NCBI GenBank assembly: GCA_030295235.1
Contig: AP026146.1
Span: 744,001 to 808,000 of the forward strand
Source of the DNA: Fistulifera solaris
Lineage: Eukaryota
Direction: 5' to 3'
DNA: 64,000 nucleotides
Numbering within the stretch: the first letter of the stretch is position 1; every line of letters begins with the position of its first letter. The translations under genes and the position numbers were made by a program. This document shows positions 1 to 64,000 of the stretch, one piece after another. Below the pieces are notes generated by a model. The model worked only from the letters and a program-made list of their open reading frames with translations. It did not search any database and was not told the origin of the DNA.

Positions 1-1
1 T

Positions 2-319
2 TTAGCTCAAATTGTTGAAACGGACGGATTCGGTGACGAACCAACTCGACACGAAGAAATAGAACAGGCCATTCCAATGTCGACAAAGACTGCGGCAAAA
101 GTCATGAAGGATACACTCGAGGCTGAGCTTCTGTTAACACAAGTCCTTGCTTTGTTGGAAAAAGATGAGGAAGATGAGCTTGAGCGATTAAACAATTCAA
201 CCAACGATTCCTATGCGGATGGGGTAGTCGTACGGAAGCTACTTCGACAAGCATACTCTATACTGCGCCGCGCCAAACAAAATGCAAGACGCGATGATGA
301 CAAGAACAATGAAGTTTAG
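2..319 (+). CDS. 3' end of an unknown protein gene running in from outside the window
   Basis: Frame is open from base 2 (LAQIVETDGFGDEP...) through ORF 77..319 to TAG. Charged and helical; no recognisable motif. Confidence 0.5.
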   Translation, partial: LAQIVETDGFGDEPTRHEEIEQAIPMSTKTAAKVMKDTLEAELLLTQVLALLEKDEEDELERLNNSTNDSYADGVVVRKLLRQAYSILRRAKQNARRDDDKNNEV

Positions 320-901
320 CTAAGACGAATCCGAAATGCGCCATGTTCGGTTGCGAATTGAACTTGGGGAGTGACTCACGCGAGGAAGTTAATAACAACT
401 TTCAAACTTCCAAATTAAGGAAGGCGCTGTTCCTCAAACAATACCAGGAAGGGGAGACATCCAACACAACTGGTTTTCTGTCCATCTGGCCTACGAACGA
501 GATCCCACCGTACTGCTCCACGACCGGATGTCAATCATGAGTCATGAGCCACGAGCGACCATTTATTTCATGTATTGTTTCAGCAAAGTGTTTTGCCATG
601 ATCAATCATTGCTGGCGCCAAGCACTAGTTATACGTAGTAATAGTTTTAGTCGTTTCCTCTTTTCTTACTGCCTCACCCTTTCCAAGGAACAGAGCTGAA
701 AGAGAGCAGAGAACGGAAGAATAGTTTTCGTCTGTACTGCTATCCGTTCCACTGTCGTCCGTAAAAAACAGAATGAAGAGAAACGACGAAAAAATAAATA
801 CGACGATGGAAGCCTATTATTTGTAATTGCGATGAAAGTCCTTTTGAAGAGACAGCTAGCTTCGTTAATCAATATTCGCTTGAATAGATAATAGAGAGCT
901 C

Positions 902-2554
902 ATGACGCAATTAGCACCGCAATCGCGCATACGAATGCGTTTTCACGGGTTCTTTTCCTTCTTGATTCTTCTTTGCCTTTCACGGCCTCTTTCAATTCAA
1001 GCATGGTCTATCACACCGACTTCTCGCCCTGTCTTGCAATTTTATAACTCTGAAACACGCGCCAAACAACCCTTGACCAAAGATCCTGCAAAGGACACAA
1101 TTACAATGTACACGTGCGGTCCTACCGTTTACGATTCGGCTCATTTGGGTAACTTTCGCGCTTTCTTAACGTACGATGTCATGAAACGCGTTTTGCAGTA
1201 TTTTGGCTACAAAGTCGAACACGTGTGTAATTTAACCGATGTCGATGACAAGATCATCAAGAAAGCGAACGAAATGAACGCGAAAGATGCCAAGGAGATT
1301 ACATTAATGTACGAACAACGATTTCTGCGAGATTTAGATCGACTCAATATTGTACGAGCGACACATTATCCTCGCGCTACCGACCATATTCCCGAAATGA
1401 TGCAATTGATTACCAATTTACAACAAAATGGATTAGCGTATGAAACAAAGGACGGGTCGTGGTATTTTCGTACGCGGGCGCAGCCCAAGTACGGACAGCG
1501 ATTGGTGCAGAAGAATCAAGGGGACGACGACGACACCACCGTCATCAACAACAGTGATGACGATAACAATACCGACAAGGAACATCCCGCTGATTTTTGT
1601 TTGTGGAAAGCATTCAAGGAAGGCGTCGATCGAGATGATTTGGCGTGGTCATCGACAATGATTTCTCGCGGACGACCGGGATGGCATTTGGAATGCAGTG
1701 CCATGTCACGGAAATTCTTTCCACATACACTGGACTTTCACGGCGGTGGACATGATTTGAAATTTCCGCACCACGAAAATGAAATTGCGCAATCCGAAGG
1801 AGCTTTTCCCGACACATTGCCCTTTTGCAATTGTTGGTTTCACAACGGCTTTGTCACCATTTCCGAGCAAGATACGAAAATGAGTAAAAGCTTGGGCAAC
1901 TTCTTGACACTGGAATCAGCTTGTCCGACACCCTTGCAAGTTCGATCGTATCGTTATTTAGTTGTGACCAGTCAATATCGACAAGATTTGAAATTTACAA
2001 CGGAATCCATGCAAGCCAGTAGCAGGGCCTTGAAACGAATGGACAAGGTGTGGTCAACCTTGCAATCGTACTGCGAAACTGAAGTCGGTATCACCGACTA
2101 TAAGGATGTTGATGCTAGAGTACAAGCACAATGGGAGAATTTTGAAACTGCCATCGCTGATGATTTGAGTATGCCACGAGCAACGGCTTGTTTGTTCGCC
2201 CTGATCAAACTGGCTGAGCAGGAATTGAAATCATTACCACACATGGAATTGGATGAACCAAAGAAACATCTGTTGCAAAGTATTGCATTGGTCATGAGGA
2301 AAATGGATCAGGTCTTGGGAGTGTTTTATACTGTTCCAGAAGACGATTCAGCGAGTAATGGCGACGATCAAGCCGCATGCCATGACGGAAATACCATCCC
2401 AGAACGAGTTCAGCACTTGGTCGAGCAACGCAAGCAGGCCAAGCAAAACAAAGATTATGCACGAGCAGATCAATTGCGACAAGAGATACTGGAGTGCGGT
2501 TTTGTGTTGCAGGATGGCGCACAAGGTGTGACGGTTATGCCCGTACAGGCGTAA
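902..2554 (+). CDS. cysS: Cysteinyl-tRNA synthetase, probably organelle (plastid)-targeted
   Basis: MYTCGPTVY, HIGH-like HLGN, DF.LWK, GRPGWHLECSAM, HGGG.DL.FPHHENE, KMSKS and C-terminal AD.LR..I anticodon domain. N-terminal signal peptide ending SIQA|W followed by an S/T/R-rich transit-like stretch. Confidence 0.97.
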   Translation: MTQLAPQSRIRMRFHGFFSFLILLCLSRPLSIQAWSITPTSRPVLQFYNSETRAKQPLTKDPAKDTITMYTCGPTVYDSAHLGNFRAFLTYDVMKRVLQYFGYKVEHVCNLTDVDDKIIKKANEMNAKDAKEITLMYEQRFLRDLDRLNIVRATHYPRATDHIPEMMQLITNLQQNGLAYETKDGSWYFRTRAQPKYGQRLVQKNQGDDDDTTVINNSDDDNNTDKEHPADFCLWKAFKEGVDRDDLAWSSTMISRGRPGWHLECSAMSRKFFPHTLDFHGGGHDLKFPHHENEIAQSEGAFPDTLPFCNCWFHNGFVTISEQDTKMSKSLGNFLTLESACPTPLQVRSYRYLVVTSQYRQDLKFTTESMQASSRALKRMDKVWSTLQSYCETEVGITDYKDVDARVQAQWENFETAIADDLSMPRATACLFALIKLAEQELKSLPHMELDEPKKHLLQSIALVMRKMDQVLGVFYTVPEDDSASNGDDQAACHDGNTIPERVQHLVEQRKQAKQNKDYARADQLRQEILECGFVLQDGAQGVTVMPVQA

Positions 2555-2614
2555 TCAACTGACTAAATAAGTAACACGGAAGTTGAACCACGCAAATATT
2601 TTTACTTCTGGTAT

Positions 2615-3835
2615 TTATACTTCCAAGCCATGCTTCTCTCGATTAATTTTCGTTTGCTTTTCCACAGCATCTTTACTAGTCCCCAACCATATGCCCAAAT
2701 GGACTTTTGATTCGCGTTCCCAAAATTGCAGAGGCGAATCTTCGGTTTTCCCTGTGAGCGCTTCAACACCATCCGGAGTAATTAACAAAGTGTGCTCGAA
2801 CTGCGCCGACCGACCCCCGTCGATAGTCGTGGCCGTCCAATCATCGGGCCAGCTCAAATGCTTGGCACTGCCCTGACAAATCATGGGTTCAATGGTAAAG
2901 GTATGTCCCGGTGCCATTTGACCATTGGGCTCATTGTTGCGATAATGCAAGATATTGGGTGTCGTGTGAAAGATACTGCCGACACCGTGTCCACAGAAGG
3001 CTTTGACAGTACTGTATCCTTTGGGGACGATGTGATCTTCAATCAAGGCACCCAAATCTTTGTAGTAACGATCGGGCTTAACATATTGACAAGCGAGCAA
3101 CCAAGCATCGTAGGTCGTTTGCAACAAATCACGAGATGCATCATCGCATTCGCCGCCAACCACAAACATTTCACTGCAATCCCCGTGGTGGCCATCCTTA
3201 TAGACGGTAACGTCTAAATTAATGATATCACCTGCTTGCAAAGGTCGATCGTCCGGGATTCCGTGACAAATAACTTCATTCACGGAAGTACAGCATGATT
3301 TCGGGTATCCGTGATAATTCAAAGGCGAAGGATAAGCGTTGTTTTTGATGATCATTTCGTGTACAGCTTGATCAATGTCATCTGTCGTGATACCCGGTGC
3401 TACCATTCGCCCCGCCATATCAAGGACTTGTCGTGCGAGACGTCCCGCTGTTCGCATGGCTTGAATTTGTTCGAGTGTTTTCGGTTCGACGATCCACGGC
3501 AAAAGTGGTCGTTGTGCGTTAGGACGTCCCGTTTTGGCATAATCCGGTTGCGGAATATGATCAGGGACCGTCTTTTGTGGTGTCTGTTTGCCCGGACGAA
3601 TCGTTCCAGCGTACGGAAAGGATGTCATGACGGGTGTTGTTGTACTTGCGGGAGCACTCCCAAAGCCTTTTCCAGATCCTTTCTTCGTTTTGCTGGTCCG
3701 TTTCTCATAACAGCGTGTCAGCGACGGAGCAGTCGATTGTTGTGTAGTGAACAGAAAGGCAGAAGTGCTGTGGCTTGAAAGACAGAGGCAACAACAGCCG
3801 ACAAACAAGAAGAAGCTCTTGTTGAATTTCATCAT
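2615..3835 (-). CDS. MAP1: Methionine aminopeptidase type 1, plastid-type presequence
   Basis: YPSPLNY.GYPKSCCTSVNEVICHGIPD, D.TVY.DG.HGD, GHGVG..FH, FTIEPM, SAQFEHT. Signal peptide ending STSA|F (ASAFAP-like). Confidence 0.96.
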   Translation of the reverse strand: MMKFNKSFFLFVGCCCLCLSSHSTSAFLFTTQQSTAPSLTRCYEKRTSKTKKGSGKGFGSAPASTTTPVMTSFPYAGTIRPGKQTPQKTVPDHIPQPDYAKTGRPNAQRPLLPWIVEPKTLEQIQAMRTAGRLARQVLDMAGRMVAPGITTDDIDQAVHEMIIKNNAYPSPLNYHGYPKSCCTSVNEVICHGIPDDRPLQAGDIINLDVTVYKDGHHGDCSEMFVVGGECDDASRDLLQTTYDAWLLACQYVKPDRYYKDLGALIEDHIVPKGYSTVKAFCGHGVGSIFHTTPNILHYRNNEPNGQMAPGHTFTIEPMICQGSAKHLSWPDDWTATTIDGGRSAQFEHTLLITPDGVEALTGKTEDSPLQFWERESKVHLGIWLGTSKDAVEKQTKINREKHGLEV

Positions 3836-4740
3836 TGTTATTTTACAGGAATAACAAAAGCTTTCAAGCGAGCCGTATAGTAATTAGGTAGGTGATTTAT
3901 AATAAGAGTATTATTAGGGGAAAAAAGAATGAAGGAATGAATTGCTGGTTTCCAATCTGTTTAAGCTCCTTTTATGAACGTACGTAGTACTCCGTATAAA
4001 TGATTACTCCGTACCAACTACTACAAAAAGCAACGAAGCGACGAAAGTGACGTTCCTGCCTACAAAGTAGCTAGCTAGTTCCTGGAAACTACGTGCGTAC
4101 GACGTACGTACCCACATCCTTGATGCGGCTATTACCATGGTGCAAACTGTAAGCGGCCCGTCTCCAAGACTGAACTAAATTATCCGTCCCGAGTCCCGAA
4201 TGGTTTCGATTGCATGAATTTCAATGCAATAAAATACGATGGGATCTTTAATTGACCAGCAGATGTTCATATCTCACTTTATTAAGCTATGAGTAATCGG
4301 TTTGGCTGATTTTGACAAGATGTTTTAGAAGTTCAATTGTGCCGATTACTTGAATAGTTACACTGATGCAAAATGTAGGAGACCTTTTCTAGTGACTAAA
4401 TTGATTTTCAATCCTGGTTGTACGGCACCAGAGTCGTCAACCTTGAAGACCATTATTTGCATGTTGTTATCGCATTGAAGTGCTCTATTTTTCGCTCTCC
4501 TTCACTATTCTGTTTTCTGCAATTTAATTTCCGTTTTGCGGCAATCTGGGTGCCTTTAGCACCGCGTATAGATTGATTGCGGACCCCTTGAGCTACCAGT
4601 AGAGTCAACCGCATTGCTGCTTCCTCCTTCGGAGCGAGTCTACTCCTCTTGTTTCCTCTTCTTTCACCTTCAAAGGCAGGAGTTACTATCCGTCTTTTAA
4701 TTATTATTTCTTGTCAAAGACTATTTCAACCACAAAAAAC

Positions 4741-5913
4741 ATGTCAGCAACGGCCACATTGCGGTCCTTTTTCAAACAAACGAGAACTTGGGCGTATTTC
4801 TTGTGGCAAATTGTGCAAGATTTCTGGGGAAATCTCTCGGGACCGCTCATTGCATTTCCGAATCATCATTGTACGGTGCGTCGAGGGCGAGAATTGGCAC
4901 AAGGAGGATTTTCCATAGTCTGGGAAGCACACGCGGTGCATCGCAACAACTCGAATACTCTCAACACGAATCGTACCTACGTACTCAAACAGTGCAATGT
5001 CACGGATCGAGAATATCTGCGAGCGTGTCAAGCCGAAGCGGCGGTACACGAAGCATTGCATCATCCCAATTGTATGCCATTGTTGGGTATGACGATTGTT
5101 TCGTCTCATTCGAATCAGAAAACGTGTTTCATGCTCTTTCCGTTCTTTACGAAATCGTTGCGCGATCATGTCAATCAATCGCTTTTCAGCCATTCGAACA
5201 GTTCTATCAATCAGTGGACGGAAGAAATCTTACTTCGAGTCTTTTACGGTATATTACAAGGAGTGCAAGCCATGCATCAAGCACAATACACGCATCGCGA
5301 TTTGAAACTGGAAAATGTCTTGCTCGATATTTCCCAAAAAAGCAACAAGATTACACCTATACTTATGGATTTCGGTTCTGCGGGACCCTTGTATGCACCC
5401 GCATCGACACGTGCGGACTTATTGAACGTTACTGATCAAGCAGCGCAACATACGACCATCACCTACCGACCTCCCGAACTATTGGAAGGCACCTTGTGGC
5501 CCTGTGAGGCTCATACACGCACACTAGATTATCAAAAAGTCGATGTATGGAGTTGTGCATGTATGTTGTTTGCCATGATGTATGGAGCATCGCCAGTGGA
5601 GTGGCAAAATGGGAAAGTGGTGGAATGTACGCCACTCTCTATTTTGAATGCCCGCATTACGGTCACAAATCACCACAGTCCGTTCTCAACGGAGCTGCAT
5701 CAATTGGTCGCTTCCACTTTAATTCAAGATCCCGATCAGCGACCGGATTTGACGCAACTGATTCAGCAAGTCGAGTCGTTGCTTGTGCAAGAGCAAGGAA
5801 CCGTTCCTCATACCCATCCGTCGGACTGTTGGTGGTATTCATTGAACGAGCATGCGTACGATGATGCAGAGGAAGACAAAGATGCTATATCATTGCTGCG
5901 CTCTCGTGTCTAG
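4741..5913 (+). CDS. Ser/Thr protein kinase, STK16/NAK-like
   Basis: LAQGGFSIV, YVLK, HRDLKLENVLL, LMDFGS, AAQHTTITYRPPEL (STK16-type activation segment), DVWS. Start placed at first ATG (4741). Confidence 0.88.
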   Translation: MSATATLRSFFKQTRTWAYFLWQIVQDFWGNLSGPLIAFPNHHCTVRRGRELAQGGFSIVWEAHAVHRNNSNTLNTNRTYVLKQCNVTDREYLRACQAEAAVHEALHHPNCMPLLGMTIVSSHSNQKTCFMLFPFFTKSLRDHVNQSLFSHSNSSINQWTEEILLRVFYGILQGVQAMHQAQYTHRDLKLENVLLDISQKSNKITPILMDFGSAGPLYAPASTRADLLNVTDQAAQHTTITYRPPELLEGTLWPCEAHTRTLDYQKVDVWSCACMLFAMMYGASPVEWQNGKVVECTPLSILNARITVTNHHSPFSTELHQLVASTLIQDPDQRPDLTQLIQQVESLLVQEQGTVPHTHPSDCWWYSLNEHAYDDAEEDKDAISLLRSRV

Positions 5914-5989
5914 CGGGCAATTCCTTGGATGGACAAGATGTTTTTGGACCCGGAACATCCGAACAAAAACATTTTTGCTACGCCCAAGG

Positions 5990-6520
5990 GCATGCCTACT
6001 GGCTTATCTATTAAGCACATGCGCTTTGCATAGCCTTTTACAAGTCCTCACATTATTTTTCACGAAAGGCTTCTTTTGGGCTTCTCTGCAACTTACAAGC
6101 TCGCAATTTGGCGATTTCGATAAATTGCACGTGCTCCATGGGACCTACAAAGACACCCCCTGTCCGCTTGTGCGAGACATTTTCTTGCCGACAAAAGATT
6201 GTGTTCCTTCTTTAGGCCCGTCTTCTGCATGTAGCAACCATGCTTGCGTGCCTTGAAGCCATTTTTCGCAATCTGATTCCGATAATTGTTGATGTGTATT
6301 ATTTCTTCTTCATTTTCGAATGGCGCTGGGGTGTTCACGGCGACAAAGAAATCTTGCGCTGATTAGTTCTATGTTGCTTGGTCAGTGTAACGACCTTAAA
6401 TTTTCTTTTAAATCATCTGCTGTGACATCTTGAAGACGGCGTTTGACTGAAGTAGATTGCGGAGTCGTCTCTCCCTTTCTTTTATCGTTTTCTTTTAGAG
6501 CTCCGAGACCAGTCCACAGC
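5990..6520 (-). CDS. Possible frameshifted small Cys/His (CxxHG, WRKY19-like zinc repeat) protein fragment
   Basis: Minus-strand frames give KCLAQADRGCLCRSHG and ...RTCKRLCKAH, split across frames; boundaries uncertain. Confidence 0.25.
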
Positions 6521-7214
6521 AATAGTAACTAAGCGAATATATCTGACATTGTTAGCCGTATCTTGTAAGAACGCGAGAAATGCTTGTTCGTGCCTGATGG
6601 CCGATTGTTGTTGTATTTTCCTCAAAATGCCGATCGAGACAATGGGAAAAAGTCATCGTCGTTTCGTCGTCGCGACAGCGGTAAGATAAGGTGTACGCTG
6701 CGTGGTATCGCGAGGACAGTGCTTGCACAAACAAGCGGCAGGGATAAGGGATCGAACCACAAAGAATCTAGTCCTATCCATCCAACTTAATCTTGAAGTA
6801 AGATGGCTGACGGTAGCAACGCGCGCTTCTACAGTTTTTTGACAAATAGTTGTTGCTCGTACTAGTTGATCCAATCGAAGTGAAGCCAAACAAAGTCGTT
6901 TCTTTGTTCAACTCGTACAAAGAAACCTATAGACAAGAACTCTAGCAATAATATAGCAGATAGATGAGGATCCTTTTGAGGGTTCAGGTGCTCAAAGCAA
7001 CCTCCCATTGTGTCGCGCTCTAGCCTGTCGGCGCGTTCTGTCCTCTTTGTGTGTATTCACACTCCCTTTGAAAATTTGATATCATTTGACTATGTAGATT
7101 GTTGCGAGAGAATGCTTCCGTCGTTGTTTTTCATTTTGTTCCCACTTAAGGATGCTTTTGCAACCCATGGTCATTCATATTTCACACGACATGAGAATCT
7201 CCACAACATTTGTT

Positions 7215-9028
<1,814 letters not shown>

Positions 9029-9729
9029 GTTTCTTGATATCAATTAAGATTCTAGTGTAGCTTCTATTCTTGATCGGCTGGGAAATGGCAATGCTCTTTT
9101 TAAGAAAGAGGTGTTTTGTTTCGTCCTCGTTTTTCTTTTTTACGCTTTCTCATCTTTTGTGTTGAGTTGTTTACTTTGTCGAGCGAAAATTGATTGGTGG
9201 TGTGTTTCGTTGCGAGGGCTCTAGCCAAGGACAGACTATGTGACGCATGCTACGTAACTTGGTCGATCTGAGGATGAGGAGTCACCAATTGGTGAATCTT
9301 GACCAGAAACCTTACACAACATACAAAGCAGATAAAACCACGTCACAAGCACTTGTGACGTGTGACGTGTGGCTTGGTCGTAGTCGTAGGTCGGAGGAGA
9401 GAACAGATGAGGCCAAGTTTTTAAACTCGTACTGTCTACTACTGTACATTCTCTGTAGAGAACAAAGAAAAACGAAAAACTCCGTCGTTCTGACACCGCA
9501 AAAAAGTCCGCGAAACGCGACATTTCGAAAGGTGCTCCGCGCATCGCAACATTTCTATTCTTCATTATTTCAGTTCCTTCTCTCTCTAATTGCGTCTTTC
9601 ATCCTAACGAGACGAGACAGATAACCTTCTCTACGATGAAAGGTCTTTTTGATGCCTTAGAGCAAAAAAAACCGTCCTAGGAAAACTTCCAGCGCCAAAG
9701 ATTTCTCAGTCTCGCGTTCCGGGGCTTCC

Positions 9730-10965
9730 TTGACGATTGCGTCGAGTGTATCATCGAAATCTGCTTCTGCTTTTGCACCATCCTCTTCTTCTTCAGGTTA
9801 TCATGATTATCATATTGAATCGAAACAACGCGCAAGAACGATTGTCGAAATTACACGTAAGACGCTATTAGGATTGTTAGACAACGAAAACGAAAACGAA
9901 AACGAAAACGAATTCGAGAATGAATGCACCTTTCCGTCGAATAACAAGAATCAAAAGAATTTTCAGTACTTAAGTCGCGACGAGTTACTGATTGGTGAAA
10001 GGCTAGCGACGGGTGGCTTTGGCTGTATCTTACAAGTTCATGCATCCACTTTATCTTCGTCGAATAAATATGTCATGAAAACATTGATACCAATGTCACG
10101 CGCGGCATCGGACGCGAAACTCATCAGTGCGGCGCATCAGCTCGCCAAGGAACGTTACTTCTTATCGAATCTGAGTCATCCCAACATTATATCGATGTAT
10201 GCCATGTCGAAGGGTGGTTTGTCAGTTATTCAAGAAACACGACGTCTCGATTCGTATTTCATTATCGAAGAATACATGCCCATACTACTCGTGGATCAAA
10301 TACAAATATGGCGCCAAAAACAAAGCCATCATCGACAATATCGCTGGAATTTCAAGAAGAAGATGAATCCCCAGGTGTTTCTCGAGCAAATTACATGCGC
10401 TGTACAGATTGCTTCCGCGTTGCACTATTTGCATCAAGAGCGAGTCATCTTTCGTGATGTCAAGAGTGCCAATATCGGAATATCGGCGCAACGTCAAGCG
10501 AAGCTATTCGATTTCGGTTTAGCAGTGCAACTTCCCAAGGACGCTGATTTGGATGCTCTGCAGCCTTCGCTGGGAGGTAGCCGTGTGGGCACAATACGAA
10601 TGATGGCGACAGAAGTCTTACGCAAGCAACCCTACAATGTGAAAGCCGATGTATTTTCCTTTGCGCTGTTGTTATGGGAAATGATCATTTTAGATCAAAG
10701 ACCACCCGAAGGTGGTTGTGGTGTCTACGGAAGTCGACCATTCTTACCATCGCATTGGCCCTTCACTTTGAAACGTATCTTGGAAAGGGCCTGGGCGGAT
10801 GATTTTCAAAATGAACGTCCTCACATGTCGGAGGTATTAGTCTTTTGCAAGATCTGCAACGGCAGCTCCTGTCGGAATTGGATGCGCGCAAACAGAAATC
10901 ACGCAAATAGTGTTTACATTCTGTTTAGCCCTTCACCTTTGTTTAACAGGAATATTACGTTATAG
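9730..10965 (+). CDS. Protein kinase, TKL-like (diatom-expanded type)
   Basis: LATGGFG, YVMK, FRDVKSANIG, LFDFGLA, GTIRMMATE, DVFSF.LLLWE, ERP. The true start and last codons are uncertain (possible frameshift near 10845). Confidence 0.88.
   Translation: MTIASSVSSKSASAFAPSSSSSGYHDYHIESKQRARTIVEITRKTLLGLLDNENENENENEFENECTFPSNNKNQKNFQYLSRDELLIGERLATGGFGCILQVHASTLSSSNKYVMKTLIPMSRAASDAKLISAAHQLAKERYFLSNLSHPNIISMYAMSKGGLSVIQETRRLDSYFIIEEYMPILLVDQIQIWRQKQSHHRQYRWNFKKKMNPQVFLEQITCAVQIASALHYLHQERVIFRDVKSANIGISAQRQAKLFDFGLAVQLPKDADLDALQPSLGGSRVGTIRMMATEVLRKQPYNVKADVFSFALLLWEMIILDQRPPEGGCGVYGSRPFLPSHWPFTLKRILERAWADDFQNERPHMSEVLVFCKICNGSSCRNWMRANRNHANSVYILFSPSPLFNRNITL
9883..9912 (+). repeat. (AACGAA)n coding microsatellite
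   Basis: About 5 copies encoding NENENENENE within the kinase N-terminus. Confidence 0.8.
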
Positions 10966-11178
10966 AAATCACTCATACAAGCTTTGTTATTTAAGAGGCT
11001 CGTTACGACTCTTTCATGCCCTTTCAACTTAGTAGCAAAAGAAGAGGGACCTTTTTCGCATGCATACGATTAACCAATTTATTTTGGGATGGCAGCCCGC
11101 CATCATCATTAGATGGAGGATAATTGTGAGCAAACATTTAGAACGCCTTGCTGAACAACTGATAACTTCCAAAAGGTT

Positions 11179-12078
11179 TTACAGCGTGTTGATGTATTCT
11201 TTCTTCCACAGATCGTACAGTTGCTGATCTGTAGTATCTGCATTGCGCATATAGACGCACAGCTTCGACCCCGATTCTTCTACCAGGTCGAGAAATGAGT
11301 CCGCCTTTCTGTATTGATAGAGTTTCTTTTGTTCTGTACAGTCATGAAAAGAACTTTTGTCTTGGTAGGATCTCCTCCTCGCGCACTTGCATGCAAAAGG
11401 CTATTAACATACACGCCAATCGGTATCTTCCGTCTACCATGTATACATCGAACGGTAACTGCTCCGACAACATGGGCGCTAGTTGATAATCGAGCGATGC
11501 TTTCGCCAGTTCTTTTTCTGGATATCCCCAGATAGCAGTCTTTCCAATGTCGGCAAGGTAGAATCGAAAATGAGGCAACGACTTGTCTCTGGCGTTGGCG
11601 ACCCATTCCGCATCTGAATCAATGCCCGCGTAGCGGCGGACGCCAACATGACTGGCAATATACGTTGATTCACCGAGTCCCCATTCGAAAACTGAGTCTG
11701 CTTCACTGTAAATTCTCCCCAATAAAGTTCTATCCTGATCCGTTAACCCCCCAGTTGTTTTTTGAGTCCACGAAGCAAGGCGAAACGTGGTGCGTCGTTC
11801 TGTAGGGGTGTGTTGTAACGTGATATTTAAAGAATCTTGCGCCGCTCGATCAAAAAATGTAAGTGTATCTTTGCTGCCAATTTCTCTTATTTGAGAAGGC
11901 TTTGAAATAGTCGTTTCACTTGGAGGCAAAAGGACAAGCAAGGAAGATCCTTTCAAAAGATGAACGGGTCGTACGGCAAGTAACATCACAAAAACCAAAC
12001 AACCGACAATCGATTGAATTATAAAGGTAATCCGCATATTGCTGGCTGTTCTTCGTGAAACAGCTGAAATGGTGGCCA
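11179..12078 (-). CDS. Putative SAM-dependent methyltransferase-like type II membrane protein, copy 1 (frameshifts near the C-terminus)
   Basis: N-terminal TM; VFEWGLGEST, YAGIDSDAEW, FDVYMVDGRYR. Alignment with copy 2 shows 1-nt losses in A runs near 11397 and 11348; homology resumes to KLCVY...DQQLYDLW and a stop at 11179. Confidence 0.7.
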
Positions 12079-12531
12079 TGGTTAGATAAAGTGTTTTGAT
12101 TATTGAATAGTTCAGGATCGTTTCGTTATCATTTATCGTTGCTGTGTTGATAAACAATGCTAATGAGTCGCCGCCCGTATAAGACACACCCGGGACTGGT
12201 ATCCAGCCTAGTCACCCGAAATCACCGCTGCCCGGCTAACGTTTCACCTAATCAAACAAAGCCCCAATAGCATCCTATTCTACCTTTCATTCCGATGGTT
12301 CGTTTTTTAATACTTTGTGCTGTTGAATGAAGATACATGCTCGTACAGTGCACTGAAGACTCGATAATTTTACCCAAGCCGATGACTTTGCCAACACCAA
12401 GGATCTCTACTTTTGACACTGCTAAGCTCAATGACTACCAATTCTTACACGGGATATGCGGCTAGTAGTTCATTGATTCTGTTTGTCTTTACTTTCAATT
12501 GAGCTTACTTCTTTCATTCCGTCATCATTCA

Positions 12532-13437
12532 TCATTCGACTTCACGATACTCTTCCAGCCATAGATCCAGTAACTGTTGATCTGTCGTTGCCTTCTTTCG
12601 CTTGTATACACATAGCCTTCTCCCAGAATGTTCTACGAGATCGAGTAGATGATCCGCCTTTCGATATTGAGGCCTATCTAGCAACTTTGGGCCTTCCCCT
12701 TCCTTGTAACAATCATGAAGCAAAACTTTGGTTCGTGAAGGATCGGCACCCCGTGCACTTGCATGTAAAAAGGCTATTAGCATGCAAGCGAGTCGGTATC
12801 TTCCGTCTACCATGTACACATCGAACGGTAGCTGTTCGGACAATAGTGGAGCTAACTGATAGTCAAGGTATGACTTTGGCAACGTTTCTTCCGGATATCC
12901 CCAAAGCCCGGTATTACCAATATCAGCAAGATAGAATCGAAAATGAGATAACGATTGATTTCTTGCGTTGGCTACCCATACCGCATCCGAATCGATTCCA
13001 GCGTACCGAGGGACACCGACATGACTGGCAATATACGTGGATTCACCGAGTCCCCATTCAAACACAGAGTCTGCTTCAAAATACATCTTCGCAAGAACCA
13101 ATCGATCTTCTTCCGTGAGTCCACCTGTTGTTGTTTTATTCCAATCTTTTCTATAGAATCTCGTGCGTTTTCCGGTAGGCATATCTTGCAGTACAACTTG
13201 TTGAACTTCCTGAGCCGCTCGATCAAAGAATCTGTTTGATTTGATGACCGGAACATTACGAAGATTATTCATTCCGGTTCCCTGATTCTTATTGAGTTGC
13301 TGCATATCAAAAAGAGACCCCATGCGTAGAATTTCGAAAATCGAAAAAAGTGCAACGACAGGAAAGAGAAATTTGGCTCTCGCAGTCGCCCCGCGTTTTG
13401 TCGCGTCTCTGGTCGGTTCTGCTGTCGCCGCGATCAT
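12532..13437 (-). CDS. Putative SAM-dependent methyltransferase-like type II membrane protein, copy 2 (intact tandem paralogue)
   Basis: Same motifs (VFEWGLGEST, IDSD..W, DVYMVDGR, VLLHD); core nearly identical to copy 1; N-terminal TM anchor. Confidence 0.75.
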   Translation of the reverse strand: MIAATAEPTRDATKRGATARAKFLFPVVALFSIFEILRMGSLFDMQQLNKNQGTGMNNLRNVPVIKSNRFFDRAAQEVQQVVLQDMPTGKRTRFYRKDWNKTTTGGLTEEDRLVLAKMYFEADSVFEWGLGESTYIASHVGVPRYAGIDSDAVWVANARNQSLSHFRFYLADIGNTGLWGYPEETLPKSYLDYQLAPLLSEQLPFDVYMVDGRYRLACMLIAFLHASARGADPSRTKVLLHDCYKEGEGPKLLDRPQYRKADHLLDLVEHSGRRLCVYKRKKATTDQQLLDLWLEEYREVE

Positions 13438-14468
13438 GATTCTTTCACAAAAGTTATCTTATATAAGTATATTTGAAAGAAGAAAGTCGGTTCACACGGA
13501 AGGAGCTTCAGCTAAAGATTGACAGAATTGGACTATTCCAATGGAAGGATGAATACTGGTAATCGGTGAAAAGTGCGTCGTGATTTTTCTTTGTGAAAAT
13601 TTTTGTGAAAATGACAAATCGGTCGAAAAAAAAACAATACCGGTAAGGTTAATAACAAATCCAGTCAATAACCTTAACGTTATTGGAGTAATATGTTTCT
13701 TAGCAATTGGCATGTGGGTGTTGCGCGTTGCGCCTTTGGTTGTTGCCCTGGCACTAGAGTAGACTAGTTGACCTTTTCGGGTAAGTGCGAAAACGGGTGT
13801 GACTATGTACCGATTGATTTGACCTAAAGACTGAATACCGATGCGCATGTGATAGAGAACAAGCTAGGGCAGTCATGATTTCCCTGATAAAAAATCCATA
13901 TTTTTGTCATCAGAAATCAGAAGTGTCCGAGTTGTTTTGACATGCAATGATTGCGGACTATACTTGTACCTGCTCCTTTCAATGTTATAGTCAATTACTT
14001 TGAGGTTTTTTACAGATTGAATCGACGTCTCTACAAAGTGTACGTCAAAAATCATGGGACCAAACACTTATTAATTCTAAGTAAGATTCGTCAAGAACGA
14101 AGGTCGTATTCGAACTATCCCTAAGTAAAAGGCATACGGGTGAACCAGCCGTAAACTCCTTTGGGAGAACGTTGGGCTCAACTTCCAGCTTCCTGGCTCC
14201 TCCGAACTTCCGGATCCCAAAACGGAATATTGGCTGCGAGAAAGGCGAAAAGGTCATCCATTTCTTCGTCAAATTTCTGGTTAATGCTCCATAACGTCAG
14301 TACAGGAAGGATCGGAGACACAAGCCATAGACTTCGGCCTTCTGTCAATCAATTGAACAAGCTAGATAAGTGGTAATAGAAACACTCCGTTACAGCTACA
14401 TTTTCGAAGCCAGGCCACAACTCGCAAGCTCAAACAACTTCACGAGTGTGACAACATAATCCTTTGCC

Positions 14469-15854
14469 ATGGTGCACCTACCAACAACTTCAGCTCACCT
14501 CAATCGCCACAAGAATACTGTGACGACCCGATCAAGGAAACATGACAAACTTCGATACTTCGGGGCTGCAACAATCCTCGCCTTTTGCATTGGGTGTCTG
14601 CTCGACTGGATCGCTTTACTGCAGGTGAAAAACGAAATGGTATCTTATGCGGACGAAATTCAGTATTGGAAACAAGAAGCGCTTGTTCTACTAGGAAATG
14701 ACCAGCGGAAGTCTCCTACGCAAAAGGATAGAATTGAAGCGATGCATGAAACAGCGGAGGATCGGCACATTGACATTCAAATCCCCCCGTATTCTCAAGA
14801 AGAGTCATTCGCAGGATGTATTCTTTTTCTGAATCAAAACCCCCGCCTGACCGAATGGATTGCCTATCATTTTTTTGCGCTACCTCTTCGAACCTTGATC
14901 ATCGCCTATGACCCTCGCACTACTGAACGGGCCACGGCATTAATCGAACGTTGGAAGAACGTGATCTCAATCATTGAATGGAATGACGAGGACTATTTAC
15001 CGGCTAACTGGACAGTCGGCTTAGAACCTGATCTCAAGGAGAAGACGTCTTTGGCAACAATGACTCACAGGAAACGTCAACTCACATTTTCTCAAAAATG
15101 CCACGAGCGCGCGGTTGAGATGGGGGTGAAGCGCACCATCATTATTGACCCCGACGAGTATCTACGTGTGAATCCAAAGGTCGTTCCTGCTACGTTTGTC
15201 AACACCAGTGAACCCGGTCACGTAACAAAAATGTTTCAGCAACTCGAAGCGCCGAATAACACAATGTTAGTGGAGCAACAAGGTGTTACATACAAAGCGA
15301 ACTGTTCAGTTTATCCTCGCGTGCAATTCACAACATTGGGACCTAGCGCTTTGTACCTGATTCCTAAAGATGTGGAATATTTAGAAGCAGGCTTGGTCGA
15401 TCCGTTCTACTTCAATACACTCCGATATCGGTATCGGAATGCACGTATCATGAAGCATGCGAAAGGGTTGGTTTATACCATGCACGAAACACCGCATCAA
15501 ATCATCAATCTCCATTATCCGCTGGATCTGAAATGCCTTAAATCGGCGTACTCGATTGACAAGTCTCCCCTGCTCGTCAATCATTACATTGGCAGTTTTG
15601 AAGACTTCTTGCATTCCTTTCGCAGCGACGCACGAAATGATGCACTTGACTTTGTTAAACTCAGGTCTAGATGGGAAGAGCGAGCTCGTGGTTATGGAGG
15701 TACGGAAGCTTTCCATTTTCATTTACGGAATCCTTTAGTACGAGATGAAGACATAACGAGCTGGATTCCTGCTTTCTTTGCTTGGCAATCGGATGATGTT
15801 GCACGCACTCTTCTTCGTGATACAGGAGCGAGGGCGCGGAATTCAAATGTATGA
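14469..15854 (+). CDS. Type II membrane GT-A-fold glycosyltransferase-like protein (GT92/GT2-like)
   Basis: TM at about aa 30-52; L.EWIAYH, IIIDPDEY (DxD motif), KG..Y, LVNHY.GS.E. Confidence 0.72.
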   Translation: MVHLPTTSAHLNRHKNTVTTRSRKHDKLRYFGAATILAFCIGCLLDWIALLQVKNEMVSYADEIQYWKQEALVLLGNDQRKSPTQKDRIEAMHETAEDRHIDIQIPPYSQEESFAGCILFLNQNPRLTEWIAYHFFALPLRTLIIAYDPRTTERATALIERWKNVISIIEWNDEDYLPANWTVGLEPDLKEKTSLATMTHRKRQLTFSQKCHERAVEMGVKRTIIIDPDEYLRVNPKVVPATFVNTSEPGHVTKMFQQLEAPNNTMLVEQQGVTYKANCSVYPRVQFTTLGPSALYLIPKDVEYLEAGLVDPFYFNTLRYRYRNARIMKHAKGLVYTMHETPHQIINLHYPLDLKCLKSAYSIDKSPLLVNHYIGSFEDFLHSFRSDARNDALDFVKLRSRWEERARGYGGTEAFHFHLRNPLVRDEDITSWIPAFFAWQSDDVARTLLRDTGARARNSNV

Positions 15855-16297
15855 TTGATAATGACTGTTTTATTGTTTTTGAGCGTTTTTGACAATAGAG
15901 GCGCATCATCAATCAAGTGGAAGTCGTCGCCTATCGTCATATTATTTGTAGTTAAGGTTAGCAATATTTGATATTTAAGGTTACAGGTTTATATTTTATC
16001 GCGTGTCCTTTTCCTCTTTCCTTTAGCTAAGTCACCTGGACATTAAGGTGAACAGTACTTCAATATCCCAATCTTAGAGCGGATAAGAGCGGAGACAATT
16101 CTCTAGCTACTCTCTCTCTAGCTAGAGAGTACCGGTACCTGGTATCAGCACTTTGACTTTGAATTAGATAGTTTACGTCAACACCGAGAACTTATAAGGA
16201 AGATAAAACCCGACTTCGCAAGTTCTCCTCCGTGTTCTCTTTAGATTCTTGTTGTCTGTCATCGCCTTTAACCTATTCTTTGCTGTGAAAATAAAAC

Positions 16298-17476
16298 GTG
16301 CAAATGCAGTTGACGCAACCGCGTTCACGGCGCGGATATTCCACTGTAGTGGGGTTCATTGTGCTTTTAATTTACTTCGCAGTGTCGACTCCTCTTCTTT
16401 ATCTCAGAATCTTCTATCCGCTGACTAATCGCGCTCGCATTCATCCCTTCAATGCAAAACCTTTTCTCACTCTAGCCAATGACGAGACAACGATTCTCCT
16501 CAATGCAGGACAGGGCACCACAGGAACTACGACTGTCATGGAGGCAACTTGTCGCTTGGGAATTCCGGGTTTTCACTATCATGCCTCATGTGTTCCCTAT
16601 CAAACACTTTTTTCAAAAAGAGACGAATACCTTAGGAAGTACAACCGCGTGTTAGATACAAAGAAAAACCTGCACGACAAGTTGATGAAAAATTATTACT
16701 ATATCAGAGAATGCGCCTACCCGCGAAGAAAAACCTGGTGGCAACGGCTCGTCCACGACGCAATGGTCAAATGCACCATGACACGCTTCGTAGAAGTACT
16801 GCAAGAAAGCAAAGCGTTGTTAGATGAACTGCTGAAACAACCAGGTAGTTTTTCTCTTCACGACTCGCCTTATCCGTACTTTTTGGATTACATTTTACAA
16901 CAAGCGCAAGCTGGTGATGTGCCGAGAAAGATATCACTCGTGCTTTCGGAGCGTGAAAGTGTGTCTTGGTCGTCAAGGCGGATCCGCAAGCATAGAGAGG
17001 CACTGGTATGCAGAGAACACTTCAAAGAAATCATCAACGGAAGAATGGCTTTGGGAATCGATTCTGATGGCGAAGACAACTTTTACTACGCTGGCGCCTT
17101 CGATTTGATTGCATGTGTCGACTACGCTAGAAAACAGGATCCGCCTCCACACTTTGTCTCCGACGCTATCATTTCTTACAGAGGTTTGGGAGAAATTTGC
17201 GACTCATATAAAGATCGAGCCACACAATGTCATACGCGTCTTAGTGAAATCAATGCTCGTGCTCTAACAGAGTATCAAGACCGTGTTCGGCAGCTCTACA
17301 TTCCGGATTTCATGATCAACTTGTGGGACAAGAAAGTAACGATTGAAGATATCGCCAAGAATCTTTATAATGTAGTCCCCAAGTTGCAAAATATGGTAAA
17401 TCGGGTGGAAATGGTCAAGCGTGGAGGTCGTCGTGACGGTAAAGTACTACCGCTTATTATAAATGCCAAAGACTAG
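16298..17476 (+). CDS. Type II membrane sulfotransferase-like (P-loop/5'-PSB) protein
   Basis: TM; ILLNAGQGTTGTTT (5'-PSB-like), LHDSPYP, LVLSERE..SW (3'-PB-like). Start codon uncertain (GTG, or ATG at 16304). Confidence 0.62.
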   Translation: MQMQLTQPRSRRGYSTVVGFIVLLIYFAVSTPLLYLRIFYPLTNRARIHPFNAKPFLTLANDETTILLNAGQGTTGTTTVMEATCRLGIPGFHYHASCVPYQTLFSKRDEYLRKYNRVLDTKKNLHDKLMKNYYYIRECAYPRRKTWWQRLVHDAMVKCTMTRFVEVLQESKALLDELLKQPGSFSLHDSPYPYFLDYILQQAQAGDVPRKISLVLSERESVSWSSRRIRKHREALVCREHFKEIINGRMALGIDSDGEDNFYYAGAFDLIACVDYARKQDPPPHFVSDAIISYRGLGEICDSYKDRATQCHTRLSEINARALTEYQDRVRQLYIPDFMINLWDKKVTIEDIAKNLYNVVPKLQNMVNRVEMVKRGGRRDGKVLPLIINAKD

Positions 17477-17630
17477 GAGAAACGAATTCACCAAGGAATT
17501 CGCTCGCTGAAAGTAATCATAGAATGTATTTTAGATGTATAATGAGTAATTATTGAAAATTGATTAAGGGGAAAATTATATCGACGTGCGTTTCACTACC
17601 GATAATAATGTAATTCTAGGGCTTACGCAT

Positions 17631-18869
17631 TTATCCTCGACTAGTTCTCACAATAAGATTGTCCTTCCTGGGAGAGCCATTGCTGCCACTTTCTGGATTA
17701 TAAACTGGTATCCTAGATGAGGATATTACTCGTGAATGTTCCTTGGCAAAAGTACCTGTTTGGGAAGACCGGTTCGTGGCATTTTTGGTTTTATTGGCTC
17801 GACGCAATAGTTCGTTCTCATCGTTGGTGCGGCCTTTACTCTGCGACACATTTAATTTAGACAGCCATTCTGTTACTTCCTGGTAACTGCTCTGGGACTT
17901 TGATGCTGCCACTTCCGACTGGCTCTTCTTTATTTTGGACGGAAGACGGTCAATGAGAAGTTCCTCCTCGTTATCGTCGACTTCAATTTGCAGTGGAGCC
18001 GGCTTGCGGAAAATCGAAGAAACAGACTTGGAAGGTGCTCGTGTGTTACTTTTGGTGTTATCATCCGTCAATAATGGCACTACACGTGAGCTCATAATCC
18101 GCTGCAATCGCTCCTTGTGCTTTGTCGGAGCGTCTGCAAAGAAATCGCCCAAATTTGCCAACGTGAACGGTTGCGTTAGATCATCCGCATGCACCGGATA
18201 CCACCACATTGGAGCATTATTGAGGAATTGCGAACTAGTTGCTGCATCTTGCTCATCAGGATGACCGAAAAGGCATACGACTGGTTTGGGAGGGAACCCA
18301 GATACCTCAAGGATATATTGTTTCATGATTTCGTTTTGAAAAGGACTGCAAAAGTCGTCCTGTTTCATTAGTGGCTGAGCAACCAAGTGTGACGAATAGA
18401 GTGTAGCGGGCCACCAAACATTTTCGATTGTAGGGGATTGAAACCAAACTAGAGTTGGTTTCTTAGTAGCTTGCTCAAAGTCTCCGTTCGTACCAGATGA
18501 TGACTGTGCAGTGCGCGGAAGGCTCTGATTCGACAAGCTAGCTCGTCGCTGTTGACCCGCTATGCTCGAGGGTGGATGATCGCGCATCTCCTCTGTTGTA
18601 TAATTGCGAAGACAGGCGGAATAGATTGAGCGAGTTTCGTGGTTTATAACATTGTGTGGCGACTTGACGACCTCAGTAGGATCAGAGTAACGAAAAGTCG
18701 GTTCTTTACAAGTCGGACACTTCATTGTAACATTTCGATTGTTCTGTCCAGCTCCACTGGTCTCGAAGCAGGCATTTAAGCAATCGCGACACACTGATTG
18801 CCCACAGTGAGAACACTGCACTTGGTGAATCGAGTCAAAGTTGCAAATCGGACACGCATACGGTTTCAT
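17631..18869 (-). CDS. RING-type zinc finger protein with a PWWP-like segment
   Basis: CPIC...CSHC...CRDC...CPTC near the N-terminus; LVWF...WWPA.LY centrally; disordered C-terminus. Confidence 0.7.
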   Translation of the reverse strand: MKPYACPICNFDSIHQVQCSHCGQSVCRDCLNACFETSGAGQNNRNVTMKCPTCKEPTFRYSDPTEVVKSPHNVINHETRSIYSACLRNYTTEEMRDHPPSSIAGQQRRASLSNQSLPRTAQSSSGTNGDFEQATKKPTLVWFQSPTIENVWWPATLYSSHLVAQPLMKQDDFCSPFQNEIMKQYILEVSGFPPKPVVCLFGHPDEQDAATSSQFLNNAPMWWYPVHADDLTQPFTLANLGDFFADAPTKHKERLQRIMSSRVVPLLTDDNTKSNTRAPSKSVSSIFRKPAPLQIEVDDNEEELLIDRLPSKIKKSQSEVAASKSQSSYQEVTEWLSKLNVSQSKGRTNDENELLRRANKTKNATNRSSQTGTFAKEHSRVISSSRIPVYNPESGSNGSPRKDNLIVRTSRG

Positions 18870-19516
18870 TGTCGCTATTGTTGTAGAAGAAAGTTCGAGA
18901 TAACGACGCCTATGAGACCTGGAGATGCCCGACAAAACCTGAAGCGACCTAGACGAATGTTACTTAATGTTTTTGTCAAAATGATGGTATAACTACTGGT
19001 ACCTGTGGCTTTCGCACCAAGAATGCCCTGCCTTTTTGGCAATATAATAAGCGAAGAGGTGCACAAAGTGCATCTTCGCTGATGCGCGCCGGCCAGGATT
19101 TGAAATCGCAGAATATCGCATCTTTGATAACCTGTAAGACTTCATGATAACACCTTGCTTGGAAAATATCCGGGTGTCCCTGTGTTAATACATTTTCTTG
19201 CAAGGCCTACGTGTAAAGTACTTGTACAGTAACGTTAGCCGTTTCGTGGCTATAGTAAAAGCGTTGCACCTTTCCATTTCGGATTCTTTGACCTTGAGGA
19301 AATTCAATTGTTGCTTTCAGGTACAATTGCAACACTCTGATGAACATCAAAGTAGACTAACTTTTGGGGTCAAAATATATCTGGTAGCATGGGTGATCGA
19401 TGTGTGCAATATCGGGGTTGCTCCTTTGTCGGCTACTTTTTTCATTGTAAAAATTTATGCAAACACGGGCGTTAATTAACAAGCGCAGTCGCGAAAGAAA
19501 CTAGGGCACTCGACCA

Positions 19517-20359
19517 TTATCTCTCAGAAGGGGCTGTTATTGTTGGTCCAATGGTTTTATTAACATTTCCAAAGGGGCGATCATCTCGTAATGCCGCCTG
19601 CAATACGTTTTGTACACATTGTCGACTTGCTTGTGCAGGAAACAGATTTTGTGTCGCTGTGTAAGCTTTTTGTGAGACACATTGTGAGCTTGTGAACCAT
19701 CCACCGTAGCACTCGGCTTGTTTTGCCGCCCGCACTTCGGAATAAGCCAAATTCTCGCATGATCGTAGATCCAACTGAAGCTTCCGTACATCGTACACAT
19801 GTATAAGTTCGTGCACTAGCATCTCTTCCATTTCCGCTACTCCAGAACGGTTGGTACATATGACAACAGAGATAGGAGAGGGACCGGTTATGAACGCCCG
19901 AGCATTCCCTTCTGGTCCAGTGTCGCTACATTCCCGACAAACAATTGAAAGCCACTCCTTCCGTGACGAATGGTGATTTCCTTCTTCTCTCTTGACTGCA
20001 TCACCCGAGTAGTGGGGTTTCTTCGATGAAAAGGCCAATTGAGACGTTCGGCGTTGGGGTATAACGAAAGTGTCGGCAGAACTTTCAAGGGCGTCCGCGC
20101 GCGTGTCATCATCATTTGCATCAGCATCATTCCAGTTACGCGTCGGCTCCATTTTTGGAGAAGCAATCTCCACTTGTATTCCGCTAGCAATCGGTCTCCA
20201 TGCTGTGGGGTTTAAAGACTCCAGCAGTTTACGAGGCCGCGATGACGCCGTGTGCAGTAAGACTTTTTGCAGCAACTGCGCGCATGAGCTGCAATCTGAA
20301 GAGTCTCCGACTGCCGTATTCGACTTTACAGGTAGCAGTTTTGACGCTTCTTCTAGCAT
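19517..20359 (-). CDS. ATP23: Mitochondrial inner membrane protease ATP23 (peptidase M76)
   Basis: ICTN, HELIHVYD (HExxH), C.NLAYSEVRAA, CV.QKA...T, D.RPF. Confidence 0.9.
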   Translation of the reverse strand: MLEEASKLLPVKSNTAVGDSSDCSSCAQLLQKVLLHTASSRPRKLLESLNPTAWRPIASGIQVEIASPKMEPTRNWNDADANDDDTRADALESSADTFVIPQRRTSQLAFSSKKPHYSGDAVKREEGNHHSSRKEWLSIVCRECSDTGPEGNARAFITGPSPISVVICTNRSGVAEMEEMLVHELIHVYDVRKLQLDLRSCENLAYSEVRAAKQAECYGGWFTSSQCVSQKAYTATQNLFPAQASRQCVQNVLQAALRDDRPFGNVNKTIGPTITAPSER

Positions 20360-21373
20360 TCTCTGATATGCAAATTGAGAGACGAAACAGTGGCGACGAC
20401 TCTAGATAAGCAGCAACTGTCTTTGATCGATAGACAATGTGCCCAGAAAAGACGAATATGCTCGGATCTCTTTACTTGATCAAGAATGAAGGCCACGAAG
20501 GATAAGGGCGACTTCTAACCCTGTTTAGTTGCAAGGGAAAGGGTTGTTTGTGCTTTTAGGTTCTCCACTTCTATGTTTTTGTGAATTGTTGCGTTGCAAC
20601 TTTCAGTTGTTTAGCGGTGATTGCGGTGATGAGAGCGATGATCGACGACAAGAATTCCGTTTCTTCCTCGTGACTCACAACCCATGACTTGCTGAGCGTC
20701 GCATTCAAAATGATGGTTCACGAATAGTACTGGTACTGTAGTCTACATCTACAGAAAACAGAATAACCTGACTACGATCGCAACATGCAAATGCAGTGCC
20801 TTGAAACAAATGTCTTGGACGCAGAAGGCAGAAGCCTTGCGAAGCATCCGGCAAAGCAATATTCCCGGGTCTCGAGGTTCGAGCAGTCTCGACATTGAAT
20901 CTGAGTAAAGAGTCATCTTCATTTTACTTATAGTTTGTGGTTCTGGATTCAGCACTGCGAGAACGCTCACTCTACCATCGGACAGATACAAGTATCGAGA
21001 TAAGAGTCAATGGGTGCCAACTGCCAAGTCAAGCGTTAATGGATGGTTTGTCGAAATGGATTCCAAATCGGATGGCTTTTCCATTCGACCTGAAATTGAT
21101 TCAGATGCTCCATGCATATGCTCTAGTTGTCTTCAAAGTCTTTTTCCAGCGTAAGTATAACAACACGATAAAAATAGATCCGTCGTAGCACATCGGACGA
21201 GGCGCAAGTCAAAACCGAAAAAAGAACGATCATTGCTTATTACAGTTTGGGATTAGACTTCTTATTTTTCTAGCTAGAATCCGCTAGCATAGCGATTGAA
21301 AGATTTGTGCATCAACTTGTGGGTCTTTCATTTATTGCTTGTATTTGCACTGAAGAGTGTGTGTGTCATTGGG

Positions 21374-21652
21374 TTAGTGTGGGGCATCCACAGAACCGAA
21401 ATCTGAAACGCCATCATCGCCGAGAAGTTCGAGCGCTTCATTGAGAACCTCAATTAAAGTTCGACGAGCACTCGATCGTCGACGAGGCTGCTCCAGAGTA
21501 GCATAAGATGTGTTTCCATCATGAGCGGATGGAATTGTAGCAGAGTCACGGGACAAATAGGAAGGTACAGCAGAACGGCGGCTCATGCTTCGAGGTGATT
21601 GCGTAGCTTGGTTGGAGTGACGATAAGTGGGACCTCCAAAGCACGAAGACAT
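21374..21652 (-). CDS. Small hypothetical protein
   Basis: S/R-rich ORF ending in an amphipathic LIEVLNEALELL helix; a GT-AG intron-like segment (21718-21654) lies just upstream of the ATG. Confidence 0.5.
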   Translation of the reverse strand: MSSCFGGPTYRHSNQATQSPRSMSRRSAVPSYLSRDSATIPSAHDGNTSYATLEQPRRRSSARRTLIEVLNEALELLGDDGVSDFGSVDAPH

Positions 21653-22419
21653 TCTATCGATCAAATGAAAAGAGAAAGAGAACGGTATAAAATGGCTCCG
21701 TTTGGACTATCAACGTACCTTTTGAGAGATCTCCGTTTTGAAAATAATGGAAGGGTCGTTGAATTGATGGATGAAACGACGTCTTGTTGAGATTGGAGAT
21801 ACCCCGATGAGCCGGATGTCCAAGGCTTCTTCCAACATGTGGCTCAGGGCCATACGCCCAAAGTCTTTGGGCTTGTTCCCAATGTATCCCTATAAATTTT
21901 TGGTGTCAGAAACATAAGAATGCCAGTACCGCTTCAGTCGCGTTTCTGTTTTTGTTGAATTTGATTGGTGGAGAAAAAAGATAACGTAAGTCAACAGATC
22001 AACAGAGGAAAGACGAGGCGCGGTTGCGTTTTATTTTTGATGATGATTCTTCAATGTGTACACTTCCATCTACTCGAATGGAAATGTAATTTCGGCTGAC
22101 AGATGGCAAACAGCAACTGACACCTGGCGGCATCGTTTCTCATTGTGCGGCATCGCTCAAGGCTCAAGGTATGTCGGGTGTCGGGTGTCGGGTGTCAGAA
22201 ATTCAGAATGAATCATCGTCTACTTTGTAGCATAGCTCACAGCAGTAGAGTGGCAGCACTAAACAAACTACAGTCCTTACAAAGGTACTACTATTTATTA
22301 CTCCGAGTATGACTAACTACTGGTGACGGAAGCCTCTCTAGCTAGTGACTGCCGAAAGGAGTCGTGCGTCGTGTGTTATTTTTTTTCTCCTCTCGCCGCA
22401 TACAATGACAATTTGCACC

Positions 22420-23616
22420 ATGAGATCCTTTTTCTGTTGTAGCCTCATTGCTCTGCCTGCGGTACTCTTGTCGACTGTATCTCATGCGTTTCAAATTGAT
22501 ACATTGCAAGAAGGACAAGGACGCAATGTGGTGGTTGATCTACAAAATACACCATTCGCAAAATACTGGGAGAACATTACATCATTAGAAAAATTTTCGG
22601 GTGAAAAGACTCATCTCAAGGTCGAAGGTTATACCTTCTCGGGTCGCATGACTGTTTATCATTATCTGATTCATTCGATCGACCTGGGAGACTTATGGGG
22701 TGATCCTTTTGTCAGAGAATATCATTGGCTATGGTCTTATGCTGCACAACTCGACTGGCAGCACCGTTCGAAGCGATTGCAGACTCTAGGAGACGATTCA
22801 GATACGAACGATGAAATATCTCAAGAAAGCTGGTGGGCTTACATGAATTTCGGGTTTTCGGTCGCTATTTTGTTAGGATGGAAACAAACGCGGCCGGATA
22901 TCACGACCGAACTAGATATCTATAGTCAGTTTCTCACCGATAACGACAAGGCGATGCAAAAGTGCATTCAAGGATGGGAAGCTTTATTCAGAGAAGGCTA
23001 TAGCGATTTTATTGATGCATATAACTCACAAGCCAACATCATGGAAGCTCGCTACATACTTCAGCACCATGTCTGGAAAGTGCACACGTCCGTCATCGAG
23101 TACTGTCAGTCTGAAGGAACTATTTACTCGACTTTGCTGGACAAATTGCCATCGCCCGAACGGCAATTTGGAGAAGGCTGGGCTCGTTTGGTGCATGTAC
23201 TGGCTGCAGCATGCTTTCCTACGGATTTAGTAACGCTGAAACAAGATGGGGGCGGTTTTCTCCCACTGCAACGTTTGGAGCCAGAAACGTGGGAGACTAT
23301 GCCGAGATCAAACTTTTATGATGCTTGCCGATACCGGACTGTTCTAGCGACTCATGACCTGGTTCTTATGAAACCTTCGCAGATTAATGCAATGATTGGC
23401 TTCTGGACACGAATTGCTCGAAGCCATTCACTCAGTCGCATGTTACCGAGAGTCATTGTGGATCTGTATCACGGCTCATTTCTTACGAAATTCCAAAAGC
23501 TGGGACAGCTTATGTTCTGGTTTTTTTCGTCCAGGGGAAAGAATTGCCATAGTTTTGGCTGTCCTTCTTCCTTGGATGTTCAAGCTGCTTCACTAGTCAT
23601 GGATACAGAGGAATAG
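22420..23616 (+). CDS. LEG1: LEG1 (C6orf58) family secreted protein homologue
   Basis: Signal peptide; RM.VY..LI, LW...QLDWQHRS.RL, IS.ESWWAYMNF, VWKVHTS, E.QFG.GW..LV..LAA..FPT match, in order, the LEG1 blocks as I recall them. Confidence 0.8.
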   Translation: MRSFFCCSLIALPAVLLSTVSHAFQIDTLQEGQGRNVVVDLQNTPFAKYWENITSLEKFSGEKTHLKVEGYTFSGRMTVYHYLIHSIDLGDLWGDPFVREYHWLWSYAAQLDWQHRSKRLQTLGDDSDTNDEISQESWWAYMNFGFSVAILLGWKQTRPDITTELDIYSQFLTDNDKAMQKCIQGWEALFREGYSDFIDAYNSQANIMEARYILQHHVWKVHTSVIEYCQSEGTIYSTLLDKLPSPERQFGEGWARLVHVLAAACFPTDLVTLKQDGGGFLPLQRLEPETWETMPRSNFYDACRYRTVLATHDLVLMKPSQINAMIGFWTRIARSHSLSRMLPRVIVDLYHGSFLTKFQKLGQLMFWFFSSRGKNCHSFGCPSSLDVQAASLVMDTEE

Positions 23617-23692
23617 ATTGAAATTAGTGCGTTCCCCATTTTGATGGTCAACAGACTTACGGTGCACGCCGAGAGATTTGCACTTTTGATTA

Positions 23693-25425
23693 TTACTTTT
23701 CTTCTGCTGAATTGACTACAATATCCATTTTTGCTTTTGGATTGTCAGAACAGATGTCAACGTCTTGACGTCCCCCGAAACGAGAATTTCCTTCTATTAC
23801 AATACCTGAACGGACATTACATTGCGCAGATTGCTGCACAGATATGATGTAATGAAACCAATGAGAAGGTATATACAGAACTTCTCCTTGTTTCAACACC
23901 GTTTCGACGGACAATGCTGTGGCGGCTTTTTCAAGCCATTCTCTTTCTTCCGGAGACATATTAGTATCGTTCATTTCATTCAAGTGACCAAAGTTTAGCA
24001 GCGAGTGCCTGAAGATCGGCGACTTCCGGTCCGTAAATATTCCTAACTTCGAACACTGATTTGGCGGACTTAAAATATAACGCTTTGCCCCTTTCATCAT
24101 CCCAACCATGTTACGACCTCCATCAAAGTGAGTGGCTGCTACGACTCCTCGTTCCCCGAATCTACATTGAATCCCCTTTGCTCCTCTGGATGAAATAGAA
24201 AGAAATTCGCTTCTGTTTTGGCACCGAAAGAGGGCAAGTCGCGCGTGATAAACGATTGGTCCTCGTTGAATCGCTCTCCGGGGCTGGTCCCCGCTTGGAA
24301 ATAAAAGTGCGGTTTATGTGCCTCCAACGAAACAGCGTCCGCATACTTGGCATGGCGTACCCATTCTCTATAAGACCAATCATTCAAACGCGTCGGCGGC
24401 AAGCCCAATTTCTTCACCTCCCACAGTTTTGGCACAAAAAAAGCAAAGAAATTATTGGGCGATTCTTGCGCCAAACCAGACGCCTGCTTTGGAGCCTTGT
24501 GTGCGGGTGGATGCTTCGAGTAAAGATCATGATCTCCAAACTCGTCAGAAAGGTAATCGTCAGTCCATTTTTCTGCAGCTGCAGTAATTTCAGGGATGGC
24601 ATACAGTTTAAATGGCAGCTCCAGATCACGGAATCGTTCTGCCGTGGCTCTCTCGATCGGATCGGAGTAATTGAAATGCAAAAGAGTCTCATAGATCGCA
24701 CCGGGATAATCCTGATCTTGTGGCCAGCGATCCATGATCTGTTGAAGAGTTTGTAGTTGAGGATAATCCTCATCGGTCTCCGAGGCTTCTTTCACGGAAG
24801 GGTACGCATACTTCGACGGATCGGTATAGTCTACCTTAGGACCTCGAACTTGTTGAGACGCCGGTAGTGCATCCCATTCGTCTTCCCATTGCATTCTCTG
24901 TCCTTTCCGCTCACTTTTAAAGAAACGAGATTCCGCTTTATGTGATTTGGGGCCCATGTTGATTGTGCGATGTCGCATATTTGATGAATTCAGATCAGTT
25001 TTGGTCGGTAATAAGTACGACCGAATCCAGTTGTTGATACAAGGTATATTCCGCATAATGTCTAGATCCATTGCCTTTTGCCAAGCATCAAGAACGGCGA
25101 ATAATTTATCATTATCTATCGGAGGCTGTCGTAGCTTGTCAAATTCTAGTTCGAGACGATACGTTTCGGATGGTAAATGAAAATGTTTCGTATCTGCGTT
25201 ACGCTCCCGGAAATGTTGATCCGCTCGACGACGTCGTTCGGCGAGATCCAATCCCGAAGGAAAGAATATTCGATTTAGTACGTAATGTAAAGAAGCTCCC
25301 AAGATCGCCCCGCCCAACAGACAACCACCCAAAAACATCATAGTGCTTCGTATATCACGCCTACGAAAACGTCTTTTCATGCGTTTGTTGTATTTTATGT
25401 TCTGATTATCGACATCTAATGCCAT
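23693..25425 (-). CDS. JmjC/cupin 2OG-Fe(II) oxygenase-like protein with N-terminal TM (one frameshift near 24175)
   Basis: Joining ORFs 24139..25497 and 23693..24109 gives IQCRFGERGVVAATHFDGGRN (HxD) ... LKQGEVLYIPSHWFHYI (distal His). Confidence 0.82.
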
Positions 25426-26016
25426 ACTTGAATTCTGAGACTTTAGAACCGCACAATGATGAATTGATACAAAAAACAAATCGCCGGTCGATCGCAAAAA
25501 TAAATGACCCGCGTCATGGTCGGACTATAAAATCCTGGGACCGCGACATCGTTCGACGAGAGTTCGAGTTTTCGTCCCCAGAACGTTCAATTCATAGCTC
25601 ACTATATCTCAAAGTGTAGGGCGTTTATTGCCAAGACTGGATTACAGTCCCTAGGCAATAGTATTTCGCTGTTGTTAAAAAAAAAGATCCTTGCTCTAGA
25701 ATCTAAAATGGTAGTATTTTCTGTATTCAATAAGCGTCCGCGCTCTTGGCCTTGGCTCTTCAAAGCCCTTTTGAATCGTCTAGGTTTGTTTCTTTAGCTG
25801 AAAGTCTATACTGGTAAACAAATTCGATTCGACAGCTGGAACGGGAATTTTTGTGTTTAAAATATCTTTATCGGTAATATAATTCATACTAATAACAGTT
25901 AAAATAGAATGCTGAAATTGTATAGATTGCGTGCGTTGTGGGATGGCACTAAATAGAAAGTATTGTGTCGTCCGATTTCAAAAAGAAGAGAGCGATAGAC
26001 AGAGTCCATTCATGAA

Positions 26017-26583
26017 TTATTTGCTGACCATGGATCGAATCATGTCCGCGGAAAGCGCGCCATAGGTTTCCTTCCAGGCTTCTTCGGTTGCATCGGTGAA
26101 CTCATCGCCGAGAACATCTCGTAACATGTAAATCAGTGCGTCTCCCATGATGGGGAACATGTCGGGTTTGACACCGTAAGATACGTGCTTCTTTCCGAGC
26201 TCGGTCATGATATCGGTAAGGAGCTCGATATCGGGTCCAAGCATATTCAAGGCAGTATCAATCATTTCTAATAAGTATACAGCATGTGCGAGAAAGCGCT
26301 TGGAGCTAAGAAGCTCGGGCGAGTCGACGTCGATGTCAATGGGGAATCCGAAGAGAGTCTTAGATTGAGGACACTTGTCAAAGAGACTGTCGAACCGAAT
26401 AAAGAGGGACTAAATATGAGTGATATGCTTGAAATTGAGCAGTAGATTCTTTAGAGATCAGAGCGAGACTTACCGACGAAAGAGTTTGGAGCCAGCAACC
26501 GTTTCGTAATTCTTCGTACGCTTCATCGATTCCCAAGATTCCATGACATGGGTGATGGTAGTGTAATTCAGTTCCTTCACCAT
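26017..26583 (-). CDS. Single-domain globin; 2 exons (26583-26474, 26386-26017)
   Basis: VMESWE (A helix), GSKLFR|RLFDKCP (B-C), LF (CD1), FLAHA (E7 His), LGKKH..YGV (F8 His), AW..TY. GTAAG...CAG intron of 87 nt (26473-26387). Confidence 0.92.
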
Positions 26584-28509
26584 TGTTCGTTTGATGAATT
26601 GATGTAATGCCGAAAGCTTGTTCAGATCGAGCTGGCCTCTTTGTGTGTTTTTTTTTTATGAAAGTAGAGGTACTTGCGCAATCAAAGGATGACTAAATGA
26701 TTTTCCCTCAACATGCACAAAGGTAAAGAAGGCAGAACGAACGGTTCGTGGGACATTTTCCATCCAAACGAAGAGCGTCATGGGCCATTCGAAATAAGAC
26801 CAATTTTATCCTCCAGTTGAACAAGACCATTTACTATTAGATGAAATGTAGCTTGTGAAGTTCTTTCGTAACCGGTAAGAAGAAAAGAACCCTAAAGAAT
26901 GCTTGACTTTTGAGAAGAGGCCCAACGATAATACGAAGTTATGACTCGGCACTCGGCTATCAGCACCTTAATCTATAGACTAGATTCGCATTCCGCGTTT
27001 CAAGAATCGCGACATCCAACGCTGCCACCTGCCTCCTTTACAATCACATTTACGTTTGAATTTTTTCACACACCAATAACATACCTTTACGTTTGAGTAC
27101 TTTGTATGAGCAGTTGGGTACTTGAGGAGATCAAACGTTCTCCCTAGAAAATAAGGACTGCTGCATGAAACTGCAAGCACAATTTAAGAGACAGATTTTA
27201 CTATCTAGGAAATGAAGCCATAGTTGGGGCTGTTGGGAATGTGCCATGTTGAATAAAGCACGCTCCAGCAATAAAGTGATAGGCTTCGAGCAGCACTTGG
27301 GGTTTTGCTCTAAACTCTTGCGGTGGCGACAGATGGATAAACTATAAAGTCTGCTTCCATTTGTGCCATTTCTTGTGGACCAAAATTGAAAGCGGTTTTT
27401 ATCATAGTTTTCAATGAAGCGAAGATAACTTGTCGAAGTAAGCGCGTACTGCTAGAGGTTCACAAAGTCGATTCAATCTGGTTTTGCTGTTTCAGATATT
27501 AGTCTTCTCGCGCTTTCGAATACCAATGGTGCTATTTTGGTATCTTTTACTTTCATTGAATTTTTAGGGGAGCTCTGTCGCTGTGTGAAGCACCCCCAAT
27601 CTGATAGCATGAGGATAAGTTGTCGTCCCCTGATGCGGGAAATTGTATCCTTTCACGTAGGCCCCGTAGAGAAATGTACCAAGCAGAGGTGCGTTCCCGT
27701 GTCTTCCGTTCGCAATAAGTCAGGTGATGCGCGCGACTAGACTTTTTAACGTCGCTTCAACTGCACCTCAATCTTAAAACCGTCTTTTAACCAGGAAAAT
27801 CGCAAACTCAACGAATTCGATTGATCTTAACTTTTTTCCCTCCTTCCCTCCAACTTTTCTCGTTTCTCTTGTCTTGACGTCTTCATAAAGTCTTCGTGCA
27901 CGAATAGTGAAGAGCGTTAGCTGCCAGCTCAAGTGTTTTATTTTTCACTTCAACTATTATGGCTGCTCTAACGCAGTATCCAATACATGTCAGATTCCGT
28001 GATACGGTGGAATGCCTTCAATTTTGTATTTCTGACCAAACGGACAGCTTTTTGAAGGCACATTTTGAACCTTTGAACGACACAATATCACCGAAAAACA
28101 AGAGAAGGAGGAAAAAGTCATGGTCCAGTCAGTCTGTTTCATCACCAAAACGGTTCTTTTCCATGTCGATCTCATTCGCTACTTTTCAACGATCCAACCA
28201 GTCAGCTCGAACAAAGTGTACCTTCCCAGTGGACCGCCATCTCGACTTTTCTGCATTAAGGTGCGAGCCGATTGTGCGTCATGGCTGCCTTCGACGCAAG
28301 AGTACACAGACTGAATGAAAGCCGCTCAGCAAGCCCTTTGCTGTCAACGATACCTGCGTTGGTGATTCGACTAGTCTCGCATAAACTCTTTTACTACATG
28401 GCTGTATCTCTATAATTTGCTAAACCTAAGTTTTCTATGACGGATTTTTCTATAGCCTTCCTTTCCAAGCTCACTTTCGTGCAGCTTGTTTGCCTCATTT
28501 GTCCGACTA

Positions 28510-30015
28510 TTAAAGCTCCGATGACAAGCGTTCTCGTTTCAACTGAACCTTTTTCTTCTTTTTTCTTTTTGATATCGACAGATTCTTCATCAGTACTTTC
28601 ACTACTATCAAAGATATCATCATCGTCATCTTCACCTTGCCAAATCTCATGCTCCGCTAGAGGTCCATCTTCTTCTTCGTCGTGCCATTTCCAGTGATGC
28701 TTAACTTTGCGTTTAGGTGATTTGACACAGCGAAACCCAATATGACCTGCCGTAGTGGTTCCATGTACTACTTCTCGTGCTCCTAGCGTTGCGGCATGAT
28801 TGAACGAACCATCCAGTGAATCGACATAACTGGCTCCACGAAGAATTCGTGCCTTATGTTTCCCTCCCCTCATCCATTCCCATACGTTTCCTGTCATATC
28901 ATAAATGCCCGCTGCATTTGGAGGATAATACTTCACGGGAGATGTCCCTCGCCATCCATCCATAGCTTCGTTTTCAAAGGGAAATTGGTAGGGTCCCCAC
29001 AAGTTGGCGTGTTTCGCCGCAATGTTCCACTCTTCCGTCCAGTCCAGTACCGGCACAACATGATCTTCCGTATCTCCATTATCAGGATGTGGAATAAAAT
29101 CCCCAAGATGCGGCTCTCCCCATGCAAACATGGTACGATTTTCTACATGTCCACGAGTGTGTCGCGCCGCCGCTTCCCATTCCCATTCACCCGGCAATCG
29201 TTTTCCCTGCCAATGACAGTATTCCGCGGCATCCCGATGACTGACATGAACGACTGGATGATGCTCTCGCATTTTGTAATTCGAGTTGGGCCCTTCGGGC
29301 TGACGCCAATAGGCTCCTGGTACAACGACCCAATTGTCGGCGTGCGGATCGACTTCAATGTTCTCCGATTGTGTTTGGTTCTTCGCGCTTGCAGCAAACG
29401 ATATCAAAACAAACGACCATCCGAATTTTTCTGCTTCCGTTTCATGATACGTAGCCTTGACGAATTGAGCGAAGTGTTTGTTCGTAACAAGAGTCTCATC
29501 TATGAAGAAAGGATCGACACGGACCGCTCGTGGTGGCGTAACGCCTCCATCGAGAGGATGTGTTTCGACAAATCCGTGTGGTTTCGGAGTTACTTTCAAC
29601 CCACGAGCCGCATCTCGTTTGTGTCGTTCTAAAACGTGGTTACGTTTCTCTGTAGGATGCGCTCGATCCGGAATATCATCTGGATGCAATGGATGATGTT
29701 GCAATTCTGCGTGCTCGATTTCTCGATGAGATGCGTCAAAAGAAGTCCCGAAAATATAGCGTAACGAATTGTCAGTGTGAAAACCGTGACGGGTGACCCC
29801 GTCAGAATGCATACGACCTAAATAGACCATGCCGGGGTACTCTTCGTCATTGGGATCGGGATGAGCAGAAGAATCATCGAATGTTGTTGCTTCCTTGTTA
29901 CTACTACTGCTGCTGTCACCGCTGCTGCTGTGCGTGAAGACTGCTAGAAGCAGCAATAAGAAAAGTGGAAAAGTATGATTTACTCGTCGTGTTTGTAGCA
30001 TGTTGTTTGCCATCA
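28510..30015 (-). CDS. Formylglycine-generating-enzyme-fold protein, SUMF2/pFGE-like (non-catalytic)
   Basis: Signal peptide; VTN..F..FV, HPVVHVS..DA..YC.W.GKRLP.E.EWE, DMTGNVWEW, RILRGASYVDSLDGSFNH, GFRC. The catalytic Cys pair is absent. A frameshift in the poly-K tract restores ...RERLSSEL* at 28510. Confidence 0.85.
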
Positions 30016-30527
30016 TAATATTATGACAACGACAACAATTTGATGAGAAACAAAACACGCGTCGAATAAAACGCGATACCTGGTAGCGTGAAAGGAGCGT
30101 TTTTACGACTCCATTTCAGTCATGAATCTTCAGAATTCAGAAAGTACTACTAGCCTACTGGTACTGGTATGCTTCCTTATTCTGATTTGACCTAATTGAC
30201 TAAAATGAAATGATTGCTAGAACACTTACTATTCGATACAATTTTGTCCGCATTTCGCGGATCCTCATCTTCCATGATCAAGTAAATTCGGACAAGAGAG
30301 TGTTGAATGGAATGGACGGGAGTCTTGTTACGAACGTTCGAACGTGTCGATGAAATTAGGAATTCAGCAGTAAGGTTTACTGTGTATTGCTGAGCTATAC
30401 AATAAGGACCAGTGCCAATTTATGCAAATTTGTGAAACTTTGAATGAATGAAATACGATGACTTCCTACTTATTAACAATGTTAGCATAGACTATCGATC
30501 ACCCACCGCACAGAATGGTTCATTTGC

Positions 30528-30914
30528 TTAGCGGAAAGATTGAGAAGAGTTTACGCTATTTCTTAATCGCTGGGATTGCAAATGCTCAAAGATAGGATTG
30601 GAGGAAAAAGTCGTGACGCTGTTCTGCTCGTTTTGAATATCTTCTTTGTGTTCGGCTACCGCCTTCGAAAGCCAGTCGCTGCCATCGTCCTCGACATTAA
30701 ATTCGAAGGGCTTTGATGAGATCGAGAAACGTTTCAGTGATCGAAACGAACGTTTCAGCTTCTTTCGGAATGACAGGCGTTTTTGCGAATGCTCGGATAG
30801 CGTCGGTGAAGTCGACGATACATCATAATTCGACGAATGAAATTCATTGAAGGATTGTTGGTCCATGATGGCAAATATCGACGGGTCGTAGGTGACTTTT
30901 GAATTATTGTTCAA
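30528..30914 (-). CDS. Small hypothetical protein
   Basis: 128-aa ATG-initiated ORF, S/basic-rich, with no recognisable domain. Confidence 0.45.
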   Translation of the reverse strand: MNNNSKVTYDPSIFAIMDQQSFNEFHSSNYDVSSTSPTLSEHSQKRLSFRKKLKRSFRSLKRFSISSKPFEFNVEDDGSDWLSKAVAEHKEDIQNEQNSVTTFSSNPIFEHLQSQRLRNSVNSSQSFR

Positions 30915-32796
30915 TTTGGATCAGTTGAAGGGCTAAGATTTCCTTGGCAAGCATGAAAGCAAAGAGATAGGAACAACTGTTGAAATAAATAATGAAATCT
31001 GATGAACATTTTGAACCAAGACGAACGGCAAAAAGTTTTCTTGAGAATCTCCGTGACGAATGTCGTGAAGAAGATCGTGACCTGATTTAACGGAGTCTCC
31101 GGATAAACTTTAACTATAAATTTTAGTGTAATAAGAGTCAAAAGCGGGCCTACTCAGTACTCAGTTGTTAAAAACCTTGTTCGCTTTCTGCGCGGTAAAA
31201 TAATACTTAGTATCCCCATTCCCCATATCTGGCAGGTCTGTTCTGAAAAACAAACAAAATGCACCCACTTTATCTCTAGATCCTAGACCCTCTCTCTAGA
31301 GAACCGTATCAATTATCAATTGCTTTTGAAATTGAAAAACTATTCTTCTTGTTCAATGTCGCCAGACGACGTTATTTAGATCGACATCGAACGCAAAAAG
31401 GTTGCCGTTGAAAAATTGACAGGACATAAGTACGCTAAACTCTACATTTTTATTTTTATTTTATTTACCTAACGAAAAACTCCATAATCGCCCACAAACC
31501 AAGCACCGTGCCTAGTAGTCGAGTTACAGCTATCTACCTTCATTGGCAATCACCGCACCGATTCATGATGTCGAAAAGCCACGGGGATAATGACTACAAT
31601 ACTTACAATAGACGCAGAATTGTAAAATCAACAATATCACGACTGGGTTTCAGTCATGAATGTTGATTCGTTGGAGCGATACTATGTTGCAACCAAACCC
31701 TCGTTTCGTTGGTGAAACGGTAACACCTTATCGAGCTCAATACAGTGCAATAGATCTATGTAGCATTTAGGATATGCAGCAATTCATGGCTTTTTCTAGG
31801 GACCTGGATTATAGAACACGTTTAAGAGTTGCCACGTAACAGGTATATTGTTAACCTTAACGTGTACGTTCTCTGCGCGGCAAAACCGATATTCATACCC
31901 AAAGTAATATGTGTCATTTCGTGTTGCGGTCGGTCAACAAAGGCGAATGGTAGATTGTTAGATCTCGTAGCGACCATAGTAGTAGGCGGCTGAATAATTT
32001 CTCCGTGATAGCTTTTGCTATCATTGTGTTCGGATAATTTTGGATTCGGAGAAAATTTCGAAATTGGTGGAGGGCCCAAAATACGCAACGAAGGTGTCGC
32101 TGTGTGGGTGGTTGACGAATAATAGTTCGTACGGCTCGTTGTACTTTCTATTGCAGGCTGTTCGACGTGTTCAGAGAGGACCAAGTGAATGCTTCCGAGG
32201 ATCCTGACTCCTCTCGCAACAATGAATGCAAAAACGATCGCCCGTAAATTCTAACGTGGTTGCATCGTCTTTATCCTTGTCTTGCGCATTGCGGATACAA
32301 CGCATAAGTCAACACTCGATGCTTTCTTTTAGTGAACTTGGTCTTTGTACGGAGTTGGACTTGGAATTTTGGCTGAAATGTATGCGTTTGACTACTTTGT
32401 AGGTGAAAAACAGTTTGCAATGAATCGGAAATCGGAATGTGCGACGACGAATGGACGATGACGGCTTTATTATTTTTTGTGTCATTCTAAAGGAAGTCTC
32501 TACTATAGCCTCATTGTGTTGACGACCTTTTGCCCCGACTGTATTTCAGTCATGAGTCATGAGTGATGTTGTTGGACTAATCGATCTGCAATCTGCACTA
32601 AAAAGGTTACTACTTGTACTTTGTACATGGCGGGTCTTTGTAACCCATCTTCGTTGGCGCGCCGGCATACCTGCCTAGCGCCATGCGGAATGCGGACTGC
32701 ACCGACGCAAAAATCATTGCATCCACCATCCACCATGGTGATTGAATGGAAGCAGTGTGCAAAATTAAAAGTAACGCAGTGAGGAGACTTGGAAAA

Positions 32797-35700
32797 ATGG
32801 ACGAGAATGCTTCTATCAACTCTTCAAATGATCCTTTCAGATTGCTGCGACGGCCTACGCGTGACAACGTTACAACCGAACGATCATCAATCCTTTCTTC
32901 ATCGCATAATCCCTTGCCTCCTCTTGCTCCGCCGCCGCCTCTTTTGCTGTCATCGCCCCCGCGTTTACCTCAGACAGGGAAGTCTTCTCTTCAAAGACAT
33001 GTAATGGTATCTCCAAATATACAGAAAGATGCTGCAAAACGAAGACAGACCGAAGAAACGGCTTTTACGAGTCTTTTCACGTCACACACAACAATACCAC
33101 AACGTCCAACTTTGAATGGCTCTTTACCGCAACAAATCGATTCTCCGCAAAACTCGGCCGCTTTTTCGCAATTATCAGCAAGTCCTATCGAAGACGTCGA
33201 TCCGGAGGAGAATTTACAGGAAGTAAGCTTAGAGCAGCGGCGGCAATGGACTCAAGAAAAGCCGAATCCTACGCATTCTTCGCCTCCTCGACGCCCGTCA
33301 ACGTCCTTGCTACTTCAACAACCGCGACAGCGTCTTTCGTCTTCCGTACATCACGAAGATGCAGTACGCACGGCGTTAGAGCAAGCTATTCAAGCAGCAC
33401 GGGACGAGGAAGCAGAGCAGTGGCAGCTGCATCTAGAGCATGAACGGAAGAATTGGTTGGAGTCTTGTCAACAACGAGAGCGTGAGTTGCAAGAATACTA
33501 CAAGAACTGGCACAACGAATTAGATCAGCAAGTGACCCGTCTAAATGAACAGCAAAAGGATATTCAGCAGCAACAGGATGAACTGCGACACGAGAAAGAA
33601 GCTTGGATAGCGGAATGGACCCGTCGTGAGGAACAAGTCAAAGAACTAAGCGACCAAGCCGAGGAGAAACGAAAAAGAGAAGAGGATCTGCTTCAGGATG
33701 CATTGAGTAAACGCCAAAATGCCATGGAACGTGCTACTTTGCTCGAACAATCATGCGAACAGGTTCAAGAAGTGCTAGATTTGAAAATGAGCGAAGGTCG
33801 ACAGGCTTACGAAGATCTACTGGTGCAACTGGACGAGAAAGAATCCGAGCTGCTGTCTGTCAAAGGTCGTATTCAAACTTTCATCATAGAAGATCGCAAT
33901 GCTACACAAGCAGCGGCGGAACGCCAAATGTTGGCATCCGCACAATTGGATGAAACACAACGGCGCATTACGGAAGAGCAAAATAAGTTAGGAACACTGA
34001 ATGAGTCCGTCCGAATTCAGCAAGAAAGACTTTTAGAATTGCAACAGCTTTGCCGTGATGAACAAGCTAAGACGGAAAGAACCAAGCAAGAAAACGATTT
34101 ATTATTGGCTAGCGCGCAGCAACGACTCGAAGCAATGAATGCGGAAATGACAGATCGCTGTCGTAAAGTTCAAGACGAGTTAGAGCAGCGTCTACAAATG
34201 CTCCAAGTAAAAGAGGAGCAGTTATCGACATTGAAACGCGATAATTCGCAACGATTAGCTGACTGGCGTCAGCAAAACGAACAATTATCGCGAGCACGTG
34301 CGGAACATGAATCTCGCGTACGTGAGTGGGATCGCATGGAGGAGAGGCACAAAGAGCGCGAAGAAGCATCGCAACAACAGTCTCGCAAAATTGAATTCCT
34401 GTTACGAGACGCACAGGCTGAGTTACATCGTTCGCAAGAACAACTTGAATTTGCCAGAAATGAGCAAGCCTCCCTTCACAAAGAGCTTTTAGCATTGAAG
34501 CGTTCATCCAAAAACGAAAAAATCAAGTGGGCTACCGAAAGGTCGGCTTTGTTGGAGCAGTTGGAAAAAACGCAGAAGCAGTTGGAGCGGTCAGCTACCC
34601 AGGCTAGGCAATCGGAAGAGGCTATCCAAAAGTTGCATAAACAGCGCCAGTCGGCCGACGAAGATAGGCGTCTGATGGATGATTTACTGAGCAAGATGGA
34701 AGAAAATTCAGAATCGTTAGAGAGAAAGCTACAAAATGTTCAGGCAGAAAGGACAAAGTTGGTGGCTATTCAAGGAGAGTACGGAGTCCGCATGGCGGCT
34801 GTCGAAGTTTTGGTAAGTTCAGTTATGTCATTCTTCGTGTACACATGGCGCCATTGCAGATTCACTAATGATTCGATTCTTGTTTACGTTAGGAACGAAG
34901 TGTGTCCGACGAGAGAGATCGCTTCATGAAAGAAAAGGAGCAGCTGCAGCATTCATGCCGACGGCATCAGCTCGCAGTATTACAGTCTGTTTTGCGACAG
35001 CCATGGAGAGAAGAACAAGAAGAACTAAGTGCGGCCTTTTCGAAATGGGTTCGCGTTGCTTTGTTTGATAACGAACAGGAAGAATTTGAATCAGACCGTC
35101 AAAAGTTTCATAATATAATTGAGCGATTGCAGCAAGAACTTCAAGTCAGCCAACAGCGCCGTGGACAGGAACAGGAAATGATGCAGGAGCAGTTCAAACA
35201 GTTGGAGGAATCTTTGAAAGAGTCCAATCGGAAGCAAGCAGAGTGGAATCAGGAAGAAAAGGCTTTGCGGATCAAAATGGAAACGGCGCACAATCAAGCA
35301 GTCAAGCTCAAAGAGGAAAACGCTGTTTTGCTTGAAAAGCTCTCAAAGTCTCAACAGGAGATCTTACTCGTACAGAAGGAAAATAGTATGGATACTGCGG
35401 AGTTGGAACAAAAGGTCCGCCAGCTGGAGTGTGGGAAGGACGAAATTGTCAAAGAAAAGGAAAACTTGCAAGCCGTTCGAAAGGAATTGGAGGTTCTTAG
35501 AAAAGAACTCGAAAATGTCGATGCTGAGAAGCAACGGTTGGTTGAAGCGAATGCCCTTCTACAACAGAAAGTAAGCACTTTTGACTCGGATAACGTCATT
35601 CAGGAAAAGCGCTCGCGCGCTGAAGCGATGCGCGATGATATGAAAGTGATACAGTATACAACCAAAATATCCGAGCTGGAGAATGAAGTCATTGATTTAC

Positions 35701-36370
35701 GATTAGAAAGGGATACTTTGAAGGAACAACTGAGAGCTTCTACATGTGACTTCACACCGAGCTTTGCCGGTCAATTCCAAAAAGAGTCCAACGCGCGAGT
35801 AGCTGACCTCGCAGCGTCTTTAGGCGAACGAGAACGCCTTCTGTCTGATCGTGAACGAGACTCAGTTATGCAGATGGAAGCCACACAAAATCGACTGCGA
35901 CTACTTGCCGAAAAGCTCCGCGAGAAAGACCAAGAGCTCGAAAAACGCGAAAAGCAAATCAAATTTGATATGGAAAAAGGCGAGCTAGCCAACAAAAGGT
36001 TCTGGAACTTGCACAAACGTTGAAGCAACAGGCGGCAGACCTTGACCGCGACCGTCAAATCTTAGAAAATCGGATACAAAGTTGTGACTCTTTAGAGAAA
36101 CAGCTGAATGTTTGGCAACAACAGCTGGAGAACACTATTCCCTTGAAGAAGGTTTAGTTGTCTGGAGTAGCGGAACAATCCGTACCACGAGTCGTCCCAC
36201 AGCAACAGTTGGAAGAACGTCAATTGCCTACCATTATCTGTATCCTAGCCCTCGATACAATAGATACGCTGATGGTTATTGCGGAATGCGCCCCGTGCCA
36301 TTCTGAAGTCTTGTCTAACAACAATATAATGGACTGCCTACTTCCTAGTCTATCTCACGCTAAAAGCTAG
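32797..36370 (+). CDS. Large coiled-coil protein (intron 34813-34892; frameshifts after about 35995)
   Basis: P/S-rich N-terminus, then long E/Q/K/R heptad-rich region. A GTAAGT...TAG phase-0 intron joins ORFs 32746..34929 and 34902..36023. The end coordinate is approximate. Confidence 0.75.
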
Positions 36371-36926
36371 ATGATTCGTTGGAGTTCGGAGGAACAATCG
36401 TCATCCATCTTGGATTCTAGCTTTAGGTTTAAGATGAGGGTCATAGATCATAGATTATTGATCATAGATCAATCACGGAGAAACAATACAGAATACCATA
36501 CTGAGTTTGGGTCATGGTCATCTAAAATCTAAAATAGTACGTGGTAATTGTAGCTTGGAAATTGGAAAAAAGAACTCCTCAATACTAAAAGATACTCCGT
36601 ATACAAAGTAATTACCCATCAAAATTCCAATACTCCGCATAAAACCTATCACAACTCAAGCGACGACAAAGCGAAATCCACAAGCTACGACTACAGAGCG
36701 CGCCTTCGAAATGGTCACGTAGCTTGTCCTCTCTCTCAGCGTTCCATGAAAGACAAAAGCCTTTCTCTTGTGGGCCTCGCTGGCGGGAAGTGCAGTTGGT
36801 GACACCTTTTGATTGTGTTTCGCCATCCGAAGAACCCAAGGCATCCGTCGACTAGATGTGAGATACAAGCATATCAGATTAGACGAGACAAGCGCAAGAT
36901 GGCAAGTGAAAAGCACCAGCTACCAG

Positions 36927-37625
36927 CTACCAGCTAGTAATAGTTGCATTAACGGATGTATTGAAAAGACGGATAACAAATATATAGAGCGTAAAAGCAT
37001 GGCAGAAATCGTTGAAACATGCAGACGTTATCGGGTTTTCAAGGGTATCTTGGTCGTCAAGAAAGGCGGCGGCTTTACATTCGGAGCCCTTCAACGAATC
37101 CATGCATGCACTGCTGAGCTCGATTTTGAGCTGCAAGCTGATAATATCTTCGAGAATACCAACGCAAGCGATCTCCAAGGAAGACGCAACAACTGATGTT
37201 GACACATCCGCATCCGCTGCGAGTGGCGAAAGACGTCGGCAATATCCGCACCTACAGCAGTTAAACAAATACTTGCACTGGTATTCGCTGTATGAGCAAA
37301 CAAAGGCACAGGTCGGGCCACAGAGTTCGCGTCGTTTTCCGTTAGCTACCAGATGGAGACTTTTTTCACCATCGGAGGGTACATGCAAGTTGCGTCGATC
37401 CTCATCATCTCCTTGATCCCATTCGGCGCCGCCTCCGAGAACGGAAAGACCTTTCATCACGGCGGCCAGGGCAGGAATCATTATTTCGCTAATAGCAGCA
37501 CCCTCTTCAGAGGTGCACGTTCCTGGTGGATCGTTGGTGTTAAACCAGGCCACCGACATATCCATTCTAACAGCAGTGCCCAATGTGGGCAACAAAAAAG
37601 TTAGTAGAAAAGAAAAAGGAGCCAT
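36927..37625 (-). CDS. Secreted precursor with RRxL sites flanking an 8-Cys peptide
   Basis: Signal peptide MAPFSFLLTFLLPTLGTA; RRNL, RREL, then CGPTCAFVCSYSEYQCKYLFNCCRCGYC, then RRL. The C-terminus is uncertain. Confidence 0.72.
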   Translation of the reverse strand: MAPFSFLLTFLLPTLGTAVRMDMSVAWFNTNDPPGTCTSEEGAAISEIMIPALAAVMKGLSVLGGGAEWDQGDDEDRRNLHVPSDGEKSLHLVANGKRRELCGPTCAFVCSYSEYQCKYLFNCCRCGYCRRLSPLAADADVSTSVVASSLEIACVGILEDIISLQLKIELSSACMDSLKGSECKAAAFLDDQDTLENPITSACFNDFCHAFTLYIFVIRLFNTSVNATITSW

Positions 37626-38485
37626 GTTTACCTTTGATTATAAGCGAATATCTGACTTGAACGAATTGCTTTTAGCAAAGATTCCGGATTGTGGGAGGAA
37701 ACTCACGCCAGGCTAGTTTATCGGAGTCGGGAAGTTCGCAAATGCCTTCGGAGTCGGACCTTGGACCAATGAAAGTTTTGCTACGTACATTTCACAATTA
37801 GCCGCACGAATTCGTCAGAGTTAACAGAGCTAAGAGTTTAGGGAGCGCAGCACGTGCTTGCCGAGGAACAATAGCGGGCTGATGAGCCGGCGGCAAAAGT
37901 GTGATAGTTGTTATGTCTCTCTGATCGAATCTTTCCAAATTTTTTTGATGCAACCGCGAGCACAAAGAACAAGTAAAAACGGAGTGATAAGAACTTATGG
38001 TGTCCGCAAACCGCAAACGCAATAAGCTGCGAAGTCGAAGGTACTAGTGATTTGCGAATCAGTAATTGAGCGCGCGTGCATCATGCGTCCCACGTCAGGA
38101 GTCAGGAGTCCTTAGCAATGGTTGAGTATGTGCTGAGGGCAGAGGCACAATTGAGTATTATTTATGCCTGCATTAAGCCCGTGGTCAGCTCGATATTCGA
38201 AACTAAAAACTTAAAGCAAAAGCTTCAAAAGAAAAACGGTTAGGTTGATGCTTTCTGATTCGTGATTCAGAGTCAGTCAGGATAAAACGACGAGGTAGCT
38301 GGGCCTGCTGGTAACTGGTACCGGTACCATAGCAACACCTAATAGGCAGGGGCGTATCGAATACAAAACGAGAAAGGGGTAATGATCTCGCGTACATAAT
38401 TTTGTAGTAACGCACAACCAACCCCGCATGTATAAAATTTCTAAGGTTGAAATGATTGGATATGTACTACTACGTACTGTTTGAT

Positions 38486-40230
38486 CTAGAACTTTCCGCC
38501 CATGACAAAGTTTTGGATCATCTCCAACGAACGCTTTGGCTGATCTGTTGGGACCATGTGACCGGCATCATAAACTTGCAAAAAAGTGAACCCATCCGAC
38601 GTGCGTGCTTTGCCAACATCAAGATACTCATGCACATCGGCACCTTGAAAGCCTTTTTTACCATTCCACTCCAGTTCGTAGGTCCATTTTTCTGAAACCA
38701 ATTTGATCGTGATGAGTATAGGAAATAATCGACAACTTCTATGACACCTCAATTGACGTACCATTTCCAATATAGTTGCAAATAAAGTCAACATCACCGA
38801 CGTAAATCAGAGCCGGGTAGCCGGCATTCAACAACTCGGCAACGTATCCCGAGAAATCCTTCATCCAGTCGGTATGAAATTTCATGTTAATTCCAAAGTT
38901 GCACGATTCCCACGTGTGCGAATGCTTTTCGTCTACATGCAATGCCTTTTTCGTCTCTTCCCGGTTCAAGAAGCTCGAGACGTGCGAAAAGTCATAACAA
39001 AGGGGACGCACATCACATTTTTTGCGAATGTCGTAAGGGTTAAGACCGGTCATCTGATAAGGACTGGTCAAGGCGGTGTTGCAGACCAAAAAGGCTGTCT
39101 GACAGGCAAACGTATTGACAATAGAATCGCCTTCGTTGCACTTTTGAATCAAGGAAACGCATCTCGGCACAGCATCTTGCATGGCTTCGTATGTCTCTTT
39201 GACGACGACTTTGATGCCGTGCGAATTATTCCATACCATATCAGGATAAGCCGGATACTGCTTTTCGGGAGACGTTAGTCCATTACCAATGGCAAGGCCC
39301 GCATAGGGTAATTGGATAGTTCCATCACGACCTTCCTCATTACCCCGATAAATGCGATGAGAAATGCTAGGGACTAAAATAGATTCGTAACAATTGTGAG
39401 GAAAATTTCGAAAGAACATGAAGCCCCCATTATCAATCTCACTCACCATAATGTCCGGCGTACGACTCCCCAACAATGTACAAAGGAGATTCCTGATACT
39501 CGGGATAGGTCTGGAAGAAAGCCTGTAGAAAGTAGTACGCATCTTCCGCTACCATTTGCTCGTTTGCATCCGTCTCTTGACCGTAGGAGAAGCCGACGCC
39601 CGCCGGTTGATCGAGCCACAAAACGTGTGCAGTTTCTGTCCACGAATGGGGATTGACCGTAGTGCTTTTCCCGTCTGGATTGACCGAACAAGGTCCATTT
39701 TCCGTCAACAACGCCAGCGTAGAGGAACAGCCAGGCCCTCCTGTTAACCAAACGATCAACGGAATGGCCCCGTTGTCTTTTGTTGCCGAATTACGCTTCT
39801 CAAACATCCAGAAAAACAGATGCTTGTCTTCACCGTTCGCATCGTATTCACTGCCTTGAATGTCCATATATCCTGCAATACTTTTGCTCGATGCATCGCA
39901 AATATCATCGTGTCCTTCATTAACGTGTAGCGAGTGTACTTTATTTTTAAAAACGAACTGACTCTTGGCTCGTGCGGCCGGCGTCTGACAATCAAAGACA
40001 CCCGCCGGCAACTGTTTTGCTTGCTCGTGACTCATGCATTCTGAAGGAATCGCTCCTGCTTCACACCATTCGCAGCGTTCTCCGGTAGTATCATCGATTG
40101 TCTTGACGCAAGAAGTCGAATCGGTTGCTTGATTGCACGATGATTCGGGAAAAGAAGACCGCAACGACGAAGCGGCTGCTGCGGAAGCCGTCAAAAGGCT
40201 GTAGGCGGAGAAAATAGAACCAATTTTCAT
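38486..40230 (-). CDS. Serine carboxypeptidase, family S10; 3 exons (introns 39446-39374 and 38761-38692)
   Basis: Signal peptide; WLTGGPGCSS, DQPAGVGFSY, GESYAGHY|V (catalytic Ser), GD.DFICN (Asp), AGHMVP.DQP (His). Both GT-AG introns restore the frame. Confidence 0.95.
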
Positions 40231-40731
40231 CGTTTCGTTGATAATAAGGAGAAAAAAGCTGCACGTAGCTAAAAATATATACTTTCAATGTGATGAACGA
40301 GATGTAATCTTACGATTGAAATGTCTCTTCCCTTTCATATCACTGTCACTGATACTGGTATCATTCCCAGTCCCAGAGCATCATCGCTCGCAAAAAGAAT
40401 CACAGTTCCGTTGTGCCTGGCAGACTGGCAGAAGATCCGTTTCCTCTGTTTGACGTCAGCGGCTCACGTGAAACGCGCTTGACCCATGACTGAGCAATCA
40501 GTCTTGGCGAAGATTGACATACACTTCGGACAACAGACAAGTAAATAAAACTTTTCAAGATTTGCATTCGAAATTTTCCTTATATAACATTTTTGAAAAA
40601 TGATATGATTAGCTAAGCGAGTAGCTTGTAGAACTAACACGCGGATGGGAGTAGAGAATAAAAGACTAATTCAAAGACTGGATGGTGAGATAGATAAAGT
40701 AGCTTGTTAGCGCAGCAAGAATTAATATGCA

Positions 40732-41412
40732 TTATGCCATAGCTGCAGCGCAAGATCGTTGAGGCTCGAGCAAGACAAATTCCTCTGCCATAGAATGTAT
40801 GAGAGGTAGCAACCGGGCTCGGTTGTAAATAAGCCAATCCTGACAAACTTGGGCTGCCGTTTCAATATAAAGATGTGAGTAAATGTGCCCCATGTTGTTC
40901 ATTATGGCGAATTGCATAATCTCACTCAAAGGGAGAGTGCCTTGGCAAAGTTGATAAAGTTGCAGTGTCTTGCGATACAGAACGGAAGAATTCAGTCGAA
41001 TGGCTTGATGATGATGTAAAAGTGCGAGATTGTATAAGAGCACTGCGGCGCAAACATTGGGGCTCGCTCGTTTCGAAAATTGCATGGCTCGCTGAAAGAA
41101 GACAAAGACACCGTTGGGTGATACAACACCGAATTCTCTCTCATCGACAATAGGAGTCGATTGACTAATAATCGAGCAGTCACTATGCGTCGAAACGTCT
41201 TCCCTTGATCGCATCATCTCTTGTATTACACCGAGACCTCGTTGTAAACATTGCATGGCTTCTTTTGTTTGATACGTTCGAAGAAAGGCGATAGCTCGGT
41301 TGTTCAGCGACTCCACGTCGAGTTCATTCGGTTGCAATTTTTGTTGATACCGAGCACGAGGTGGTTTTAACGAGGAAGTGCGCGCGGATGGAGTTACTTT
41401 CATCATGGCCAA
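40732..41412 (-). CDS. Helical TPR-like hypothetical protein (common diatom-type family)
   Basis: LNNRAI..L, AVLLYNLALLHH, LQLY, NNMGHIY and terminal A.AA motifs. Confidence 0.65.
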   Translation of the reverse strand: MAMMKVTPSARTSSLKPPRARYQQKLQPNELDVESLNNRAIAFLRTYQTKEAMQCLQRGLGVIQEMMRSREDVSTHSDCSIISQSTPIVDEREFGVVSPNGVFVFFQRAMQFSKRASPNVCAAVLLYNLALLHHHQAIRLNSSVLYRKTLQLYQLCQGTLPLSEIMQFAIMNNMGHIYSHLYIETAAQVCQDWLIYNRARLLPLIHSMAEEFVLLEPQRSCAAAMA

Positions 41413-43463
41413 ACAAAAGGCGATCTAATATTTGTGTGCATTCGGTCAAAGTGGAAGAATAACGTTTTGGTCAAAAATCACTTGGTGTTTTTACATCTCA
41501 AAAAAGCCTTCTAAAGCCAAATAAGCCCAAAAAGTACTGAAAGCAGGAACCTTTAAACCCGAGACCAAGACCCATGAAAAGGATCTTTGATACAGTAGAG
41601 TAGACATATGGAGAGGAGAAATTCTCCCATCTCCATCTCCGACTGTAGACTGTCGACTGCCATCTCCAGCCTCCAGCTGCAATAAGCCATAACTGTCGAT
41701 GCTCTCGATGCGATATGCGATAGAGTTTAGCACCAATTTGGTAAATCGTCGGTCCATTGAAATTGCTGACGCTTTACAGAGTAAATCTCCCTCCGCTATT
41801 TATTCACGAACATTATGGTGTTAAACTTCAACGCGTGCGTATTTCGAGACTTGTTCTTTGTTTCTCAGACGATACACAACTTTCTTACACGCAACGCAAG
41901 TCAAGTTCCGCATACCAGGTATTGGATTGGCTGCCCTAAGTTTTTTCTTGAACCGGAAGCCGAAAAGGCCTAACTCCTCGTTTCTTCCTGTACTCTGTTC
42001 TTGGTACTGCAATTGGTAAGGCAGGCTAGCCTGCATTCCTGTTTCCGGTTCCTGGTTCAAGTTCATGGTCGAAGGCAGAGAAGTGGACGCAATGAAACCA
42101 AATTCTTTGTGATGTGTTATGCTAGGCGCTAGGCGACAATGAAATGATTGCAGGCAAACATACTACCAGTAGTCCTAATTGGACGACGGCAACTCACACT
42201 CGAACGCAAAGCCGGATGAAAAGACGCTCGACACGTTTTCAGTTTCATGAAACACGAGAAGCCTTCATGTCTGCTGTCGGTCCTGGTCCTGGTACAGTTC
42301 CAGGTAAGGTACCGGTACCGGTTTTCTATAGCCGATAGTCTTTGGTTTTTAATAAAGCGTGAGATCAAAAATACTTAAAGTAGAATAGTATCGGGTGAGG
42401 CAATAATCTGCCAACTCACCGTAAACCACAGTTTCGTATCAGCTCAATAATTCCCCTAAGCATTCTCTATCTAAGCCCCTGACCCCTGACTATTGACAGA
42501 GGAGGTGCAAGCTTTTTGTTTAAACGCGCCGCACTCGTGCAACGCGAACTACTACTGAACTCTTTGTGCCTTGTGCTCGAGACTTTGCGTCCACGTTCCA
42601 CGTCAATCATGGATCATGGATCATGAAGTCATCCACTGCGCTACTGGTACTTAAAACGATAAACGATGAACTTATGATTGGGAAGTCGGGACTGGGAACT
42701 GGGACTGATGTGAATTTTATTCAAATAGTACTAGGCACAGAACTTTCTAGAGTAAAGATGACGAAAGATGAATAAATCGTTTACAATTTACAATACCGAA
42801 TGAGTGTGATTGTGATTTGTCAGATGATGAATGATGATTAATGATGCAAGATGAAACTGACAACAAAGATGATGAGATTCCGGCATACCAGGTAAAGCAT
42901 TAACAGGTTTTCATTATCAACCGTGCTTACGCCGTGATGGGATGCTGACAACTTCGAAATTGAAAACTACGTTCTCGCCATTTAATCCAACAATTACTTG
43001 GGACTTGTTTGTTAATAGTTAGTGTGTTTCGCAAGTCGTTGGGTGGCTGTAGCAGCCTATGAAAATGAAAAGGTCTTGCAATCATTCTATTACGATCCAA
43101 TGATGAACAAGTATTACAAGCAGATGACAAAGGCGGAATGATAAGGAAAAGGCACAAGCTTAATAGAAGAACGGGGTGGACTATCCTCAGGCTTTGAGTG
43201 CTACTCAAGCGAAACCATAGTAGTGGTTCGTGGTTAGCGTTGCGGGCTGACGTTAAAGCTGCCTATAAAACCATAACCTTAACGCCAACGCCGGATGACT
43301 TGATTTTTTGCTCCTTTTTGCGCCTTTGTACCTTGTATTCGACCATGACATCCCATTATTATCTGCAGACTACTCCGTATATTATTAATTTACGTGTCGA
43401 GCATCTTCTTATTTGATTGAATGAGCATAGCCATTTGATATGATACGGTGAAATTCTAGAAAA

Positions 43464-44291
43464 ATGGAAGCAACAGCGCGTGGCAAACGAAAGCGAAATG
43501 CACACGCAAACACACAAATGCTCAACTATATCGTGGTTGTTGTAACATTTCTTCTGATGCTAGCGCTTGTTAACGTGATTTTCTTGCACAGTCACATGCA
43601 TAACTATAAGAATCAAATTGATCTTGTTTCACAGAGCGTTTCACGATCCGCATCGGGTTTTGACATTTCAATGCAATCACTTTTCAAACAGCATAATGCA
43701 ACGGGTTTCCTTCTAAGCGATGTTTCAACTTGCCCTGGACTACCACGAACAGCCTGTTCGGGCAAATCATATTCGATAATAGCTCTTTGCTCGGAAAACC
43801 TTCTTCCTTCTGTTGTCCATAGAGTTTTACAGTGGATGCACGACCCTTTTGTTCATCAGATCTTCCTCCTATTTCCTTCGTCTTTCCGAACGATTCTTCT
43901 GCAAGATATTTACTACGGATCCAGATTACTACATTGGGAGCAGCAGAAGTCGATACAGCTTTTATTTGCAGATTCTCTTACAAAGGCTTTGCAAAACGTT
44001 CATGCATCCACCGGTGCAGTCGTTTGGGTTCCCGAACCAAATGTGCTAGTGTCAACAAAGAGGATGCGAGAGGCCTTCGATCATTGGAAGATTGACGCGT
44101 CACGACCAATCTCTATAACCAACACAAAAGAAATCGGAAAGCAGTGGTTTCTTTTACACCGTAACTGGCTGTGCGCTTTACAATCAATGACAAACTCAAC
44201 GACAAGTGATTGGGAAGTCATTTCATTGCATCATGTGTTTTCCCTTGTGGCTCCCACTCACCCCGCTGGATTCATTCAGAACACTTGTTGA
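43464..44291 (+). CDS. Type II membrane hypothetical protein (possibly continues to about 44590 through frameshifts)
   Basis: Basic N-terminus, TM at about aa 20-42, lumenal domain; an overlapping ORF 44210..44488 suggests a frameshifted continuation. Confidence 0.55.
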   Translation: MEATARGKRKRNAHANTQMLNYIVVVVTFLLMLALVNVIFLHSHMHNYKNQIDLVSQSVSRSASGFDISMQSLFKQHNATGFLLSDVSTCPGLPRTACSGKSYSIIALCSENLLPSVVHRVLQWMHDPFVHQIFLLFPSSFRTILLQDIYYGSRLLHWEQQKSIQLLFADSLTKALQNVHASTGAVVWVPEPNVLVSTKRMREAFDHWKIDASRPISITNTKEIGKQWFLLHRNWLCALQSMTNSTTSDWEVISLHHVFSLVAPTHPAGFIQNTC

Positions 44292-44751
44292 TAGCATCTC
44301 AATTTTTTAACGATGGAATGTGCAAAAACCACATAGTCGAACCATTTCAAGTTGCGGATTCGAGTAGGTTGAATCACTTTTTTCCTGCTTACTGTCACCT
44401 AAGCTTATGCCTAATGGACACAGCTTTGAGTGAACTCGTTTCACTTAACGCTTTGAGAAGATCGCAGAGGGAAATTGTCATCTATTAGGGAAACACCTCG
44501 CGATCACCTTTGTCGGCTACAATTTCTCAACGTGCTTTTGATGACTTTGTGGAGCACAACAAAATATTAATCTCGAGATATTGCAGGTAAAGTTTTGCTA
44601 CTGTGAAATATTAGGATGACTATTTTTACCATCGCAAATTTTTTGTTGGCCGTGCTTTGTTCGAGTTCATCCAATCTAGCTCGTGAACGAAGCATCCTGA
44701 TTCACGCTTGAACCGCGGACCATTCAACCAAAAAAGGGAGACACGGACAGT

Positions 44752-45032
44752 AAAATATGGGCGAGTGGTGTTTTCACGTACCCAGAAAATATGCGATTGT
44801 GGTGTTGTTACGTACCCAGAAAATATGGGAGTGTGGTGTTGTTACGTACCCAGAAAATTTGGGCGTGTGGTGTTGTTACGTACCCAGAAAATATGGGGGA
44901 GTGGTGTTTTCACATACCCAGAAAATATGGGAGTGTGGTGTTTTGACGTACCCAGAAAATTTGGGCGTGTGGTGTTGTAACTGGTGTTTTCACGTACTAC
45001 GTACCAAGAAAATATTATGGAGGAGTGGTGTT
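44752..45032. repeat. 34-bp tandem minisatellite, about 6-7 copies plus a degenerate end
   Basis: Unit AAAATWTGGGMGWGTGGTGTTKTYACGTACCCAG; CCCAG recurs at 44781, 44815, 44849, 44883, 44917 and 44951 (period 34). Confidence 0.95.
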
Positions 45033-45307
45033 TGTGCGAACGACGAAACGGGAAATTTATTGAGAAAGACGCTTTTCGGCGTCTGCCCATCGCTCGCTAT
45101 TTAAAAAGGTCCACCAGCATGGAGTGGTTGGCGAAAAAGGCTAACGACGATGATGATTGAAAATGATCCTTCATGTTTAACATGCATAACAAACGACCAG
45201 TTGTTTACTTGCAGCTTTGAGAATATTTCATTTACCGCCTTATACTTTGAAAGATCGAAGTATTCGTTATTTAAAAACAAAACAAGCAGAATTAACAATA
45301 TTCGACA

Positions 45308-45966
45308 ATGGGAAGAAGCGGAATAGCCGATCGAGAACCTTGTCCGTACCGCATTATCGACGATATTGGCGGTGCGTTTTGTATGGGATGCATCGGCGGA
45401 GGAATATGGCATAGCGTTAAAGGGGCTCGATTAGCACCAGCAGGAGCGCGAATGGCGGGTAGTATGTCTGCTGTTATCGCTCGTTCTCCTGTATTAGGAG
45501 GGCAATTCGCTGTATGGGGAGGTCTATTTGCTTGTTGCGATTGCACACTCACAGCAGTGCGTCAGAAAGAAGATCCCTGGAATTCTATCATCAGTGGGGC
45601 CGCGACGGGGGTATTCTCGCGGCGCGTGCGGGTCCCCGAGCGGCGGCTTCGGCAGCAGTTGTTGGAGGAGTTTTGCTCGCTCTCATTGAAGGTATGGGAA
45701 TTATGATCTCCCGCGCTTTAGCTCCGGCGCCTCCGACGGCGGAAGATTACGAACGAGCGATGCAGCAAGATGTCACGGCTCCTCCGACGATGGGAGGTCT
45801 AATGCCGCGTAACCCTTTCATGTCAAGTGCGTCCGATGCATCCCCACCCGCAAGTGCGCCTTCCCAGCCCTACATGGAAACCGATGGTAGCACGACCTTT
45901 TCAAAGGAAACGACTACGTCTTCAAATGATTCGTCGGGATCAAAGTGGTGGCCTTTTGGCAAGTAG
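45308..45966 (+). CDS. TIM17: Mitochondrial import translocase TIM17 (frameshift in G run near 45608)
   Basis: REPCPYRIIDDIGGAF.MG.IGG, GGQFAVWGGLF...DC, RQKEDPWNSI.SGAATG|GILAARAG, GGVLLALIEG.GI. Confidence 0.93.
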
Positions 45967-46019
45967 ATACGCGCTCATGGATAATACAAAATAATCGTTG
46001 TCATGTACTACTTTATTTT

Positions 46020-49000
46020 TTAGTTATCACTACCGCTGTCTTCGCTGCCGCTGCTACTATCACTAAGCTCCCGCGCTTTGCGTTTACTGCCATTTCTTTC
46101 GACCTGTTCCTCTTTAATCTGTCCCCAGCTGTCAAATACTTTTATATCGATCAACATACCCCCGCTGTAACTACGCAATTGTCGTACGACGTCATGAATA
46201 TTGTGAATCATCAACGTATCGTTCTTCCAGCCATCGTTTAAGGCAGGTCGAGCGGATTGAGAATGTCGAGCCGAAAATGGACGAGGTTCTTCTGGTCGCC
46301 ACAAAACAGCAATGACGTCGGGGCAATACTGATTGTAGAAAAACAAAGCCAGGTCACCCATCTGAGCACGCAAGCGCTGTACAAGTTCAGTCACCGGCTT
46401 CCATTCGAACAGTACGTGTTGGTCTGGAAGTAAGTTCCGATATAACTTGATCCGTAGATCCTTCGGTCCTTGACGAAGTAGCTGCATACTTCGTGTGTAT
46501 GAGCTTACGCCATCTTTCACCAACAAGTCGGCTCCTGTGCTGGTGGACTCGTTGTCGACGAGCAAGTCTGGGTCGATTCGTAACAAGGCACTATAGGAAC
46601 GGAAAGTTGATGCAGTCTCTTGAAAGGCGGCCTGCCAGCTATCTTCTTCTTGAGAATGTTTCTGGAGAAAATCTCGGGTGCGGGCTGCCAAGGCTTGGGC
46701 TCGTTTTAGCACAACGATCTCGGGAACCATTCGAGAATAAAAATTGCAAGCGGAAGATGGCTTTGAATTTTGAGAAGAATCGTTCGGTGTCACAATATAC
46801 ATGGCCGGGCCCTGAGCAAATTTAGATCCACGAATGTGTTCAAAAGTCTCAATGATTTGGTGTCGCCCATCCAGCGAAATTTGATGCTGGGGGTCTACAA
46901 TCAATGGTTCTTTGGCCCAATCGTGGTCCGCCAAAATACCTAGCACTCCAAGAAAGCCAGATATGAAGGAAGCTGGACAGCCGAGCGGTGATTCCGTATA
47001 TACGTGGCAGACCAATAGCTCGATTGTTTCGAAAGAAATCTGGCCTGACAAAAGATGGCTAGACAACCATTTTTGCGTGAGACGAACAACGGTACTACTC
47101 GACGCGTGTTTGGTATAAACCGAGTGCACAAATGAGTGATGCGTCGATGCGACCAGACACCGTTTGAGTACAGCAGCATCATTCACGGGAACGTCCTCGA
47201 GCAATGTTATTTCATGATCAGCTCGAAGAAACAATCGAAACACGTAACCTCGGAAGGCAATGTCAGCGTACTCTTTCGTAACGACAGTACTACGCAGTGC
47301 AGAAGAGCTGGAGTATGTCATCGCTTCGATGGCGTTAGTGAGCTGGATTAACATCGCAGTTTTAGCCGCCGCTATAGCGGCAATGTCGTTGGGCCACTTT
47401 GATGACGCACCAAGTCGCAAAAGAATTTCTATGGGCTCACTCTGAACTGCGCCAGTTGCCACTTGCTCTTTAGCTGCTGGCCCTCCAAGTAAGGAATGTG
47501 GAATCGGCGGATAGAGGGAGACGTAACGAAGTGCAGGTGATAGTGGCTCCACAGCATCAATAGTCAGTGGCAGACCTAATTTCGATGTCTTCTCCGTCAA
47601 AGACCCAGGCACGGGTTCTGTTGCGATGCTGTTCTTGCGGAGAAAGTCGGAAAAAACTTCGAAGGCTTTCATCGCACTTCGATGCGCCGCGGCAGGATTG
47701 CCGGCGTCCCAGGCTTCTTGCTGTGTCGATGCACTCACAACATCCACTATGGACGCCATATTCCGTAGATGGAATCGCAAGGGTCCATTTTTCTCTTTCA
47801 AAAAATGCGTTTTGAGAATATGACGTGTTATGCGCTCCACGATTCCTCCTTGGTTTGTTTCATCATTTTGAAAAGATAGAACCGAGTCAGTATCGTCCCA
47901 CACTGCCGAATATATTATTGCCCCATCTTTGAAGCGACGAAGTTCAGCCTTGGTACCCCACAGACTTGTAAACTTCTTGGATGCAAAAGTATCATCGGCT
48001 GAAGGACCTCGATCTACAAGTCGCCAGCAGGTGTCTGGATCCAAGGAAATCCCAATTACAAGCTTGTCGGACCCCGTCGCACTCTTGATTGAGTTCGCAA
48101 TTGCATTTTGTATAGGATAGCGCGGAGTTTCGTCAGAGTCGCTGATGGCATCCAATACAGTAGCGGACGTGTGACCATTTCCCGTTGTCAAGATTCTAAC
48201 ATCGCGCACGCGATCACCTAAAAGCCCGATTAAGCATTAATGTGATGGACCTAATTACCGCATCATACTCTCCCAGCTCGGAAACTCGCTTCCACATACC
48301 GGACTGCCTATTATTCAATGAGGACAATGGTACAGTCATATAGGCGTCATACCGATCAAAAAACCGACGCGATGATTTAGGAAAAGGAATTCGAAAGTAT
48401 TGAACGAATGTAGAGCATCCAAACTCCTCTGCGATTCAATTTGCAGGGTGCCCATGAAGGAAGGCGAAGTGCTTCCCAAGTAGTTATAAGTCATAGATTC
48501 ATCGAGGAGCACAGGACCGAACGTGTAATGTTGTTGATAGTATTCGAAAAGTGTCGAAGGTTCTCCTTCCTCTGCCTGGTAACAAACTGACATCGACAAC
48601 ATTGGTACCGACGAGCGACATCGACTTCCGTCACCTGAAGGCATCACCAAAACTTGACGCTTCGTACTATCATCGCCTAGCCAGTTTGTTTGCGCACAGC
48701 ACTTGAAAAATGCGGCAAGGATCTGCGACGGGGCCATTCGACTGTTTATTTGCTTAGTGCGGACAAGATATTCGAGAAGGACCTGCCAATCGTCAAATCC
48801 ATCATGATTACGATACAAACCTCTCTTCAGGCACCAAATTTGAATCAAAATGACGGCTTCTGTCATATTTTGAAACTCGGTCGGTGTAGACGTCTCGAAG
48901 AATCGTTTTACGTGGACCGTCAATATATGATTGTAGAACGGGGTAGTTTTCGACTTCGTGCACCAAGGTTTCTTATTGCTATTGTGGTGCATCAAATTGC

Positions 49001-49736
49001 AGCGATTAGGTAGAAGTCGCAATTTGGACGCCATCCAGTCCAAAGACTCCATTTCAAACGATATTTGAGCACGAAATCTTAACTTTTTCAAACCGCTGTT
49101 TTCACCCTTTTTCCTTTTCTTGTTGTGGTTCTTGTCCTCGACTTGTGGAACCACCATCAAAAGAGGCCTTCTCTTGTCTGCATGGTCAAACTCCCAGTAC
49201 ACGGACGAGATAAAACTCTTGTAGCGCGAGCTTGCAAGCTCGGAAGCAACAAAGGACGCAAGAATATTCCGTTTGTCCAGGTATCTATTTCGCAGGTAGT
49301 CTTTAGGATCGAATAACGAGTTCGGCATGACAACAGCCATCTTGAATGTCGGCAATACATTTCCGTTTCCGCGGTATTTTGTCATGTATTGATGAGATTG
49401 CAAATAGCAATCGAGTGATTCTGCCCAAGGAAGTTCCATGGACTCAGCTGCTAGGTCGGAAATAAGCTGTGTCGGCAGTTGTGCAATGTACGGTTCGGAG
49501 TCGCTGTTTGTTAGAATCGTTGGTTTGATTCGCTTGATGGAAGATTGAAGCTTTTCTAGATAGTCTCGAGCCTCTGGAGCCCAACTGACGCATCCATCGT
49601 CATGCTCATCCAGCGACAAACGACATTCCTTTACAAGCAATTCGAGTTGCATCCGCAATAAATTCGATTTGTGTAGATCGTGCACTGCGTCGGCCAAAAA
49701 CTCGGCGTCTTTCTGCACGTCATCGACTTGCTTCAT
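46020..49736 (-). CDS. NOL6: Nucleolar protein 6 / Utp22 (Nrap) homologue; frameshift(s) or intron between 48210 and 48370
   Basis: MP..LF.PKDYL..RYLDKR, VDRGPSA, F..LWG.KAELRRFKDG.I, S.KWP.D..AI..AK.A, KWLSSHL, DW..EPLIVD, IAVLW.P. Confidence 0.88.
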
Positions 49737-50097
49737 TTTTAAGAAGGAAGGATGAAGACGTGAACAGAGTGATGAAAGGGAGGGGAAACGAATAGACAAG
49801 ACAAAGGTGTATCTTCTTGCAACAAGTCCGAGATGTGCAACAACAAAACAAAAAAATCTTCGTTCATTTTTCTTTGGCTATTTCGCGCCGTTGGAAAAGG
49901 TTATGAGTTTATTCATGTTGTGTTCTTCGTATTCCTCCACGGCTGCTTCTCGGTCATGAATTTAGACGTAAGATTCTAAGGTTACTCGCAGACGCAGAGG
50001 CAGACGGCATTAACCCACGCTTGTTCGGCAAGTCAGAAATAATTTTAGGTTTATTGTTTATGCACTTCCCTAACTTCCTCCGTGTCTGAGTTATCTT

Positions 50098-51573
50098 TTA
50101 AAAGTTGAAATGGAAACGGGCGTTTCCTCCATTGAAACCTCTATGGTGTTGTGACCCAGTATGAAAGTTTTGACGGAAGAATTCGTGTGCAGAACGGGCT
50201 CCATGTCCCCCTTGATTGTCGAACACATTCTCCCCCCGGTCGTATTTGGCCCTATTTTCTTCATCACTCAGTACTTCATAGGCTTCGGAAATATCTTGGA
50301 ATTTCTTTTCGGCAAGCTCTTTGTCCTCGTTTTTATCAGGATGCCATTGAAGAGCGAGCTCGCGGTAGGCCTTCTTGATCTCTTTCTTACTCGCGTTTCT
50401 AGACACCCCGAGTATTTTGTAGTAATTCTTCTCCTTTGATTGTTTCAGCGCAATCTGAGCGTCCCGCAGTTTTTGCTTTGCTGTTTGTTGTTCTTGGACC
50501 CGATCTTCTGTTACTTCTACGGCACGCTGGAATGTTCGAACCGCTTCTTCGTATTTCTCTGCGTTCTGCTGAATCTCACCCAATGCCCAAAGAGTTTCAG
50601 TCGTTTCACCCGAGTCCTCCACATGAGCTTGGGCCACTTTAAGTGCATGTGCATGATCACCAGCTTTTGAGTACGCACGAGCAAGTGGAATTTGGAGAGA
50701 CCTTGCAAACGCCGTGTGTGTCTCATCGACCGCAATGGCTTGCAACCAGAATTCGAGAGCTTCCTTGTATTTTCCGTCATTGAAGGCATCGTCTCCCTTC
50801 TTCTTCTTCTTTTCAGTAGTCTTCAATGCCTTGTGTCCCTTTTTACATTCCTTGTGCTCTGGATCCAGTTTAAGGCCTTCTCGATAATGCAAAATCGCTT
50901 GTTCGTGTTCTCCTAATCTATGATAAGCCTGTCCTCGCAAGCGATACGCCTCGAGGTGCTGTGCATTCTGTTTGAGTAGTTTGCCGGTGTCACTAATCGT
51001 ACCATAGTAGTCTCCCAAATGAAAGAGGCTCTGCGCTTTCGGCCAGCGCAAATCGTCGCCTACCTCTACCATTCCTAGTGCCTGTTCATAAAAGAAAACA
51101 GCAGACTTGTAGTCACCCTGAACAAACGCGGCGTTGGCTTGCTCCATAGCTGCCTGACAGTCTGTCGCCGTTTTCATTTCCTTATAAAAATCTGCCGATC
51201 CCTCGCTGCTGTGCTCATTCAAGTACTTCTGATACTCCTCGACGGCTTGCACGCATTGACCCAGTTGCACTAATAATCTCGCTTTCATCGGCAAATACGT
51301 CTTGTCGAGTTCCGCCGCATTGCGAATGTCGTTTAAGGCAGCGTCGTATTGACGCTGTCTGCTACGCACTTTGTACAGCTGATAGTGATTAATTGCTTCA
51401 TGTGGCTCTTGCGATACAGCTTGCAAGAGATATTTAATGGCTTGAGGGTAATCTCTCGATTGTGCGACGGCTTCTTCCGCTGCGCGTCGTAATTTACCCG
51501 CGCTCCAGTCCTCCGTTACTTGTGCGCTACTCACAGCGATAAAGAATAGTTGAACAAGGATACGAGAGATCAT
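50098..51573 (-). CDS. DNAJC3: DnaJ subfamily C3 / P58IPK-like ER co-chaperone (TPR repeats + J domain)
   Basis: Signal peptide [17 protein letters not shown], multiple TPRs, [30 protein letters not shown]-terminal FHFNF. Confidence 0.9.
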
Positions 51574-51982
51574 GATGGTAACTGTGGGAGGTGTTAATGG
51601 ACCAGTGCTTGCTTTTTCTTTGTTGATGTCCTCTGCCTTGGGTCTTCGGCGGTCACAACGAATATGACGAAATGAACGACGACACACAACGACCGCCCGC
51701 ATCGCTGCATCGCTGCTGGTAAACCGGTACTGCAGGTTAACTAAAAAATATACAATAGCTATCCGTTGCATCAAATGACTATAGAGAGAATGAGGAGTCG
51801 TTGAGAGATGAGAACGCATGACGCGTGCAGCCGCACTGACGTCGATGTCAACTTTCTAGCTGAAGCTTTCTTGCTAAGGCGCCCCCATCGAAAGGTAAAT
51901 AAAACACTCGAGAAAGCTTTCATAATAATGCGTAACTATGTAGATTAAAACGATATTTATCAGAGTTGGGCACCGGCGAGTT

Positions 51983-54900
51983 TCAATTAAATTGGTTAGC
52001 CATCAAAGAGTCGCTGAGCCAGTCTGTTACCGCACGATGGATTTGACCAACATGCTTGGCGCTTACTTTTTCAAGAGACTTTGCAGGCGGACCCGACCAG
52101 AATGAAGATTTGGGTGCCGATTCTATAGGCGAAGGATCGTCTTTCACCACCACTGGCTCCTTTACAGCTACGGTGCGAAAGAATGTCGACACAGTTTCCA
52201 AGCAATCAGAAGAAGAAGAAGAAGAAGAAGAAAAGTCCAATGGTCGGCGTTTTGTTCTGCCACCCACTCGATTCCAAATCTACAGAAATAATTGGAACTG
52301 GTTTGGCCGGAATGTTAGGAGAAACGCTTGACGGAACAGACGGTCGCATACAAGGTAAAGACACTCCAGCCCATACAGCTAGAATGGCCAAGGGAATAAC
52401 ACCAGCCAAGAGAATCTCCTGGCGCTTCTGCTTTGAAGGATCGGTCAAAGGAGCAACGGTGTCTATTGTAGGCGGCACCTCAATATCAGTCTGACCGTGC
52501 GATGCCAAAAATGTTTGCACACTACGCTCAACGCTCAGGACTAGGTCCTTCGCCTTGGAGTCGGACAATCGCTTTTCTTCTTCAGCACGGAGAACAGCCA
52601 TCTCTGACCTGCGCTTGGTTTCAGCAATAGCTATCTCAAGTTGTCCGATCTTTTTTTTGCCATTTGGATTCGTTGAGTCGATTTTCTTCATCAGCTTTGC
52701 TCAGGCACGACTGCAAAAATTCAGCTACTTGGTTTGACACCTCTAAACGACCTTCGACTTCAGCTAGTTGTCGCATTAGGTCATCAACTTTCTTAACGTG
52801 ATCACGACTGCTCCGATTCTGGGCTTCGAGTTCTTCTTCTTTCAAGCGCAATAGCATCGTCAAATTGTTCAGCTTGGCTTCAACATCCTTTCTTTTCTCC
52901 TTCAGTTCACGTTTCTCATCTTCAACATTGGAAAGTGATGTCTGTAATGTCTCTACCCGGCGACCGCTTTCGGCTAATTGAGTTTCCATTTCGACTATTT
53001 TCTTTTGAGAACGTGCTTCGCTGATTCGCTTCTCCTCCTCAAGTCTGCTAGAGCAGGTCCGACTAAACTTAGTAATCTTGTCGGACTCCGCAAGCTGACC
53101 CTCAACCTCTACAATATGAGCAATAAGCTCTTCCATTTTAGCCGCTTGCTCGCTAATACTCTTGTCCCTGGCAGCAATTAATTGGTCCTTTTCGCGTAAT
53201 TGGCTATGGAATAGTTCGAGTTGACCTGTAAGCTCCTCGAGGCGGGAGGCGTGTGTTGAACGCAATTCTAGGGATTGGTTGAGATTCACTCGTAGTAGCT
53301 GAACCTCTTTGGTTGAGTCTAACAATCGCGAATCAAGTTCATGAATTTGCTTTTGAGGTCAGCCTCCATTTTTGCTTTTCTTCTTCTATGGCGTTGATTC
53401 TGTTCTGAGGAGACGAGGAATGGCCCTTAATCTCAGCCAGGGCCGATTCCAACGTCGTCACTCGCAGCTGAAATGATTTTAACTCTGCTTCCAACTTCAC
53501 ACATTGTTCACCACGCTCTCTGTAAAGTTCGGCCTCTTCTGCATGTTCGGCAATGCACTTTGCGAGCTCAGACCTAGATGCTTCAAGCTCATCAGCAAGA
53601 GACTGCTCCGTCTGCTGGGCTTGCTCGAAACGGTTTTGCAATGTGGCATATTCCGTCTGAGAAAAAGCCCTGTCCGCCTCCATACCGGCCAGCAGGTTCG
53701 TCAGCTCACTAATCCTAGCCTCTAATGCACATCTGACGTCTTCCAAGACATCAGGCTGCGATTCGAAGTCATCTAACTGCTTCTGAAGGCAAGACATTTG
53801 ATTCTCAAAAACCTTTACAGCTCGACCCTGCAATTCGCTGTCCTCTACTGCTCTCTTCAAGGCTTCTTCTTGAAAAGAGTACTTCTCTTCGGATGATAGT
53901 AGAGATACTTTGAGTTCTTCAACCTCATTCTCAAGAGCGTCTACTTGTGCTTGGAGCGCTGGTGCTTCGTTTTCTAGTTGAGCCTGTTGAAACACTTCGT
54001 TTAACTGCGAGAGCTGTTGCTCTAGTTCAAGTGATTTTTGTTCAGCAGACTCGAGTGCTTGTTGCACTTGCTGGACATTTTCTTTAGACAAAATCGCCTC
54101 TTGTTGCGACGCTTCAAGCATCGACTGCAGGTCTTGGATAATGGCCGACCTTCCATCATCTGACGATCGAGTCGTTGCATCGCTTGCTTCCGCCAGTTGT
54201 TTTTGCAAATCTTCGATTTTTGCGTCCGACGCTTCCTTGTCATCAAGAGCTTTTTCGAGTGCTACTTTTGCCAAACCAGCAACCTGGTCTATTTCCGCTA
54301 GTTTTGACTCCAGCTCTGCGATTTGATCCACCAGTTTGAGCCTATCAGCTTCTGCTTCACGAAAAGCTTCGTTTGATCGGCCCTTCATTTCTTCAAGTTG
54401 TGCTTTGTAGTCAGATAGCTCCTTTTCCGCATCTTGTTTCATTTTCAATTTCCCATCTTGCTGCTGGCGAAGATCGTCGAGAGCGTTTTCCGAAGCTTGA
54501 AGCTCGGCTCCTTTCTCTGCCAGCTGTTCAATTAAATCATGAATTTGGGCTTTCAGCTGTTCTCGTTCTTCTTTTCGTTCACTTTGTGCTCGTTCAAGAC
54601 TAGCACACGATTCCGCAAGCTTTGCTTTGAGATCGTCAATTGTTCTCTCCAGCAGAATTACATTATCCTCTGCGACTTGCTTGGCCGACCTGACTTCGTC
54701 TAAGACATCCGCCCAATCTTGTGCTTGCTTTGATACACAGGCAGCTTTCTCTTCCATCTGCTGAATGTGAATGTTACGCTGCTCCAGAGTTTTAGTAAGC
54801 GAGTTGGCATGTTCTACGGATGCTCTCAACTCTGATTCTTTTTGGTTGACTTGTTCCTCCAAGACGTATAGGTTGGACTCCAAATTTGCGAGCGCCGTCT

Positions 54901-56110
54901 GCTTTCCCGCTAATTCTTCTTGCGCGTACACGTACGCCGAGCATGTCTCTGTCAACTTGTCTTCTGTCGTTTTCAAGTGAGACTGTAGACTGATGACGTC
55001 GGAGGTCAAGGATGAAATTACACTTTTGCTCGAAAGCGCGGCATCCTCCATGCCTTGTAGTTCGGATTCTTTTGTCACCAGAGTCGACTGCAGCATACCC
55101 AGTTCCTGCGACAATTGCTCTTTAGCTGCAGCTTGCGCTTGAACTGACAATTCAAGTCGGTCCATGTTTCTCTTCGTCTCTTCTAATGCTGTCATGGTAT
55201 CATTCAGAGCAGCTTCTTTATCCTTGAGTCGTCTTGCCAAGGCATCACGCTCTTCTTCCGCCGAACGCGCCAAGAAACGAAGATGTTCGATAAAGCCTTC
55301 GTCTTCATAGTCAGAAGCTCCCATCACCCGATTCTTGCTCTGCTGCAAATCCGCAAGCTGCGTCGCGAGTTGAACAATCTGTGTTGCTTGATCAAGATTC
55401 TTCTTTTCCAACAGGCCGATTTTGTCATCACGGATCTTTTGAACTTGCTTAAGCTCCATGATGTGCGACTCTAGCCTTACTTTTTCTTCAATCATAGAGC
55501 GTTTTTCTTCTTCGGAGTGGGATAGGTGTTCTTGCAAGAAGTCTGCAACATTACTGCTCATTGGGAGTTGGCGTTGAGGCTGGGTCGTCAGGAAGCTAGA
55601 ATCATTCGGAGCTGACTTCTCTGTAACAAGTTTGCTTTGACTCAGTAGAGTTTCCATGTGTGATAGTTTTTGCTCTAGTTGTTTCCGATCGGCAGCGATA
55701 GCCAAGTCGCTGTTTTGAAGCGCCTTCAAAGTGTCCTGATAGGAACCGTCTAATTTTGCCCGAGCACCTCCATTTGCAAGATGAGCTCTTGAATTTTGAC
55801 TGACTTCTTCTCCAGCTCGTTCTCGAGTGATCCGATGCGGGAATCCTTGCTTTCTAGCTGCCGAAGTAGGGCGTCGAGTTCGGTCGATAAGTCATCTTCG
55901 TTGCGAAATTCCATGCGACTTTTCAAGTTATCCAGTTGCTGGCCTAATTCTTTCGCCTTGGCTTCTTGCTGCATACGCCGAAACTGCAAGGAAGACGAGA
56001 CTGTAGCCATTTTCTCTTCTTTTGCAATGAGATATGATGCGTGTTTTAATGTCAACAAGGATTTTGAACTGTCGGAAGATGTTTCGATGCCTGTGCCGCT
56101 GAGAACGTTC
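51983..56110 (-). CDS. Very long coiled-coil protein with a near-C-terminal TM segment (5 ORF pieces joined by frameshifts)
   Basis: ORFs 55750..56058, 53339..55729, 52636..53325, 52206..52691 and 51983..52267 abut on one strand; TM ILLAGVIPLAILAVWAGVSL. The start is uncertain. Confidence 0.7.
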
Positions 56111-56728
56111 CTCTGACAGCCCCCAACTTGGGGGTGATGACCGCGATCTTCCCATCTCTTTGTTCGCTGTTCGCCGAAAACGGCGTATCAAAATGTATTG
56201 CCACGCTATCTCACTGGGCCTCATTGAGGTCAAGAGTTTACTAATAACGAATAACCACTGGCTTTCCTAAAAGCCCAACGAACTTGCCGTCAATCGTTCA
56301 CTTTGATTTAACCTGTCTATCTTTGGGAGTGGGGGCAATAGTCTGAATACCGTATGGAATCCGAAGTATTGAATTAGTGCCTCTGAGCTCTGAGCCTTTG
56401 AGAGAACGCAGACAGGGTCATAAAAGGTATGGTGGAAAGTCTACAAAGTATGGGGAAAGGATTGGAGAAATAAATGTGAAACGTCATTACGGATACAGTA
56501 GATAAGATTGTCCGCTCAACCGGTCTTTCTGGTCATTATTCCGAAAGGTGAAAGGAAAAAGACTCGACATTCGACACCAAATCGCAAACCGCACCTCATC
56601 GTTGTCTTTTTGCTGTCTTTTTTCGCGAAAAAAGTCACTTGCATAGGTGAACGCTTTCAGCAACAACAAAATCGAAGGCATTATCAATTGATCGATAGGT
56701 TATCAATAGCAAGCGGATACATTCAGGG

Positions 56729-59300
56729 ATGAGTTCTCGAAGCGATGACCATCTGCTTCAGCAGTTGCAGCAGTTGCAAAAGAACTAGCGCAAAAAGAAG
56801 TCGCCTTGGGCCAACAAGACATTCTCTGCAAAGATCAGGCGAACAAGATCGAAGAGTTGGTCAAACAGATGGCTGAAATGGAAGATCATTTGAATCATAG
56901 TTACAATCAGACGCTCGAGTCTCTCTATGCGGGCATGATGCAGGCAAAGAGGAGAAAGAAGAGCTCATGGAACAAATGGCCGAATTGGAGTCTCAAGTTG
57001 AAGCCGCAAAAGAAGTCAAGGAAATGATCCTAGAACAACCGGCAACTACAGCAGAAGATTCGGAAGAACTTCTATCTCTTCGCGAGAAGCTTGCCGACTT
57101 GGAGAAGCGCTTGGAAGAATCGAATCAACAATTGCGCTTTTTGGAGGGATCGGCGCAAAAAGCCCAGGACGAGAAGCGCCATTATGAAGAGCGAGCCCTG
57201 ACTCTACAAGCCGAGATCCTAAAACTCAACGATATCCTCAAAGAAAAAGAAAGCGCTCTTGCCATGGCAGAAATGAGCGCTCAGAAGGAAAGCTCAAATG
57301 ACGGCATCTGCACGTTTGATTCAAGCCACTACACCTGCCGTAGGGGCGCCCGTTTCTTATTCAAACACAAGCGACGAGCTTTGCACACGACTTGCTGAGT
57401 TAGAAAGTCGTCTTGGCGTGTCCAACAGAGTTGCAGACTTCTTGCAGAAAAGCTTACAAAAGGCAGAGGAGCAATCGCATCACTTCAAAAATCAAAAATC
57501 GCAACTGGCAGCTGAACTCGAGACGATCAAGCGTCAACTTTTGGAGAATGCTTCGAAACTAAAAGAATCGAATGAAAAAGCCAATAAACAAGAACTTCAG
57601 ATCCAAGAACTGATCAAAAAACTTGAAGCTGCTGAAAAGTCGCTCAGTTCTACTTACCAACACCGTGAAGCAAAGGTTCAAGAAGCGGTCGAGTCAGCCA
57701 ATTCCGGCCAAAAGGAACTGCGCCACAAGATTTCGCAGCTCGAGTTCCGTCTCACAGAATCCCGTCGATTCGCTGAATTTGTTCAGAGTAGCCTGAACAA
57801 ATTGAAGATTGAAAAGGAGACTAATGAGGCAAAGAGCAATGCGACGATTGCCAATCTTGAATTCAAACTAAAAGAAGGAAGCCGTGTCAGTCAGTTCGTG
57901 CAGCAAACCTTGGAACGAAAGACAAGTGAGTTTAAGCAGCTAGAGTTGGCATCGATGGGCGAAAAGAAACAATTGGAGTTCAAAGTGGCCGAAGCTTCGC
58001 GCATGACTGTGTTTTTACAGAATAAGCTCAAGGAAACGGAGAAGAAGTCATCCGCAGAAATTGCAAATCTTCAGTTCAGACTTACCGAAGCTACACGCAT
58101 GACACAGTTTCTCACGACGAACGCTAACAAAGCGGCTGAAAATATGCGAAAGCAGCGCGACGAAATGAATTTGCTTGAAAAGCAGCTAGAGACAACTCGC
58201 GGAGAGCTAGCTGCGGCAAAGTCGGCCTCGAAAGCTAAAGACGGAATTCTTGCTGCTCATAGCGAAACAGTTACGGAATTGCGACGCAAAGTTGGAGAGC
58301 TCGAAAGCCGATTGTCGGTATCAAACCGCGTATGTGATTTTCTGCAGACCAATCTCAGCAAGGCGGAAGAAATGAAGAGGATGGCAGAAATGCGCCGCGA
58401 CGATGTTGAGAAGCAATTGTCAATTCTCACGAATCAGCTTTCAGAAACACAAAGTAAGATGCAAGTGTTGTCGCAGATGAGCGATGACCAAGCCAAGAAA
58501 ATCGCAACCCTGATGAAAGAGATCGCAGATACAACCGACAGTCTCACCCAGACTCACAAGAGTGTCTTGGCGGAAAGGAATACTGCTTTGGAGACCAAAG
58601 AAGAGGAGACAAAATATCTTGCAGCCCAAATTGCTCAATTAGAGTTTCGTGTAACAGAGTCACAGCGCTTATCTACTTTTGTGCAATCCAAAATGAAAAG
58701 CTTGGAGACCGACAAGAACGAGCAGGCTGCAAAGTACGAAGCTGAGATAGCTCAACTCAAGTTCAAAGCAACAGAAAGTTCGCGCATGGCTGTGTTTGCT
58801 CAGGCGGCTGTTACGAAAGTCGGCGAAGAAAAGAAATCGATTGAGACGAAGGCAGCTAGAGAAAAGGCAAAACTAGAGTTCAATTTGGCGGAAGCAAAAG
58901 AATGACGACTTTTCTGACGAATAAGCTGAAGGATACTGAGAACACGTTACAAGGTTGTCTGAAAGACCTTGAGTTCAAATTGACAGAGTCGAATCGAGTC
59001 TCCAAGTATCAGCAAACTTCTCTTGCACGTCTTGACAGAGAAAAGCAGTGTCTGGTAAGTGAAAAGGCTGAACTAGAATTCCAGATAGACCAGTTGAAGC
59101 AGAATCTCGAAGAAAAAGAACTAGAGCTTTTCGCCCGCGACAACTATACTTCTGAATTTAAGAAGAGGATTAGCGATTTGCAATCTCAGATGGCAATGGC
59201 AGAAGGAAAGCTTTCGGTAGCGTATCGCATGAACGATTTCTTGACGAAAAGCTTAAGCCAGGCCGAAGAAGAAAAAAGAATGCTTCAGTCGGGACACTAA
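56729..59300 (+). CDS. Coiled-coil repeat protein, paralogue of the adjacent minus-strand gene (frameshifted pieces)
   Basis: ORFs 56806..57027, 56967..57398, 57298..58905 and 58902..59300 abut; repeated LEF(R/K)..ES.R...F.Q..L units; candidate ATG at 56729. Confidence 0.72.
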
Positions 59301-59687
59301 GGTCAAAGTCAGCGAGTTGCTGTGCACGCCTCTGTCCGGTGTTTAACAACCATTAAGTTGTTCCAGATATAAAATATAGCTCTTCATAATAACTTACTTC
59401 CCCCGAGGAACTCGATAGTAAATTCCGCAATTTATTGTTCATTGTTGATTATTCAATGCCACTGGTATTTTTGTTTGATCGACGCACTTTCTCTTGCTAC
59501 ATAATACGTAGTATCGGGTAAGGCTCAAGGAGACGAGTTGGAGAAAAAGATTTTTTCCGGAGAATGCCCAACTGGAAGATACGGGAATAAGGCCCTGACT
59601 GTTGCATTGTACTTATGTGTACACCCTTTTCTACACTAATAGAAATTGTCGATCCACTATATAGTATAATGTACTATAAAGTTTTAA

Positions 59688-60602
59688 GCCTTATCCTATA
59701 TAGCGCGCAAGCCGAAAATTACATAAACACTAACTTTCATCAAAATCTGATGAAAGTGTGCAACTTCTCATCATGCAACGGAAACTTTCATCAAAATATG
59801 ATGAAAGTGTACAACTTCTCATCACGAATGACTATTGATCAGTCACGAAAGAAAAGTTCATCACAAAAATCATTAGAGTTAAAATCGTTCGTCGCTTCCA
59901 GGTACCGGTACTCATCGCACATCGGACGGATGCTGCGTTTTGACTTTACGCGGCGTCAACCTTTCTTGCTAGCTCTTTTTGATGTATCCCATCTATCCTA
60001 ATGATTTTGTCGTCTTCTTGAAAAATGTGCTTCCAAACGCTTCTTGTGAAAAAGCCATCAGGGTCATCTGTCAGCTGCAAGTCTCGAATAAGGTGGGCGT
60101 ATTCAATCGGCGACGATCCGTAATAAGCCTTGAATCGTCGAATTTTGGTTGGGAGTTTCGTGTTTCAAACCGGCGCAAAAAGGCCAGCCCTCGAGATTTC
60201 TTCGGGGGTAAGAACCAACATAGTAACGTTTACTGAGTGATATGAGAATGTTTTTGTTGATGGAGAACGCATGTTTTGTAAAATCGAAAAGGTGCGAGTG
60301 TTTTTGGTTTTTGGCAACTCGCCAATCCTTAATGCACTCGGTGACTGGATAACGTCTAAGTGAAGAACAACTTTCATCAAATTTGATGAAAGTGTACAAC
60401 TTTCTCATCATATTCTGATGAAAGCATCACTTCACCTTGAAGTGGAGAACTATACTGATATTTGATATTTATTCCTAATTCCTAAATTCCTCAAGTCAGC
60501 AACGGAAACTTTCATTCCTATTTGATGAAAGTTCTACACTTTCATCATATATCTTTGTGACGCGCACGGCAGCGTCTTTAATATAAGCATTAGATATAAG
60601 CC
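59688..60602 (-). mobile_element. Probable non-autonomous PIF/Harbinger-like DNA transposon remnant
   Basis: TAA on both flanks; imperfect short terminal inverted ends (GCCTTAT... / ...ATAAGCC); palindromic repeats at both subtermini; degenerate minus-strand peptide MLVLTPEEISRAGL...RRFKAYYGSSPIEYAHLIRDLQLT, resembling from memory the N-terminus of diatom DDE_Tnp_4 proteins. Confidence 0.4.
59733..60547. repeat. Dispersed palindromic repeat ACTTTCATCA-N4/5-TGATGAAAGT
   Basis: Copies at 59733-59757, 59784-59808, 60370-60393 (perfect palindrome), 60399-60425 and 60508-60532 (imperfect), plus half-sites. Confidence 0.9.
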
Positions 60603-61261
60603 TAAATTAATTTAGCGTAACCGATAATGAAACGGATGAATGTGGCACTCAATTGTACTGTTTTTTCAATGTCATGTAACGTGGTGTGACATTTCCCGCA
60701 TCTTCCTGGGAATCTCTAATTGCAAAACTTTTGGGAAACACGGCCCTCCGCGCGTTTTCGCGGGCCTACCTCACGTTGTTCTTGTCTCTTCTGAAAAAAC
60801 CGGGCTCGCTCTATATGAATAGATGATAATTTATATGATATAAATCCGTTGATGATTTGTGTTCACGACCTTACTATTTTCGCCTTTTACGATGGTCTTC
60901 TGCAAAAAAATCATCACGCAGAGTTGCCTCAAGTACTTCATTGAAAAGATAGGAAGGGTCATCAAGATGCTAAATTGAAGTATGATAATGGTTTACAACA
61001 AAGATTATCAACAGAACTCTAGTTTGTAAATAACATAAATGTTACAAAAGCTCCAACTATTAAAAGATTTCCAACTATTGCTGAGATAGCAAATATTGCA
61101 ACACTTCCAACGATTGCAAAACGTCAACTTATTTCACACTTCCAACTATTGTAGGACTTCAAACTATTGCAAACTTCCCACTTCTTACTTGTCACACATC
61201 TCACTTCTATCTCACTTCAAAGCGTCTCACTTCTCAGATTTCACTTCTCACTTCTCACATC

Positions 61262-61765
61262 CTAACATGTCCACCTATTGCAACATGTCCCCCTATTGAA
61301 ACACGTCAGCTTATTGCAGAACGTCCAACTATTGCAGAATGTCCGACTATTGTAACATGTCCGACTATTGCAACATGTCGGACTATTGAAACATGTCCGA
61401 CTATTGCAACATGTCCAACTATTGCAACATGTCGGACTATTGACTAACGTCCGACTATTGCAGAACGTCCGACTATTGTAACATGTCCGACTATTGCAGA
61501 GCGTCCGACTATTGCAGAACATCCGACTATTGTAACATGTCCTACTATTGCAGAACATCCAACTATTGTAACATGTCCGACTATTGCAGAACGTCCGACT
61601 ATTGAAACATGTCCGACTATTGCATCATGTCCGACTATTGCAGAATGTCCGACTATTGCAGAGCGTCCGACTATTGCAGAATGTCTGACTATTGCAGAAC
61701 GTCCGACTATTGCAGAATGTCTGACTATTGAAATATGTCCGACTATTGCAGAACGTGCGACTAAC
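61262..61765. repeat. 18-bp tandem minisatellite, about 28 copies (degenerate copies at 61050-61170)
   Basis: Units CTATTGCAGAACGTCCGA, CTATTGTAACATGTCCGA and variants in register. Confidence 0.95.
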
Positions 61766-62599
61766 AGAATCACACTTTTGTAACTTTCATCCTTTTATCT
61801 CTTGCTATTTTCTTCTTCTGAAAACACATTGTTGTTATGCTGCGTTTTCACTTGTAAGGTAAAGCCTCACTCACCACACTATTCACTTACAAAGGTTTGC
61901 ATTTGAATATCGGTATCGTTTGCACTCGGATGGCAACCTGCAAATTTTGTCAATCGAGTCTTTTATGATGCAGGATGCAGGTGCCAAATTATTTGGGTGA
62001 TTAGTAACGGGTGTTTATTTTCAAATTCATTTATTTGATGTTGGCAGTTCTTGACAAATCTTTCACGTCGGAATTCGTTGTGGCGGTATATAATACCCCC
62101 TGAGTAGCATTTACATCATACATATAGTATCTTAGTAGCATGCTCACGACAGGATTTGAGTCACGAAGCCTGCCATTTTCAATTCGACTGTAAATATAAT
62201 AGTAAAATAAATACGCCGCAAGCCGCAAGCAGCTGGGTCTCTTTTGCTAAAAGAAAAATAAAAAAGCTTAAACTCGCCCATTATTACTGCCGATGACGAA
62301 CCTATCATCGTCGGTAACTGTTCGACCCGTGGCGACTCTAGACTGTACCAGTACCACTTTCATCACACATTGCGTCTGAACGAACACGCCTCGGGACACC
62401 ACGTAACAGCAGCCATCGACAAGCGGCACATTCCTTCATCACGACGGCCCAACATTATTAACAGTAACCCACAACGAGCCTTCCGCTGATGACACGCAGC
62501 AGTATTGAACACACAGCACCACCCGTCTTCACTGCTTCGCAATGTATACACGAAAAAGCCTCCTAGTAGCGGCCACCAACACGAATTCACCACGTCTCC

Positions 62600-63560
62600 G
62601 GTGCCGTCCGACATGTTCTGCGTTAGTATTTTTGAATAAAACCAGGCGATGGAAAATATTGTTTAACCGGGGGGCGTTGATCTAACGGTTCGTTTATGGA
62701 ATCCCAGTCGACTGGATCCTGCGTTTCCTCCGCGTCCGTGGGCCGGCGGGGATGATATCCCAATCGATGCAACTCCGAGAGCTCTTCCTATTCAAGTGTA
62801 CGAAGGCGGTACCACTTATCCTATTTAGGCCATCGTTGTCGACGAGAAATCATCTGTAGTAGCGTCAGCTTCGGAAAAAAACTGTTGTCGTTTCTGATGT
62901 TGTTCTGAAACAAGCCAAAGCGAAGATTACAAGGTCACAACGGCCGCGTGAATGCTGTTGCAATTAGCAAAGACTCCGAGACTTTCCTCTCCGCGTCTTA
63001 TGATGCAACTGTTCGGGATATGGGATGGGCGAAGCAGGAGTTTCGAGCCATTACAGATCCTGAAGGAGGCGAAGGACTCTGTGACGGATGTCCATGTTGT
63101 GCAGGATGACAATGAAGCACTGATTCGGACCGCCAGTGTTGACGGCGTCACGAATCTTGGGAAGGGATTTTGCGGTGCGACGATTTCTCAAGTCCAATAA
63201 CTAACATGGCACAGGCCTTACGATGGTCAGTATTTGGTAGTGTCGTGCTTAAATGGAACCATTCGCTTAATGGAGTGGCACTCAGGTAAGCTGGTCAACA
63301 CGTCGAGAAGCATCATGCAGCCGGACAGTATGGACTGATGTGTGGCGTCCGCGGCCGATGATTCAACAATAATAACAGGATCGGGAAGGCGGCCAATGCA
63401 TCTTGTATGATCGGGTGCATGGTATGCGTGTTCAAAGTCTTATTGGACATTCGCGCCCAACGTCGCACTTGCTATTCACCCGCAAGGTCCAATAATTCTG
63501 TAGTCGTAACAGCCAGCTACGGCCGAGAGCGTTATTGTTTACCGGCCATACATCGTCCGG
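62600..63560 (+). pseudogene. WDR83: WD40 protein WDR83/MORG1-like, heavily disrupted (pseudogene or poor consensus)
   Basis: Pieces across frames: DGKYCLTGG.D.TVRLWNP, LQGH.GRVNAV, SASYDATVRIWDGRSRSFEPLQIL.EAKDSVT, TASVDG. Several frameshifts and an apparent in-frame TAG near 62826. Confidence 0.75.
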
Positions 63561-64000
63561 GGGCGTTCACTCTTGTGACCTATGAAGAGCTCAAGTGCGC
63601 GCTATAATCAAAGCTAAATCGGCATGACAACCATTGATAAGCGAAAATGTCATCGTTATTTTCTCACTAGTGAGGTGACAGCTGGCTAACCTTTTTTCAT
63701 GACTGATTAGCGGTGGCTATGTAACATGTCACAGCAATTGCAGAAGATCAGCGTCCAGCGCTTCGTTACTCGTCCATTTTGCTCTGAGGTGCCTTCAGGG
63801 AAATGGATTTGATCGCTTCCACGAGTCCTAGATCTTGCACCCTTTAGCAGCCGTTCGAGGCTTGAGAATCTGAACAGCAATCATAAGGCGGTACCTGGAC
63901 CAATGCACCTGACACTTCTGTGATACTATCCAACGCACTGCAGAGCAAGGTTACTTAGGCATCGGATATCTCGCTATCAAGATATTCACCAGCTTGTAGT

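What the first reader, a model, noticed from the sequence alone, without database searches (positions are those of the whole stretch)
36927..37625. Prepropeptide predicted to release a 28-aa, 8-cysteine peptide between RRxL sites
Seen: signal peptide, acidic pro-region, RRNL and RREL, then CGPTCAFVCSYSEYQCKYLFNCCRCGYC (37322-37239; spacing C-3-C-3-C-6-C-5-CC-1-C-2-C), immediately followed by RRL and a second domain with 3-4 further Cys. Established: RxL motifs are proteolytic processing sites in diatom secreted and biosilica proteins. Inference: processing would excise a compact four-disulfide peptide built like a toxin, defensin or peptide signal, or a metal-binding peptide. The flanking halves may fold together as a carrier. 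I do not recognise a described family, which makes this the best candidate here for an undescribed secreted-peptide system.
Basis: partly seen in the sequence, partly recalled or inferred. Interest (0 to 1): 0.72.

Follow-up and report, generated by a model that had tools for sequence, protein, structure and literature searches.

The report
Diatom nested eight-cysteine peptide precursor
A diatom gene encodes a small secreted protein in which a conserved eight-cysteine mini-peptide sits between cutting-type motifs inside a loop of a folded carrier domain, so it is probably released as a separate peptide, but neither the release nor its role has been shown.

Summary
In detail: ORF 37625-36927(-), core C102-C129 (28 aa, 8 Cys, about 3.21 kDa oxidised) between R-E-L and R-R-L. 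Two corrections. The real protein is about 191 aa: the last 41 residues, with 2 Cys, are read-through of a stop (TAA in the homeolog, CAA here). 'RREL' is peculiar to this copy; only REL is conserved. The gene is the single-copy 8-Cys branch of a Fistulifera solaris family with at least 16 intact 4-Cys paralogues (profile probability 97.6%). In 49 family rows, RxL follows the core in 49 and precedes it in 47; the C-flank always has 3 Cys and the N-flank one invariant Cys. AlphaFold2 folds the two flanks together into a ferredoxin-like alpha/beta domain with the core as an insert. The core is under purifying selection (dN/dS 0.06), not hypervariable. Best reading: an RxL-processed precursor releasing a disulfide-rich peptide from a two-chain carrier (about 60%); role most likely an extracellular ligand, untested. 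I found no description in 10 literature searches. This scan had already noted 4-Cys and 6-Cys precursors of this build on other DNA; new here are the 8-Cys branch, its link to the 4-Cys class, and the stop loss.

The parts
36927..37625 (-). Whole ORF as it stands in this subgenome, 232 aa + stop; no intron needed (collinear with the homeolog over 191 codons)
37572..37625 (-). Probable signal peptide, aa 1-18 (hydropathy only)
37398..37571 (-). N-flank aa 19-76: strand, Cys37, long helix, Trp69, short acidic stretch; first half of the predicted ferredoxin-like carrier
   Evidence: dN/dS 0.11
37386..37397 (-). RRNL (aa 77-80), first RxL motif; R77, R78 and L80 invariant in 10 of 10 eight-Cys rows
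37332..37385 (-). Variable spacer aa 81-98; 12 non-synonymous vs 2 synonymous differences to the homeolog
37323..37331 (-). REL (aa 99-101), RxL motif directly before the core; invariant in 10 of 10 eight-Cys rows
37239..37322 (-). 28-aa, 8-Cys core (aa 102-129); average mass 3207.7 Da with four disulfides, net charge +1
   Evidence: dN/dS 0.06
37230..37238 (-). RRL (aa 130-132), RxL motif directly after the core; present in 49 of 49 family rows
37053..37229 (-). C-flank aa 133-191: two helices and a strand with Cys154, Cys174, Cys183; second half of the predicted carrier
   Evidence: dN/dS 0.25 for aa 130-191
36927..37052 (-). Read-through tail of 41 aa (former 3' UTR) after the lost stop; CAA at 37052-37050 where the homeolog has TAA
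   Evidence: public contigs of runs X1 and X2 span the place with no other letters

Best explanation
A secreted precursor of a diatom family with a nested design. After the signal peptide is removed, the N-flank (strand-Cys-helix) and C-flank (helix-helix-strand, 3 Cys) fold together into one ferredoxin-like alpha/beta domain, probably tied by two disulfides, at least one between the halves (inferred). The cysteine core hangs in a length-variable loop of that domain. The diatom RxL-directed protease cuts on both sides, releasing a 27-29-aa four-disulfide peptide (3.0-3.3 kDa) and leaving a two-chain carrier that helped to fold or shield it (inferred). The peptide most likely acts outside the cell on a conserved protein partner, as a signal or regulatory ligand (my odds about 35% of the release scenario; defence about 25%; wall, adhesive or other role the rest). 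This subgenome's copy has lost its stop codon and may be the weaker of the two homeologs.
For: Shown: motif and Cys conservation in 10 of 10 eight-Cys rows; RxL after the core in 49 of 49 and before it in 47 of 49 rows, against 0.6% per residue in window ORFs; linker from Trp to first core Cys varies from 14 to 42 aa; core has 4 Cys in 40 rows and 8 in 9, C-flank 3 Cys in 49 of 49, and the N-flank Cys is an invariant column; homology of the two classes P 97.6%, E 4.7e-12 and 15-26 bits with core and RRxL motifs masked against a best shuffle of 8.9; flanks modelled together at block pLDDT 65-89 with aa 70-127 mostly under 50, paralogue model mean pLDDT 79.8; ferredoxin-like neighbours head both fold searches (best Z 7.7, rmsd 2.9, 99 aligned; Z 6.9, rmsd 3.0, 93 aligned); dN/dS core 0.06, N-flank 0.11, spacer about 2. 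From print: mature silaffin peptides lack their RRIL and RRNL tails and RXL is proposed as a general diatom protease motif (PMC4557024, passages).
Against: No peptide or cleavage evidence exists for this family. The RxL protease is described as unknown (PMC5525289, passages) and the motif as a 'potential' site (PMC9650480, passages). Both models assign strand character to the post-core RR(x)L stretch, which could mean it is packed and poorly accessible. Two of 49 rows lack the upstream RxL (P0018, P0037). The 49 rows are not independent (many from one genome, some near duplicates). Fold Z scores under 8 can reflect a common arrangement only, and Foldseek found nothing at E <= 0.001. Within the 8-Cys class the flanks are more conserved than the non-Cys core positions (0.67 vs 0.51). 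dN/dS per region rests on few sites (core: 3.5 N, 7.5 S differences). Disulfide pairs could not be read from the models. The functional step has no direct evidence.
Confidence: 0.58

Rival explanations
1. The protein is nicked at RxL sites, or not cut at all, but the core stays in place: the working unit is the whole small protein, a surface or wall component that displays a disulfide-rich knob.
For: Post-core RR(x)L predicted as a short strand; the 4-Cys core is modelled at pLDDT about 69-79 in context; P0018 and P0037 lack the upstream RxL; RXL is typical of biosilica-associated proteins (PMC5525289, passages).
Against: Sites on both sides of the core in 47 of 49 rows and a linker of 14-42 aa; even Cys counts in core and in flanks separately; no Ser/Lys- or acid-rich repeats of silica proteins in the sequence.
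Confidence: 0.22
2. Insulin-like logic: the two-chain ferredoxin-like domain is the active product and the cysteine core is a lid or inhibitor that is cut out to switch it on.
For: Flanks are more conserved than non-Cys core positions in the 8-Cys class; an ribosomal-S6-like or SEA-like fold is also predicted for the secreted Pseudo-nitzschia protein MRP1 (bioRxiv 10.64898/2026.03.25.714164, section 5 read).
Against: Core has the lowest dN/dS between homeologs and in the 4-Cys class is more conserved than the C-flank (0.56 vs 0.38); doubling of core cysteines is hard to explain for a discarded piece (inference). No MRP1 sequence was available to compare.
Confidence: 0.12
3. The released core is a fast-evolving defence peptide or toxin (defensin-like).
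For: Small, disulfide-rich, weakly cationic (+1 to +2; 4-Cys class +1 to +3); the 4-Cys class is expanded in clusters with frameshifted and decayed copies; a formal C-x9-GxC match to the gamma-core motif (motif recalled, no call).
Against: No Pfam family for the core or the protein; no PDB sequence match; core under purifying selection; the 8-Cys class is single-copy per subgenome in all searches made.
Confidence: 0.15
4. Metal-binding peptide (metallothionein-like) with free thiols.
For: 8 Cys in 28 aa with CxC, CC and CxxC motifs.
Against: Probable signal peptide implies an oxidising compartment (established knowledge); no His in 9 of 9 eight-Cys cores; Cys gained in an even number; aromatic-rich core.
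Confidence: 0.04
5. About this copy only: the window's homeolog is decaying, and the C34 copy carries the function.
For: Stop loss with a 41-aa tail that adds two Cys and a hydrophobic patch; 12 derived amino-acid changes here against 6 in the C34 copy, with P0003 as outgroup.
Against: All 12 conserved Cys and all three RxL motifs intact; overall dN/dS 0.28; 12 vs 6 is a small sample; release of the core need not be affected by a C-terminal tail (inference).
Confidence: 0.25

Closest known systems
Diatom RXL-processed precursors: silaffin Sil1p, silacidins, cingulins, frustulins (PMC4557024, passages); Sin1 RXL domain (PMC5525289, passages)
   Same: Signal peptide, RxL motifs bounding a short unit; RRNL is one of the tails that mature silaffin peptides lack.
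   Different: One unit, not tandem repeats; Cys-rich and aromatic rather than Ser/Lys- or Ser/Asp-rich; the unit is nested in a predicted folded domain; no link to silica shown.
Plant buried peptides: PawS1/SFTI-1 in preproalbumin and vicilin-buried peptides (bioRxiv 10.1101/2020.05.26.118075 and PMC4216380, passages)
   Same: Works like: a disulfide peptide cut out of a precursor that also yields a disulfide-linked two-chain protein.
   Different: No sequence relation found; different protease signal (RxL, not asparaginyl endopeptidase sites); alpha/beta carrier; in PawS1 the peptide lies before the small subunit and evolves faster than the albumin, here it lies between the halves and is conserved.
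MRP1 of Pseudo-nitzschia multistriata (PMC6261938, passages and supplement 1 searched; bioRxiv 10.64898/2026.03.25.714164, sections 5 and 9)
   Same: Small diatom protein with signal peptide, no known function, predicted ribosomal-S6-like or SEA-like fold; S6-type chains appear among my fold matches at Z about 5.
   Different: No sequence comparison was possible; MRP1 homologues were reported only in Pseudo-nitzschia, Fragilariopsis and one Nitzschia, F. solaris having been searched; MRP1 is reported under positive selection; the fold is very common.
SiMat7-like (silicanin) proteins (PMC5501833, passages)
   Same: Signal peptide, RXL site, eight conserved cysteines (as in the 4-Cys paralogues in total).
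   Different: They have a C-terminal transmembrane domain; this family ends at the last strand without one.
UniRef label 'Saposin B-type domain-containing' on four paralogues
   Same: Small Cys-rich secreted proteins with a CxxC.
   Different: No Pfam saposin match in 43 rows; models are alpha/beta. The label looks like an automatic misnomer (inference).

Membership tests
Diatom RXL-processed secretory precursors | N-terminal ER signal peptide | tested here: inconclusive
   Hydropathy 2.03 over aa 2-12, hydrophobic N-termini in homologues; no dedicated predictor available
Diatom RXL-processed secretory precursors | Conserved RXL motifs bounding the unit | tested here: met
   49 of 49 downstream, 47 of 49 upstream
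Diatom RXL-processed secretory precursors | Cleavage at RXL in the cell | not testable with these tools
   needs MS or tagging
Silaffins / silacidins | Tandem Ser/Lys-rich or Ser/Asp/Glu-rich peptide repeats | tested here: not met
   single Cys-rich unit
Silaffins / silacidins | Association with biosilica | not testable with these tools
   no localisation data
SiMat7-like / silicanins | C-terminal transmembrane domain | tested here: not met
   homologues end at about aa 191; best 19-residue hydropathy in the read-through tail 1.36
Saposin B-type | Pfam saposin profile match | tested here: not met
   0 of 43 rows at E <= 0.1
Saposin B-type | All-helical fold (recalled) | tested here: inconclusive
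   both predicted models hold strands from each flank; they are predictions at pTM 0.64 and 0.72
Defensins / cysteine-rich toxins | Profile or sequence match of the core | tested here: not met
   0 Pfam families; best PDB sequence hit E 1.8, unrelated
Defensins / cysteine-rich toxins | Hypervariable mature peptide beside a conserved pro-region | tested here: not met
   core dN/dS 0.06; non-Cys identity 0.51-0.56 in core vs 0.35-0.46 in spacer
Defensins / cysteine-rich toxins | Known disulfide fold of the core | tested here: inconclusive
   8-Cys core modelled under pLDDT 50; not folded alone
Vicilin-buried peptides / helical hairpins | Pair of CXXXC motifs | tested here: not met
   spacings 2-4,3,6,5,0,1,2 and CxxC-x8-C-x5-C in the 4-Cys class
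MRP1-like / SEA-like | Ferredoxin-like (S6-like) fold | tested here: inconclusive
   ferredoxin-like chains at Z 5-7.7, within the range that common arrangements reach
MRP1-like / SEA-like | Sequence homology to MRP1 | not tested
   no MRP1 sequence came from any tool; the supplement searched gave none

The most novel reading that the evidence does not exclude
Pennate diatoms have an undescribed peptide-ligand system in which one ferredoxin-like (SEA-like) carrier holds exchangeable disulfide cassettes (4 Cys, 8 Cys, perhaps 6 Cys) that the RxL protease releases as cell-to-cell signals, possibly a distant structural relative of the mating protein MRP1.
Probability: 0.17. Interest if true: 0.85.

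Novelty: new variant of a known kind. Interest (0 to 1): 0.52.

Why it matters
Gene-encoded disulfide-rich signal or defence peptides are well known in plants and animals; my searches listed no paper on such a family in diatoms. The S. robusta pheromone SIP+ is a disulfide-bridged heptapeptide (PMC12843257, passages), so peptide signalling exists in pennates. This family gives exact masses to look for, a non-silica substrate with which to find the unidentified RxL protease, and a small new disulfide scaffold. The 4-Cys versus 8-Cys comparison shows a cassette changing inside a stable carrier. Its weight is limited by the lack of any functional data, by a range that seems narrow in the searches made, and by earlier notes of this scan on paralogues.

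Tried and rejected
Pfam: 0 families for the ORF, the core and nothing above cut-off for 43 rows. PDB sequences: only E >= 0.1 matches. ESM Atlas: no usable hit for the window protein (best 0.78) or a paralogue (TM <= 0.41). Foldseek: none at E <= 0.001; no saposin and no classical SEA entry among the 50 rows shown, which does not exclude them. Metagenome scan: 96 pattern matches, 0 confirmed. Pattern searches of the own genome found only the two homeologs plus unrelated matches. Expression: no RNA holder listed; the four runs are only guessed to be RNA and are contigs, so their cover (one contig at 36867-37711) and depths cannot show transcription or rank the homeologs. An intron at the C-terminus was considered and rejected: the tail aligns with the homeolog's sequence after its stop. 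Cluster names for the 8-Cys homologues could not be looked up, so their organisms are unknown. Rows left out of counts: P0015 (core out of frame), P0024 and P0025 (same proteins as L017 and L025; in A3 only), the frameshifted C16 copy and the decayed C7 and C8 copies; alignment A6 uses the homeolog, not the window copy. Literature: 10 searches; 'Fistulifera' with 'saposin' gave 0 papers; subscription journals and bioRxiv supplements were not visible and may bear on novelty and on MRP1.

Full report
Observation. The ORF at 37625-36927 on the minus strand reads as described. The core is aa 102-129 (37322-37239), 28 aa with 8 Cys, average mass 3207.7 Da if four disulfides form, net charge +1. In 100,000 shuffles of the ORF, 256 had 8 Cys in 30 aa and none had an RxL-bounded block with 6 or more Cys.

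Context. The window is G000:C35:744001-808000 of a 51.7-Mb assembly in 62 contigs. Named records of paralogues identify the species as the diatom Fistulifera solaris. A syntenic second copy lies on C34; I call it the homeolog, as this species is an allodiploid (recalled). Neighbours are a serine carboxypeptidase S10 gene upstream and a coiled-coil gene downstream; nothing ties them to this gene.

True length. The homeolog encodes 191 aa, and all 7 homologues end at the same place. The window has CAA where the homeolog has TAA, and the following 41 codons align with the homeolog's sequence after its stop. Contigs of two public runs from one study span the codon without other letters, so it is unlikely to be an assembly slip, though those runs may be the same strain. 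The tail adds Cys203, Cys208 and a hydrophobic patch. With P0003 as outgroup the window copy has 12 derived changes and the homeolog 6.

The 8-Cys class. In 10 rows (window, homeolog, 8 database proteins) all 8 core Cys, Cys37, Cys154, Cys174, Cys183, RRxL at 77-80, REL at 99-101 and RRL at 130-132 are invariant. The first spacing varies (2-4 residues), the rest does not. Only the window copy has a double Arg before EL. One more relative, P0015, has its core out of frame and was left out. All own-genome searches gave one copy per subgenome; the tool warns that counts are lower bounds.

The wider family. Weak hits led to 16 intact paralogues with a 4-Cys core (CxxC-x8-C-x5-C), mostly clustered on C15 and C16, plus one frameshifted and two decayed copies. 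The two classes are homologous: profile probability 97.6%, E 4.7e-12 over 141 columns, and a profile of the 4-Cys class scores the ten 8-Cys proteins at 15-26 bits with core and RRxL motifs masked, against a best of 8.9 among 1776 reported of 2000 shuffles. A tree separates 9 eight-Cys from 40 four-Cys rows at 100/100, rooted only for drawing. Across these 49 rows RxL follows the core in 49 and precedes it in 47, the Trp-to-core linker runs from 14 to 42 aa, the C-flank has 3 Cys in 49, and 45 have a single Cys before the core, 4 having extra ones further upstream. The rows are not independent. In the 8-Cys class the last Cys takes the place of the first Arg of the paralogues' RRxL.

Structure. 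AlphaFold2 with 43 rows gives the window protein (aa 19-191) a mean pLDDT of 61.7: flanks 65-89 by block, spacer and core mostly under 50. A short paralogue reaches 79.8, its core forming two short helices. Both models match ferredoxin-like alpha/beta chains over their whole span (IS200 transposase Z 7.7 and 6.9; ACT, S6 and porter domains Z 5-6.7), so the first strand and helix come from the N-flank and the later helices and last strand from the C-flank. These Z values can mean only a common arrangement, and Foldseek found nothing significant. Both models give strand character to the post-core RR(x)L stretch, which counts against easy cleavage.

Selection. Between homeologs dN/dS is 0.06 in the core, 0.11 in the N-flank, 0.25 in the C-flank and about 2 in the spacer (12 vs 2 differences); counts are small. 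Pairwise non-Cys identity is 0.51 in the core, 0.67 in the flanks and 0.46 in the spacer for the 8-Cys class; 0.56, 0.56/0.38 and 0.35 for the 4-Cys class. The core is not hypervariable, which favours a conserved partner over an arms race (inference).

Mechanism. Shown: architecture, conservation, homology, stop loss. Predicted: split carrier fold. Inferred: secretion, cleavage at RxL with loss of the motif as in silaffins (PMC4557024, passages), release of the core, a two-chain carrier, and action as an extracellular ligand. I put release at about 0.6; the role is open, with a signal or regulatory ligand as my first guess.

Comparison. It shares the RxL grammar of diatom silica-protein precursors but none of their repeats. 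It works like plant buried peptides, where a disulfide peptide is cut from a precursor that also gives a two-chain albumin (passages), without being related. The predicted fold recalls what a 2026 preprint reports for the mating protein MRP1 (section 5), but I had no MRP1 sequence, the fold is common, and PMC6261938 (passages) reports no homologue in F. solaris. The UniRef label 'Saposin B-type' on paralogues is not supported. Other papers seen as passages only: PMC5525289, PMC9650480, PMC12843257, PMC5485032, PMC5501833, bioRxiv 10.1101/2024.04.15.589526 (88); the rest as search listings.

Novelty. Ten literature searches listed no description of this family; the library lacks most subscription papers. 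Earlier notes of this scan describe a five-gene 4-Cys group in this genome and a 6-Cys nested group in another; the first fits the paralogues found here, though I could not see its sequences. Verdict: a real, conserved, undescribed variant of the diatom RxL precursor theme, with a testable product and no functional evidence yet. Interest 0.52.

Noticed in passing
window 35993-35997 (+) vs L002:570-580: The A-run in the coiled-coil gene 34926-36023 is one base shorter than in the homeolog, so the frame ends early; assembly indel or real frameshift.
   Followed up: partly
window 32746-34929 and 34926-36023 (+): Two long coiled-coil ORFs overlap by 4 bases; probably one gene with an intron or frameshift; no Pfam family above cut-off.
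   Followed up: no
window 38486-40230 (-): Serine carboxypeptidase S10 gene in several ORFs, directly upstream on the same strand, also beside the homeolog. Such enzymes trim peptide ends (recalled), but adjacency is no evidence of a link.
   Followed up: partly
G000:C15:1183000-1260000 and C16:1117000-1195000: Clusters of 4-Cys paralogues; the copy at C16:1117679-1118181 is frameshifted.
   Followed up: partly
L032 (G000:C8) and L033 (G000:C7): Decayed 4-Cys paralogues with stops or frameshifts.
   Followed up: partly
P0018, P0037: Family members without the upstream RxL motif; natural tests of whether two cuts are needed.
   Followed up: no
window 36565: A contig of run X2 has one extra A here, a second hint of short-run indels in the assembly.
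   Followed up: no
window 28394-30016 (-): ORF with a sulfatase-modifying-factor (FGE) domain, overlapped by a 258-aa ORF on the other strand.
   Followed up: no
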